Origin: a virus | Taxonomy: Duplodnaviria; Caudoviricetes | DNA: 42,873 bases | Reading direction: 5' to 3' (one strand) | IMG/VR virus record: IMGVR_UViG_3300022309_000011 | Location: 1 to 42,873 of that record | The notes under the pieces: generated by a model | Databases searched by the model: none | Seen by the model: the letters and a program-made list of their open reading frames with translations, nothing else | What the model was told of the DNA's origin: nothing | Made by a program: the position numbers and the translations under genes | Shown: positions 1 through 42,873 of the stretch, piece after piece | Layout of the letters: each line of letters starts with the position of its first letter | Position numbering within the stretch: the first letter of the stretch is position 1

Positions 1-2
1 AC

Positions 3-272
3 AAGCACACAATAACCACAGTTATTAATGCTGACACGGGGGAGGTTGATACCTATGACCACAAAGAACCGTTACCCTGGCTATCCGCTGAAAAAACAAG
101 CGAAATACGACTTGATTACGGGATTAAGGGGCATCCATATCCACAACCGGTTATACGGATTTCATTTCGTGCCGACTTGATTCAAATAAAATCGCTTCAT
201 TTTGGGATCAATACCACATTAGATTTTGACGGTGAATACTTTGCCGGTGGCGGGATAGGATGGAAGTTTTAA
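3..272 (+). CDS. C-terminal part of the last lysis-region gene (5' part at 42605-42873); possible spanin-like protein
   Basis: Open frame from nt 3 (KHTITTVINADTGEV...YFAGGGIGWKF*) with no start codon, ending just before a terminator. The C-terminus has alternating beta-strand character and ends in Phe. Confidence 0.65.
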   Translation, partial: KHTITTVINADTGEVDTYDHKEPLPWLSAEKTSEIRLDYGIKGHPYPQPVIRISFRADLIQIKSLHFGINTTLDFDGEYFAGGGIGWKF

Positions 273-273
273 A

Positions 274-295
274 AAAAGCCCCTTTCGGGGCTTTT
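274..295. terminator. Bidirectional rho-independent terminator
   Basis: AAAAGCCCC-TTTC-GGGGCTTTT between convergent late (+) and early (-) operons. Confidence 0.9.
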
Positions 296-315
296 GTGTT
301 TCCGTCAAAACTGAT

Positions 316-1200
316 TTAAACGGCCTTTGGCTGGCTTTGTTTGATTTTTGCTATTATCTGGTCAACCTCTGTAAAATAATCCACTGCGTTACCATTCCCG
401 CCTGAAATGTCGGTATGCATACGGCAAAGAAGTTCGTACATTTCCACGGATTCTTTTTTTACAGCCTTTTTAAACTCAGAATCCGGATCAACGTGTTTTT
501 GTGTAATCTTTGATTTTCCTGCTTCGGTTGCCCGTCCTTGAGCTTCCAAAAGCTTTTCTGTTGCCTTGTCGCCATATTTCACAAGTGCTTCAATTGCGGT
601 TGTGGCTGAAACGCTTTCTTCGATAACCATATTGCGTATTTCAATCGGCGCAGCCATAAGGCTTAAAAGATTATTCACATATTGGCTTGATACTCCGATT
701 CTTTCAGCTATTACCGGAATTTCATAGCCATATTTTGCAAGCCGTTTGCAGACAATCCCAAGTTCAAACGGGGTAAGGGGTTGGCCGCTATTACCGCGCA
801 CAAGGGCAACGGTCAAATCTTCCATTGATACGCCTGATTGACTTACGACAACCGGGACATGTGTAATTTCTGCCCCTTCAGAAATTGCCAATTTAACGGC
901 ATCAAGTCTGGTATGTCCATCTGTGATGTAAATAATTTGGTCATCGCCTTCTTTGGCAACATATCCAGCGAGGGGCTTGTGTTGATAGAACCCCTCGGAT
1001 TTCATCGAATCCGCATAAGTACGGACGCTGGCGGCATAAGATGGTCCGTGAATTCTGACGTTGAAATTTTCTATTACGCGAATACTATCAGGGGGCACCT
1101 GCCATAAGTCACGCGATGGCGCATTTGCTGACTTCATTGCCGACTTGATTGATCCAGGCGTTAAATTGATATTAAAAATCTCTTCTTGTATTGGTTGCAT
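316..1200 (-). CDS. ParB/Srx-domain protein with HTH
   Basis: ENFNVR...ITDGHTRLDA ParB N-terminal motif, then an N..Q.L.P.E helix and an HTH (IAERIGVSSQYV). Confidence 0.8.
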   Translation of the reverse strand: MQPIQEEIFNINLTPGSIKSAMKSANAPSRDLWQVPPDSIRVIENFNVRIHGPSYAASVRTYADSMKSEGFYQHKPLAGYVAKEGDDQIIYITDGHTRLDAVKLAISEGAEITHVPVVVSQSGVSMEDLTVALVRGNSGQPLTPFELGIVCKRLAKYGYEIPVIAERIGVSSQYVNNLLSLMAAPIEIRNMVIEESVSATTAIEALVKYGDKATEKLLEAQGRATEAGKSKITQKHVDPDSEFKKAVKKESVEMYELLCRMHTDISGGNGNAVDYFTEVDQIIAKIKQSQPKAV

Positions 1201-1226
1201 TTTTATAAATCCTTCCTTAGTTTGAG

Positions 1227-1397
1227 TTATTTCCAGTTGATTTTTTTTAATTCAATGATGCATGTTCCTTCTGCAATATCCGTTTTTGTTGTGCATGGTG
1301 CACCAAAATTCCACGGCTCCCACCAATCGGCAGAAAGATGCTCTGGAATTGCAATCTGCGGGTTAATTAGCAGAATGAAGGCGATGAATGCTTTCAC
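1227..1397 (-). CDS. Hypothetical protein (56 aa, hydrophobic N-terminus)
   Basis: Read manually: MKAFIAFILLINPQIAIPEH...KKINWK*. GTGA start/stop overlap with the upstream gene. Confidence 0.6.
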   Translation of the reverse strand: MKAFIAFILLINPQIAIPEHLSADWWEPWNFGAPCTTKTDIAEGTCIIELKKINWK

Positions 1398-1570
1398 AGC
1401 AATCCAAAATACCCAATTAAAAACGCACCAATCAAAACGAGCAAATAAAACAAAGCCAACTTGAAGAACAAATTCATATTGAATGGTATTGTTTCATTTT
1501 CAAAAGAATCGATTTCACATGTCGCGTCAATACTGATTATTGGATGAAGCGGGATAGTTGATTTTCTCAT
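1394..1570 (-). CDS. Hypothetical membrane protein (58 aa)
   Basis: Read manually: MRKSTIPLHP...LALFYLLVLIGAFLIGYFGLL*. Fills the operon gap, C-terminal TM helix. Confidence 0.6.
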   Translation of the reverse strand: MRKSTIPLHPIISIDATCEIDSFENETIPFNMNLFFKLALFYLLVLIGAFLIGYFGLL

Positions 1571-1571
1571 T

Positions 1572-1763
1572 TCATAATTTCCTTTTCTTCATTTTAATAA
1601 CGGACGGGCGAACTCTTTCTGCTTCTGTAACCACTGGATTATCTGGAATCGCCCATGATTTCCCCAGCCTTTTGACGCCTTTAATCCTGCCTTGCTCACA
1701 CAATACGCGAATGCGCCTTGCGCTTACATTGAGCTTTTCTGCTGCTTCTGTTGTGCCGATCAT
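1572..1763 (-). CDS. Small helix-turn-helix DNA-binding protein (HTH_17/excisionase-like)
   Basis: TTEAAEKLNVSARRIRVLCEQGRIKGVKRLGKSWAIP. Confidence 0.8.
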   Translation of the reverse strand: MIGTTEAAEKLNVSARRIRVLCEQGRIKGVKRLGKSWAIPDNPVVTEAERVRPSVIKMKKRKL

Positions 1764-1767
1764 TTTT

Positions 1768-1914
1768 TTACCTTAATCCCCAAAATATTAAACTCGAAAA
1801 AACAAATGCCCAAAAAATTACCTGGACAATATCTGTTTGGAATGCTTGAAAAACACATCGAATGCAATAATGAAAATTGCTTTCATGCCGCTGATGAAAT
1901 AAATTTTTATGCAT
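1768..1914 (-). CDS. Hypothetical small membrane protein (48 aa)
   Basis: ATG overlaps the upstream gene's end (ATGCATAA); hydrophobic C-terminus. Confidence 0.5.
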   Translation of the reverse strand: MHKNLFHQRHESNFHYCIRCVFQAFQTDIVQVIFWAFVFSSLIFWGLR

Positions 1915-2290
1915 TTTTACCCCCGGGAATAAGTTTAATTTTAGAATCAAATTCGTCTTTGATCCGTGTAATGGCCTCACATACTGCATGTTTGCTGTTT
2001 TTGATTGTCAGATTTCTGGCCGAAATAATTTGAATTTCATCCTGGCTTGCCCCTGCCAGTTCAATGCAGTCAATGTCTACGATTGGTTTATTTGCATTAT
2101 TGATATTCGTCAATGCGCGAAGAAATTCGCGTGATATGTTCGGGAACATTTGATAATCTTCCACGAACATTTCAAATGATGGAAGGTCATCATAGATAGA
2201 ATCCATAAGCCATTGCGTTGCGTATTCAATATCTGTCCGCAATTTCTCTTCGTGTATTTCTTGCTGTTTGTTTTCGTCTTTTGTATTCAT
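1907..2290 (-). CDS. Hypothetical protein
   Basis: 127-aa ORF with GGAGG RBS, tightly packed in the operon. Confidence 0.7.
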   Translation of the reverse strand: MNTKDENKQQEIHEEKLRTDIEYATQWLMDSIYDDLPSFEMFVEDYQMFPNISREFLRALTNINNANKPIVDIDCIELAGASQDEIQIISARNLTIKNSKHAVCEAITRIKDEFDSKIKLIPGGKNA

Positions 2291-2980
2291 TTAACCTCCC
2301 CATTGTTCAGCCATAGCGTTCGCAATCCCCTGATATGTGCGCGACCGTTCTTTCCATCTATCATCACTCGGGCAAAGTTTATTTTGGCCGCTGTCCGTCT
2401 GATTAGACCATCTCGGCTTGGCCACATTATCACCGTTGCAATTCGGACATCCGTATTTATCACCATTTTCAACAACTATACCGCAACACACCATGCGCGG
2501 CGCGATCTTCTTCGTTGGAATTAACTAATGAACACCGTGCAACCATAGACAAGTAGCCTTACTTGCATCATCACCAAACCAGTGTGGCTGTATGATCTGG
2601 TCAGGCTTTCGCACAAGTGTTGAAAGTTTTCCTATTGGATTTTCAACAACTCGGCGCGGGATGTGCGCAGTCTCTTTCCCGTCTATGAACATCCTAGCGA
2701 ATGCAAGTGCTTCTGTTACATGCTCAATGCGCGGCCTTCCATCTTTTTCAATACGCCCGCGTCCCACCCAATGCCACCCGCTGCCACAAAGATAAGTACA
2801 GTCTGGAAACGCTATTACCATATCCCATGAGTTTTGCAATAATGCGCGAACATCTCCGATGACATGGAACTGACTGTCATCCTCGCTTGGCAGCAAATCA
2901 CACGATATGGCATTATGCCCACGTGCACGGAATGCCTCACGCACCCGGCCCGAATATTCGCAAGCAATTAAAATATTCAT
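2291..2980 (-). pseudogene. Phage DNA (cytosine) methyltransferase-like gene interrupted by one in-frame TAG (2525-2527)
   Basis: N-terminal half MNILIACEYSGRVREAF...AFPDCTYL...VENP; the same frame continues after the TAG to RWKERSRTYQGIANAMAEQWGG, the typical C-terminus of this family. Confidence 0.75.
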
Positions 2981-3156
2981 TGTGTAGAACACTTTAAATC
3001 ATTAACGTGATATACAAATTGCGGATTTACAAAAAGTCCGCTATTTATATTTTCCACAAGAATTTTATCCCCTCTTATCTCAATAACAGAAAAAATAAGT
3101 TTTTCATCACCATGATCTAGTGCATCTTTAAAAACTACCGTGTTTCCTTTTTTCAT
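2977..3156 (-). CDS. Hypothetical protein (59 aa)
   Basis: Read manually: MKKGNTVVFKDALDHGDEK...KCSTQ*. AGGAG RBS and ATGA coupling to the next gene. Confidence 0.7.
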   Translation of the reverse strand: MKKGNTVVFKDALDHGDEKLIFSVIEIRGDKILVENINSGLFVNPQFVYHVNDLKCSTQ

Positions 3157-3182
3157 GTTTATTGCTCCTTTTCCATAATCAA

Positions 3183-3211
3183 ACTATACCGACAAGGGTA
3201 CAAAAAAGCAA
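3183..3211 (-). promoter_or_regulatory. Sigma70 promoter with operator-like palindrome
   Basis: TTGCTT-17 bp-TATAGT containing TACC-N6-GGTA. Confidence 0.75.
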
Positions 3212-3219
3212 CATTTATT

Positions 3220-3564
3220 TTAAAAATGCAGATCGAGCCTGTTTGCAGCTTCCATCGCGGTTTTTTCTTTTAGTTCTTTTTCTGTTTTAGATTGATCCCT
3301 CGGCTTGTGAATTAACCTGCGGTTTGATTCTGATACCTCGTAAATATTAATAGGTGATCCGCCGTTCTGGTTTGACTTTTCGCCTACTTTTACAATCTGC
3401 TTTCTATCGCAAAGCCACCAGGCTGAATAAGTTAGCGCCTTGGCGGGGATGTTGTTTTTTTCTGCAAATTTTTTTAAATCAAATACCGTAAATTTTGAAT
3501 GGGAAAAATTCTTTATCAAATACGGAAGCAGAATTTTGCTTGTGTGGTTTTTAATTCTGCTCAT
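3220..3564 (-). CDS. Hypothetical protein, possibly winged-helix
   Basis: 114-aa basic ORF in the operon. Confidence 0.6.
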   Translation of the reverse strand: MSRIKNHTSKILLPYLIKNFSHSKFTVFDLKKFAEKNNIPAKALTYSAWWLCDRKQIVKVGEKSNQNGGSPINIYEVSESNRRLIHKPRDQSKTEKELKEKTAMEAANRLDLHF

Positions 3565-3766
3565 TTACAATAACTTTCAGGGCAGTCCAATCAATAAGCA
3601 ATTCAAAATCATCATTCATGCTGATTTCAATATCAAGCGCCTTTTTATATTTCTTTTCATTGAGCGCATCTATTAATTCAGAAAGTTTTTTGTTGTATGT
3701 TGTTAAAATTTCACTCCAATCATGAATTAGCACTGGTTGTTTTTCTTCGATAATTTCAAAAGTCAT
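3551..3766 (-). CDS. Hypothetical protein
   Basis: 71-aa ORF overlapping the next gene. Confidence 0.6.
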   Translation of the reverse strand: MTFEIIEEKQPVLIHDWSEILTTYNKKLSELIDALNEKKYKKALDIEISMNDDFELLIDWTALKVIVNEQN

Positions 3767-3794
3767 TTTTAACCCCTATAAATTAAAATATCAA

Positions 3795-4478
3795 TTAATT
3801 CGAATAATTCTCCGCTTCAATGCGGGTTATAAAGAAATGTATTCCGTGCGAACACTCTTCGCGCAAATCAGGGTCGTATTTGTCTGGGATAACCTCTTCG
3901 CCGGTCTTGTAAAGCAGTTTGCCAGAATGTTTGTCATATGCTTCCTTTGCGCCAAATATTTCATGCACAAATGCTTTTGATGCCCTACATTTTCTTGATC
4001 CGATTGAATTCATGCGCTCGGCATCGTGCGGGATAACTAATCTCGCAATAAAATTACCTTGTAACTTTTTCCATCCAACAAATGCGCCTTCTATTGGGCA
4101 GATATTTTGTTGTGCAATTATTAATTCTCCGTTTTTAATATCAGCAAGGTTGGCATAGCGCAGGTTGGCAGAGCGCAGGTCGGCAGAGCTCAGGTCGGCA
4201 TAGCTCTGGTCGGCATAGCTCAGGTCGGCATAGCGCAGGTTGGCATAGCGCAGGTTGGCATAGCGCAGGTTGGCAGAGCGCAGGTCGGCAGAGCGCAGGT
4301 CGGCATAGCTCAGGTCGGCATAGCTCAGGTCGGCATAGCGCAGGTCGGCAGAGCTCAGGTCGGCATAGCGCAGGTTAATTTTTGATTTAAGTGCCGCCTC
4401 AACGCATAATTTCATTGATGATGTTTCAAGGCTGAAAATTATTGATCCATCAAATCTGTTTTTAATTTCAAATTTCAT
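3795..4478 (-). CDS. Pentapeptide-repeat protein with C-terminal DUF5758-like domain
   Basis: A(D/N)L(S/R)(Y/S) repeats, then FVGWKK...SRKCRAS...ECSHGIHFF. Confidence 0.85.
   Translation of the reverse strand: MKFEIKNRFDGSIIFSLETSSMKLCVEAALKSKINLRYADLSSADLRYADLSYADLSYADLRSADLRSANLRYANLRYANLRYADLSYADQSYADLSSADLRSANLRYANLADIKNGELIIAQQNICPIEGAFVGWKKLQGNFIARLVIPHDAERMNSIGSRKCRASKAFVHEIFGAKEAYDKHSGKLLYKTGEEVIPDKYDPDLREECSHGIHFFITRIEAENYSN
4143..4377 (-). repeat. 15-bp coding tandem repeat (pentapeptide repeats)
   Basis: About 15 units of GCA(T/G)AGC(G/T)CAGGT(C/T)G. Confidence 0.9.
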
Positions 4479-4480
4479 TT

Positions 4481-4963
4481 TTAAATTTCCTCTATAAATG
4501 ATTCGGCCATTATTTCAATTTCTTCGGGCGGCATATCTTTCCAGTAATTAGCTGCAATCCATCGGCAAAATGATCGGGCAATTTCATGCCTCTTCCCTTC
4601 GTCAATAGTTTCAAAATCAAGCGATAGAGGGTAGCGGTACTCCATTACGCTCATTCCTGGTATCACTACCCCGATAGAATCGCAATGAATATTCCCTTCT
4701 ATCTGCATACGCTTTAAAACTTGATGAGCATCCATCCCTTTGAATGTTTCAATGTGGATCGTACACAAAACGCCAATATAATGCACAAGCCGGTTAAACT
4801 TCGGATTGTTCAATTTCTTGAAAGTGCAGGTTACCAAATCCCCCATGTGATAATTACGCTCCCTCAATTTTGTTTGAGTGTAATTGTCTGCGGGTTCAAA
4901 TCCGCCTTTGATGACCCGCATCATGTATGTTGTGGGTTTTGATTTCTTTTTTAGTGGGATCAT
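4481..4963 (-). CDS. Hypothetical protein, possibly DUF1367/NinB-like
   Basis: 160 aa; NPKFNRL motif and SLDFETIDE resemble the NinB/DUF1367 group; adjacent to recombination genes. Confidence 0.5.
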   Translation of the reverse strand: MIPLKKKSKPTTYMMRVIKGGFEPADNYTQTKLRERNYHMGDLVTCTFKKLNNPKFNRLVHYIGVLCTIHIETFKGMDAHQVLKRMQIEGNIHCDSIGVVIPGMSVMEYRYPLSLDFETIDEGKRHEIARSFCRWIAANYWKDMPPEEIEIMAESFIEEI

Positions 4964-5184
4964 TATTCGTCAACATCATCAAAAATGCTTCTATTACCTT
5001 TTTCATCCAGAAGCATAGGATTATCAAGTACCTTTCTTTCAATCTGGCATAAAATTGTATTTTGCTTGACTGAAAGTTGTAACCTGTCTTTTATGCTTGG
5101 CAAGAATTCGAACTTTTCCCATGAGTTTAAATCACTGCCGACAGCTTCATCCAATATCCGTTTTACACGTTCATTAGGAGTCAT
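4963..5184 (-). CDS. Hypothetical protein
   Basis: 73-aa ORF coupled to both neighbours. Confidence 0.7.
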   Translation of the reverse strand: MTPNERVKRILDEAVGSDLNSWEKFEFLPSIKDRLQLSVKQNTILCQIERKVLDNPMLLDEKGNRSIFDDVDE

Positions 5185-6815
5185 TATTTGTTTTCCTTTG
5201 AAAATTCTTCAACAATCCATTGCTCGGCAATCGAATACTTGACCATATAAACTTTAGCCAATGCCTCGATCATTTGAATGCGGCTAGGTTTGCCGATTGT
5301 TTGCTTTGGCAATAATTCAGGGACGATTGGATTTTCAGTTGTTAATGATTGCTTAACAACTGAATTAGAATTATCTTCCTCAATCTTTGCGCGTTCTTCT
5401 GCACGAATCCTGGCATCTTCTGCTGCCAGCTTTGCCGCTGCTTCACGTTCTGCCTTGGCCGTGGCTTCAGCTTGCATCTTTGCACGTTCGGATTCAAGTC
5501 GTGCGGCCTCGCCAGCCTTGTGTTTTTCAATCCGGCTAGTGATTAGCAGTGTGAAGTCGTCCATCGGCTTGGCGATGATCTGCTGAAGGTCAGGTAATAG
5601 TGCGCTGTGACCGGCTGCATTGTCCTTGCACCATGCCAGCTTTGCGCGTACATCTTTCGCTACCTGATCGGCTGCAAATATTCCATCGCGCAGGGCAGTA
5701 TCAACGGCCTCTTGCATTGCTGAGAGCTTCTTCAAGCCCTTTATTACGCCAGCGAAATCAGGAACAAATGCATCACCAATACTAACCGGGAGTGTGATTG
5801 GTTTTATTTCGGATTCAAGCGAGTCAGCGTGTTCCCAGAATAATTTCTTGGCTTTTTCAATTATTGCCAGCTTGCGGCTTTCCTTTTCAGACTTAACAAG
5901 CTTGTCCAACATCAGGCGCTTTGAAGCAAGTTGCGCCTTGATGTGGTCTATCGTCTGGATAACCTCGTTAATGCTGGAGGTTTGCGCCAGCATGGATTTT
6001 TTAGCGCCTTCCAGGTCATCCTCGGCAGTTTTGCAGAATTTAACGTTGGCTTCGGCGTTTACAAAATCTTCATCCGTTACCAGTTCAGTCTTGATATTTG
6101 CAATAAAGGCATCAGCGGCCTTCTTGAATTCTGGCAGGTTGCTGGCCGTGACCATTCCAGTGGCTTGTACTGATACAGCAGGCAAGCCCATGATTTCATC
6201 GGCTACGGGTGAGGCTTTTTCTAAAATGTGCTGATAGTCGGCCAAGTCTTTTTTAAACTGATCCCATCCTGCAATGATGCGTTTGCGCAATACCAAATCT
6301 GGCATATACCATCCATGCACCTCTTCTGAAAGCGTTTCACCATCCCACTTTGAGGCCATGAATAGACATTTTTCTGCGCCTGAAATCATCAACTGATGTT
6401 CCATCTGCGCACGGTACATCTCAGAAAGTCCGCCAGTATTTCCGTTTGTTCCCATTGCAATGCGAATATCAGTATTCAGTGTTTTATGTTCAAAAATTGT
6501 TGTCTGGTCGAATGTGATTCCATCAAAGCTTGCAGAATACTCGCCTTCCACCCCTGTTACGGGTGACAAATCATCGCCAATTATTCCCTCTGCAATTGGT
6601 CGTGCAAGCGCCTCAAAACGATGACCATCGTTGAACCTACGTTGTGTTGCATCATCAACTTCCGGCATTATTCCTGTTGAACGTTCTTTCAATAATTCGT
6701 TACGGGTTTTATATTTGCTAATCCCAAGCATGGCCGGTGCATCGCTGGCATTAAATGATTTTGCGCGGTGCAAGTGCCATTCCGTTGTTCCCTGAACTAC
6801 GTTAATAATTTTCAT
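5184..6815 (-). CDS. YqaJ/lambda-exonuclease family protein with long coiled-coil C-terminus
   Basis: QGTTEWHLHR, ASDAPAMLGISKYKTR, GHRFE, SASFDG, FEHK, Y.AQMEHQL motifs. Confidence 0.9.
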   Translation of the reverse strand: MKIINVVQGTTEWHLHRAKSFNASDAPAMLGISKYKTRNELLKERSTGIMPEVDDATQRRFNDGHRFEALARPIAEGIIGDDLSPVTGVEGEYSASFDGITFDQTTIFEHKTLNTDIRIAMGTNGNTGGLSEMYRAQMEHQLMISGAEKCLFMASKWDGETLSEEVHGWYMPDLVLRKRIIAGWDQFKKDLADYQHILEKASPVADEIMGLPAVSVQATGMVTASNLPEFKKAADAFIANIKTELVTDEDFVNAEANVKFCKTAEDDLEGAKKSMLAQTSSINEVIQTIDHIKAQLASKRLMLDKLVKSEKESRKLAIIEKAKKLFWEHADSLESEIKPITLPVSIGDAFVPDFAGVIKGLKKLSAMQEAVDTALRDGIFAADQVAKDVRAKLAWCKDNAAGHSALLPDLQQIIAKPMDDFTLLITSRIEKHKAGEAARLESERAKMQAEATAKAEREAAAKLAAEDARIRAEERAKIEEDNSNSVVKQSLTTENPIVPELLPKQTIGKPSRIQMIEALAKVYMVKYSIAEQWIVEEFSKENK

Positions 6816-7678
6816 TTTGCATCCCCTTCAATTGTTGTCCATGAATTAATTGCTTCCAGCACATCATTTGGCAATTCGTATTTTGCCGATAGAAAGTCAA
6901 TTAGATTTTGCGCTGTTTCTTCGCCGCGTTCAATCATTGACTTTGGACTGAATTTTTTAACAACACCATCGGCGTCAACTTTGTCTTTTGTATATTTTGC
7001 CGTCAATTCTTCAATGGTCATTGTTTTACGCTCTGGCTTTAAATCTTTAACAACTGTCGCAGTTGATTCAATTGCCTGATCTTCCAGAATCTTACCTTCC
7101 ATTTCGTCCGCTGTTGGCTGTGATCCGCATTCGGGGAATGCCTTTCTCAATGCTTGCGCCTCTGCACATTTTGCAAGCTGTGCATATGGGCGTTTAATCC
7201 ACATCGTATTTGGCGCAATGCTCTTTTCCTTGCCGCCTTTCACTGCATAGTTTTCCTTCCATCGTTCGGTGGCTGAGAATTCTGCAATCGTGCCATTTGC
7301 CATCAATCGCTTGACCGTTACCTTGCATGACACCGGATATGTGATAGTCACGCCGCCAATATTCTCATTAACATCCGCGCCAAACTCTGCATCTGTTACA
7401 CCGGCATATTCACCTGAGCGAGCAGCTTGAGTTCGATACAGGCCGATACCGGGCATCACTACGTCACGCATTGCACCTGACTTGCTATCCCACATCGGGA
7501 CAATGTGTACCGGCTTTTGCATTGGATCAAGACCGCTAGCCTTGCAGTAACTTACAACAAGTTTAATACTGTCAAGCTGTGCACCAGGATAAAGAGAATT
7601 CCGAAGAACGTTTACAAGTTCAGATTCATCCATCGCAAGGGCTGGCAAGCCACTATTTGATTTCACAATGTCATTCAT
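6812..7678 (-). CDS. bet: Phage recombination protein Bet (RecT/Redbeta family)
   Basis: YCKASGLDPMQKPVHIVP, GIGLYRTQAARSGEYAG, W..RP..QLAKCAEAQALRKAFP. Confidence 0.92.
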   Translation of the reverse strand: MNDIVKSNSGLPALAMDESELVNVLRNSLYPGAQLDSIKLVVSYCKASGLDPMQKPVHIVPMWDSKSGAMRDVVMPGIGLYRTQAARSGEYAGVTDAEFGADVNENIGGVTITYPVSCKVTVKRLMANGTIAEFSATERWKENYAVKGGKEKSIAPNTMWIKRPYAQLAKCAEAQALRKAFPECGSQPTADEMEGKILEDQAIESTATVVKDLKPERKTMTIEELTAKYTKDKVDADGVVKKFSPKSMIERGEETAQNLIDFLSAKYELPNDVLEAINSWTTIEGDAK

Positions 7679-7715
7679 ATCTAAATTCCCTTTTAAAATT
7701 AATAAGCAGGATTAA

Positions 7716-7744
7716 ACTATACCGAAACAGGAATATGCAGTCAA
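7716..7744 (-). promoter_or_regulatory. Leftward early sigma70 promoter (PL-like)
   Basis: TTGACT-17 bp-TATAGT containing TTCC-N6-GGTA. Confidence 0.8.
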
Positions 7745-7766
7745 GTAAATTTTAACTTTGTTTTGA

Positions 7767-7796
7767 TTGCTTTTTAAAATAGATTCATGGTAATAT
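7767..7796 (+). promoter_or_regulatory. Rightward early promoter (PR-like)
   Basis: TTGCTT-18 bp-TAATAT with an extended -10 TGn, upstream of the cro-like gene. Confidence 0.55.
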
Positions 7797-7841
7797 TTTC
7801 CCGTCTTGAAGTGGTCAAGACCATAAAAGAAAGGTAACCTC

Positions 7842-8054
7842 ATGAAAGTAAATAAAGAAGATGTTATTCGTCACATTACCGGAAGCGGTAAAGATAATGC
7901 CGGATGCGCTCAAATACTCGGCTATGCCTTGCAAACCGTTTACAACTGGCCTAATCACATGGGCATCCAGGACATGAAGCGATTAGTAAAGCGCATGGAA
8001 GAAAGAGATTTGCCAATACCAGCGGCGTGGAAGAAATCTAAAAAGGCTAAGTAA
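7842..8054 (+). CDS. Cro-like HTH regulator
   Basis: NAGCAQILGYALQTVYNWP HTH; first gene of the rightward operon. Confidence 0.7.
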   Translation: MKVNKEDVIRHITGSGKDNAGCAQILGYALQTVYNWPNHMGIQDMKRLVKRMEERDLPIPAAWKKSKKAK

Positions 8055-8055
8055 T

Positions 8056-8835
8056 ATGCACTTTTACGAATGGAATATTGGCGAATATGCCAAAAAAACC
8101 AAACACCTCACGAACGAAGAGGATATAGCTTATCGCCGTGCGCTTGATATGTATTACGATACAGAAAAGCCATTGGAAACCCAAAATATCCCAGCGCTAT
8201 CCCGTAGGTTAATGGTTTCAGAAGATGCATTAAAAAATGTGATAAATGAGTTCTTTCCAGATGGTATAAATCAACATGCCGAGGAAAAAATAGCAGCTTA
8301 TTATGCTTTTATTGATAAGCAAAAAGCCAATGGCAGCAAGGGAGGTAGACCAAAAAGAACCCAAGCCTTTCCCAAGCCTAACCCAAAAAAACCCAAGCCA
8401 AAGCCATTACTAACTAATAACTACTTACCACTAACTACTGAACAATCAAAGTCAAAATCTTTGTCTGCGCAAAATGCGCAAACCTCAAAAAAAGGAACTC
8501 GATTAACATCTGATTGGGTATTGTCAAAATCATTGGGGGATTGGGCTTTAGCTGAAAAACCGCATCTTACCGCCGATAACATCCGGCGCATGGCTGAGTC
8601 ATTTCGGGATTACTGGATAGCGAAACCTGGCAAGGATGGCGTTAAACTCGACTGGGAGGCAACTTGGCGTAATTGGGTGCGCAAGGATACAACCGATTGG
8701 CAAAAATCGACGCAAGGCGGCTCAAATCAAACCGTATCGCCAGTTAAGCACATCTGCGAGATAGAAAATTGTGGAAAAGAGGCAAATACGAAGACGTCAA
8801 AAGGCCATAGATGCGTGGCACATATTGCAAAATAG
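8056..8835 (+). CDS. Replication initiation protein, YdaU/DUF1376 family
   Basis: MHFYEWNIGEY...HLTNEEDIAYRRALDMYYDTEKP, NGSKGGRP, C-terminal DWEATWRNWVR. Confidence 0.85.
   Translation: MHFYEWNIGEYAKKTKHLTNEEDIAYRRALDMYYDTEKPLETQNIPALSRRLMVSEDALKNVINEFFPDGINQHAEEKIAAYYAFIDKQKANGSKGGRPKRTQAFPKPNPKKPKPKPLLTNNYLPLTTEQSKSKSLSAQNAQTSKKGTRLTSDWVLSKSLGDWALAEKPHLTADNIRRMAESFRDYWIAKPGKDGVKLDWEATWRNWVRKDTTDWQKSTQGGSNQTVSPVKHICEIENCGKEANTKTSKGHRCVAHIAK
8358..8440 (+). repeat. Iteron-like repeats inside the replication gene (putative origin)
   Basis: CCCAAGCC x3 plus AACCCAA, then (C)TAACTA repeats; lambdoid origins lie inside the initiator gene. Confidence 0.5.
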
Positions 8836-8866
8836 AAATTAAATCATTAACTTTTAAGGGGATTTT

Positions 8867-11122
8867 ATGAAATACGAAGAGTTTATCGAAAGTAAAAAGA
8901 TTCAACCTGTCATCGCGGGCTTTGATGTTGACGAAAATAGCTTGAATGACAATCTTTTTGACTTCCAGCGAGTAATTGTTAAATGGGCTTTGAAGCGTGG
9001 CCGTGCTGCTATATTTGCAGATACCGGACTTGGCAAAACATTAATGCAAACTTCATGGGCTGACGAGGTTGTTAATTACACCGGCGGCGATGTGCTGATA
9101 TTTGCGCCTCTATGTGTGGCAAATCAGACAGTGAACGAAGGCAAAAAATTTGACATTGAAATAAATTATTGCCGTGATCAAGACGGGATAAAGACGGGCG
9201 TCAATATCACCAATTACGAAATGATGGATAATTTTGATCTTTCGTTATTCGCGGGCGTGGTTTTGGATGAGTCAAGCATCATTAAAAACCGCGATGGTAA
9301 AACGCGCAATGCAATAATCGAAGGTTGCAAAATAGTACCTTATCGACTTTCATGCACCGCGACCCCATCACCAAACGACTTTATGGAATTGGGCAATCAG
9401 GTTGAATTCCTCGGCATCATGACCATGACTGAAATGCTCGCCATGTATTTCGTAAATGACGCGGGGGATACTGGAACATGGATTTTAAAAGGTCATGGTA
9501 AGGAGAAGTTTTGGGAATGGATGGCAACATGGGCAGTCTGTATTCGTAGCCCGGAGGATATTGGTTTTGACGGTTCAAAATATATTTTGCCGCCATTGAA
9601 CATGATCGGTCATGTAGTAGAAAGTGCCACTACTTTTGGATTGTTTGCTGATATTGCGCAAGGGCTATTAGAGCGCAATCAAGCAAGGCGCGATTCAATT
9701 GATGATCGAGTTGCAAAATGCGCAGAAGTTGTTAATACGAGTTCAGAACAATTCTTTATATGGTGCCATTTGAATGACGAAGCCGCCATGATTGAAAAAA
9801 TGATACCCGGTGCCGTTGATGTATCCGGCAGTGATTCAATCGAACACAAAGAAGAATCTATCAGAGGATTTATTGACGGATCGATTCGCGTTTTAGTTTC
9901 AAAACCAAAAATACTTGGGGCTGGTATGAATTTTCAACATTGTCATAACACTGCATTTGTCGGTCTATCAGATAGCTGGGAACAATACTATCAGGCTATC
10001 CGTAGGTTCTATCGCTTCGGTCAAACCAAAGAAGTCAACGTGCATATTATCAGCGCAGAATCAGAAGGCGCAGTGGTTGAAAATATTAGGCGCAAAGAAC
10101 TGCAAAATGAAGAGATGGGTTCGCAGATGGTTAAACACATGAGCAATGCTATGAAAAAGGAAATATTTGGAATGAGTGAAGAAAAATCAGAATATGTACG
10201 CGATGTTGTCAAGACTGCGGATTATGAATTGCATCTTGCTGATTGCGTAGAATTGGCAAGTGAGATTGAAACTGGCACGATTGATTACACAATTTTTAGC
10301 CCGCCGTTTGAATCAATGTATGTATTCAGTAATCACATTCGAGATATGGGAAATTCAACGAAAGAACAGTTCTATCAGCACTTCCGTTTTCTGGTTGATG
10401 AAATGTTGCGTATTACTCGCCCCGGAAGATTGCTTTCGTTTCACTGTATGAATTTGCCAACTTCAAAAGTAAATGATGGATATATCGGAATCCGTGATTT
10501 CCGTGGCGATCTTATTCGCATGTTTCAACAATCAGGATGGATTTACCATAGCGAGGTATGTATTTGGAAAGATCCTGTAGTTGCTATGCAACGCACAAAG
10601 GCACTTGGATTGCTCCATAAGACCATTCGCAAAGATAGCTCAATGAGCCGCCAAGGGATTGCTGATTATTTGGTTACCATGCGCAAGCCAGGACAAAATG
10701 ATAAGGCTGTGAGGCATTATCGTGACGCAGAAGAATGTGCGGATGTATGCAAGGCAGAAGGATTGGACTATGAAACTGAGTGTAAAAACATTCTTGAAGT
10801 CGGATTATGGCAACAATACGCAAGCCCTGTATGGATGGATATTAATCAATCGCGTACACTCAACTTTAAATCAGGCCGTGACGATGATGACCAAAAACAT
10901 ATATGCCCATTGCAACTTGATGTGATTGAACGTGCTATGCATCTTTGGACTGCGCCAGGTGATCTTGTATTCAGTCCGTTTACTGGAGTTGGCAGCGAAG
11001 GTTATGTAGCTGTAGGAATGGGTCGCAGATTCATCGGCAGCGAATTGAAACAAAGTTACTTTGATCTTGCCAAAAAGAATATGCAAGATGCGAAAAAAGG
11101 AACAATGGACATGTTCGCATGA
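8867..11122 (+). CDS. SNF2-like helicase fused to an N4/N6 DNA methyltransferase
   Basis: ADTGLGKT, LDESS, TATP and QAIRRFYRFGQ helicase motifs; C-terminal FSPPF and FSPFTGVGSEG methyltransferase motifs. Confidence 0.9.
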   Translation: MKYEEFIESKKIQPVIAGFDVDENSLNDNLFDFQRVIVKWALKRGRAAIFADTGLGKTLMQTSWADEVVNYTGGDVLIFAPLCVANQTVNEGKKFDIEINYCRDQDGIKTGVNITNYEMMDNFDLSLFAGVVLDESSIIKNRDGKTRNAIIEGCKIVPYRLSCTATPSPNDFMELGNQVEFLGIMTMTEMLAMYFVNDAGDTGTWILKGHGKEKFWEWMATWAVCIRSPEDIGFDGSKYILPPLNMIGHVVESATTFGLFADIAQGLLERNQARRDSIDDRVAKCAEVVNTSSEQFFIWCHLNDEAAMIEKMIPGAVDVSGSDSIEHKEESIRGFIDGSIRVLVSKPKILGAGMNFQHCHNTAFVGLSDSWEQYYQAIRRFYRFGQTKEVNVHIISAESEGAVVENIRRKELQNEEMGSQMVKHMSNAMKKEIFGMSEEKSEYVRDVVKTADYELHLADCVELASEIETGTIDYTIFSPPFESMYVFSNHIRDMGNSTKEQFYQHFRFLVDEMLRITRPGRLLSFHCMNLPTSKVNDGYIGIRDFRGDLIRMFQQSGWIYHSEVCIWKDPVVAMQRTKALGLLHKTIRKDSSMSRQGIADYLVTMRKPGQNDKAVRHYRDAEECADVCKAEGLDYETECKNILEVGLWQQYASPVWMDINQSRTLNFKSGRDDDDQKHICPLQLDVIERAMHLWTAPGDLVFSPFTGVGSEGYVAVGMGRRFIGSELKQSYFDLAKKNMQDAKKGTMDMFA

Positions 11123-11313
11123 CCCGTTCCCCATCCGGCCACAGATGCGGGCAATCGCATCAAAAGGCCAAACTGACTGATGCCCAAGTCATTGCAATGC
11201 GAAAGCGGTATATCCCCTATGTGGTTAGCTACAAAACTCTATCCAAAGAGTTTAATTGTGGCGAAAGCACTGCGCGGGATATTTGCCAGTATGTAACTAG
11301 GATTAACGTATGA
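11119..11313 (+). CDS. Small HTH protein
   Basis: G..H.KAKLTDAQV..MR...SYKTLSKEFNCGESTARDI. Confidence 0.7.
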   Translation: MTRSPSGHRCGQSHQKAKLTDAQVIAMRKRYIPYVVSYKTLSKEFNCGESTARDICQYVTRINV

Positions 11314-11537
11314 CATGCCACTGGTGCGAAACAGACAACGGGAACTACGACTTTTCAAATATCTGTTGCAGAGTCCGTTTTTTATTTACCCAGCACGATA
11401 TTAATAATCGCAGGGGATGGATGGATAGATGGGCCAAGAAGTTTGGAAATGAACAGGCAGAGCAAGTAAAAATTCAATTTGAAACTCAATGGAAAGAAAA
11501 ACGGGGGAACAATGCCAAGTACACAAGAACAGATTAA
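11310..11537 (+). CDS. Hypothetical protein with Cys cluster
   Basis: 75 aa, CHWC...CC; ATGA coupling. Confidence 0.65.
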   Translation: MTCHWCETDNGNYDFSNICCRVRFLFTQHDINNRRGWMDRWAKKFGNEQAEQVKIQFETQWKEKRGNNAKYTRTD

Positions 11538-11853
11538 GTCAGCAATATTACTGAACGAACCAATTTTCAGACCTGATTTTTATATATGGGCCTGCAACAA
11601 CCATGAGATTTATAGTCACTTTGAGCAAGACGCAAAAAGATTCGCGGCAAATGGATTTAAAAAAATTGGCGCAAAAATGATTATCGAAAATATCCGATAC
11701 AGAACGAAGTTGCGTGAAATTGGAAACGGGGAATGGAAAATAAACAATAATTTCTCGGCAGATTTGGCGAGGCTATTTTTATTGCTTAATCCTGAATTCC
11801 CTGGATTATTTGAAATCCGCGTAGTTCATTCAAATATCTTGCGTGGAATATGA
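11512..11853 (+). CDS. Hypothetical phage protein
   Basis: GGGGG RBS; IIENIRY...WKINNNF..DLARLF......LFEIR. Confidence 0.7.
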   Translation: MPSTQEQIKSAILLNEPIFRPDFYIWACNNHEIYSHFEQDAKRFAANGFKKIGAKMIIENIRYRTKLREIGNGEWKINNNFSADLARLFLLLNPEFPGLFEIRVVHSNILRGI

Positions 11854-12416
11854 AAAATAAAAAATGCAAAGTACCGTATTGCAGGGCTATATTTGAGCCA
11901 AGAACTCCATTGCAAAGCGTTTGCAGTCCGAAATGTGCAGGAATATGGGCCGGAATTCTCAGGGAGAAAAAGGAACTTTTACAGAAGAAAGAAGCCCGTA
12001 AGGAATATCGGGAAGCAAAGTTAAAAATGAAGCGCAGGGGGGAATGGAAATCTGACGCGCAGGATATAATAAATTTATGGATAAAATTGAGAGATTATTT
12101 TGAGCCATGTATTTCATGCGGGAAACATAGGAATGCTTATGATGCAGGACATTATTTAGCCCGAAGCATAAGGCCAGAACTTGCATTTCATGAAGATAAT
12201 ATTCACAAGCAATGCGTGTACTGTAACAACTACAACAAAGGCGTAGGAAGCGCAGGATACAGGCCAAATCTGATAAAAAAAATCGGAATTGAAAAAGTCG
12301 AAGAACTTGAAAAACCACATCCCCCGGCACATCATACAATTGAGTTTTATCAAGGCATAATTTCAACATATAAACAAAAAATAAAAGAGCGAAAAAAAGA
12401 ATTAAATTTGTGTTGA
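11850..12416 (+). CDS. ninG: NinG/Rap family recombination nuclease
   Basis: CK..C...Q.VCSPKCA, CISCG, DAGHY, LAFHEDNIHKQCVYCN. Confidence 0.9.
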   Translation: MKNKKCKVPYCRAIFEPRTPLQSVCSPKCAGIWAGILREKKELLQKKEARKEYREAKLKMKRRGEWKSDAQDIINLWIKLRDYFEPCISCGKHRNAYDAGHYLARSIRPELAFHEDNIHKQCVYCNNYNKGVGSAGYRPNLIKKIGIEKVEELEKPHPPAHHTIEFYQGIISTYKQKIKERKKELNLC

Positions 12417-12441
12417 CTGACGGCCATAAACGGAATAGTAT
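12413..12441 (+). promoter_or_regulatory. Sigma70 promoter upstream of the cassette array (Pc-like)
   Basis: TTGACT-17 bp-TAGTAT. Confidence 0.65.
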
Positions 12442-12665
12442 TTGCCTTGCTGTTGTAGTAATTAGACATAGGGGAGTTACATCCTTCAAGCTGAATTAGG
12501 GCCAGTCAGAGGTGGAAAGCCTTGGATGCATGAGCCACATCATAGAACGGCCTTTATCACTTGTTTATTTTGCCCTTTGGTGTATTCACAAAATAAAATT
12601 TAGTGCAATCCCTTGTAACTCGGAAACTATATCAGGGAAAATTTAGGCAACGGCAAAATATTAAA

Positions 12666-12690
12666 ACAAGATGCGATTTTCGCATCTTGT
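12666..12690. other. Perfect 11-bp stem hairpin in the leader of cassette 1
   Basis: ACAAGATGCGA-TTT-TCGCATCTTGT. Confidence 0.7.
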
Positions 12691-12708
12691 ATATTCTCAG
12701 GGGGATAT

Positions 12709-13023
12709 ATGTGTAAATTTGAAATTCTTGCGAAGCTGCACGGGATTGATGTAAACAAAAACGAGCATAATTATTTAAACCCAAAAGCTGAGATTGCGCG
12801 TACATTTTGGGATGCTCAACAAGTAGAAATTGACAGGCTTAAACAAGAGCTATGTGATGTAACTTTTGCGGCTAAGGCTTTTAAATATGTGTTGGATAAC
12901 CAGGATAATAAAACAGCGAAATCAAAACCAATTTTAAAAAATATTCAACTTCCTAATCCATTTCGTTATTTAGTGATTGCATTGGCGGTGATTGGTTTTT
13001 TAATTTATCTGAATATTGCCTAA
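12709..13023 (+). CDS. Cassette 1: hypothetical protein with C-terminal TM helix
   Basis: GGGGG RBS; stop TAA lies inside R'' of attC1. Confidence 0.75.
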   Translation: MCKFEILAKLHGIDVNKNEHNYLNPKAEIARTFWDAQQVEIDRLKQELCDVTFAAKAFKYVLDNQDNKTAKSKPILKNIQLPNPFRYLVIALAVIGFLIYLNIA

Positions 13024-13080
13024 CAAACCAAATCAGGGGATCGAACGCAGTGAGATTCCCGCTTGAATGTTTGGTTGGGC
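13018..13080 (+). repeat. attC site 1
   Basis: GCCTAAC...GGGATC...GATTCCC...GTTGGGC, 63 bp. Confidence 0.85.
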
Positions 13081-13096
13081 AACGAAAGGATAAAAG

Positions 13097-13438
13097 ATGA
13101 ACAGAAATATGATTGAGCAAGTAAAAGATGCTAAAACACCGGAAGAAATGAGGGCTGAAATTTTCAGGTTACAGCGCTACGACCCATTGGTGAGAGCAGT
13201 GATAGATTCATCACAATACCGTGGCGCGAGCGCCGAAGATACTTATACCGTTCTCGCATACAATGCGATGAAGCAACTAGCAGAAATAAAACAACACGTT
13301 TTTGATGATGCAATTATGCGCCCACCACAACCTGTGTTTGTGATGCCCAACGTTCAAATTGAGGGGCAGGCCGCTTCTGGCCTGTCCCGCTCGAATGCAG
13401 GGTTGTGCGTCAATACTACGGAGCGGGGGAATGAATGA
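13097..13438 (+). CDS. Cassette 2: hypothetical protein; reading frame runs through attC2
   Basis: AAGGA RBS; the C-terminal tail PNVQIEGQAASGLSRSNAGL is translated attC2. Confidence 0.75.
   Translation: MNRNMIEQVKDAKTPEEMRAEIFRLQRYDPLVRAVIDSSQYRGASAEDTYTVLAYNAMKQLAEIKQHVFDDAIMRPPQPVFVMPNVQIEGQAASGLSRSNAGLCVNTTERGNE
13345..13408 (+). repeat. attC site 2
   Basis: GCCCAAC...GGGCAGGCC-GCTTCT-GGCCTGTCC...GTTGTGC, 64 bp. Confidence 0.88.
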
Positions 13439-14357
13439 GTTGGCTTTATTCGCAGGCGCTGGTGGAGGAATACTTGCTGGACACTCACTCGGATGGCGCA
13501 CAGTTTGCGCAGTCGAGTGGGAGCCATACGCCGCAAGCGTACTTGCACAGAGACAAAATGACAAAATTCTCGCGCCTTTCCCGATTTGGGATGACGTATG
13601 CACCTTTGACGGAAAGCCATGGCGTGGAGTTGTTGACGTGGTTTCTGGTGGCTTCCCGTGTACGGACATATCAGCCGCAGGGCGAGGCGCAGGAATTGAA
13701 GGCGAGCATAGCGGGTTGTGGCGAGAAATGGCACGAATTATCGGTGAAGTATTGCCCCGTTTTGTGTTCGTGGAAAACTCACCGCTCCTTGTGGGAAGAG
13801 GTGCTGCAATGGTCATCGGTGATCTTGCCGCGATGGGGTATGACGCGCAATGGTGTTGTCTTTCAGCATCCGACATGGGAGCGCCCCATCAGCGCGATAG
13901 GTTCTGGCTTGCAGCCAGACAACGAGAGCTTTTTCCATACGCCGACATGCGGTGGAATGGACGGCGGGAGCAACAGCAGGAAGGCGCTCAAGAAACGGCA
14001 GGAAGTATTTGCCACGCCGCAGGCGCGGGACTACCGCAGCGGGCAGGCAAGCCGATGGGACGATCCGGCGCGCAGTCGGAACTTGAACGATCAGATTGCA
14101 AAGTACCCGACCCCACAAGCATCGGACAACAGGGACAGGGGATGCCGTTCAACGCCAGCGATAGCACGGCGTATAGCGGCAGGAAAGCAAGTTATGCTAT
14201 CCATGATGGTGAGCGAAGAGAATGGCCGCCTGAACCCGGAATTTGTCGAGTGGTTGATGGGATGGCCGCAAGGATGGACAGACTTAAAGCCCTTGGAAAT
14301 GGGCAGGTTCCGCGAGTGGCAAGCACAGCATGGCGGATTTTGACGCACAACGCATGA
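13431..14357 (+). CDS. Cassette 3: C5 cytosine DNA methyltransferase, alpha polypeptide
   Basis: Motifs I LFAGAGG, IV GGFPC, VI ENSP, VIII HQRDR and X LKALGNGQVP present; motif IX absent. Confidence 0.9.
   Translation: MNELALFAGAGGGILAGHSLGWRTVCAVEWEPYAASVLAQRQNDKILAPFPIWDDVCTFDGKPWRGVVDVVSGGFPCTDISAAGRGAGIEGEHSGLWREMARIIGEVLPRFVFVENSPLLVGRGAAMVIGDLAAMGYDAQWCCLSASDMGAPHQRDRFWLAARQRELFPYADMRWNGRREQQQEGAQETAGSICHAAGAGLPQRAGKPMGRSGAQSELERSDCKVPDPTSIGQQGQGMPFNASDSTAYSGRKASYAIHDGERREWPPEPGICRVVDGMAARMDRLKALGNGQVPRVASTAWRILTHNA
13435..14343 (+). CDS. Cassette 3: overlapping alternative-frame methyltransferase beta polypeptide
   Basis: 302 stop-free codons in the +1 frame; repeated TP..D motifs and motif-IX-like RLNPEFVEWLMGWP..WT. 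True start uncertain. Confidence 0.75.
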   Translation: MSWLYSQALVEEYLLDTHSDGAQFAQSSGSHTPQAYLHRDKMTKFSRLSRFGMTYAPLTESHGVELLTWFLVASRVRTYQPQGEAQELKASIAGCGEKWHELSVKYCPVLCSWKTHRSLWEEVLQWSSVILPRWGMTRNGVVFQHPTWERPISAIGSGLQPDNESFFHTPTCGGMDGGSNSRKALKKRQEVFATPQARDYRSGQASRWDDPARSRNLNDQIAKYPTPQASDNRDRGCRSTPAIARRIAAGKQVMLSMMVSEENGRLNPEFVEWLMGWPQGWTDLKPLEMGRFREWQAQHGGF

Positions 14358-14399
14358 ATTTTGGGGCGCGCAGCGTCCCGCAACAATGACGGGTTATGC
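14345..14399 (+). repeat. attC site 3
   Basis: GCACAAC...GGGGCGC-GCA-GCGTCCC...GTTATGC, 55 bp. Confidence 0.82.
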
Positions 14400-14422
14400 C
14401 CCGTCTTTAATCGGAGAACTGA

Positions 14423-14632
14423 ATGGACGCTAAAACAAGACGCAAACATCTTCGTGACTTTCAGGATGCGGCGCGAGAGATTGAATTGGGCGGGGTCTGC
14501 ATTGGCATTCTTGAAGCGATGCGAGACCCAGTTGGGCAGCGCTGTATAAAAGCGCTCAACGCCAGCGCACAGCGGCAGCTTACGAAACTCGATAAAGCGG
14601 CGGAAAAACTTGGGGCACCATACGGGGCATAA
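14423..14632 (+). CDS. Cassette 4: hypothetical protein
   Basis: GGAG RBS; stop TAA inside R'' of attC4. Confidence 0.75.
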   Translation: MDAKTRRKHLRDFQDAAREIELGGVCIGILEAMRDPVGQRCIKALNASAQRQLTKLDKAAEKLGAPYGA

Positions 14633-14694
14633 CGTGTAGTTGAGGGGCTGGACGAGGCGTTTATCGGCCAGTCCGCTCGAACGGAAAGTTATAC
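14627..14694 (+). repeat. attC site 4
   Basis: GCATAAC...TTGAGGGGCTGG...CCAGTCCGCTCGAA...GTTATAC, 68 bp. Confidence 0.88.
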
Positions 14695-14898
14695 ATGAAA
14701 ACTCAATATATAAAATTTTGCCAGCAACATAATGACTCTGTATTGGGTTCACAAGCTATAACGTGGATAACAACATCATTAGTGCGTGTCACTCGAAACA
14801 GATTACAAAAGGCTCATTTTGAGTGGGTAGGTAACGCATCAATGCAATTTGATTTAGATGAGGTGCGTAAATTGTACCCTTTGGCACTGTATGTATAA
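14695..14898 (+). CDS. Cassette 5: hypothetical protein
   Basis: ATG directly after R' of attC4; stop TAA inside R'' of attC5. Confidence 0.7.
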   Translation: MKTQYIKFCQQHNDSVLGSQAITWITTSLVRVTRNRLQKAHFEWVGNASMQFDLDEVRKLYPLALYV

Positions 14899-14953
14899 CG
14901 CAGAAATCAGGGGCTGAGCGTTAGCGAAGTCCCGCTGGATTGTAGGGTTGTGC
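14893..14953 (+). repeat. attC site 5
   Basis: GTATAAC...AATCAGGGGCT...AGTCCCGCTGGATT...GTTGTGC, 61 bp. Confidence 0.88.
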
Positions 14954-14978
14954 GTCATTTTTAACGAAGAGGTGAAAA

Positions 14979-15131
14979 ATGAAGTTTATTTTTATAGTAA
15001 TCGGTGCTGCGTTTTTAATGTTCCTCGGAGCCTTTGCGCATGAAGGGGACATCCAATCACAGTGCAGAGAACATGGCAAGGCCGGGCATTCTGCATGGCG
15101 TGGCGAACTTATCTGCGCGCCACTGCAATGA
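14979..15131 (+). CDS. Cassette 6: 50-aa protein with N-terminal hydrophobic/signal segment
   Basis: Read manually: MKFIFIVIGAAFLMFLGAFAHEGDIQSQCREHGKAGHSAWRGELICAPLQ*; GAGGTG RBS. Confidence 0.75.
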   Translation: MKFIFIVIGAAFLMFLGAFAHEGDIQSQCREHGKAGHSAWRGELICAPLQ

Positions 15132-15132
15132 C

Positions 15133-15193
15133 GCACAACAAGTATTAGGCGGCCTTATAATATATAAATTATGCCGTCTAAATCACGTTTTAT
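15133..15193 (+). repeat. attC site 6 (terminal, degenerate R')
   Basis: GCACAAC-5 nt-TTAGGCGG...CCGTCTAA-5 nt-GTTTTAT. Confidence 0.65.
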
Positions 15194-15439
15194 ATTATAA
15201 ATCGTTGATTTTTGACGAATATGTATTTATAACACAGCCTAAAATAATGCGGTTCAAAGTTAATGTAATACATTAAGCGTGAAAGATTAAAGCGTTGTCA
15301 GAATATCTTTTTATTTGTCTTGAAAAGGACAAAAAGGACAAATTTATTTATGATAATAAAATCAAATACATATATTGTATTTTTGGAATAGAGATTTGCA
15401 ATTTATCTGCAAGACTGTCCTTTCTGCTATAGTTTAGCG

Positions 15440-16045
15440 ATGAATACACCGAAAAAGAAAGTTGGCCGAAAGAGCAAAATCCCCGAAGGCGAGAGAGAAA
15501 AAATCCGCGCCCGACTTATGAGGGGCGATACGATGGCTGATATTGCAAGGGATTATGGTGTTGATCCCAAAGTGATTCAGCGCATGAAGCACTTGGCAAA
15601 GCAGGAGGGGGGGGAAACCAGGCTTCCTGTTGGAATGATTAAGCAGGCGGCTGAAAAGTCACTTGAAAACGATCTTCGTGATCCTGTCGTAAGAAATCTG
15701 CTTGAAATTGCAGGCCAATCGGATCGGGATTTATTTTATAACCACAAAAACGATTTGCTTGAAATTACAATGCAGTTAAATCTTTCATGTAAATTCAGCG
15801 CCCAGAACGCGCACAAACTGGCGGCTATGGCGCATAACCATTTAAGCAAGCTTGAAACTACCGCTTTGCTCGATAGCGAAAGCAAGGAAACTTTAAACAA
15901 GGCAATGGTATTGCAAGACGCATCAAACGAATCCGCAAAACAGCCGATGAAGCTGTTTGAAATCGCCACGAAACAGCCGCCCCCTCCCCCGGAAGATAAG
16001 CCATTACGGATTATTGGAGGTTTGCCGGAAGTGCCGTATGAATGA
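15440..16045 (+). CDS. terS: Terminase small subunit (N-terminal HTH)
   Basis: GRKSKI, MADIARDYGVDPKVI HTH; C-terminal IIGGLP; directly upstream of terL. Confidence 0.75.
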   Translation: MNTPKKKVGRKSKIPEGEREKIRARLMRGDTMADIARDYGVDPKVIQRMKHLAKQEGGETRLPVGMIKQAAEKSLENDLRDPVVRNLLEIAGQSDRDLFYNHKNDLLEITMQLNLSCKFSAQNAHKLAAMAHNHLSKLETTALLDSESKETLNKAMVLQDASNESAKQPMKLFEIATKQPPPPPEDKPLRIIGGLPEVPYE

Positions 16046-17321
16046 CCGGGAAACATACCCGGACGCAGTTATTCTGCCGGTGCTTCATCCTGGACAGGTT
16101 GAAGCATATATGATGCGCAAACGGTTTAAGGCAATTCGCTGCGGGAGGAGATGGGGCAAGACTGACTTATTGAAAACAATTGCCGGAGATGGGGCAACAA
16201 AAGGGCAATCAATCGGCTGGTTTACGCCGGACTACAAGATTCAATCAGAAGCATATAACGAAATCAGGGAAATTTTGCATCCTGTAATTCGGTCGGCCTC
16301 AAAAATTGATGGGGTCATTAGGCTGATTACTGGGGGCCGCATTGATTTTTGGACATTAAACAACCCAAGGGCCGGGCGATCAAGGAAGTATCATAAAGTC
16401 TTGCTGGATGAGGTCGCATTCGCTGGCCCAGACATGCGTGGTATATGGGAGAAATCCATTAAGCCTTCATTGCTGGATTATGGTGGTAGCGCAATGGCGG
16501 CTTCAACTCCAAACGGGGACGATCCTGACAATTTCTTTTGGCAGTTATGCAATGATCCAACATTAGGATTCTCTGAATACCATGCGCCAACGCATACAAA
16601 TCCCTATTTGCCGGAAGATGAGCTTGCAAAGCTGGTAAACGAAAATGCCCCTCTTGTTTACTCGCAAGAGTATCTTGCAAACTTTGTAGACTGGAAAGGC
16701 GCTGCGTTCTTTGCGCTTGATTCATTGCTTGAAAATGGATTTCCAGTAGACCCAACAATGAACCCAGATGCCGTTTACGCTATAGTCGATACGGCGGTAA
16801 AGGATGGACTTGAGCATGATGGAACGGCAGTAACCTATTTTGCTGTATCAAAATTTCATGGTTTCCGGCTGGTTGTGCTGGATTGGGATATTGTCCAGAT
16901 AAAAGGGGATTTACTTGAAAACTGGATGCCGAGCGTATACCGAAGATGTGAAGAGCTTGCAACGCAGTACAAAGCCCGCCATGGTTCATTGGGGGCATTC
17001 ATTGAGGATAAGCAGACCGGAACTATATTGATTCAGCAGGCAGAGCGCAGGGGGCTACCAGGCAGGGCTATAGATGGCAAACTTACAGCGGCGGGGAAAG
17101 ACGCCCGTGCGATTTCCGTATCAGGATATGTGCATCAAGGATTGATAAGGATAAGCAGACACGCATTTGATAAGGTGATAAACTTCAAAGGCGTAACGAG
17201 AAATCATTTTATTGCACAGGTTTGCGGTTTCAGGATCGGGGTCAAAGATCAGGCTGATGACTTGTTTGATACCTTCACTTATGGCATAAGTATTGGCCTT
17301 GGCGATTCTTCAGGATATTAA
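16038..17321 (+). CDS. terL: Terminase large subunit
   Basis: Walker A CGRRWGKT, Walker B LLDEVAF, STPNG, nuclease VDTA and DDLFD. Confidence 0.95.
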   Translation: MNDRETYPDAVILPVLHPGQVEAYMMRKRFKAIRCGRRWGKTDLLKTIAGDGATKGQSIGWFTPDYKIQSEAYNEIREILHPVIRSASKIDGVIRLITGGRIDFWTLNNPRAGRSRKYHKVLLDEVAFAGPDMRGIWEKSIKPSLLDYGGSAMAASTPNGDDPDNFFWQLCNDPTLGFSEYHAPTHTNPYLPEDELAKLVNENAPLVYSQEYLANFVDWKGAAFFALDSLLENGFPVDPTMNPDAVYAIVDTAVKDGLEHDGTAVTYFAVSKFHGFRLVVLDWDIVQIKGDLLENWMPSVYRRCEELATQYKARHGSLGAFIEDKQTGTILIQQAERRGLPGRAIDGKLTAAGKDARAISVSGYVHQGLIRISRHAFDKVINFKGVTRNHFIAQVCGFRIGVKDQADDLFDTFTYGISIGLGDSSGY

Positions 17322-17333
17322 TAGGAAAAAATC

Positions 17334-18749
17334 ATGGCAAATTTAACAGTAAGCGGGTCGTCTGTCGGGAATTCCCTGTCACATCTTTTAATGTCAGACG
17401 ATATTGAGCCAGGAAGCGAACCGAGTTACCAGCTTTGCAAAACCATTTATACGTTTCACCCAATGGGTGCAAAAATGGTTGAGGCTCCCGTGACTGTTGC
17501 GATGAGCCAGCGGCGAGAGGTTTCCATCCCAAGCAGCCCGGAAGATGTAGTCAAGGAGGCATACTGGACAGAATGGGACAAGCTTAAGTGTGATGAGCAT
17601 ATCGCCAATGCAATGCACCTAAAGCGGATATACGGTATCTCTGCGGTCGTTCTTGGCGCTGAAGATGTATCAACAGACAGGCCAATACCTAATGACCAGA
17701 TTGCAAACCTGAAAATATTTTTCAATATTCTTGATCCGCTTAATACGGCAGGAAGTCTGGTTTTAAATCAAGACCCGAATGCCCCTGATTTTCAAAAAGC
17801 CGGTACGGTGGTTGCAGCGGGGAAGGCGTATCACAAGTCACGTTGTTGCGTTGTGTTGAACGAAAAACCTATTTATATTTCGTATTCAAATTCTGCATTT
17901 GGATTTGTTGGCCGGTCAGTGTTTCAAAGAGCATTGTTTCCGCTGAAGAGTTACGTTCAAAGCATGATTACAAATGATCTGGTAATCACTAAAGCAGGGG
18001 TATTGGTTGCAAAGACCAAACAGCCTGGATCAATCGTTGATAACCTGATGAGTTCAATGCTCGGCCAAAAGCGAGATTTGGTAAAAGACGCTAAACAGGG
18101 CAATGTGATTTCAATTGGTATCGAAGAAAGCGTGGAAACGCTCAATCTAAACAATACAGATACAGCAATAGGAACGGCACGAACAAACATCATCGAGGAT
18201 ATTGCCTCAAGTGCCAATATGCCGCCCAAGCTGTTGATGGCTGATGGATACGCAAACTCGCTGGCGAATGGTACGGAAGATTTTAAGGCAACCATGCAAT
18301 ACATCGATGCCTTACGAAAAGACATGCAGCCACTTTATGACTTTTTTGACAATATCGTACAGCGCAGGGCATGGAGCCATGAGTTTTATTTGACCATTCA
18401 AAAGCAATTTCCTGAATATGAGAAAATCGGATATACCCAGGCGTTTTATACATGGGTTAATGATTTTTCTGCAATTTGGCCCAGCCTGCAAGAAGAACCG
18501 GAATCAGACAAAGCGGATGTTGAAAAGGTAAAACTGGATGCAATTACCTCAATCCTTGAAAAGTTACTTCCTCATCTTGATCCTGAAAATAAAGCGGTAG
18601 TGATAGAGTGGGCCGCAGATAATATCAACGAAAATAAGATTATGTTTGCGAATCCTCTTAATCTGGATATTGAAGCATTGAAGGCGTATACACCGCCAGA
18701 GCCGATACAAGGCGACCAGTCAGAAAATAAATCCGAAGCTGAAAAATAA
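17334..18749 (+). CDS. Portal protein (DUF1073-like)
   Basis: 471 aa after terL; GRSVFQRAL and IASSANMPPKLL resemble Bcep781-like portals. Confidence 0.85.
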   Translation: MANLTVSGSSVGNSLSHLLMSDDIEPGSEPSYQLCKTIYTFHPMGAKMVEAPVTVAMSQRREVSIPSSPEDVVKEAYWTEWDKLKCDEHIANAMHLKRIYGISAVVLGAEDVSTDRPIPNDQIANLKIFFNILDPLNTAGSLVLNQDPNAPDFQKAGTVVAAGKAYHKSRCCVVLNEKPIYISYSNSAFGFVGRSVFQRALFPLKSYVQSMITNDLVITKAGVLVAKTKQPGSIVDNLMSSMLGQKRDLVKDAKQGNVISIGIEESVETLNLNNTDTAIGTARTNIIEDIASSANMPPKLLMADGYANSLANGTEDFKATMQYIDALRKDMQPLYDFFDNIVQRRAWSHEFYLTIQKQFPEYEKIGYTQAFYTWVNDFSAIWPSLQEEPESDKADVEKVKLDAITSILEKLLPHLDPENKAVVIEWAADNINENKIMFANPLNLDIEALKAYTPPEPIQGDQSENKSEAEK

Positions 18750-18772
18750 TTAAAATTATTTGATTAAAAGCT

Positions 18773-18800
18773 TTGCAAGCTAAAACTATTTTAGTATAAT
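18773..18800 (+). promoter_or_regulatory. Moron promoter with operator palindrome
   Basis: TTGCAA-16 bp-TATAAT; spacer contains CTAAAA-CTA-TTTTAG. Confidence 0.75.
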
Positions 18801-18847
18801 GTTTACACGGTGCAGGAAACGCCGGATAAACAAAAGGAGTGGCGAAC

Positions 18848-19144
18848 ATGAAAACTGAAATTACCTACAACGTATGCCGTGGAAACCTCGGGGACGACAC
18901 CACGGACGCGCAATATGGTGCGTTCAAAAAAGCGGTTGAATCAACAATTGAGCGCGCATTTGAGGGAGATGAGTACGGCGAGGTTGTGGTTTACGTGGGG
19001 GACTCTGATTTTTGTAACGCATCCACTTGCAACATCAGTATTTATGATGAGGAAAATGAATGCGACCAATTTAAAATAATCACTCGCGAGGATGTTGAGG
19101 AGGCTGCTAGTAATGTTGATGAATCATGGTGGGATGCAGCATGA
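18848..19144 (+). CDS. Small highly acidic protein (candidate anti-defence protein)
   Basis: 98 aa, about 24 D/E versus 7 K/R; AGGAG RBS. Confidence 0.75.
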   Translation: MKTEITYNVCRGNLGDDTTDAQYGAFKKAVESTIERAFEGDEYGEVVVYVGDSDFCNASTCNISIYDEENECDQFKIITREDVEEAASNVDESWWDAA

Positions 19145-19320
19145 CCCCAAGCGAACAATGCAAAGCGGCAGGGCTGAAAAGCCTTGCAGAATTGTCAAAA
19201 ATAAGTTGCGTGAGCATACAAACCCTTATTAATTGGCATAAAAACAAGCCTATTTTGTTCGAAATGGTTACTTTTGGGGCTTATCATATAAAGTCAAAAA
19301 ATGAAAAAAATAAAAATTAA
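19141..19320 (+). CDS. Small HTH regulator (Aca-like)
   Basis: SLAELSKISCVSIQTLINW HTH; ATGA-coupled to the acidic gene. Confidence 0.75.
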   Translation: MTPSEQCKAAGLKSLAELSKISCVSIQTLINWHKNKPILFEMVTFGAYHIKSKNEKNKN

Positions 19321-19335
19321 ATTTAAAAAACTACC

Positions 19336-20124
19336 ATGAAAACATTCAATGACGTTTTGCGCCAGGCCATTGCGGATTTTGAGACGCATGGTTTTGACAG
19401 CGAGGAACGATTGCAGAAATGGCAATCAGAATTAAGCAGGGCCGCGTCTGGTCATACTGCAATAACGTCAGAAAATCTGAAACGCACTCTCACATCAATC
19501 TACACAACACAAGTCACCAATGGCGGGTTGTTGCGCGTTCATAATATCCCGGCATGGAAGTTTAATCAGATTGGAACGAAGCTTCAGAATGAGTTACAGC
19601 GCCGAATAATGGCCTCGGCACAGCTTATCAAGTTAAACCGGGAAGAAATGATTTCGCGCACGGTCAGGAGGTTTTCAGGTTGGGCGACTTCGGTTCCTGT
19701 CGGCGGCAGTGAAGCAATCGAAAAGCGGGAAGCTTCAAACAACATCAAGAAAGCATTAAAAGCGTTGCCCTATGATGAGCGTAGGGTAATGATTGACCAG
19801 GCGGCGAAGTTTAAAGCCAGTTTATCGAATATCGTTGCAACTGAAACAGGCGCAATCGCCGCTGTATGGAAGTCGCATTTTCGTGCGCCAGGATATAATT
19901 TCAGGCCAGATCACAAAGAACGTGACGGGCATATATTCGTATTGCGCGACAATTGGGCATTAGCACAAGGGCTGATTAAATTGGATGGACGGCAATATAC
20001 AGACGAAATCACCATGCCTGCGGAAGAAGTCTTTTGTCAATGCAGGTACAAATATTTATACAATCTTCGGGATTTGCCTGATTCAATGTTAACTGAAAAA
20101 GGTCGATCATTTGTGAAACGATAA
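19336..20124 (+). CDS. Head morphogenesis protein (Mu gpF/SPP1 gp7-like)
   Basis: RPDHKERDG...PAEEVFCQC motifs; position after the portal. Confidence 0.85.
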   Translation: MKTFNDVLRQAIADFETHGFDSEERLQKWQSELSRAASGHTAITSENLKRTLTSIYTTQVTNGGLLRVHNIPAWKFNQIGTKLQNELQRRIMASAQLIKLNREEMISRTVRRFSGWATSVPVGGSEAIEKREASNNIKKALKALPYDERRVMIDQAAKFKASLSNIVATETGAIAAVWKSHFRAPGYNFRPDHKERDGHIFVLRDNWALAQGLIKLDGRQYTDEITMPAEEVFCQCRYKYLYNLRDLPDSMLTEKGRSFVKR

Positions 20125-20136
20125 AAGGGGAATTGC

Positions 20137-20316
20137 ATGCCTTGGACTGAAAAACAAAATAAACTCTTTCGCGCAGCCGCGCATGATCCAGCGATTGCAA
20201 AAAAACACGACATACCGCAATCAACCGCGCAAAGGCTTGCGAGTGAAGGCGTAAAGAAAGATTCATCGAAAGATGTTGCGCGTCATGTGATTAGTCATAT
20301 AATGATGTATAAATAA
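20137..20316 (+). CDS. Small head-region protein (59 aa)
   Basis: Read manually: MPWTEKQNKLFRAAAHDPAIAKKHDIPQSTAQRL...; AAGGGG RBS. Confidence 0.75.
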   Translation: MPWTEKQNKLFRAAAHDPAIAKKHDIPQSTAQRLASEGVKKDSSKDVARHVISHIMMYK

Positions 20317-20322
20317 CAATTT

Positions 20323-20346
20323 CGCTCATGCTGGGAAGCAGAAGCA
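20323..20346 (+). promoter_or_regulatory. Late-leader GNGA hairpin motif, copy 1
   Basis: CGCTCATGCT-GGGA-AGCAGAAGCA; also at 26921 and 36623. Confidence 0.55.
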
Positions 20347-20348
20347 CC

Positions 20349-22100
20349 ATGAAAAAAGCAAAGCAATGGGATCGTAAAATAGTCAGGGCTGATACAGTTT
20401 CGCAAGGCAAGGCGCTTTGTGCCGCTGGAGTTATGTTCATGACTGGCGGTAAAATCCTATTGTTGAAACGTGCGCAGGGCGATCATTCGGGAACGTGGGC
20501 TTTCCCTGGCGGAAAGATTGAAGAGGGCGAAACGCCTGAGCAGGCAGCTATCAGGGAATGTCAGGAAGAAATCGCACATACCCCCTCGGATTTAAAGTTA
20601 CTTTCACAGTCGATCAAAGACAACGTTGATTTTACAACCTTCACAAGTATTTCACAGGATCAATTCAAGCCAGTATTAAATGAAGAGCATGATGCATTCT
20701 CATGGGTTGGGATTGATGAGGCCGAAAGGTTAAATCTGCATCCTGGCGTAAGTGATATGCTGGGGTTCAAGCGCGAAAGCCGAAAAGACGCGAACGAAAC
20801 CGAGCTTGATGTGGCCTATAAGATACAGAGCAAAGAGCTTGATTCGCCCCAGAAATACGGAAATATCACGCTGTTTGACCTCAGAATTTCCGGTACAGGC
20901 GTTTCGTATCGAAAAAAACATGATGAATATGTTTTCCGAGATCCGTCAATCTATTTGAATGATGAATTTTTGACCAGATGCCAAGGGTTGCCGGTTATTT
21001 TTGAACATCCGATTGAAGATGCCTTGAATTCCAAAGAGTTTTCAGATAGGATTGTCGGAACTATTCTGCTACCATACATAAAAGGGTCGGAAGTTTGGGG
21101 CGTAGCCAAGATTTATGACGATGCCGCCGCAAAGATAATGGCGGAAAATCAATTAAGCACTTCGCCAGCGGTTGTTTTTCGTGATCATGAGGAAAACGAA
21201 AAAATAGATTTAGGGGATGGAAATCATCTTCTGATCGAGGGGAAACCTTCATTGCTGGATCACCTTGCGATCGTCGATGCAGGTGTTTGGGACAAAGGCG
21301 GGGAACCGTCAGGAGTAAAGAGCAGTATCGTACACGCTGAGATAGCGGAAACAAGCAGGGCCGATTCTGGCGATTTGCCCTGTTCCATTAAAGGAGAATC
21401 AAACATGCCTGAATTGAACCCTGAAAAAGAAGTGCGCAAAGACGAAGCTGGAACGGATGGCGGGATGGGTGAAGTTCTGGCCCTGTTGAAATCACTTGAT
21501 GCTCGAATGAGTGCGCTTGAAGTTGCCGAAACTGCCGAAGCAAGCGCAGATGCGGCCCCTGCCTCAATGCCGACCCCGGCGCTTGATCCTGTTGCGGCCC
21601 CTGCTGTTGCAGATAACGCAGTACCGTCCCCGGAAATTTCCGAAATCTCAAAACGCATGGATGCGCTTGAGGCAAAAACCACACCTCAGCCCGAAGAAGA
21701 GCAGGCAAAAATGGCCGATGCACAATGCAAGGCTGATTCTGTCTATGCTGCATTCGGTGATTCCGCACCTCGCCCAATGCAAGGAGAATCCCTGCTTGGC
21801 TATCGCAAGCGACTATTGAGCAAAATGCAACCGCATAGCATTTCTTTCAAAGAAGTGAAGCTTTCCGCGATTGCTGATGATTCCGTGCTTGATGTTGTGG
21901 AAAAAGGTATTTACGCAGATGCGTTACAGGCCGCCAATTCCCCCGCGCAAGTTCCTGTCGGTATGCTGGTTGAAACTGTCCGCACTGATATGGCTGGCCG
22001 CAGAATTACGGAATTCAAAGGCAGCCCAAGCGCATGGACCAATGCTTTCAAGGCTCCCAAGCGCCGCCTTACCGGAATCAACAAGGGCAATATTCATTAA
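20349..22100 (+). CDS. Nudix hydrolase domain fused to DUF2213-like prohead protease/scaffold
   Basis: Nudix box WAFPGGKIEEGETPEQAAIRECQEE; then GLPVIFEHP, STSPAV, LLDHLAI..GVWD; acidic scaffold tail. Start may be 20328. Confidence 0.85.
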   Translation: MKKAKQWDRKIVRADTVSQGKALCAAGVMFMTGGKILLLKRAQGDHSGTWAFPGGKIEEGETPEQAAIRECQEEIAHTPSDLKLLSQSIKDNVDFTTFTSISQDQFKPVLNEEHDAFSWVGIDEAERLNLHPGVSDMLGFKRESRKDANETELDVAYKIQSKELDSPQKYGNITLFDLRISGTGVSYRKKHDEYVFRDPSIYLNDEFLTRCQGLPVIFEHPIEDALNSKEFSDRIVGTILLPYIKGSEVWGVAKIYDDAAAKIMAENQLSTSPAVVFRDHEENEKIDLGDGNHLLIEGKPSLLDHLAIVDAGVWDKGGEPSGVKSSIVHAEIAETSRADSGDLPCSIKGESNMPELNPEKEVRKDEAGTDGGMGEVLALLKSLDARMSALEVAETAEASADAAPASMPTPALDPVAAPAVADNAVPSPEISEISKRMDALEAKTTPQPEEEQAKMADAQCKADSVYAAFGDSAPRPMQGESLLGYRKRLLSKMQPHSISFKEVKLSAIADDSVLDVVEKGIYADALQAANSPAQVPVGMLVETVRTDMAGRRITEFKGSPSAWTNAFKAPKRRLTGINKGNIH

Positions 22101-22140
22101 TCCGGCCAATCGACCACATTAAGATATAGGAGCAAAAGAC

Positions 22141-23034
22141 ATGGCAAATTCAGTTTCTTTACAACCAATGTTGACCTCGAATGGCGCGGGAAGTTTTTCT
22201 GTCCAGTCCGAAGGTTATGTTCAGGGCGTGGCCCTTGATGATCCGGCAATTCGCAATGCGCTGGCAATGGGGCCGCTTCTTTCAAGCGAAACCCTGCCTA
22301 TGTGGGGCGGCATTGCAATCGGTGAATATCTTGCAAATGGTAGCGGTAACGCACTCGGCAACGGCGTTGCCCGCGCAACTGTAGTCGCTGGCATTACCGG
22401 ATTCTCGGTATTCAATCAGGCGGCAGCATGGATCACCACACCTCAAAGCCAAGTGCCGACAGCGGGCGCAAATCAAAGCATTCCTTTTTATCGCCTCGGT
22501 TCTGGCGCACGAATTGCGGTTGCTTGCGAACCTGGTCTGGTAGCTGCAAACGGTGGCTTGATTAATCAGCAAGTTTCATGGGATTTCAACAACCAGCGTC
22601 TTCAAGCTTACAACGCTTCAACAGCAACAGTCAGCGTGACTTCAGTAACAGCAAGTTACAGCGCAACGACTGGTCTGTGGACTTTCGCAGTAGTGGCCGC
22701 AGCACCTTCGGACGTTCTGGCGGTAGGCGATGCGATCAATCTGTCTGGTATCAGCAGCACTGGCGGAACCGCAGCACTTGCAACACTGAACACGAATCAA
22801 ATTGTGACTTCATTCACAAGCAATACAGTGTTCAGTTTCCAGATTGCAGCCGCAGCCGGTGCTTATGGTGCTGGCTCTCTTGCTGGCACAATCGTACTCA
22901 ATCAGGGTATCGGTGCGCTGAATGTGAAAGTTCTTTCCGTTGATTTGGGTAACAGCAAGATCGTTACTTATGATCCTATCAACAATCTGGCAAACTGGAA
23001 CAATGCCGGATCAACAGCAATCATTTTGATCTAA
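22141..23034 (+). CDS. Head decoration / minor capsid protein
   Basis: Between scaffold and capsid; PMWGGIAI, FYRLGSGARI; internal beta-rich insertion. Confidence 0.75.
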   Translation: MANSVSLQPMLTSNGAGSFSVQSEGYVQGVALDDPAIRNALAMGPLLSSETLPMWGGIAIGEYLANGSGNALGNGVARATVVAGITGFSVFNQAAAWITTPQSQVPTAGANQSIPFYRLGSGARIAVACEPGLVAANGGLINQQVSWDFNNQRLQAYNASTATVSVTSVTASYSATTGLWTFAVVAAAPSDVLAVGDAINLSGISSTGGTAALATLNTNQIVTSFTSNTVFSFQIAAAAGAYGAGSLAGTIVLNQGIGALNVKVLSVDLGNSKIVTYDPINNLANWNNAGSTAIILI

Positions 23035-23046
23035 GGAGCAAGAGAC

Positions 23047-24066
23047 ATGGGAAATATTACAACAAGTTTCGTACAGGTTAACCCCTCGTACATCATGCCG
23101 GAAATCTTGCTTCAATATCAGCAAGTTTCGGGCGCATTCGATACCTTGGCGGGTAGCGATCCGATGGCGCGACTGTCTGATGGCGACCTGTATGTGTATA
23201 TCAAAAAGTTTGATATTCGCACAAAAGCGGTTGCAGGTCAGGCGGCTTCAAACCAATTGCCGAGCGTATCGATTGTGGCAAGCATGATGAGCACTCCGAC
23301 CTATCTACTGCGCACCCGTGCCGAATACGATCACCACGACACCGCAGCGATGGGCAAATGGGGTGCATCTATCGTTGAGGCGCAGCGTTTGGGTATGCGT
23401 CAAGGCATCTTCCAGCAAATGCGCCAGGCATTGCTGTATGGTTTTAATCCGACAAACGGCGAAGGCTTGCTGAATACCAATGGCGCAACAGCAATCACCC
23501 TGCCAGCGGATTCAAACGGCCATACCACCGTACAGACTTACGACAACGGCCAAATGGCGCTGTTCTTGCTGGCGCAGATTTCAGCCCTCAAGACCCGCAC
23601 CATGCAATTGGGTATGCCTGCTCGTATTGTTATTCTCGGCCCTCAAAGAGTATTGGGTAGCTGGGAATATCAAGGCATCGTTCAAACCACTTCGTATCAA
23701 CGCGAGGGCGCAGGTACGGCAGCGATTGCGGCGGTTGTTGAGTTGCAGGCTGGCATGAGTGGCGATACTGTCGAATTTGTGTTTGACGACACATTGATCG
23801 GCAAGGGTGCAGGCGGACGTGATGCAATTCTGATTACGATTCCCGAAGTCAAAAAGCCCGAAGGTAGCCGCATTAATACCAACGAATTCGCAAAAATGGC
23901 CCCCGGCCTCGATGCGGTTAATATGATGTTGTGCGACATGGCAGCTCCTCGTGAAATTCCAACGCCATTGCCTGGTGGTGCGATTGACGTGGTAAGTGAA
24001 TTGCGCTGCACTTCGGGATGGTCGGTACGCCCTGAAGCATTAACTATCGCATCCATGACTTATTAA
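23047..24066 (+). CDS. Major capsid protein
   Basis: 339 aa; LLYG....GEGLLN motif; strong RBS and downstream terminator. Confidence 0.88.
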   Translation: MGNITTSFVQVNPSYIMPEILLQYQQVSGAFDTLAGSDPMARLSDGDLYVYIKKFDIRTKAVAGQAASNQLPSVSIVASMMSTPTYLLRTRAEYDHHDTAAMGKWGASIVEAQRLGMRQGIFQQMRQALLYGFNPTNGEGLLNTNGATAITLPADSNGHTTVQTYDNGQMALFLLAQISALKTRTMQLGMPARIVILGPQRVLGSWEYQGIVQTTSYQREGAGTAAIAAVVELQAGMSGDTVEFVFDDTLIGKGAGGRDAILITIPEVKKPEGSRINTNEFAKMAPGLDAVNMMLCDMAAPREIPTPLPGGAIDVVSELRCTSGWSVRPEALTIASMTY

Positions 24067-24083
24067 TGGAATAGTGGTAACAT

Positions 24084-24116
24084 AAAATCCCGCTGACACA
24101 AATTGGCGGGATTTTT
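24084..24116 (+). terminator. Rho-independent terminator after the capsid gene
   Basis: AAAATCCCGCTGA-CACAAA-TTGGCGGGATTTTT. Confidence 0.8.
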
Positions 24117-24136
24117 CCACTTTTAAGGGGTAAAAC

Positions 24137-24637
24137 ATGAAATTATTTATTGCAAACACAACAAAACATATCCAGCAATTTGGATACAGAATTCCAGAAT
24201 TTGCCCGCCTGTTTGAGCAGCGTATCGGTATAGGTGAGCAGATTGTAATTTATCAGGATGCATCAAAAGAAATTCTCGAGGGTATTCTTGCGCAGCATAC
24301 AGATTCGCCAAAGCCATTTTGCATTTCGGCAGACGAAGCTTTGAGGCATAAAGGTTTCGTTGGCCTGATTTACAGCTTTGACAAGCCGGTATCTGCAACC
24401 GCTATCGAGGGTACTTTTGAAACGAACGATTCGGCACTGATTGAGCAAAGCGCAGAGCAACGCAAAGAAGCCGCCGCCGCACATAGCCAGCAGATTGAAC
24501 AAAATGCCGAAGAGATCGGCTCAGGAATCAAGGCTGTTGAAATGTCAATCGTTGAAGAAAGCGCAAAAGGCTCTCAGGAATCAGATGCACAAATCAATGA
24601 GACAATTCAAGTTGCAGTAAAAGGCAAGAAAAAATAA
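24137..24637 (+). CDS. Hypothetical virion-region protein
   Basis: 166 aa, MKLFIANTTK; position after the capsid gene. Confidence 0.75.
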   Translation: MKLFIANTTKHIQQFGYRIPEFARLFEQRIGIGEQIVIYQDASKEILEGILAQHTDSPKPFCISADEALRHKGFVGLIYSFDKPVSATAIEGTFETNDSALIEQSAEQRKEAAAAHSQQIEQNAEEIGSGIKAVEMSIVEESAKGSQESDAQINETIQVAVKGKKK

Positions 24638-24646
24638 GGGCTTATC

Positions 24647-25084
24647 ATGGCAAATCGTGCGGGCTTCTTGGCGTTTATTCGTAACTCAATGGGCATAACA
24701 GTCGCGCAATTGCCCGACTTATCTACGGATATTGACGCGGCCTTTAATCTGTCTGTTGCTCTCGTATATGCGCCAATCGAGCAGGCTTCGCCATTGATTT
24801 ATGATTCTGCTGTTTATAATCTTGGCGGCGCGAACTTGATTGAATTTGCATCCGATCAAACAGGGCAAACATTTTTTGCGGATCAACGCAAGAATTTTAA
24901 TATCAATGGATTTGTTCCAGGCGTTATTCAGTCCGCTTCGGACGAAAGTACAAGTTCATCGATGTTGATACCTGACTTTATGAAAAACCTCACGATGGCT
25001 GATTTGCAGTATATAAAAACGCCTTGGGGCCGGACATATTTGAGTTATGCCCAACGTATTGGCCCGGTATGGGGGATGTCGTGA
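24647..25084 (+). CDS. Head-tail adaptor (DUF4054-like)
   Basis: G.IQSASDESTSSS...KTPWGRTY...GPVWG. Confidence 0.75.
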   Translation: MANRAGFLAFIRNSMGITVAQLPDLSTDIDAAFNLSVALVYAPIEQASPLIYDSAVYNLGGANLIEFASDQTGQTFFADQRKNFNINGFVPGVIQSASDESTSSSMLIPDFMKNLTMADLQYIKTPWGRTYLSYAQRIGPVWGMS

Positions 25085-25488
25085 TTCTGCATCTTGGGGT
25101 TGTTGAAATACCTTATGCAGATAGCGATCAGGAAACCGGGGACGTTGCGGAAATACTGGAAAGCAAGTTTCATGTGATGCAGATATTTGCAGATCAGAAC
25201 TCTGACAAGATTGCTGAATTTATTGAGGATGGAGTTGCCGGAGCATTGGAAAATATACTTGCTGGCGCACCGTCAAGCCTTGATGTATTTGGCTCTTCCA
25301 TGTCAAACATTGAGGATAGATTTAACGAATTCATTGATAATGAAGAGCATGGAATTCAGACAAAAGCAAAGTCAGCACCAAAGGCCGGGGCAAGGAAAAA
25401 ACGGCAATATCGGCAAGTAACGCATAAAACGACTTTCGTTGATTCTGGCTTGTATCGAAATAACTTCAGGGCATGGGTGGCTGAATAA
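25081..25488 (+). CDS. Virion morphogenesis/neck protein
   Basis: TGDVAEILE, FVDSGLY motifs; GTGA coupling. Confidence 0.7.
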   Translation: MILHLGVVEIPYADSDQETGDVAEILESKFHVMQIFADQNSDKIAEFIEDGVAGALENILAGAPSSLDVFGSSMSNIEDRFNEFIDNEEHGIQTKAKSAPKAGARKKRQYRQVTHKTTFVDSGLYRNNFRAWVAE

Positions 25489-26396
25489 TGGCAAAAGTAA
25501 CCGAGAATCTAACGAAAACGCAAATGCAATCAGAATTGGATGCAGGCATCACCACGGTTTCAGGGAATCAAGAAGTTACTTTTCATAAATACACCCGTGC
25601 AGTGCTTCCGATTGACGGGTATGTGTTTTGGGTTAAAGACCTGTTGGCCGCACCTTTGATTGTCAGGGGGTCATTGCATTACGCAACAGATCAACTTCAG
25701 CGAACAGACGAAACAATCGGCATAAACAAGGTAGTCTTTACAACGCAAGAAGAAATCCAACAGTTCAATTCCATCGCGTCAAACGTGACGTATATTGGCG
25801 GTATTGATTTAATCCGCTTTGCTTTCACTTCGCAGGGCAATAAATATCAGAATGCAGGAACGTACCATTACCGGGGTGATGCAATTTACCCGGCGATGTA
25901 TTCGCAGATCATCGACAATCCAGGAAATCCGGTTGACCTTGGGGCGGCTATAGCAACGAACAGCCTTCCTATTTGGCTATCTCTGAATGCAAAAATGCCA
26001 ATCTATCCGGCGAATCTTGTTCCCTCGAATATATTACCCCCGTATGCTGCAATCGAAATTACAGATACAAAGGCCATTCAGTCAGCCCCATATATTGAAA
26101 GCAATTCGTCACACAATCAATTAATAACTGAAAAAGTAAAAGTGATTATGTACGGGCTGAGAAATAACGAAGCACTTGATTATCAAGACTATGTTTTCAA
26201 GTATTCGTTAGATTATGGCGAAATAGGCATCCAGAATATGCCGATCATTCAGGATGAAAAAAGGGGCCAGTCTGAGCTTGGTATTGTCGCGCAGAAAAAA
26301 AGCATTGAATTTGAGATTAATTATTATCAGAATCGCGCCCTTGCAATTGCCCGGCAATTGATATTAACTGCAAACGCGCAATTCTATGTTGTTTGA
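25488..26396 (+). CDS. Head closure/tail completion protein
   Basis: LPIDGYVFW, SLPIWL; synteny. Confidence 0.65.
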   Translation: MAKVTENLTKTQMQSELDAGITTVSGNQEVTFHKYTRAVLPIDGYVFWVKDLLAAPLIVRGSLHYATDQLQRTDETIGINKVVFTTQEEIQQFNSIASNVTYIGGIDLIRFAFTSQGNKYQNAGTYHYRGDAIYPAMYSQIIDNPGNPVDLGAAIATNSLPIWLSLNAKMPIYPANLVPSNILPPYAAIEITDTKAIQSAPYIESNSSHNQLITEKVKVIMYGLRNNEALDYQDYVFKYSLDYGEIGIQNMPIIQDEKRGQSELGIVAQKKSIEFEINYYQNRALAIARQLILTANAQFYVV

Positions 26397-26484
26397 TAGA
26401 TTTTTTAATTCATTGGTGGTAGTATCAACACGCTTATGAAAATACACGAATAAAATTCTGTAACCATTAAAAGGAACTCGCATC

Positions 26485-26913
26485 ATGAAAAAAATCACAC
26501 ATCTTTTTACGCTGCTGGTTGTTTTCGCAGGGCTTGCAATTGTTGGCATCGCGGTTGCCGGTCAATCCCCATTGGCGTCTTATGTTGCAAATAACGTGCT
26601 TGGATTTTCTGCACCGATGAACCTGGATAACACCGGCCAGCTTCTTGGATCTCAAGGGAATCTGGCAACGAATAACATTTCCGGCGCTTCTTCTGTTGTA
26701 AAAGCTGGAACAACTCGGCTTGTTTCAATCAATGTTATTTCTGCAAGTGGTGTTGGCTCTGTTTATGACGCGGCAACCGTTGCAACAGGCGCAGCGGCAA
26801 ATAAAGTATTCACCATTCCCGCAACTGTCGGCCATTATGATGTTGACTGGCCTATGTCAAGCGGAATTGTTCTTGATCCATCTTCAAGCGTTGTTGCAGT
26901 AAAATATAATTAA
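26485..26913 (+). CDS. Hypothetical beta-rich protein with N-terminal signal/TM segment
   Basis: MKKITHLFTLLVVFAGLAIVGIAVA; AAGGA RBS. Confidence 0.7.
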   Translation: MKKITHLFTLLVVFAGLAIVGIAVAGQSPLASYVANNVLGFSAPMNLDNTGQLLGSQGNLATNNISGASSVVKAGTTRLVSINVISASGVGSVYDAATVATGAAANKVFTIPATVGHYDVDWPMSSGIVLDPSSSVVAVKYN

Positions 26914-26920
26914 GTCTTAA

Positions 26921-26944
26921 CGCTCATGCCGTGAGGCAGAAGCA
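26921..26944 (+). promoter_or_regulatory. Late-leader GNGA hairpin motif, copy 2
   Basis: CGCTCATGCC-GTGA-GGCAGAAGCA, preceded by TATAAT (26905-26910). Confidence 0.55.
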
Positions 26945-26992
26945 AGCCGCCAGCGCATAGGCTCTGACGGTTCCCATGACGGAGGCCGCAAA

Positions 26993-28972
26993 ATGTCTGC
27001 AAACGATATTGTAAATATCCAAGTTTCCCAAACGCTTGCGGGCGCACCCAGCGCCCTTCAGCAAACCGGTATTATTGTTTCACAGGGAGCAACATCGCTC
27101 ACCGCTGGAACAAAACAACTCATTGCATCACAAGCAGACTTGACCGCGATCCTCGCATCGCCAAGTGATGTCGTAACAGAGCTGCAAGCAAAATACACAA
27201 CCTTTTCAGCAAACAATCAGGCGAACATTGCAGTTTATGTGCTTGAGCTTGGCACGGCTGGAACACGCGCAAGCGGAACTGTTTCATTTACAGGAAATGC
27301 AAGCCCCGGCGTACAGGCAAGCAATACAATCACCATTGCGGCGGGCAACGTTTCCCCGGCTGATACAGTTACGATTCAAGGAACGCTGATTACGTTCGTT
27401 TCTGGTACGCCAGTAGGTAACCAGGTATTGATCGGCGCAAACAACAATGTCACATCGGCGAACCTGCAAGCATTCTTGCAGACTTCCGCAGATGTGAACT
27501 TGGCCTTGATGACATACAGCACGACATTGAACGTTACAACGATCACATCGCGAGTTTATGGCGTTGCCGGTAATGCGTACACGCTTGCAAAAGTAGGCGC
27601 AAATATCACAGTTGGCGGGGCCACATTCTCTGGCGGTGTTGCGGCTGACACCTTGACCATTCAGGGTACGGCGATTACTTTTGTTGCAGCGAATCCATCT
27701 GGAAATCAAGTTCTGGTCGGAGCATTGCCGGAAAATACCGCCACAAATTTACTGGCTTTGCTTACTGCGTCAATTGATGCCAACTTGTATCTGTTGACAT
27801 ATTCACGCAATGGTACTGTGATTACGGCCACGTCAAAACTTGCTGGCACAGCCGGAAACTCATATACGCTGGCGAAGTCAAGCGCAGGAATAACGCTTTC
27901 TGGTTCAACGTTGGCCGGTGGTGGAACAAACACTATTGCCGGTGGCGTTGCTGATTTGAATACATTCCTGACGAATAACCCAGGCGTTTATTATGCTGCT
28001 CTTTGTCCTGACAATTGGGCAACAGATGCATCATTTGCAACATTCCTGAATAATTACACAAGCACAACTTCTCGATTCTATGCGTTTTTCCATGTCACCG
28101 GTGACGCAAGCTTTACCGGAACTATCGCGGGTACAACGTTGACAGTTTCTGCAATTGCGTATGGCCATTTGGCGATAGGAAGCCCAATTACAGGGCTTGG
28201 AGTAACTGCAAATACTGTGATTACTGGATTGATATCCGGTACGGGTGGCACGGGTACTTATACCGTAAACAATACCCAAACTGTCGGATCGGAACCGATG
28301 TCATGTGTGAATAATTATTCTCAATTCCTTGGAATGAAGTCCGCTGTTATGCGGATAAAAGCCCCATTGGATGCGATTACAACGGCCCCGGCTGCTGATA
28401 TGTTTGCTTTGGTACTTGGATCAAGCCCAAGCGAAACAAACAAGCTGGCCCCGTTTGCTTTCCGTTACATCTACGGCTCTGTCGCATATCCAATCACGCC
28501 ACTGGATGCAACGAACCTGAAAGCGGCTTATATCAACTATACAGACACAGGCGCAGAAGGTGGTTTGCCAAATGTCAAGACCTTGAAATGGGGAACAACA
28601 GGGGACGGGCGCGATTTTAGCTACTGGTATGCTGTGGATTGGGTACAGACAAATCTGCATCTTGATCTTGCGAACGAGATTATAAACGGCAGCAACACGG
28701 CTATTAATCCGCTGTATTACAACCAGCTTGGAATTAATCGTTTGCAGAATCGCGCACAGCAAACCGCGAATCGCGCAGTCAGTTACGGGATGCTTTTAAG
28801 CACGGCCACAACGCCAATTGTCAATGCGATTGATTTTGTGACCTACACGGCAAACAATCCATCGTATTATTCAATTGGTAGATATGACGGCCTTTCGTTG
28901 AGCGCAGTACCGGCGAGAGGATTCAAGGCTATCAATTTTGCGCTCAACGTTACTGATTTCGTGACAGGTTAA
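26993..28972 (+). CDS. Tail sheath protein with inserted domains
   Basis: IVNIQVS start; WYAVDWVQ...[15 protein letters not shown]-terminus; followed by the tube gene. Confidence 0.85.
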
Positions 28973-28982
28973 GGGGGAACAA

Positions 28983-29420
28983 ATGGCAACTCCGGTCAAT
29001 CAAGGAACAATTAATAGACTTCGGGCAACGATCAGCTTTACCGATCATCCTGATTTGAACATTACCCCGGCATTCATGGGTAAGGATATGATTACGTTGA
29101 CCCCGCAGGGTGACATTACTCATGTCATTCCAACGGCAACGGGGCTGGTCACTTCGCCCGAGCCGTATCAGATCATGGAATTTTCTGCCCATGTATTACG
29201 CACGAATGCCCTTGGTGATCGTTTTAAAAAGCGTTGGGAAAAACTTTCTACCCTTGGCGATGTTGTGATTCGCTCGGATAGCTCGGCATATTCTGATTAT
29301 GCATTGACGAACGTTTCAATTAAAAGTGTCGATGCAATTAAACAAAATGGCGAGGATGCTGGGGTTGTGATCCACTTCTCAGGCGCTTATCAAGTCAACG
29401 GCGATTTGTATAACCTATGA
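28983..29420 (+). CDS. Tail tube protein
   Basis: 145 aa after the sheath; QGTINRLRA, TGLVTSPEPY. Confidence 0.8.
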   Translation: MATPVNQGTINRLRATISFTDHPDLNITPAFMGKDMITLTPQGDITHVIPTATGLVTSPEPYQIMEFSAHVLRTNALGDRFKKRWEKLSTLGDVVIRSDSSAYSDYALTNVSIKSVDAIKQNGEDAGVVIHFSGAYQVNGDLYNL

Positions 29421-29986
29421 AAATAAATAAAGTATTAAATCTGGTTGTTCCAGTCGAAGGCGATGAGGGGGAAACGATCTTTCATTCTGCGCCTTTGCTT
29501 TTTGAGACATTCAAAAAATATCATTTTGTGATTTGCTCAACTTTCACGAAGTTGCTCACCGCAGGAATGGAAGTAACCGGCCCAAAAATCGCTGCAATGA
29601 CACTGGAAGAGGTCGCCAGGGACATGAGCAAATGGGAAGGCCCGGAGGGTGTTGAAAATGGCCTAATGAATGAAATATCCCGTTTGACGAACGTTCTTGC
29701 GCTTGGCGAAAATGGTTGGGAAACTTTCCCCGTTGAAACTGCGATAAAACGCGAATTGATAGATGTATCAGATTGGGAAGAGGCAAAACAAAGAATCGTT
29801 TTTTTTATGTTAATTTGTGCAATGACAAAGCGGGATGTTCGGGACGATCTTTTGACTATCGCAAATGGATCATGGGGAACGCAAATTACATCCTTGACCT
29901 CTACGGAATACGCAAATTCATTGCCGACATCGACAGAGATAGAGATTTCACCAAAGACGGGGAAAGTGTCACGGGTTGTATCCTAG
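29417..29986 (+). CDS. Tail assembly chaperone
   Basis: Between tube and tape measure; contains a T8 slippery run at 29799-29806. Confidence 0.7.
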   Translation: MKINKVLNLVVPVEGDEGETIFHSAPLLFETFKKYHFVICSTFTKLLTAGMEVTGPKIAAMTLEEVARDMSKWEGPEGVENGLMNEISRLTNVLALGENGWETFPVETAIKRELIDVSDWEEAKQRIVFFMLICAMTKRDVRDDLLTIANGSWGTQITSLTSTEYANSLPTSTEIEISPKTGKVSRVVS

Positions 29987-30105
29987 ATTTTATTGCAAAT
30001 GAAGGATTTCAAGAATATTTTGAAGAGTTCAATATTCCATTCACATCTTCTGCGCATGAGTACAAGCAAAGGTATTTACTGGGGATATTAAAAGGGATTT
30101 TTTGA
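29800..30105 (+). CDS. Putative -1 frameshift extension of the tail chaperone (G-T type)
   Basis: T TTT TTT heptamer in the correct phase; the -1 frame stays open until 2 nt before the tape measure start. Confidence 0.55.
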   Translation, partial: FFYVNLCNDKAGCSGRSFDYRKWIMGNANYILDLYGIRKFIADIDRDRDFTKDGESVTGCILDFIANEGFQEYFEEFNIPFTSSAHEYKQRYLLGILKGIF

Positions 30106-30106
30106 C

Positions 30107-31435
30107 ATGGCAAAAAGCATTGTAGAAATTGAAATACAAGACGGCCAGTGGAAAAAATTCAGTGAACAGGTAAAGCAGTACCGCGAAGAACTGAAGGAAA
30201 TGCCGGGGCAATGGGGAGCTATCGGCAAATCCTTAGCCAAAACGCAAAGTATTGGCGCAAAATTTGTAGCATCCATCAAAGAAGGATCAAATCAAATCAA
30301 GTCCGCCAATTCAATGGCCGGTAAAATGACGCTTGCGCTCAAGGCATCTGACAGGGTAATGACTTCGCTTGGCCGGGGTACGCTCGCTGTTGCAAGAAAT
30401 CTCAAGGATGCAACGAAGTCACTTTTAAGCTGGGGTTCTGTCATGGGGCTAATATCTGGCGTATTGGGTGCTGGGGGGCTGTTTGGCATCGCTAGATTAG
30501 CCGGTGCGGTATCGTCTGGGCAATCTAACGCCATGCGAACGGGAAGCACCTACGGGGGCGCAAAAGCCGCAGGAATATCATACGGACAAGCTTTAGGCGG
30601 AGAGGGAGGAGTTCAATCGCTGCTTGAAACTTTCGCCAAAGAAAAAGAAAGCGGCGGGGTTGCATTCAGGCGGCTCGGCATGGGTGAAGAACAATGGCAA
30701 GGGAAAGCACCTTCAGACATCCTTGGCCCGTTCCTGAAAGCCGTTCAAACAGCGTACCAGACAGCGCCAAAGGGGGCTGAATCCAAGGTAATGGAAACGC
30801 TTGCCCCCGAGCTTGATTTCAACACGATCAAACAATTAAGCCATACAAATATTGACGAATTACAAAAAAGCTACGAATCAAACAAAAGGATGCTTGAATT
30901 GTCAAAAGGCACACAAGATGCTTATGCGAATTTTTCTCGCACATTAGACGCAGCGAAAGAAAAAATCGAAAATGTATTCGTCAAGGCGTTAACGCCGTTA
31001 TTGCCTGGATTGACCAAACTTTCTGAAGCTTTTGCGAAAGCTGCCGCGACAATTATGCAAAGCCCATTAATAAAAAATTTGATTTCTGGCGGCGGGAAAG
31101 CTTTAGAGCGTGGCGCAAATTATTTGACAAGCGAAGAGTTCTCAAATGATTTCAGGAACTTCTTGGAAGAAATGCAGAAAATCGGGAAAGCTATGAGCGA
31201 TACGGCTGACTTTTTAAGCAGATGGCTTGGAGACGGGTCAAAAGGTGCTGAAAAAGTAAAAACTCTCGAATCTACTCCACAGATTAAAAAAGCATATGAC
31301 GAAGCATTTTCGTATACGCCAAGAAGCCCGGCACAATCAATGCCAAAACATGCAGGGTCAAATATAAAAGTTGATGTAACTGTTCATGCTGTACCCGGAT
31401 CAAGTCCGGCAACAAGTGCATGGGCCGCGCAATAG
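30107..31435 (+). CDS. Tape measure protein
   Basis: 442 aa, helical and Ala/Gly/Lys-rich; after the chaperones. Confidence 0.75.
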   Translation: MAKSIVEIEIQDGQWKKFSEQVKQYREELKEMPGQWGAIGKSLAKTQSIGAKFVASIKEGSNQIKSANSMAGKMTLALKASDRVMTSLGRGTLAVARNLKDATKSLLSWGSVMGLISGVLGAGGLFGIARLAGAVSSGQSNAMRTGSTYGGAKAAGISYGQALGGEGGVQSLLETFAKEKESGGVAFRRLGMGEEQWQGKAPSDILGPFLKAVQTAYQTAPKGAESKVMETLAPELDFNTIKQLSHTNIDELQKSYESNKRMLELSKGTQDAYANFSRTLDAAKEKIENVFVKALTPLLPGLTKLSEAFAKAAATIMQSPLIKNLISGGGKALERGANYLTSEEFSNDFRNFLEEMQKIGKAMSDTADFLSRWLGDGSKGAEKVKTLESTPQIKKAYDEAFSYTPRSPAQSMPKHAGSNIKVDVTVHAVPGSSPATSAWAAQ

Positions 31436-31442
31436 GTGATTT

Positions 31443-32072
31443 ATGAACCTTGGAAACTCAATATATAAGCTTGCTTTTGAAAAGTCGCCTATCTTTTTGA
31501 CAGATGGGATTGCGTCTTTTGTTCCTGGAAAAATACTTCCGCTTATTGCAATAACTGAGGCGCTTAATTTTCAGTCTGGAATTTTAAACGGGAAAATAAA
31601 TTTAAATCTTGATGATTTTTTTGCAACGTTTTACCCGTTACCTGGTGCGACTTTACACAATAATCAAATCGGAAGTTACCCATTTGCAAATCAAAAGACC
31701 GCCGCAAATGCGATCATCGCACAACCGCTTAATATTTCCATGAGGATGAATTGCACCCCAAGATTGAAGGGTGCTATGGTAACCAGGACATTGACAGCTA
31801 TCGCACTGAAAACGGCTTTAGACAATCATAATTTTAACGGCGGATCATATACCGTAGTTACTCCGTCATTCGTGTATTCTGGCTGTATCATGACAGGATT
31901 CAAGGATATTACGTCAGGCGAAAGCAAACATCAGCAAACAGATTGGCAAATCGACTTCATTCAGCCTTTAATCAATCTGGCAGAAGCAGAAACAAAAATG
32001 AATGCACTGTTACAGAAAATGACAAATGGCGCGAAATCAGGCACAACATGGGACGGAGTGGCAACACCATGA
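31443..32072 (+). CDS. Baseplate/tail-tube initiator protein
   Basis: SPIFLT.GIA, YPFANQ..AANA, WQIDFIQPL; synteny. Confidence 0.7.
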   Translation: MNLGNSIYKLAFEKSPIFLTDGIASFVPGKILPLIAITEALNFQSGILNGKINLNLDDFFATFYPLPGATLHNNQIGSYPFANQKTAANAIIAQPLNISMRMNCTPRLKGAMVTRTLTAIALKTALDNHNFNGGSYTVVTPSFVYSGCIMTGFKDITSGESKHQQTDWQIDFIQPLINLAEAETKMNALLQKMTNGAKSGTTWDGVATP

Positions 32073-32470
32073 CAGATTTTATTGATTTTGAACCGACAGA
32101 AGATAACCCGTTTCAGTTTCAAGCTGTCTTTGATGGCGTTCAGTATAATGTCGTTGTTACATATAACCTATTCGGACAACGGTATTATGTAAACATATAT
32201 TCGACCCAAGGCGCACTGATTGTTTCGCGGCCAATGGTCGGAAGCCCTTCGCAATACGATATATCATTGACGAATGGATACTTCACAAGTACGCTGGTAT
32301 ATAGAACAAAGAATAATCAATTTGAAATTTCGGCAACGCCAAGAACGACAAATGATTTGAATGTAAGAGCAATACAAAATGGCCCAGGAAATTTGGTTAT
32401 ATCGGTTAATGCAAGTTACGTTCAATCAAAATTACTTGTTGCATCCGGTTCATATTTAAGAATACATTAA
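32069..32470 (+). CDS. Baseplate protein
   Basis: PFQFQAVFDG..Y...YNLFGQRYY; ATGA coupling. Confidence 0.75.
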   Translation: MTDFIDFEPTEDNPFQFQAVFDGVQYNVVVTYNLFGQRYYVNIYSTQGALIVSRPMVGSPSQYDISLTNGYFTSTLVYRTKNNQFEISATPRTTNDLNVRAIQNGPGNLVISVNASYVQSKLLVASGSYLRIH

Positions 32471-32482
32471 GGAATCATCATT

Positions 32483-34372
32483 ATGGCAGATTTATTTCCC
32501 AATCAACTACCAACAGCCGGAGCGTTAACGACTGCCGATACCATCGTTGTTCAACAAGCTGGAACCCCGACAACCGTAGAGAAATCAACTATCGGAAATA
32601 TGCTTGATACGGCATATTCAACAACGCCAAAGACAGTCCCGATAGACGCGGATAAAATAACATTTTGGAATAGCGTAACTGGCGTTCTTACAAATTTCAC
32701 ATTTGATAATTTAACGACTTATATAAAAGCGATATTTTCGCCAAGTAGCGGCGCTTCTCTTATTGGTTTTATCCAATCTGGAATCGGGGCAGTAGCAAGG
32801 ACATTGCAGGATAAGAATAGGGATGTTGTTAGCGTAAAGGATTTCGGTGCAGTTGGTGATGGTACAACAGATGATACGGAAGCTATCCAAACAGCAATAG
32901 ACTACTGCAATTCTGCCGGTATAGGAACTTTATATGCCCCGCCAGGAAACTTTCTTGGAAACTGGACTATTAAATCAAATGTATTGATTCGTGGATCGGG
33001 GGAAAACGCGACAAAATTTACAGCCGCGATAAATGCGCCAGTTTTTGCAACTCCATTAAATATATCCACGACATTTATTGGGTTTGAACATTGTCAAATC
33101 ATTGGTCAAGGCGGGGTCGCTAACGATGGTATCGCGCTTGGGACAACTACTGCCGGAACATTTGTTGATACGATAAGTATTAATAATGTTCGAATAACTG
33201 GATGTGGCAGATATGGTATATATGCTTTTGGCACGTCTACATCTGGCCCATTTGTACAAAAACTCCACATCGACAAGTGTACATCACTATTAAATAGTGG
33301 GAGAGGTCTATATCTGCACGGTACAGTTATTGAAACTGGCGTATCAAATTCATTTTTTGTGAAAAATGGACCTAATACTGGTGCCACGCCAAACGCATCT
33401 ATTGATCTTAACACTGGGGCAGCTGGGCGTGTTGCATTTACAAACTGCGCATTCAACCACTTTAATGCCCTATCTGTAGGGAATCAAGGTATTGCATTGG
33501 AGATTTCTGCCGCCGAACAGGTAACACTTAATACTTGTTCTTTTGAGAGTGCCGACCCTTATATATCTATTACGAATAATCTTACTAGCAACACTGCATT
33601 TTACAATAATAAGTTTGCATCAAACTATGCAATCACAACTGCTGCGATTTCTATTACAGAGTGCAATGGGGTGATTATAGATGGGTGTGAATTTGTAGGA
33701 GGAACATCAACAGGAACTATCGCTGTAACATTAGCTGGCACCACATGGAGCCGAGCAAGGAATATCGAAATGCGGAATAACACATATGGTATTAATTTTA
33801 CAGTCCCTATTTCTTACCCGATAACTCCATTGCGCGTAGTTTATGGAGGGCTGCCTTGTACCAACAAATATCAAGTCCAAGATACACATGATGCAACAGC
33901 CGTAACTGACGATGTTGATAGCATTTTTGGTCCAAATAAGCAGCAATCGGTTTTGGGTGCTATCAATAATGGCGTTGGCCTTATTCGATTAACAGTTACC
34001 GGACACGGGTACCTTACTGGCGACATTTGTCGCGTGGAAGATATTGGTGGTGTAGCCGAGGCAACTGGACAATGGGCATTAACTGTAATAGATTCAAATA
34101 CAATTGATTTACAGGGATCTGTTTTTTCAACTGGACCTTATTCTTCTGCCGGCAGGATACTTGATGTCTCTACAACTGGGCTGGATGATGGACGAGAGAT
34201 TGTGTTAAAGACGTTCAACTCTGGGAGAGACTTGGTAGTAAAACATGGTACGGGCAATGTACTTTTAAATGGTGCGACCGATGCCACACTTACTTCTAAC
34301 ACAAGCACAATAACCTTAAAGTGGGTTGTCGGACTTTCTAAGTGGGTTGAGTCAGGAAGATGTCTTGTGTAA
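32483..34372 (+). CDS. Tail spike, right-handed beta-helix (pectate lyase 3-like depolymerase)
   Basis: GASLIGFIQSGIGAVARTLQDK, VSVKDFGAVGDGTTDDT, Asn/Cys-ladder beta-helix repeats. Confidence 0.85.
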   Translation: MADLFPNQLPTAGALTTADTIVVQQAGTPTTVEKSTIGNMLDTAYSTTPKTVPIDADKITFWNSVTGVLTNFTFDNLTTYIKAIFSPSSGASLIGFIQSGIGAVARTLQDKNRDVVSVKDFGAVGDGTTDDTEAIQTAIDYCNSAGIGTLYAPPGNFLGNWTIKSNVLIRGSGENATKFTAAINAPVFATPLNISTTFIGFEHCQIIGQGGVANDGIALGTTTAGTFVDTISINNVRITGCGRYGIYAFGTSTSGPFVQKLHIDKCTSLLNSGRGLYLHGTVIETGVSNSFFVKNGPNTGATPNASIDLNTGAAGRVAFTNCAFNHFNALSVGNQGIALEISAAEQVTLNTCSFESADPYISITNNLTSNTAFYNNKFASNYAITTAAISITECNGVIIDGCEFVGGTSTGTIAVTLAGTTWSRARNIEMRNNTYGINFTVPISYPITPLRVVYGGLPCTNKYQVQDTHDATAVTDDVDSIFGPNKQQSVLGAINNGVGLIRLTVTGHGYLTGDICRVEDIGGVAEATGQWALTVIDSNTIDLQGSVFSTGPYSSAGRILDVSTTGLDDGREIVLKTFNSGRDLVVKHGTGNVLLNGATDATLTSNTSTITLKWVVGLSKWVESGRCLV

Positions 34373-34473
34373 TACGGCAAGTGAACCATCAAAAGGTGCA
34401 GTAAAAGTAAATGCGATAGTAGACGAGGAAGAGAGATTAAATTGTGAAACTTAAGCTTATTATAGACATTTTT

Positions 34474-34614
34474 ACAGATAAAACCACAATAGGCAAATCA
34501 CCCCGCTAACTCGGAACTAAACCAATGACAGTCACATTATCCTTCATGGAAATCATTTCAGTAGTTGCAATGTTACTTGCTGATGCTTTCACAAATAAAA
34601 CCACAATAGGTAAA
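34474..34614 (+). repeat. Imperfect direct repeat / gene relic
   Basis: ACA(G/A)ATAAAACCACAATAGG(C/T)AAAT at 34474 and 34591. Confidence 0.75.
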
Positions 34615-34643
34615 TTATATATTGATGGTAAAAACAGCATAAA

Positions 34644-35648
34644 ATGAGATTCTACAATATCACCATAACCGATAATTCTGGCGCTATCCTTGAAATCGAT
34701 GGCGCTAAAATGCAATTTACAAGTTTTGAAAAAACGATTCACGGCGGATATTCAAAGCCTGGCGCATTGAATATTGAAATGGACATTCCTATCGTAACCG
34801 AAGACATTCCGGCAGGGAATGCCTTAATAAAAATTTGGGGAATTGATTTGGGCCTTGTCAATAAGGCTTCAAATTTAAACTTCCAGAATATTGCAATAAT
34901 GGCCGGGATGAAACCCGGATTGCCTCTTGCTACACAACAGGCGAATTATTCCCCAATTCGGAATGGAATTGTTTTTCAAGGCACTATTTTGCAGGCTATT
35001 GGTAACTGGCAGGGGAATGAGCAAACTTTGGATTTAATCGTTACCACACGATTAACAGCAAGCCAGACTTCAACCGCAAAACCAAAGCCAATTGCAATAG
35101 ACTGCAAGGCAGGCACAAGCCTACAGGATGCGATTAAAATAGCTTTGGGCAATGCTGGTATAAAGTCAGATATAAACCTTGATACGAGGCTTGTACCGGC
35201 GGCCCCTGGTTTGTTTTCCGTGTATCCTGATTTCGGGATATTCGCGCAAGATATGAATTTGCACAGCAAGCGGATTTTGAACGATACTGACTATCTCGGC
35301 ATCAAGTTTATTAAAACGCCTGACGGGTATAACTGCACGGATAACACGAAAAAAACAGAGCCGATAAAAATAGATTTCAATGATTTAATCGGCCAGCCTG
35401 TTTGGTTGGATTACAATACAGTTCAATTAAAATGCGTGATGAGATCAGATATAAGGGTCGGAAGTACGGTAAAAATGCCAGAATCAAATATTATTCAAGG
35501 AAAGTTTTTTGCGCCAAAAAATGGAATCGCATATACCGGGGACGGATTTGTGAATTCAGTTCGTCATCTAGGAAATTTTAGGCAGGCTGACGCGAATAGT
35601 TGGGTGACAGTGATTAATGTTTTGCCGAATAGGAAGTCTACGACATGA
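34644..35648 (+). CDS. Baseplate hub protein
   Basis: MRFYNITI, GNWQG, DLIGQP.W, RHLGNFRQAD..SWVT. Confidence 0.8.
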   Translation: MRFYNITITDNSGAILEIDGAKMQFTSFEKTIHGGYSKPGALNIEMDIPIVTEDIPAGNALIKIWGIDLGLVNKASNLNFQNIAIMAGMKPGLPLATQQANYSPIRNGIVFQGTILQAIGNWQGNEQTLDLIVTTRLTASQTSTAKPKPIAIDCKAGTSLQDAIKIALGNAGIKSDINLDTRLVPAAPGLFSVYPDFGIFAQDMNLHSKRILNDTDYLGIKFIKTPDGYNCTDNTKKTEPIKIDFNDLIGQPVWLDYNTVQLKCVMRSDIRVGSTVKMPESNIIQGKFFAPKNGIAYTGDGFVNSVRHLGNFRQADANSWVTVINVLPNRKSTT

Positions 35649-36253
35649 GCAGCACAGCACAAAAATTGCCATTCCAGGTTGCGCTAGGTAATATTGCAAA
35701 GAAGGGCGCGAATGATGCCATAAACTTGCTTGGCATTTCTCTGCCTGCGTCTGTTGTATCCGTAAGCGGATCGTTTGTAAAAGTGAAATTTGAGATTTTA
35801 AGCGATTACAATTTGCCTGAAATAGACGTTCCGGTGATCGGTTCTGAATATATCAGGATTCCGTTACAATCTGGGGATAAGGGCGTTTTGATTCCATGTG
35901 ATGCAAATATTGCAGGAATCACCGGACAAGACGGAAGAACCTCAGATATGACGGCTCCTGCAAATTTATCGGCATTGATGTTTTTCCCAATTGGAAACAA
36001 GAACTGGAAATCCGTCAATCCTGACATGCTTACCTTGACAGGCCGGAGCGATGTTATTGTCAGAGATGATTCACATCAAGTACAGCTTGAGGATGTAAAC
36101 GCATCCTGGCAATCACTAATTCAACAGATCAATAATTTATTGCTGATTATCGGCCCAGCAATTAACGCGGCGGCACTTACAACAGCAGGAATACCTCCCG
36201 TTACATTAACAGCCATCCCGACAACAACCAATCCAGTGAAAACGAGGGAATAA
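35645..36253 (+). CDS. Baseplate central spike (gpV/gp138-like N-terminus)
   Basis: LPASVVSV.G..VKV OB-fold, YIRIP...GDKG. Confidence 0.75.
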   Translation: MSSTAQKLPFQVALGNIAKKGANDAINLLGISLPASVVSVSGSFVKVKFEILSDYNLPEIDVPVIGSEYIRIPLQSGDKGVLIPCDANIAGITGQDGRTSDMTAPANLSALMFFPIGNKNWKSVNPDMLTLTGRSDVIVRDDSHQVQLEDVNASWQSLIQQINNLLLIIGPAINAAALTTAGIPPVTLTAIPTTTNPVKTRE

Positions 36254-36603
36254 TGCGGACGTTCGGACGCAACGATGTAGGGGCATGGGTCGAAGTCACA
36301 ACCGACACGCTCGGCTATGATGATTATGTCTGGATAACCTCACTTGCTCAAGCCTTGAAGCTTACTCCGGGTGAAAGTCCGTTTTATGCAGACGTTGGAA
36401 TTCCGGCGCAACAATCGATTGTTACGCAAGTTTTTCCTGATTATTATGTGGCACAAGTCCAGTCAAGATATTCTCAATATTTTGCAAGCCTGACCATTGC
36501 CAAAGCTGCCCGGCCAGAAACGGCGAACCCGGCCACTCCGAGTTATGAAATCAATATAGTGACGCACAAAGGGATTATTATTAATCAAGTGATAGTGACT
36601 TGA
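36253..36603 (+). CDS. Baseplate wedge protein (gpW/gp25-like)
   Basis: MRTFGR, GESPFYA..GIP. Confidence 0.75.
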   Translation: MRTFGRNDVGAWVEVTTDTLGYDDYVWITSLAQALKLTPGESPFYADVGIPAQQSIVTQVFPDYYVAQVQSRYSQYFASLTIAKAARPETANPATPSYEINIVTHKGIIINQVIVT

Positions 36604-36622
36604 GTTTGATATAATAAAAAAA

Positions 36623-36639
36623 CATGCCGAGAGGCAGAA
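36623..36639 (+). promoter_or_regulatory. Late-leader GNGA hairpin motif, copy 3
   Basis: CATGCC-GAGA-GGCAGAA, preceded by TATAAT (36610-36615). Confidence 0.5.
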
Positions 36640-36654
36640 TATACGGGGCCGGAA

Positions 36655-38271
36655 ATGAGCGTAACAATCAACATGACAACAGCAGGCGCACAGCCGACAC
36701 CTCCCGCCACGTTGCGGGCGAATCTGTTAAATGCGGTTGCGGCTTCTCGGCCAGGATATACGGCAACGCTTCCAGGCTCTTTGATTGAAGATATTTCGAG
36801 TACAGACGTTGGAGCAATGGCATTCATCGATCAGGCCGTTATTGACCTGATAAATTCAATGTCACCCATTACCGCAAATGAATATTTGACGTTCTTGCTA
36901 GGCGCACAAATGGGATTGTCTAAAGGTGTTTTGAGCAATTCAAGCGCATTTGTTACTTTTACCGGGTTGATCGGTTATTCAATCGCAAAGGGCTTTGTTG
37001 TAAGCGATGGATTAAATCAATACATCGTTCAAGATTCTGTTATTTTGGGGAATGCTTCGGCAGTATCTTTCACCGGCGCAATATCAGGTACAACACTCAC
37101 AATCAGCGCCATTGCCTCCGGTCAGATACTTGTAGGCGATGCAATCACAGGTGCCGGGGTAACGGCTGGTACCGTAATTACCGGGTTCCTGACGGGAACG
37201 GGAGGCACGGGGACATACTCGGTAAATAATTCTCAAACTGTCGGAAGCGAAGCGATGACCGGCACAACGCATGGATCGGCAATCGCCTATGTCGTAGCGG
37301 TAAATTATGGCACTTGGGCAATCCCTGCCGGATCAATACAAACAATCATTACATCTGTCCCAGCGGGATACCCGCTTGTTTGCGTGAATTCATCAAACGG
37401 AACGATTGCAACAGAATCCGAAACAGTTGACTTATATCGTGCCAGAATTTTACAAGCGCAACTAGCTCCATCTGTAGGAACGATTTCATATTTAAAATCA
37501 CTTTTGCAGGCCATTCCAGGCGTTCAACCTCGCCTTGTGTCAGTTAGTGGAGCAAGTAAAATAATGGTTGGAGGTGGCGATCCTTATGCCGTTGCTGGGG
37601 CCATTTATAACGCATTGTTTGATATTGGCGATCTTAAGGGGTCAATCGTAACCTCTCATACATGGAGCGTCACGGGAAGCATTACAGGATCCGTTTTCAC
37701 GGTCACTGCGGTATCATCTGGGACAATCGCAATTGGCGATATAGTTTCGGGAAATGGCATTGAGAATCCGACAGTGATTGTTTCATTTGGGACAGGTGCA
37801 GGGGGAACAGGAACGTACAATATCAACTATTCTCAACTGATTCCGAGTGAAACAATCACAGGGGCCGCTTCTCTTAGAAATAGCATTGTGAACATTATTG
37901 ATTACCCTGATACTTACACAATTTTATATGTAGTCCCTGTATCTCAGGCTGTAACTATTTCATTGACATGGTCAACGGTTGCATCGAATTTTACTGCTAC
38001 ATCAACAATTTCGGCAGCGGCGACTACTGCTTTTGTGAATTATATAAACTCGATTCCGGTTTCAATTGCCATAAATTTATATACCTTGCAGCAAACATTT
38101 TTATCGAGCATTTCATCGATTATTCAGCCGGAGTTAATTTCTGCGTTGACTTTTGTTGTTTCGATAAATGGCGTACCCACTTCGCCGGGGGCCGGAACTG
38201 GTTTGATTTCAGGGGACAGCGAAGGATACTTTGTAACAGATGCCACAAAAATAACTTTGATTCGGGTTTAA
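36655..38271 (+). CDS. Baseplate J-like protein with two inserted beta-rich domains
   Basis: LPGSLIEDISST, ETVDLYRARI, GGGDPYAVA.AI. Confidence 0.85.
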   Translation: MSVTINMTTAGAQPTPPATLRANLLNAVAASRPGYTATLPGSLIEDISSTDVGAMAFIDQAVIDLINSMSPITANEYLTFLLGAQMGLSKGVLSNSSAFVTFTGLIGYSIAKGFVVSDGLNQYIVQDSVILGNASAVSFTGAISGTTLTISAIASGQILVGDAITGAGVTAGTVITGFLTGTGGTGTYSVNNSQTVGSEAMTGTTHGSAIAYVVAVNYGTWAIPAGSIQTIITSVPAGYPLVCVNSSNGTIATESETVDLYRARILQAQLAPSVGTISYLKSLLQAIPGVQPRLVSVSGASKIMVGGGDPYAVAGAIYNALFDIGDLKGSIVTSHTWSVTGSITGSVFTVTAVSSGTIAIGDIVSGNGIENPTVIVSFGTGAGGTGTYNINYSQLIPSETITGAASLRNSIVNIIDYPDTYTILYVVPVSQAVTISLTWSTVASNFTATSTISAAATTAFVNYINSIPVSIAINLYTLQQTFLSSISSIIQPELISALTFVVSINGVPTSPGAGTGLISGDSEGYFVTDATKITLIRV

Positions 38272-38272
38272 A

Positions 38273-38860
38273 ATGGAATCCCAAATAATCAAAAGCTACT
38301 TATATCAGCAGTATCAAGATGACCTGGATTTAAAGGCATTTGTTGATTCGTTTAACATGCAAGCGCAAGATTATGCGGATTGGTGTAATAGTATTAATTT
38401 GCCCATATACACGGGGCTTTCTGGGTTAATGCTGGATTGGATAGGGGCTAATTATTACGGGTTCCCAAGGCCGTCAATCGGTGTTTCGTCCGGGGCTATT
38501 TATAATATAGCTACTTACAACGTTGATACATTTGGATTAGGATCAACTGAATTTATAGCTGCTTCGGATGATGTGTATAAGAGAATTTTAACGTGGAAAT
38601 TATATCGTGATGATGGATTTTTCATGAGCATTAACTGGCTGAAAAAACGATTAAAACGCTTTTTAATTGGAACAAATGGAGCTGCGCCGAGAATAGAAAA
38701 CACTGACGAAATTAGCGTTAAAGTTTCAAACACAAATACAATAAATATCGTGATTAATTATCCATCAGACGCCGCATCTGTTACGCTTTTAATTGAAAGC
38801 ATGAATTCAGGATTTCTTGATATGCCCTGGCAATACACAACGATTATAGTTTCAGCGTAA
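38273..38860 (+). CDS. Baseplate I-like protein (DUF2612-like)
   Basis: YLYQQY.DD, LDWIG...YG..R, DDVYKRILTW. Confidence 0.8.
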   Translation: MESQIIKSYLYQQYQDDLDLKAFVDSFNMQAQDYADWCNSINLPIYTGLSGLMLDWIGANYYGFPRPSIGVSSGAIYNIATYNVDTFGLGSTEFIAASDDVYKRILTWKLYRDDGFFMSINWLKKRLKRFLIGTNGAAPRIENTDEISVKVSNTNTINIVINYPSDAASVTLLIESMNSGFLDMPWQYTTIIVSA

Positions 38861-38871
38861 AGGAAATACAA

Positions 38872-40047
38872 ATGACAGCCTCATCCTTAACAAACAACGT
38901 CCCCGCCCTTGCAACTCCGTTTGATAACGGGCTTGTGAATTCCGTCATTCCTTCGCCTGCTCAACTATCAAGCGGATTCGTGCCAAACGTTGACAAGATC
39001 AACGCAGAGCAACAAAACTGGCTTCACAATGCCGGAACAACTGCAATTTGGTTAATGCAGCAACTTGGCTTATCCTTGCCGTTTAATCCTTCTGCCGGAG
39101 CCTCGCTGGTTGCTACGCCTGCCGGTGGTATTGTGTCGATTAAAAACAATTCGACAGGTGCAACAGAATTTTACATCGCAAAAAATTATAGGGCTATTGG
39201 ATATACAGACCCTTCGCTTGATCCGACAAACTGGGTATTGTTCAATATAACAAATCTTGCACAATTCGCCGGATTCTTTGCGGCGTCTGGCGGAACTTCT
39301 GACGCAATAACTGCCACTTTCACAGTTCCTTATCCGGCTCTTGTAAACGGATATCCGCTTACTGTAAAAATCGGAACTCCAAATACTACGACCACTCCAA
39401 CATTTGCGCCAACGTTAAACGGTGCGGCACAAACCGCAAGAACGATTGTTAAATATGTAAACAATGCTGCTGTAGCTTTGGCGGTCGGGGACTTAACCGG
39501 GAATGCGCAATTACGATATGATCTTGCTAATACAAGATGGATTTTGGAAAATCCAAAACTAACTGAACACACTGCGTTGGCTGATTTGGCAACCAATGCG
39601 GTGAATGTAATCGGGGGCGGGTATGTCAATGCTACTTCCGTAGCATCTTCAGGGGCTATTCAATCTAGTTCTGGTGGAATAACCTCTTCCCATTCTTCTG
39701 CTGGAATAGGATACTCAATAGGTGCTGGGGGACAAGTTATTCAACTTACCAGCAAATCGACTAGCGTTACCTTAAATAGACCTAGCGGCCAAATAATTAT
39801 GAATAATAGCTCTCTAGCTTCCGGCGCATCAGTCACATTTTCATTTGCGAATACTGCAATATCACCATTGGATATATTAACGGTATTTGTGGCGGGTGGC
39901 TTTGCTACGCAGGGTTCATATAGTGTTAAATGTGATAACTACGGAATAACTGGAATAAATTCAATCACACTAACAAATAATTCAGCGGGATCACTGGCAG
40001 AAAATATAATAATTAATTTTTTAAAATTAACAATAGCAAGCAGCTAA
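38872..40047 (+). CDS. Tail fibre protein
   Basis: After baseplate I; GF......INAEQQNWL N-terminus; GIGYSIGAGGQVIQLTSKST.VTLNRPSGQI C-terminal domain. Confidence 0.75.
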   Translation: MTASSLTNNVPALATPFDNGLVNSVIPSPAQLSSGFVPNVDKINAEQQNWLHNAGTTAIWLMQQLGLSLPFNPSAGASLVATPAGGIVSIKNNSTGATEFYIAKNYRAIGYTDPSLDPTNWVLFNITNLAQFAGFFAASGGTSDAITATFTVPYPALVNGYPLTVKIGTPNTTTTPTFAPTLNGAAQTARTIVKYVNNAAVALAVGDLTGNAQLRYDLANTRWILENPKLTEHTALADLATNAVNVIGGGYVNATSVASSGAIQSSSGGITSSHSSAGIGYSIGAGGQVIQLTSKSTSVTLNRPSGQIIMNNSSLASGASVTFSFANTAISPLDILTVFVAGGFATQGSYSVKCDNYGITGINSITLTNNSAGSLAENIIINFLKLTIASS

Positions 40048-40403
40048 AATAAAATCTTAATTCCAATGCTCGCATTTCGTAAATCTGTATTTAATTTTCC
40101 GCCGATAGTTATATATTGAAATGCAGCACGCCAATCGGATGGAAGAAAATATCCGATTGTAAAATGCAACACCGCAACTTCAGACATGAATATATTAATT
40201 CTGCTTAATGTTGGATTTTCTCCAATCAATCCTGAGTAATCAAGTTCACGGTATTCTTTTGGATGATTTACAATATACCGAGTCTGTCCCCAATCAATAA
40301 CATTAAGCGTCTGAAAAGCGGCTTCACGGTAAGTGTCAGCCCTTGTCCAATTATCTGCGAATGCAGAAGTTGAAAGAAGTGCTAGAAAAATGAATTTAAA
40401 CAT
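40044..40403 (-). CDS. Antisense moron: exported/membrane protein with signal peptide
   Basis: MFKFIFLALLSTSAFA-DNWTRAD...DWGQT...ENP; GAGGA RBS; own promoter. Confidence 0.8.
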   Translation of the reverse strand: MFKFIFLALLSTSAFADNWTRADTYREAAFQTLNVIDWGQTRYIVNHPKEYRELDYSGLIGENPTLSRINIFMSEVAVLHFTIGYFLPSDWRAAFQYITIGGKLNTDLRNASIGIKILF

Positions 40404-40439
40404 AGTATCCTCTTGAATGTGCGATATTTGATGATTATC

Positions 40440-40468
40440 AATATACCGAAACGGGAATAGCAAGGCAA
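40440..40468 (-). promoter_or_regulatory. Moron sigma70 promoter with shared operator motif
   Basis: TTGCCT-17 bp-TATATT containing TTCC-N6-GGTA. Confidence 0.7.
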
Positions 40469-40495
40469 GCATTATTTACATTAAGGAAATATACA

Positions 40496-41377
40496 ATGAA
40501 AACAATACATAATATTATTTTTCTAATCGTCTGCTTGTTTTTGGGTGAACATGCATTTGCTGCAGAAACGACTTATGACGCATCCAAACCAATAAGCGCA
40601 ACGAACCCGGTCCCTTCTTGGAGTGTAGGCGCTCCATTATTGCAGGAAAACTTAATCGGTAATGCAAGTAATTATTACCCGAATAAAGTTCGTGGATTTT
40701 CATTCGGTCGCGCTCCGATAGTTGGAAACGTTCTTGTTGATCTATGGGAAGGCCCGACAACAACCTACGTTTTTACGGCTACTCCACAACAAATGAGGGT
40801 CGTTTCAACAAGCGCAGCGGATACGCTGGCGGGAACAGGGACGCAGAAAGTCGAAATTCATTATCTGGATAATTTATATGTTGCAAGAACCGAAACGGTT
40901 TCGTTAAACGGCGTAACGCCAGTTCTTACGGTCGCAACAAATATCCTTAGAATAAATTATTATCATTCAAGCCAGTCAGGAACGGGGGGGATTTCGGCGG
41001 GTAATATTTCTCTGACCAATACAGCGGGGACTGTGACGTATGGTTTTATTGCTCTCGGTAATAATACCGCGCATCAGGCAATCTATACAATCCCAGCAGG
41101 TAAAACAGGATACCTTTCACACTGGCAAACAAGTTCTGGTTCTTCAACTTCTCACTTTTGCCAAACATCCATAAAAGCGACTGCGCATGATGGAGTGTTG
41201 AATTCTGGCGTCTTTGTTACTCAGGATCAGATGGGAAGTCAAAACAATGGAGCTGTTATAAATTTTCCGACCCCGATACCAATACCAGGAATGGCGGACG
41301 TTAAAATGATGGGGATTTGTGATGCCTCAAATGCAAACGCAATTATTATTGGCGCGATGATGGGGTGGATTGAATAA
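40496..41377 (+). CDS. Hypothetical beta-rich protein with predicted signal peptide
   Basis: MKTIHNIIFLIVCLFLGEHAFA-A; Thr/Gly-rich; AAGGA RBS. Confidence 0.75.
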   Translation: MKTIHNIIFLIVCLFLGEHAFAAETTYDASKPISATNPVPSWSVGAPLLQENLIGNASNYYPNKVRGFSFGRAPIVGNVLVDLWEGPTTTYVFTATPQQMRVVSTSAADTLAGTGTQKVEIHYLDNLYVARTETVSLNGVTPVLTVATNILRINYYHSSQSGTGGISAGNISLTNTAGTVTYGFIALGNNTAHQAIYTIPAGKTGYLSHWQTSSGSSTSHFCQTSIKATAHDGVLNSGVFVTQDQMGSQNNGAVINFPTPIPIPGMADVKMMGICDASNANAIIIGAMMGWIE

Positions 41378-41748
41378 TGGGTGCGTCTGATTATGTAGGT
41401 ATCGGGTTGTTTTTTCTTACGCTTATTTTTGGCGCTGTGGGCTGGTTATTGAAAAACAAAGACGAGGCTCAAGAAGCGAAAATAACGGCGCTCGGTAAAA
41501 AGCACGATGAAGATATTGCCGGGCGAGACATACAAATACAATTGCTATTTAGAAAACATGATGAAGATGAAAAGGAATTGAGAAAACTTGAAGTACAGAT
41601 TGCGCGGAATTTTTACGAACGCCCGGAACTGGACAACAAATTTGAAAAGCTGGATAAAACATTCAAGGATGGATTTACCCTTTTGGGTGAAAAGCTGGAC
41701 AAAATGAACAGCGCATTGCTTACTCATTTGGGGGAGCATAAGACATGA
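41377..41748 (+). CDS. Single-TM coiled-coil lysis-region protein (holin/antiholin-like)
   Basis: N-terminal TM helix and charged coiled coil; precedes the endolysin. Confidence 0.6.
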   Translation: MGASDYVGIGLFFLTLIFGAVGWLLKNKDEAQEAKITALGKKHDEDIAGRDIQIQLLFRKHDEDEKELRKLEVQIARNFYERPELDNKFEKLDKTFKDGFTLLGEKLDKMNSALLTHLGEHKT

Positions 41749-42191
41749 TGAAACGCCAGGTTACACTTATCCGCGACCCGTCAACAAATGACGGCACTTT
41801 CGGCACTCTTGTTTCAGATAGTGGAAAAAGTTTTATATCCGGTGAGTTACCTTGGCACAACAACAAGCCGGGAATAAGCTGCATACCTGAAGGCTTATAT
41901 GAATGCCGCTTATTCGATAGCCCGAAGCATGGATGGTGCTATCAAGTTTATGGCGTACCAGGAAGGGATTTAATCGAGATACACTCGGCCAATTTCATGG
42001 CTGACAAGCCAAAGGCAAAGCAACTTGAAGGATGTATTACATTAGGAAAATCAAAGGGTATGATGGCCCCAAGCCCCGGCAAACCTCCACAAATGGCATT
42101 ATTGAAAAGCCGTATTGCAGTCGATGAATTTGAAGAAGAAATGCAGGGGCAGGCTTTTGATTTGCTGATAATCAACAAGGGGGATGTATGA
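41745..42191 (+). CDS. Putative endolysin, DUF5675 family
   Basis: LIR......GTFGTL, ELPW..N....SCIPEG.Y, VPGR..IEIHSAN, LEGCI.LG. Confidence 0.8.
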   Translation: MMKRQVTLIRDPSTNDGTFGTLVSDSGKSFISGELPWHNNKPGISCIPEGLYECRLFDSPKHGWCYQVYGVPGRDLIEIHSANFMADKPKAKQLEGCITLGKSKGMMAPSPGKPPQMALLKSRIAVDEFEEEMQGQAFDLLIINKGDV

Positions 42192-42421
42192 ATTTTCTGC
42201 AAGATGACAGCGGAAATAATTCGTCAATTCGGCTGGCGATGGTTTCATGGGTGTTTGTTGTGTTATTCGTTTGGGCCGGAATTAGCATTTACAAAGGCAC
42301 TATGGCAGAAATACCGTCTAGTGTAGGTACAATGATCGGGTTAATGCTGGCGGCAAAAATTTGGCAAAAAAATACTGAAACAACCGCAAAATCAGGGAAT
42401 GAAAATAATGTGCCAAATTGA
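42188..42421 (+). CDS. Putative holin (2 TM)
   Basis: FLQDDSGNNSSIRL followed by two hydrophobic helices. Confidence 0.65.
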   Translation: MNFLQDDSGNNSSIRLAMVSWVFVVLFVWAGISIYKGTMAEIPSSVGTMIGLMLAAKIWQKNTETTAKSGNENNVPN

Positions 42422-42608
42422 TGATGCCGCAAAAACGGATGAATTCTTTTTGCAAAAAGCTTTAGAGAAAAGAAATTTAACGATCAAGCCTATTGGCATT
42501 TGTTATTTTTGCTATGAAGAAATCGAGTTAAAAAATTTATTTTGTGATTCTGATTGCCGGGATGATTGGCAAAAACAAGAAGATCACAGAAAGCGGGTAG
42601 GAAAATGA
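42408..42608 (+). CDS. C4 zinc-finger protein (TraR/DksA-like)
   Basis: IDDA N-terminus; GICYFC...FCDSDCRDDW. Start may be 42399. Confidence 0.7.
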   Translation: MCQIDDAAKTDEFFLQKALEKRNLTIKPIGICYFCYEEIELKNLFCDSDCRDDWQKQEDHRKRVGK

Positions 42609-42873
42609 ATAGAATTGTTATTGACTTTTTATTCGCATGTGCCGCAATTGCGGTTTTTTTTGGAATTTCCCATTTTATCGAATCGAATAATCCAACAAAT
42701 GAAGATCCGGCCATAGTTTCACCATTAATTGATGGTATCGGGAAAGAAGAAATTCATCCCGAAAAAATTGAGGTTTACAAAGGTGAGGCAAAAAAGAAGC
42801 TTCCAATTCCACAAGAAAAAAAGGATGATCCGGCATCACATGTAGCGGCAGCCACTGAGACACCGGCAGATGG
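42605..42873 (+). CDS. N-terminal part of the last lysis-region gene (runs off the window end)
   Basis: MNRIVIDFLFACAAIAVFFGISHF...AATETPAD; N-terminal TM; no stop codon before the window end. Confidence 0.7.
   Translation, partial: MNRIVIDFLFACAAIAVFFGISHFIESNNPTNEDPAIVSPLIDGIGKEEIHPEKIEVYKGEAKKKLPIPQEKKDDPASHVAAATETPAD

Follow-up and report, generated by a model that had tools for sequence, protein, structure and literature searches.

A phage cassette array with five attC sites that lie antisense to the cargo genes

By definition, integron cassettes are oriented such that a bacterial promoter can read them. The locus studied here is the ninG-terS interval of a 43-kb phage record (42,873 bp, hereafter the window), which contains six small genes and six NNNNAAC...GTT elements. 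It is flanked on the left by ninG (11850-12416, plus strand; Pfam PF05766, E = 5e-50) and on the right by terS and terL (15440-17321, plus strand), assigned from gene order and from TerL relatives named terminase large subunit. The window ends are two halves of a single gene and the genome looks circularly complete; CheckV instead called it linear and 82% complete. An earlier note had read the interval as six attC sites, each downstream of its own gene. We found that the locus is a genuine integron-type cassette array with five attC sites and with its cargo antisense to them.

The six elements were confirmed at 13018, 13345, 14345, 14627, 14893 and 15133, with lengths of 63, 64, 55, 68, 61 and 61 bp, and the TAA of the first box is the stop codon of the open reading frames ending at 13023, 14632 and 14898. 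In the analysis, a covariance model built from 45 attC sites linked to bacterial IntI was run over the 42,873 bp and gave five matches at E ≤ 1 (27.7 to 70.2 bits), all on the minus strand and all corresponding to sites 1 to 5. A strand-aware scorer, which recovered the IntI1-validated sites of phage TJE1 with their published strand, gave the same five sites 11.5 to 15.5 and returned nothing at ≥11 in 10 shuffled genomes. The sites on the minus strand are attC 1 (13018-13080; score 11.5, 27.7 bits), attC 2 (13345-13408; 15.5, 70.2 bits), attC 3 (14345-14399; 14.0, 33.2 bits), attC 4 (14627-14694; 13.0, 51.2 bits) and attC 5 (14893-14953; 14.5, 51.1 bits). The proposed attC architecture was thus upheld for sites 1 to 5. 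Site 6 scored 4 to 4.5 on either strand, was missed by the covariance model and was rejected as an attC. Rfam had no match anywhere in the array region.

On the plus strand, the attC scores were only 2 to 6. The sites read on the minus strand fit R and L boxes with AAC/GTT, spacers of 5 nt and 5 to 6 nt, and a length of about 55 to 141 bp; site 3, at 55 bp, is slightly below the 57-bp minimum quoted in PMC5027507. The extrahelical bases at plus-strand positions 16/20/24 are G/G/T in sites 1, 2 and 5 and C/G/T in site 3, while site 4 has two in all, G16 and T23. The bottom-strand pattern of G16, an optional base at 20 and T23-24 was accordingly found in sites 1, 2, 4 and 5, with C at 16 in site 3, and the plus-strand pattern of sites 1 to 5 is the bottom-strand pattern described in PMC5027507. 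When the integrated sites were folded freely, no clean hairpins formed; the circle forms folded cleanly. Since all structural marks and covariance-model matches place the canonical attC top strand on the minus strand, the R' and R'' labels had been swapped (the plus-strand NNNNAAC box is R' of the bottom strand), the polarity had been misassigned, and each gene is antisense to its attC. The conventional layout, with the gene on the attC top strand and the attC downstream, was not found for any cassette, as six of six genes lie on the bottom strand.

It follows from the minus-strand polarity that each gene would own the hairpin upstream of it, with crossover at AA|C; attC 1, for example, has a predicted crossover after 13023 and a hairpin owned by gene 2. 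The bases past each GTT complement the box ending the next gene for 5 to 10 bases beyond the triplet, as against 0 to 2 within the same hairpin. The summed start-end complementarity was reached by 1 of 720 permutations, and a perfect R box was restored in the predicted circle of all six units. A relative contig, X2, is 97% identical over 12540-13060 and keeps gene 1, differs in 6 of the 14 letters of 13061-13074 and then continues into another cassette start, with a breakpoint placeable only between about 13000 and 13060. Hairpin 1 therefore fails to travel with gene 1, contrary to the idea that each attC belongs to the gene before it. Eight pairs of shared cassettes were informative: the hairpin on a cassette's own side was more alike in six, equal in one and less alike in one. 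The single joint in X2, 13364 to 14896 with 21 letters per side, was a repeat match and was discarded as evidence, and run X1, a possible source of the window itself, was kept out of the supporting data. An array of six normally oriented attC sites, each downstream of its gene and crossing over at G/TT on the plus strand, is compatible with the start-end complementarity, which fits either orientation, but it is extremely improbable given the minus-strand marks and model matches and the parting of gene 1 from hairpin 1.

All cargo genes are on the plus strand. Gene 1 (12709-13023; 104 aa, no assigned function) has its stop codon inside the R' box of site 1; 4 of 7 candidates were homologs, and locus L174 has one at a position beyond its array. 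Gene 2 (13097-13438; 113 aa, no assigned function) has no Pfam or PHROG family, and its frame reads through attC 2; its tblastn matches were translated hairpin only and were rejected as gene homologs. Gene 4 (14423-14632; 69 aa, no assigned function) has a full-length homolog, 52% identical, that is a cassette in L171. Gene 5 (14695-14898; 67 aa, no assigned function) and gene 6 (14979-15131; 50 aa, hydrophobic N-terminus), the predicted newest cassette, have no Pfam or PHROG family. The third gene (13431-14357) encodes a C5 cytosine methyltransferase (PF00145, E = 8e-28; phrog_363 and phrog_1008), which was without attC in five of five other phages examined. A second frame of 302 aa (13435-14343) is nested within it and is conserved in an alignment of homologs. 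The gene is thus a candidate for an M.EcoHK31I-type scheme, in which motifs I to VIII and X would lie in one frame and motif IX in the nested frame. M.EcoHK31I alpha/beta is likewise a C5 methyltransferase with a second polypeptide from another frame of the same gene (PMC2836561); the putative methyltransferase of the window differs in being an orphan in a phage cassette.

The view that the cargo resembles a phage pool was upheld. In viral contigs with the same attC family, 119 of 153 intervals were antisense, 6 sense and 28 unclear; in bacterial genomes the numbers were 12 antisense, 93 sense and 22 unclear of 127. The calls came from our own ORF scorer, as counting the longest ORF was too noisy and was dropped; related loci are not independent, and the two antisense genome loci L216 and L262 were counted as genomes whatever their prophage status. 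In Gallionellaceae and related Betaproteobacteria, the chromosomal integrons share the attC sequence family and length of the window, and their attI motif is similar to the array end in the window's close relatives. The core of attC 2 recurs unchanged at sites in further viral contigs and with 98% identity at sites in Gallionellaceae genomes, among loci retrieved with a pattern derived from attC 2. The chromosomal integrons differ in having intI adjacent and genes mostly sense. Bacterial cassettes are longer (median 597 versus 342 nt in viruses), and no protein was common to both pools, a weak comparison, since of 101 proteins from bacterial cassettes just 4 had a homolog even inside their own pool.

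As the earlier note had predicted, relatives differ in cassette content at ninG-terS: L003, L004 and L089 (TerL 84 to 89%) carry other cassettes before terS, as does X2 beyond gene 1. At more distant TerL loci, the covariance model matched in 1 of 38, at a single site 7 kb off. Cultured phages included no close relative (best TerL 54%), and they matched the array only via the methyltransferase. Searches with NinG and terS gave few useful loci, and a search with the ParB-like gene gave none. In one alternative, IntI assembled the array elsewhere, the phage took it up in one piece, and all present variation comes from RecT/YqaJ recombination, for which the similar hairpins provide short homologies. 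The phage encodes RecT and YqaJ, the hairpins have sequence in common, the distal hairpin is decayed, site 6 is weak and attC 2 is read through by gene 2. However, we consider this unlikely, as exact start-end complementarity is kept in all six units, four attC sites score at least 13, and relatives at 84 to 97% identity have no common cassette order beyond gene 1.

At the ninG side, an R'' box left over from the oldest cassette (12642-12648, minus strand) matches the box at 13018 over 9 bases. Its AAC triplet is altered and the best attC score of the remnant hairpin is 4; the idea that gene 1 is preceded by an intact attC was rejected, as no attC structure is there. No difference at 12642 was listed for X2. 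Because the hairpin of the oldest cassette has decayed, the distal end of the array is likely locked.

The fixed end at the terS side is site 6 (15133-15193, minus strand; crossover predicted after 15138), a candidate attI-like docking site whose position suits the proximal attI of a complete integron. Site 6 ranked in the top 2.8% of 1,479 background sites on a chromosomal attI profile and in the top 1.3% on a phage-IntI profile, and scores as high were found at 8.5% of 142 attC ends and at the window's own attC 4 end. By profile, site 6 thus appears weakly attI-like, and the ends of L004 and L089 appear clearly so, with 7.9 and 3.0 on the chromosomal profile and -2.8 and -0.1 on the phage profile. 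The end of L003 was unremarkable on the attI profiles. Among phage array ends without adjacent IntI, 10 of 16 (including L004 and L089) scored on the chromosomal profile at a level reached by the best 1% of the background.

A domain search, the annotation and a six-frame search confirmed that the record has no tyrosine recombinase, and no IntI remnant was found in six frames of the window. By its covariance-model matches and the recombinase search, the array has at least two attC sites with no integron integrase nearby, as in a CALIN; the intI of a complete integron is absent from the record. Without an integrase of its own, this phage likely borrows one from its host, and supply in trans by a host IntI is plausible from sequence comparison. 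The same attC family adjoins TIGR02249 integrases at 15 genome loci, IntI was found in 83 of 151 genomes of that family, and none of seven near-complete phage records with such arrays encodes IntI. A search for the window TerL in the candidate host family (251 genomes) gave no match, and no excised circles were seen in contig data. A non-IntI, Xer-like recombinase working on the hairpins is very improbable, since 16 of 16 recombinases adjoining such attC sites score above the TIGR02249 cut-off, and a model built from those integrons describes the window sites well.

On the other hand, many phages have IntI beside identical reversed arrays, which makes a helper or ancestral phage integrase a live rival. 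The chemistry would be the same, with the integrase coming from another phage, resident or co-infecting, or formerly present in the platform and since lost. IntI relatives are encoded at 71 viral loci, flanked by phage hallmark genes (for example, terL-array-attI-intI-portal in L350), and 21 of 22 callable IntI-bearing arrays are antisense, with intI co-directional and just downstream of attI. In a quick tree, 37 of 46 viral IntIs group together (SH-aLRT 94), but the tree is biased, as a single viral query supplied its viral rows and its chromosomal rows number just 14. The window methyltransferase cassette has 78% DNA identity with a cassette in the IntI-bearing L383, and the contig of L182 retains the N-terminal part of an IntI together with an attI of the phage type. 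However, in L004 and L089, the nearest relatives whose site can be read, the array end favors the chromosomal over the phage profile, and the window has no IntI remnant; we judge a phage-encoded integrase possible but somewhat doubtful. The reading that we prefer, and hold to be probable, is an antisense array of five attC sites, loaded and reshuffled at a fixed terS-side docking site by an IntI that is not encoded by the phage and is probably the host's. The analysis bore out its site structure, polarity, cassette borders, differing cargo in relatives and lack of a recombinase in the record.

Under the preferred reading of loading by a host IntI, the enzyme would cut the folded coding (plus) strand at AA|C, and each circle would comprise a gene and the hairpin upstream of it. 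New cassettes would enter beside terS and displace earlier ones in the direction of ninG, the side on which the oldest hairpin has decayed. With reversed polarity, the cargo would be read by the phage's own rightward transcript and would need no Pc. There was no sigma-70 promoter excess (8 versus 5.4 ± 2.5), a promoter and terminator scan was at chance level, and a Pc search gave one weak minus-strand match (15401-15374) at chance level, which could not express the plus-strand cargo in any case. Inside a bacterial integron, the phage cassettes would not be expressed, and the viral and bacterial pools would thereby stay apart.

The earlier note had called integrons rare in phages; its attC reading stood, but it overlooked CALINs in phage genomes, with methyltransferase cargo, that were already published, along with recombination by IntI1 of five of six tested phage attC sites (Qi et al. 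2023, PMC9892861). That study proposes off-target homologous or illegitimate recombination as the entry route, and its main text has no account of genes reversed relative to attC, of a docking end that stays fixed, of cassette turnover between relatives or of a pool of phage cassettes. We compared its phages MW202573 and TJE1, with PH101 and P12002L left out. MW202573 has four sites of the window's attC family, all antisense to annotated genes; TJE1, its best example, has normal orientation, unlike the window array. A literature search on reversed attC polarity found no paper. In the SALIN study, IntI inserts cassettes at GWT without attI in an attC x attG reaction (Loot et al., bioRxiv 10.1101/2022.09.11.507474), and by analogy such insertion is a possible origin of the docking end. 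The SALINs described there are in bacterial genomes and are without a stated strand bias, whereas the window has an ordered six-unit array of one polarity.

Given the reversed orientation, the phage cassettes are not simply borrowed bacterial ones and must be made from phage genes. One direct route to a new cassette could be recombination by IntI between an attC upstream of a gene and the GTT that faces the TAA-C stop of the gene itself. We tentatively suggest that freshwater Betaproteobacteria phages own a separate integron branch, with reversed cassettes of ordinary phage genes, common to phages that encode IntI and those with only a docking site. Standard annotation would mislabel such reversed arrays, as the earlier note had done. 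Reversed cassettes derived from phage genes offer a handle on the open question of cassette creation. If the host supplies the integrase, the array would be a gene-swapping system shaped for phage genes, and the finding suggests that some of the mosaicism in phage accessory genes is not random but site-specific and tied to the SOS response.

Six palindromic elements lie between ninG and terS in the window, starting at 13018, 13345, 14345, 14627, 14893 and 15133 (sites 1 to 6), where the earlier note had placed six attC sites in normal orientation. By the account of extrahelical bases in PMC5027507, the attC bottom strand carries them at positions 16 (G), 20 and 23/24 (T). In the window they were found on the plus strand, as G/G/T in sites 1, 2 and 5, C/G/T in site 3 and G16/T23 in site 4. 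Using a strand-aware attC scorer with rules taken from that paper's extrahelical and box description, we found that sites 1 to 5 scored 11.5 to 15.5 with the minus strand as top strand and 2 to 6 in reverse, and that site 6 scored 4 to 4.5 on either strand. The scorer gave zero matches at 11 or more in 10 shuffled genomes and recovered, on the published strand, both TJE1 sites proven by Qi et al. to recombine. A covariance model (CM), trained on 45 scorer-picked attC sites adjoining bacterial IntI genes with window-pattern matches left out, produced five matches in the window genome at E<=1: sites 1 to 5, all on the minus strand.

Since extrahelical bases, scorer and CM all assign the minus strand as top strand, the sequence places the cassette genes antisense to their own attC sites. 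Each gene would own the hairpin upstream of it, the predicted cut is AA|C after 13023, 13350, 14350, 14632, 14898 and 15138, and site 6 is the predicted proximal end of the array. Thus the array is real and its polarity is corrected from the earlier one; the count of six attC sites held for sites 1 to 5 and failed for site 6, with its low score and no CM match. Reading frames cross an attC hairpin at 13097-13438 in the window and at 1860-2153 in phage MW202573 (L410).

Past the triplet, the bases 3' of each GTT pair with the box ending the next gene over 6, 5, 9, 9, 6 and 10 bases; inside a single hairpin the same complementarity was 0 to 2 bases. Only the true unit order, one of 720 permutations, reached the observed sum. 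This complementarity is the trace left by circles recombining within the R box. A related 958-nt contig from sequencing run X2 differed from window 12540-13060 by 22 differences and one gap, and the 16 of the 22 with known position all lay at or before 12869. The contig retained gene 1 (12709..13023, plus strand; protein 92% identical), but at 13061-13074 6 of 14 letters differed and another cassette then started, which supports upstream-hairpin ownership. Among 11 shared-cassette pairs from other phages, three were identical arrays and were set aside; in the eight informative pairs, similarity was greater at the own-side hairpin in six, equal in one and lower in one. A 981-nt cassette, together with its hairpin, is identical in loci L184 and L194, and the neighbour differs.

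We then compared phage and bacterial arrays, using a search pattern drawn from sites 2 and 4. The pattern matched 38 viral loci and at least 130 genome rows, many titled Gallionellaceae or Nitrosomonadales; about 50 matched loci were under 700 bp. For the orientation count, three viral and eight genome loci were dropped as duplicate contigs, and the TerL relatives L003 and L004 were added. The 30 viral loci, not all independent (L172 equals L190), had 119 antisense, 6 sense and 28 unclear inter-site intervals; by majority, 29 loci were antisense and one was a tie. In contrast, 40 genome loci among the matches listed had 12 antisense, 93 sense and 22 unclear intervals (36 loci sense, 2 antisense, 2 ties). 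L216 and L262 are antisense arrays within bacterial assemblies and are possibly prophages. All 16 recombinases tested beside pattern-matched arrays were integron integrases.

Twelve array ends adjoining bacterial intI share a GTGTCTAC-like motif that precedes G|TT by five bases. When ranked against 1,479 background sites, 10 of 16 phage ends lacking a neighbouring IntI placed in the top 1%, including L004 and L089; the 16 count L176, which is not a true end. Site 6 fell in the top 2.8% on the attI-type profile, on which the window's own attC 4 end scored higher and the L003 end was unremarkable. At the distal end, the hairpin before gene 1 has decayed.

As the earlier note had expected, relatives differ in cassette content: L003, L004 and L089 (TerL 84-89% identical) carry reversed cassettes before terS with cargo different from the window's. 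The upstream DNA of L005 (TerL 77%) was too short to show an array. In a set of 118 distinct TerL loci, those at 67% identity or less never had two sites, and a CM match occurred in one of 38 with long upstream DNA, so the cassette platform is recent in the window's clade. L018 has a lone attC of the same family at 972-1035; it faces the opposite direction and is separated by 7 kb from a downstream terL with 63% identity. In L003 (1530-1941), one cassette contains two genes and a promoter-like spacer of its own, an arrangement that looks like a small toxin-antitoxin or regulatory pair.

The window spans its entire record, a 42.9-kb phage genome with RecT/YqaJ, a helicase-methylase fusion, ninG, the array, terS, terL, portal and tail genes. 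CheckV rated the record linear and 82% complete. However, the frames left open at the two ends (42605-42873 and 1-272) align to adjoining stretches of a single 178-aa gene in L409, and a contig of 43,016 bp is listed with the window's TerL; because of this, we infer that the record is probably a circle minus a few bases. The two ends are halves of a single lysis-region gene. A ParB-like gene and an excisionase-like HTH_17 gene lie at 316-1763 without any integrase.

The claim that the genome encodes no tyrosine recombinase was confirmed in 66 ORFs and a six-frame search. A host probably supplies the integrase: IntI is carried by 83 of 151 genomes of L232's family, and by none of seven near-complete phage records bearing such arrays (1 of 30 records overall). 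A phage-encoded IntI is a less likely source, though it has evidence of its own. IntI relatives are encoded in 71 viral loci (15 without a full ORF by motif, 8 duplicates). Those with callable arrays were antisense in 21 of 22 (59 antisense, 10 sense, 11 unclear), and structural or integrase genes of phages were present in most of the 16 loci checked. Of 46 viral IntIs, 37 formed one group (SH-aLRT 94) in a quick tree that is biased, and the window C5 cytosine methyltransferase (MTase) cassette is 78% DNA-identical to a cassette in an IntI-encoding viral locus. Between its terL and portal genes, L350 (740-14441) carries a complete integron made up of reversed array, attI and intI, and this intI runs in the same direction as the head genes. 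In L337, L339, L342, L351, L354, L355, L362 and L371, intI is directly followed by a second tyrosine recombinase, a phage integrase. G265, the contig of L182, has an N-terminal IntI fragment and a phage-type attI at 18420-18620; this platform seems to be losing its integrase.

Among viral antisense cassette proteins, 49 of 191 had a homolog in another viral locus. None of the 191 had a homolog among 101 bacterial sense proteins, a weak test, as only 4 of the 101 match each other. The cargo resembles ordinary phage genes that have been made into cassettes: the MTase had no adjacent attC in five of five phage records examined, and a homolog of gene 1 is not part of an array. GC across the six cassette units ranges from 34% to 57%. 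Two long overlapping same-strand frames (13431-14357 and 13435-14343) form a putative two-part C5 methyltransferase, and both are preserved in the homologs carried by L383, L184, L339 and L003. This layout is like that given for M.EcoHK31I in PMC2836561. Outside the array are two more methyltransferases, at 2525-2992 (phrog_757) and 8867-11122 (SNF2-N6/N4 MTase fusion). PAPS-reductase-like genes (phrog_424) recur in or beside the reversed arrays of L342, L354, L360 and L184, together with several MTase families; DNA-modification cargo is common.

Phage attC clusters without integrase (CALINs) are known: PMC9892861 reported 17 among 10,705 phages, with MTase cargo and IntI1 active on five of six sites. 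The TJE1 array is sense. MW202573, a phage of that study, is like the window, with four same-family sites antisense to genes, a polarity unremarked in the main text, although its figure may show it. In a literature search that covered few subscription journals, neither phage cassettes of reversed polarity nor an IntI branch particular to phages turned up. The window array is a variant new on top of known phage CALINs.

In the mechanism we propose, IntI in trans would join the folded plus strand of a cassette circle to the double-stranded end beside terS. The inserted gene would then point along the phage's rightward transcription, and older cassettes would lie closer to ninG. Three cassette stop codons lie within the R' box, where the opposite strand reads GTT, and GWT is described as an IntI target outside att sites in the accessible part of bioRxiv 10.1101/2022.09.11.507474. 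Because such stop codons put a non-att IntI target opposite, they suggest a route by which a phage gene may become a cassette.

Follow-up and report, generated by a model that had tools for sequence, protein, structure and literature searches.

According to integron theory, the choice of attC strand serves to align genes with the cassette promoter. No promoter-facing cassettes have been observed in integrons, whether mobile or chromosomal (Nivina 2016). An unusual relative orientation within the integron is known from inverted-integrase integrons, in which intI is oriented as the attC sites (Cury et al. 2016, PMC4889954). At least two attC sites on one strand and less than 4 kb apart constitute a CALIN (Cury 2016), and CALINs in phage genomes have already been published (Qi 2023, PMC9892861). 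IntI1 recombined five of the six phage sites tested in that study. Furthermore, IntI inserts single cassettes across the chromosome at attG sites, which have the consensus GWT (bioRxiv 2022.09.11.507474).

The stretch of DNA analysed here (the window) is a 42.9-kb contig from a tailed phage. Between a ninG/rap gene and the terminase genes, it very probably contains a phage-borne, integrase-less integron array of five cassettes, whose genes are inverted relative to their attC hairpins and which are likely moved by a host IntI acting in trans (Table 1). The five sites are found on the same strand within 1.94 kb and form a CALIN, which by definition has no integron integrase nearby. No match to PF00589 was found in the six frames of the contig at E ≤ 1. 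A complete integron, with an intI carrying the IntI-specific domain, is present in genome G012 and not in the window. The contig is estimated to be ~82% complete, so a phage-encoded enzyme may be located in the missing part. Of 20 virus records searched, one has an IntI-length match beside the array and 17 have no tyrosine recombinase.

The window shares with the CALINs of Qi 2023 the attC cluster without integrase in a tailed phage and the methyltransferase cargo. The attC core of unit 3 is identical in loci L247 and L278, and phage MW202573 (Fig. 2D of Qi 2023) matches it with 91% over 56 nt. Our detector calls MW202573 inverted as well (four sites, top strand minus, annotated genes +), and TJE1, which was tested in Qi 2023, has the usual orientation (three sites). 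The available text of Qi 2023 (PMC9892861) contains no remark on gene orientation relative to attC and, different from the present case, describes no set of related phages in which one fixed locus has varying cargo. Among the sites listed there as assayed, PH101 and P12002L left out, none of the inverted kind was found. The inverted layout was not found in the literature searched.

Sedentary chromosomal integrons of the family of G022 (Dechloromonas; presumably Rhodocyclaceae) have the same attC anatomy, sequence style and complementarity of cassette ends (23 of 36 bacterial control cassettes), and a similar attI pattern (AAC, 4 nt, AGT). In these integrons the attC top strand carries the genes, which are directed away from intI, whereas the genes of the window are on the bottom strand and read toward an attI-like site, with intI absent.

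Table 1. Array features and flanking genes of the window. For attC sites and cassettes, the strand given is the attC top strand.
Feature	Position	Strand	Remarks
ninG/rap gene, left flank	11850..12416	+	PF05766, E 5e-50; phrog_171; same position in L113
Predicted sigma-70-type promoter	12413..12441	+	TTGACT-17-TAGTAT; overlaps ninG stop
Non-coding leader	12442..12660	+	common to array-less L113; contains position 12643
End pair of unit 1	12643-12650/13016-13023		
Unit 1 gene	12709..13023	+	104 aa, no family; upstream attC absent
attC of unit 2	13018..13080	-	predicted crossover 13023/13024
Cassette 2	13024..13350	-	327 bp; gene 13097-13438 (+)
End pair of unit 2	13074/13344-13351		
attC of unit 3	13345..13408	-	crossover 13350/13351; edge fixed by G128 insertion
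Cassette 3	13351..14350	-	1000 bp; C5 cytosine methyltransferase 13431-14357 (+); second gene in a different frame 13435-14343 (+)
End pair of unit 3	13402/14340-14351		
attC of unit 4	14345..14399	-	predicted crossover 14350/14351; linear fold no better than shuffles (z 0.20)
Cassette 4	14351..14632	-	282 bp; gene 14423-14632 (+), 69 aa, no family
End pair of unit 4	14393/14622-14633		
attC of unit 5	14627..14694	-	predicted crossover 14632/14633
Cassette 5	14633..14898	-	266 bp; gene 14695-14898 (+), 67 aa, start at R box
End pair of unit 5	14688/14891-14899		
attC of unit 6	14893..14953	-	predicted crossover 14898/14899
Cassette 6	14899..15138	-	240 bp; gene 14979-15131 (+), 50 aa
End pair of unit 6	14947/15127-15139		
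Terminal attI-like site	15133..15194	-	AAC, 4 nt, ATT, mirror arm; no extra-helical base; predicted crossover 15138/15139
Terminase genes, right flank	15440..17321	+	small subunit (likely) 15440-16045; large subunit, terL, phrog_2

Read on the minus strand, all five sites have the order R''-5 nt-L'' with an extra base-loop-L'-5/6 nt-R'. They contain the two inverted box pairs of attC sites (R''/R' and L''/L'), the conserved AAC/GTT and spacers of 5 and 5–6 nt. On the + strand, the extra bases are located in the 3' arm in all five sites. In attC sites, the bottom strand is marked by extra bases on the arm opposite AAC (PMC5027507), and the published aadA7 bottom strand has the same asymmetry as the + strand of the window (PMC9892861, Table S3). 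A bottom strand is also expected to be rich in purines and to be the more stable one; the + strand of the sites has a GC skew of +0.05 to +0.33 and folds more stably in four of the five linear cores and in all five circular junctions. In sequence terms, the anatomy of the coding (+) strand is that of a recombinogenic bottom strand; as this applies to all five hairpins, the genes are inverted. A cassette begins with the C of the AAC that ends one gene, continues through the hairpin and the following gene and finishes with the AA at which the latter ends.

The linear folds have z-values of -2.58, -2.31, 0.20, -2.31 and -1.30 relative to shuffles. A search of the window against Rfam gave no match; our own RNA model, built without base pairs, evaluates nothing but sequence and recovers the sites on which it was trained. 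The site detector found zero sites in 337,812 shuffled bases. A hairpin-linkage test was weak (33 pairs: 19 for, 9 against and 5 ties).

The window genes are on the attC bottom strand in all three scored intervals and by four of five starts (one uncalled), in agreement with the list of open reading frames. The canonical layout, a top-strand gene followed by its attC and transcribed from Pc at attI, is not present in the window. By longest open reading frame, the 36 bacterial intervals comprise 24 with the same orientation, one inverted and 11 unclear, compared with nine inverted, two same and 15 unclear among 26 phage intervals; those of L287 and L289 were called usual. A ribosome site with a start was found exclusively on the bottom strand in 36 of 59 phage sites and exclusively on the top strand in none of them. 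The corresponding numbers for the bacterial controls are 8 and 19 of 69. In G012, intI and the attC top strand have opposite directions, which is the usual arrangement, and the cassette genes are turned instead, which distinguishes it from the inverted-integrase integrons; the window, being devoid of intI, does not belong to that class either. Arrays with all genes facing attI reverse the logic of promoter alignment: expression would start from the far end and reach the newest cassette last.

The array comprises five complete cassettes, not six. The preliminary description had assumed six independent circles, which is not supported: unit 1 has no attC of its own. Its end pair starts with T|TT instead of G|TT, without an adjacent hairpin, and the region around its first start (12622–12653) matches the array-less L113 in 26 of 32 columns, so that here similarity crosses the proposed boundary, which the preliminary description itself had named as a refutation. 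The leader aligns to L113 with a local score of 53 (shuffled maximum 34, 0/1000). Unit 1 has four homologues, three of them shorter and with different ends. It is a resident gene or a cassette that has lost its hairpin.

The gene of cassette 2 runs through the next hairpin and its stop lies inside cassette 3. Profile and homology searches gave no family or homologue for it, and the only match in viral contigs comprises ten residues. A tblastn search of 50,697 phage records gave nothing for units 1, 2 and 5, and atlas searches with units 2 and 4 gave scores all below 0.9. The gene of cassette 4 has 13 homologues besides itself. Cassette 3 matches PF00145 (E 8e-28), phrog_363 and phrog_1008. Probably, this methyltransferase protects the phage DNA from restriction.

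For cassette 3, and for it only, a discrete unit with G|TT edges (on the minus strand) was found. Relatives gave no edge evidence for units 2, 4, 5 and 6; the proof of edges comes from one cassette family, and G128 is one assembly. In L247, similarity ends at 14352 and is unbroken across 13402 back to 13344 (98.75% over 80 nt). Hairpin and gene start are common to L247 and the window; the upstream gene and the downstream hairpin are not. G128 contains, alone inside a chromosomal PiT phosphate-transporter gene and at G|AT, an 848-bp insertion related to the methyltransferase cassette (80.7% over 436 nt; over the 98 nt that end at 14352, 81.6%), with a hairpin before its gene and none after it. 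Taking the insertion out restores a 337-aa frame. The empty gene, with the two flanks abutting, is present in 18 of 40 related genomes, and all nine fetched copies read QKT|IGIIW. No homology was found at the insertion edges. The G|AT site fits the attG consensus, and this copy would be a natural case of an attG insertion, whereas the attG work used laboratory cassettes in E. coli (Loot et al.). Four IntI matches in G128 exceed the cut-off (one with a stop), all more than 400 kb from the insertion.

When viral contigs were searched with a pattern derived from the beginning of cassette 3, none of the 11 loci obtained was related. Contigs from two sequencing runs of one study are ~93% like 13580–14352; the ones at 13382–13384 do not extend far enough to the left of 13402 to bridge it. 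Gaps in contig cover over units 2 and 4 were not counted as evidence, and run X1 may be the one from which the window stems. Neither an excised circle nor a rearranged copy of the array was seen in the contigs of four runs.

The array might also be a fossil: a block taken up a single time from an integron in a host chromosome, or one rearranged by RecE/RecT-type recombination of the phage between similar hairpins, with IntI no longer acting. The contig has no intI, the phage encodes RecE- and RecT-like genes, hairpin cores are common to many cassettes and the L113 locus is without an array. Homologous or illegitimate recombination is suggested as the phage entry route in Qi 2023 (PMC9892861). 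Nevertheless, this explanation is unlikely. Bacterial arrays with the same attC type have the usual orientation (24 versus 1, see above), so a captured block should not be inverted. In all five cassettes the end complementarity is intact (7–12 nt), and the G128 copy was inserted without homology at its edges. Furthermore, the locus holds different cassettes in three of four informative related phages (L081, L082 and L103), whose terminases are 84–90% identical. Their wholly different cassettes precede the small terminase gene and each array ends in a terminal half-site. A search for related loci with ninG returned two distant loci, both without arrays.

The site at the end of the array was compared with a profile of 18 bacterial attI sites. 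Its mirror arm ranks 1 of 1479 (score 11.6, inside the leave-one-out range), and its + arm (15137) ranks 13 of 1479 (score -0.5, below that range). In other arrays, only two of 11 terminal sites have scores within the attI range. The site has the same position as the one before intI in G012, where the array ends ~80 nt before a true intI (TIGR02249, 477 bits; PDB entry 2A3V, E 8e-87). On moderate evidence, the terminal site would be attI-like, and it looks closer to attI than to a bare GWT. From the position of this site, cassette 6 is likely the latest arrival.

The terminal sites have a 6-bp central region, which we take to be dif-like. Such sites could be used by a Xer-like tyrosine recombinase without the IntI insertion, encoded in the missing part of the phage or on another element. 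We consider this very unlikely: in bacterial controls the same 4-nt spacing precedes true intI genes, the unit 3 attC recurs as an identical hairpin in an array adjoining a true IntI, and the lone insertion at GWT was found in a genome with several IntI.

All six self-complementary end pairs proposed in the preliminary description were found (Table 1). Counted from TT/AA, the perfect complementarity between a unit's own ends is 8, 7, 11, 11, 8 and 12 nt for units 1–6, and that inside the five linear hairpins is 2, 3, 2, 4 and 2 nt. The R boxes in the linear hairpins are indeed mismatched (1, 1, 1, 1 and 2 mismatches per 7 nt). The true start-to-end pairing is the best one: among 720 permutations, with a mean sum of 24.2, only 1 attains the 57 observed. 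When the circular junctions were folded in silico, each hairpin paired best with its own gene end (5/5). Units 3 and 6 complement each other too, over 10 nt, hence part of the signal is a shared family signature. Nine GTT...AAC pairs of 9–10 nt with a spacing within 2.5 kb are present elsewhere in the window, so a single 8-nt pair is weak by itself. As the bacterial controls illustrate, such complementarity is an ordinary property of integron cassettes. In the sequence, the complementary ends are the two R boxes belonging to a single cassette. Owing to the symmetry of the pattern, the side of the crossover cannot be read from it; end complementarity is a cheap finder of cassette edges, though not of cassette direction.

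The complementary ends fit equally well six cassettes of the usual orientation, gene then hairpin, inserted at G/TT on the + strand, and recombination of the top strand does exist at low frequency (PMC5027507). This arrangement is highly improbable, as the extra bases are on the wrong arm in all five sites, no array-type attC follows the last unit and the leader of the first unit is common to L113. In both L247 and G128, the hairpin accompanies the gene downstream of it, which contradicts the arrangement already for cassette 3; a crossover at G/TT on the + strand is not supported. That the hairpins are mere transcription terminators or chance repeats between ordinary phage genes deserves practically no credence despite the modest folds (z -2.58 to 0.20): the three terminator-like matches in the window are neither on the + strand nor at a hairpin and no hairpin qualifies as an intrinsic terminator with a short GC stem and then a T run on the coding strand, two genes read into or through a hairpin, the permutation test speaks against chance and a relative of one unit is precisely inserted into the G128 gene. 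The earlier view of attC-type recombination sites and of units moving as cassettes is supported.

For inverted cassettes moved by a host IntI, the + strand would fold the hairpin when single-stranded, IntI would cut at AA|C at the gene end and replication would resolve the junction. The point of entry for new cassettes would be the attI-like site next to the terminase genes (of which the small subunit gene is recognised only from its position), where a transcript predicted to begin at the ninG stop has its far end. The promoter there may transcribe the cassette genes toward the insertion site; it is one of eight matches (6.1 expected in shuffles), by itself not above chance, and both hexamer regions are partly conserved in L113. 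A bacterial cassette of the usual layout would be antisense and silent at this place, which would select for the inverted kind. The window contains no CTGT-N8-ACAG box, presumably the LexA motif. If IntI fills such arrays, the phage owes accessory genes and genes against restriction to a host enzyme, and its cassettes can interrupt genes of the host, as in G128.

Possibly, although we would sooner bet against it, phages whose hosts are rich in integrons maintain a mirror-image cassette pool of their own by means of the host IntI. In such a pool, attC would be a 5' module (ribosome site, sometimes start codon) that is joined before ordinary phage genes, and the new cassettes would spill to attG sites of the host. 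Phage accessory regions would then be the place to watch cassette genesis. Of 74 scored methyltransferase homologues, 73 are without matched ends, and a further homologue, in G342, has no hairpin. In a quickly built tree, copies with a hairpin are found in two parts; this is a lead only, since L278 is badly placed and L352 and L353 escaped the automatic labelling. Members of the same gene families are found both with attC and without it, so the making of cassettes can be tested with near-identical pairs.

Six self-complementary end pairs, as claimed in the preliminary description, are present, with own-end complementarity of 8, 7, 11, 11, 8 and 12 nt. Inside the linear hairpins only 2–4 nt are complementary compared to the 7–12 nt of own ends, and the true start–end pairing is the best among 720 permutations. 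In bacterial control cassettes (20 regions adjoining bacterial genes of the integron integrase, intI), own-end complementarity of at least 7 nt occurs in 23 of 36 (mean 7.6), and 13 of 56 control linear sites reach 7 nt or more. Own-end complementarity is textbook and not peculiar to this phage. Because the pattern is symmetric, it does not give the side of the crossover.

The orientation is indicated by the site anatomy. On the minus strand, each of the five hairpins runs from R'' through 5 nt to an L'' box that carries an extra base; the loop, L', a spacer of 5 or 6 nt and R' follow. In the aadA7 bottom strand, as printed in a supplement (Qi 2023, PMC9892861), AAC is followed by 6 nt, GTT is preceded by 5 nt, and an extra G lies in the 3' arm; the window + strand resembles it in the spacers and the extra base in the 3' arm. 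According to Nivina 2016 (PMC5027507), bottom strands carry extra bases on the arm opposite AAC and are purine-rich and more stable. The window + strand has positive GC skew at 5/5 sites and the more stable fold in 4/5 linear cores. Since this strand has bottom-strand anatomy and all array genes lie on it (ORF list), the genes are inverted, whereas bacterial cassette genes usually lie on the attC top strand. Inversion in turn predicts a cut at AA|C at the gene ends. In circles closed in silico at AA|C, the best pairing partner of every hairpin is its own gene end. In some long attC sites of other records the loop appears to contain both a ribosome site and an ATG; the 3' arm of the hairpin would then encode the protein N-terminus.

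Coordinates of the array, its surroundings and compared features
Feature	Record	Position
phrog_757 methyltransferase-family gene, split in two pieces (minus strand)	window	2291–2992
SNF2-type helicase and N6/N4 DNA methylase in one fusion gene	window	8867–11122
ninG (array lies between ninG and likely small terminase gene)	window	11850–12416
Predicted promoter	window	12413–12441
Leader	window	12413–12660
Unit 2 gene	window	13097–13438
C5 methyltransferase gene	window	13431–14357
Second gene in overlapping frame	window	13435–14343
End of unit 4 protein	window	14610–14632
Terminal site	window	15133–15194
GGACAAA-like repeated motif	window	15326–15345
Likely small terminase gene	window	from 15440
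Lone insert in G128	G128:C1	1680790–1681638
The same insert	L373	12791–13639
Complete integron of G012	L278	5357–8793
Two inverted arrays, opposite strands of one phage contig	L285	8483–9741; 15664–17508
Four near-identical attC sites	L287	326–1589
Unit 4 homologue that keeps the PYGA residues	L348	2501–2710
HNH-like gene	L082	2200–2740
Long attC sites	L282	8839–8961
	L082	487–579
	L286	8044–8166
	L288	6556–6677

With the array as query, 23 of the 301 genomes searched, all from one betaproteobacterial family, gave matches. G128, a single 5.17-Mb contig, has a PiT phosphate-transporter gene interrupted by a lone 848-bp relative of unit 3, the C5 methyltransferase cassette. On the transporter strand, one edge of the insert joins at G|TT and the opposite edge at G|AT. 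Removal of the insert in silico restores a 337-aa frame; the two flanks abut in 18 of 40 relatives, and all 9 fetched empty relatives read QKT|IGIIW. Read in the direction of the methyltransferase gene, the insert has its hairpin at the front and closes at the AA of the gene-end AAC; the gene is not followed by a hairpin. It matches window 13351–14350, which replaces the edges 13403–14393 first assigned to cassette 3. The target fits the consensus GWT of attG sites (bioRxiv 2022.09.11.507474). The insert is a natural attG-type insertion of a phage-type inverted methyltransferase cassette. G128 has four matches to the integron integrase (IntI) above the cut-off, one containing a stop, and a second PHO4-family gene about 2 kb beyond the interrupted gene.

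Independent evidence comes from the viral contig L247, which is 98.75% identical to window 13344–13423. Its methyltransferase shares 47% and 38% identity with that of the window over two stretches, the gene end is common up to 14352, and the upstream gene and downstream hairpin differ. The hairpin thus precedes the gene in the G128 insert and stays with the downstream gene in L247, which contradicts, for cassette 3, the proposed crossover at G/TT on the + strand (gene, then hairpin). A linkage test on all similar hairpins points weakly in the same direction (19 pairs in favour, 9 opposed, 5 tied).

Six cassettes had been counted, of which five remain: unit 1 begins T|TT without a hairpin and shares its leader with the related, array-less phage L113. 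Window 12622–12653 matches that leader in 26 of 32 columns (0/1000 shuffles), and there is no attC between ninG and terminase of L113. Unit 1 would be either a resident gene with a chance 8-nt match or an old cassette minus its hairpin. The leader, about 230 nt, lies behind a promoter-like site located at the ninG stop, and blocks of it are conserved in L113. Its RNA fold has a z of −2.08, it has no match in Rfam and it could be an antitermination leader. L113 (in G003) belongs to a binned assembly with the title Nitrospira, another contig of which carries an intI.

Downstream of the last array gene, AAC and ATT stand 4 nt apart; a mirror arm comes next, and the site lacks an extra base. On an attI profile built from 18 sites, selected visually from 35 bacterial intI loci, the terminal-site arm ranks 13 of 1479 window AAC sites with a score below the training range; the mirror arm ranks first, inside that range. 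Terminal sites of 11 other arrays lie in the top 3.5% in 9 cases, and only two score inside the training range. The terminal site appears attI-like. It forms a palindrome of two facing attI-like arms, the outer one fitting the bacterial profile better than the array-side one.

An arm pattern search of IMG/VR on both strands gave 19 loci. The scored phage set holds 17 of these (two near-duplicates dropped) and three related phages, and covers one attC family only. Of the 59 phage sites, 36 have a ribosome site and start on the bottom strand alone, none on the top strand alone, one on both and 22 on neither. The corresponding numbers for 69 bacterial control sites are 8, 19, 3 and 39. By longest ORF, 9 phage intervals are inverted, 2 have the same direction as attC and 15 are unclear, compared to 1, 24 and 11 in bacteria. 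At L287 a start is called on neither strand, and this array may have the usual orientation.

Among the five close relatives by terminase (77–90%), L081, L082 and L103 hold other cassettes ahead of the small terminase gene, there are none in L113, and the L083 sequence is too short; 21 more distant loci gave no match. A tyrosine recombinase is present in 3 of 20 virus records. G012 has a true intI (477 bits; 2A3V as its best match in the PDB), which begins about 80 nt past the last array gene; it lies on the strand of the genes and runs opposite to the attC top strand. This is the usual integron layout except for the orientation of the cassette genes. The inverted cassettes of this complete integron encode a methyltransferase, a small gene and a PAPS-reductase family member. 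The element also holds a CII-like gene, a primase, an excisionase and three further tyrosine recombinases. As there is no virion gene among 14 scanned proteins, it is possibly a satellite.

The array is real, and attC clusters in phages have been published: Qi 2023 (PMC9892861) reported 17 CALINs among 10,705 phage genomes, and IntI1 recombined 5/6 tested phage sites. In their example MW202573 the window's hairpin recurs, and our detector reads this array as inverted; TJE1 is not. The text of that paper does not remark on inversion; its figures or Dryad annotation may show gene strands. Full-text searches of a collection with few subscription papers found no paper on inverted cassettes in phages. 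The array is distinguished by three features: its cassette genes are inverted, the cargo changes at a fixed locus, and a lone insertion in a chromosome fixes the edges.

At the level of sequence, the anatomy, the gene strand, the edges of cassette 3 and the changing cargo at one locus are established. A host IntI would recombine the folded + strand, cassettes would enter at the attI-like site, and the promoter would transcribe the array genes toward it. The predicted promoter is weak by itself and partly conserved in L113. A lagging template favours attC folding according to Loot 2017. The GC skew of +0.125 over 8–21 kb of the window would fit the + strand as lagging template, and coding bias could explain it too.

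The sole named cargo is the C5 methyltransferase with the second gene in an overlapping frame; both match PHROG methyltransferase families. The pair is reminiscent of two-polypeptide C5 methyltransferases. Homologues of the methyltransferase have less than 8 nt end complementarity in 73 of 74 scored (80 fetched) and are mostly ordinary phage genes. For such cargo an anti-restriction role has been proposed (Qi 2023, PMC9892861), and the window methyltransferase may share it. The unit 2 gene overlaps both methyltransferase starts and runs through the next attC, its last 29 residues and stop coming from cassette 3. The methyltransferase stop is located within the next hairpin. The C-termini of both proteins depend on the neighbour cassette. 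The PYGA ending of the unit 4 protein occurs in 7 of the 10 homologues that were read. It is retained in L348, which lacks an attC, and the unit 4 R box therefore overlaps conserved coding sequence.

The window spans the whole 42,873-base record, which is classed as a linear virus and is about 82% complete. Its products include ParB, RecE-like and RecT-like proteins, a fusion of helicase and methylase, NinG, terminase, portal, sheath and baseplate, and it is therefore a tailed phage. No tyrosine recombinase was found among 61 scanned window proteins or by six-frame search. The GGACAAA-like motif ahead of the small terminase gene also occurs in L081, L082, L103 and L113, i.e. in phages with and without an array. 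L082 has, between its two terminase genes (small and large), a gene judged HNH-like by eye; its large terminase frame seems to be shifted.
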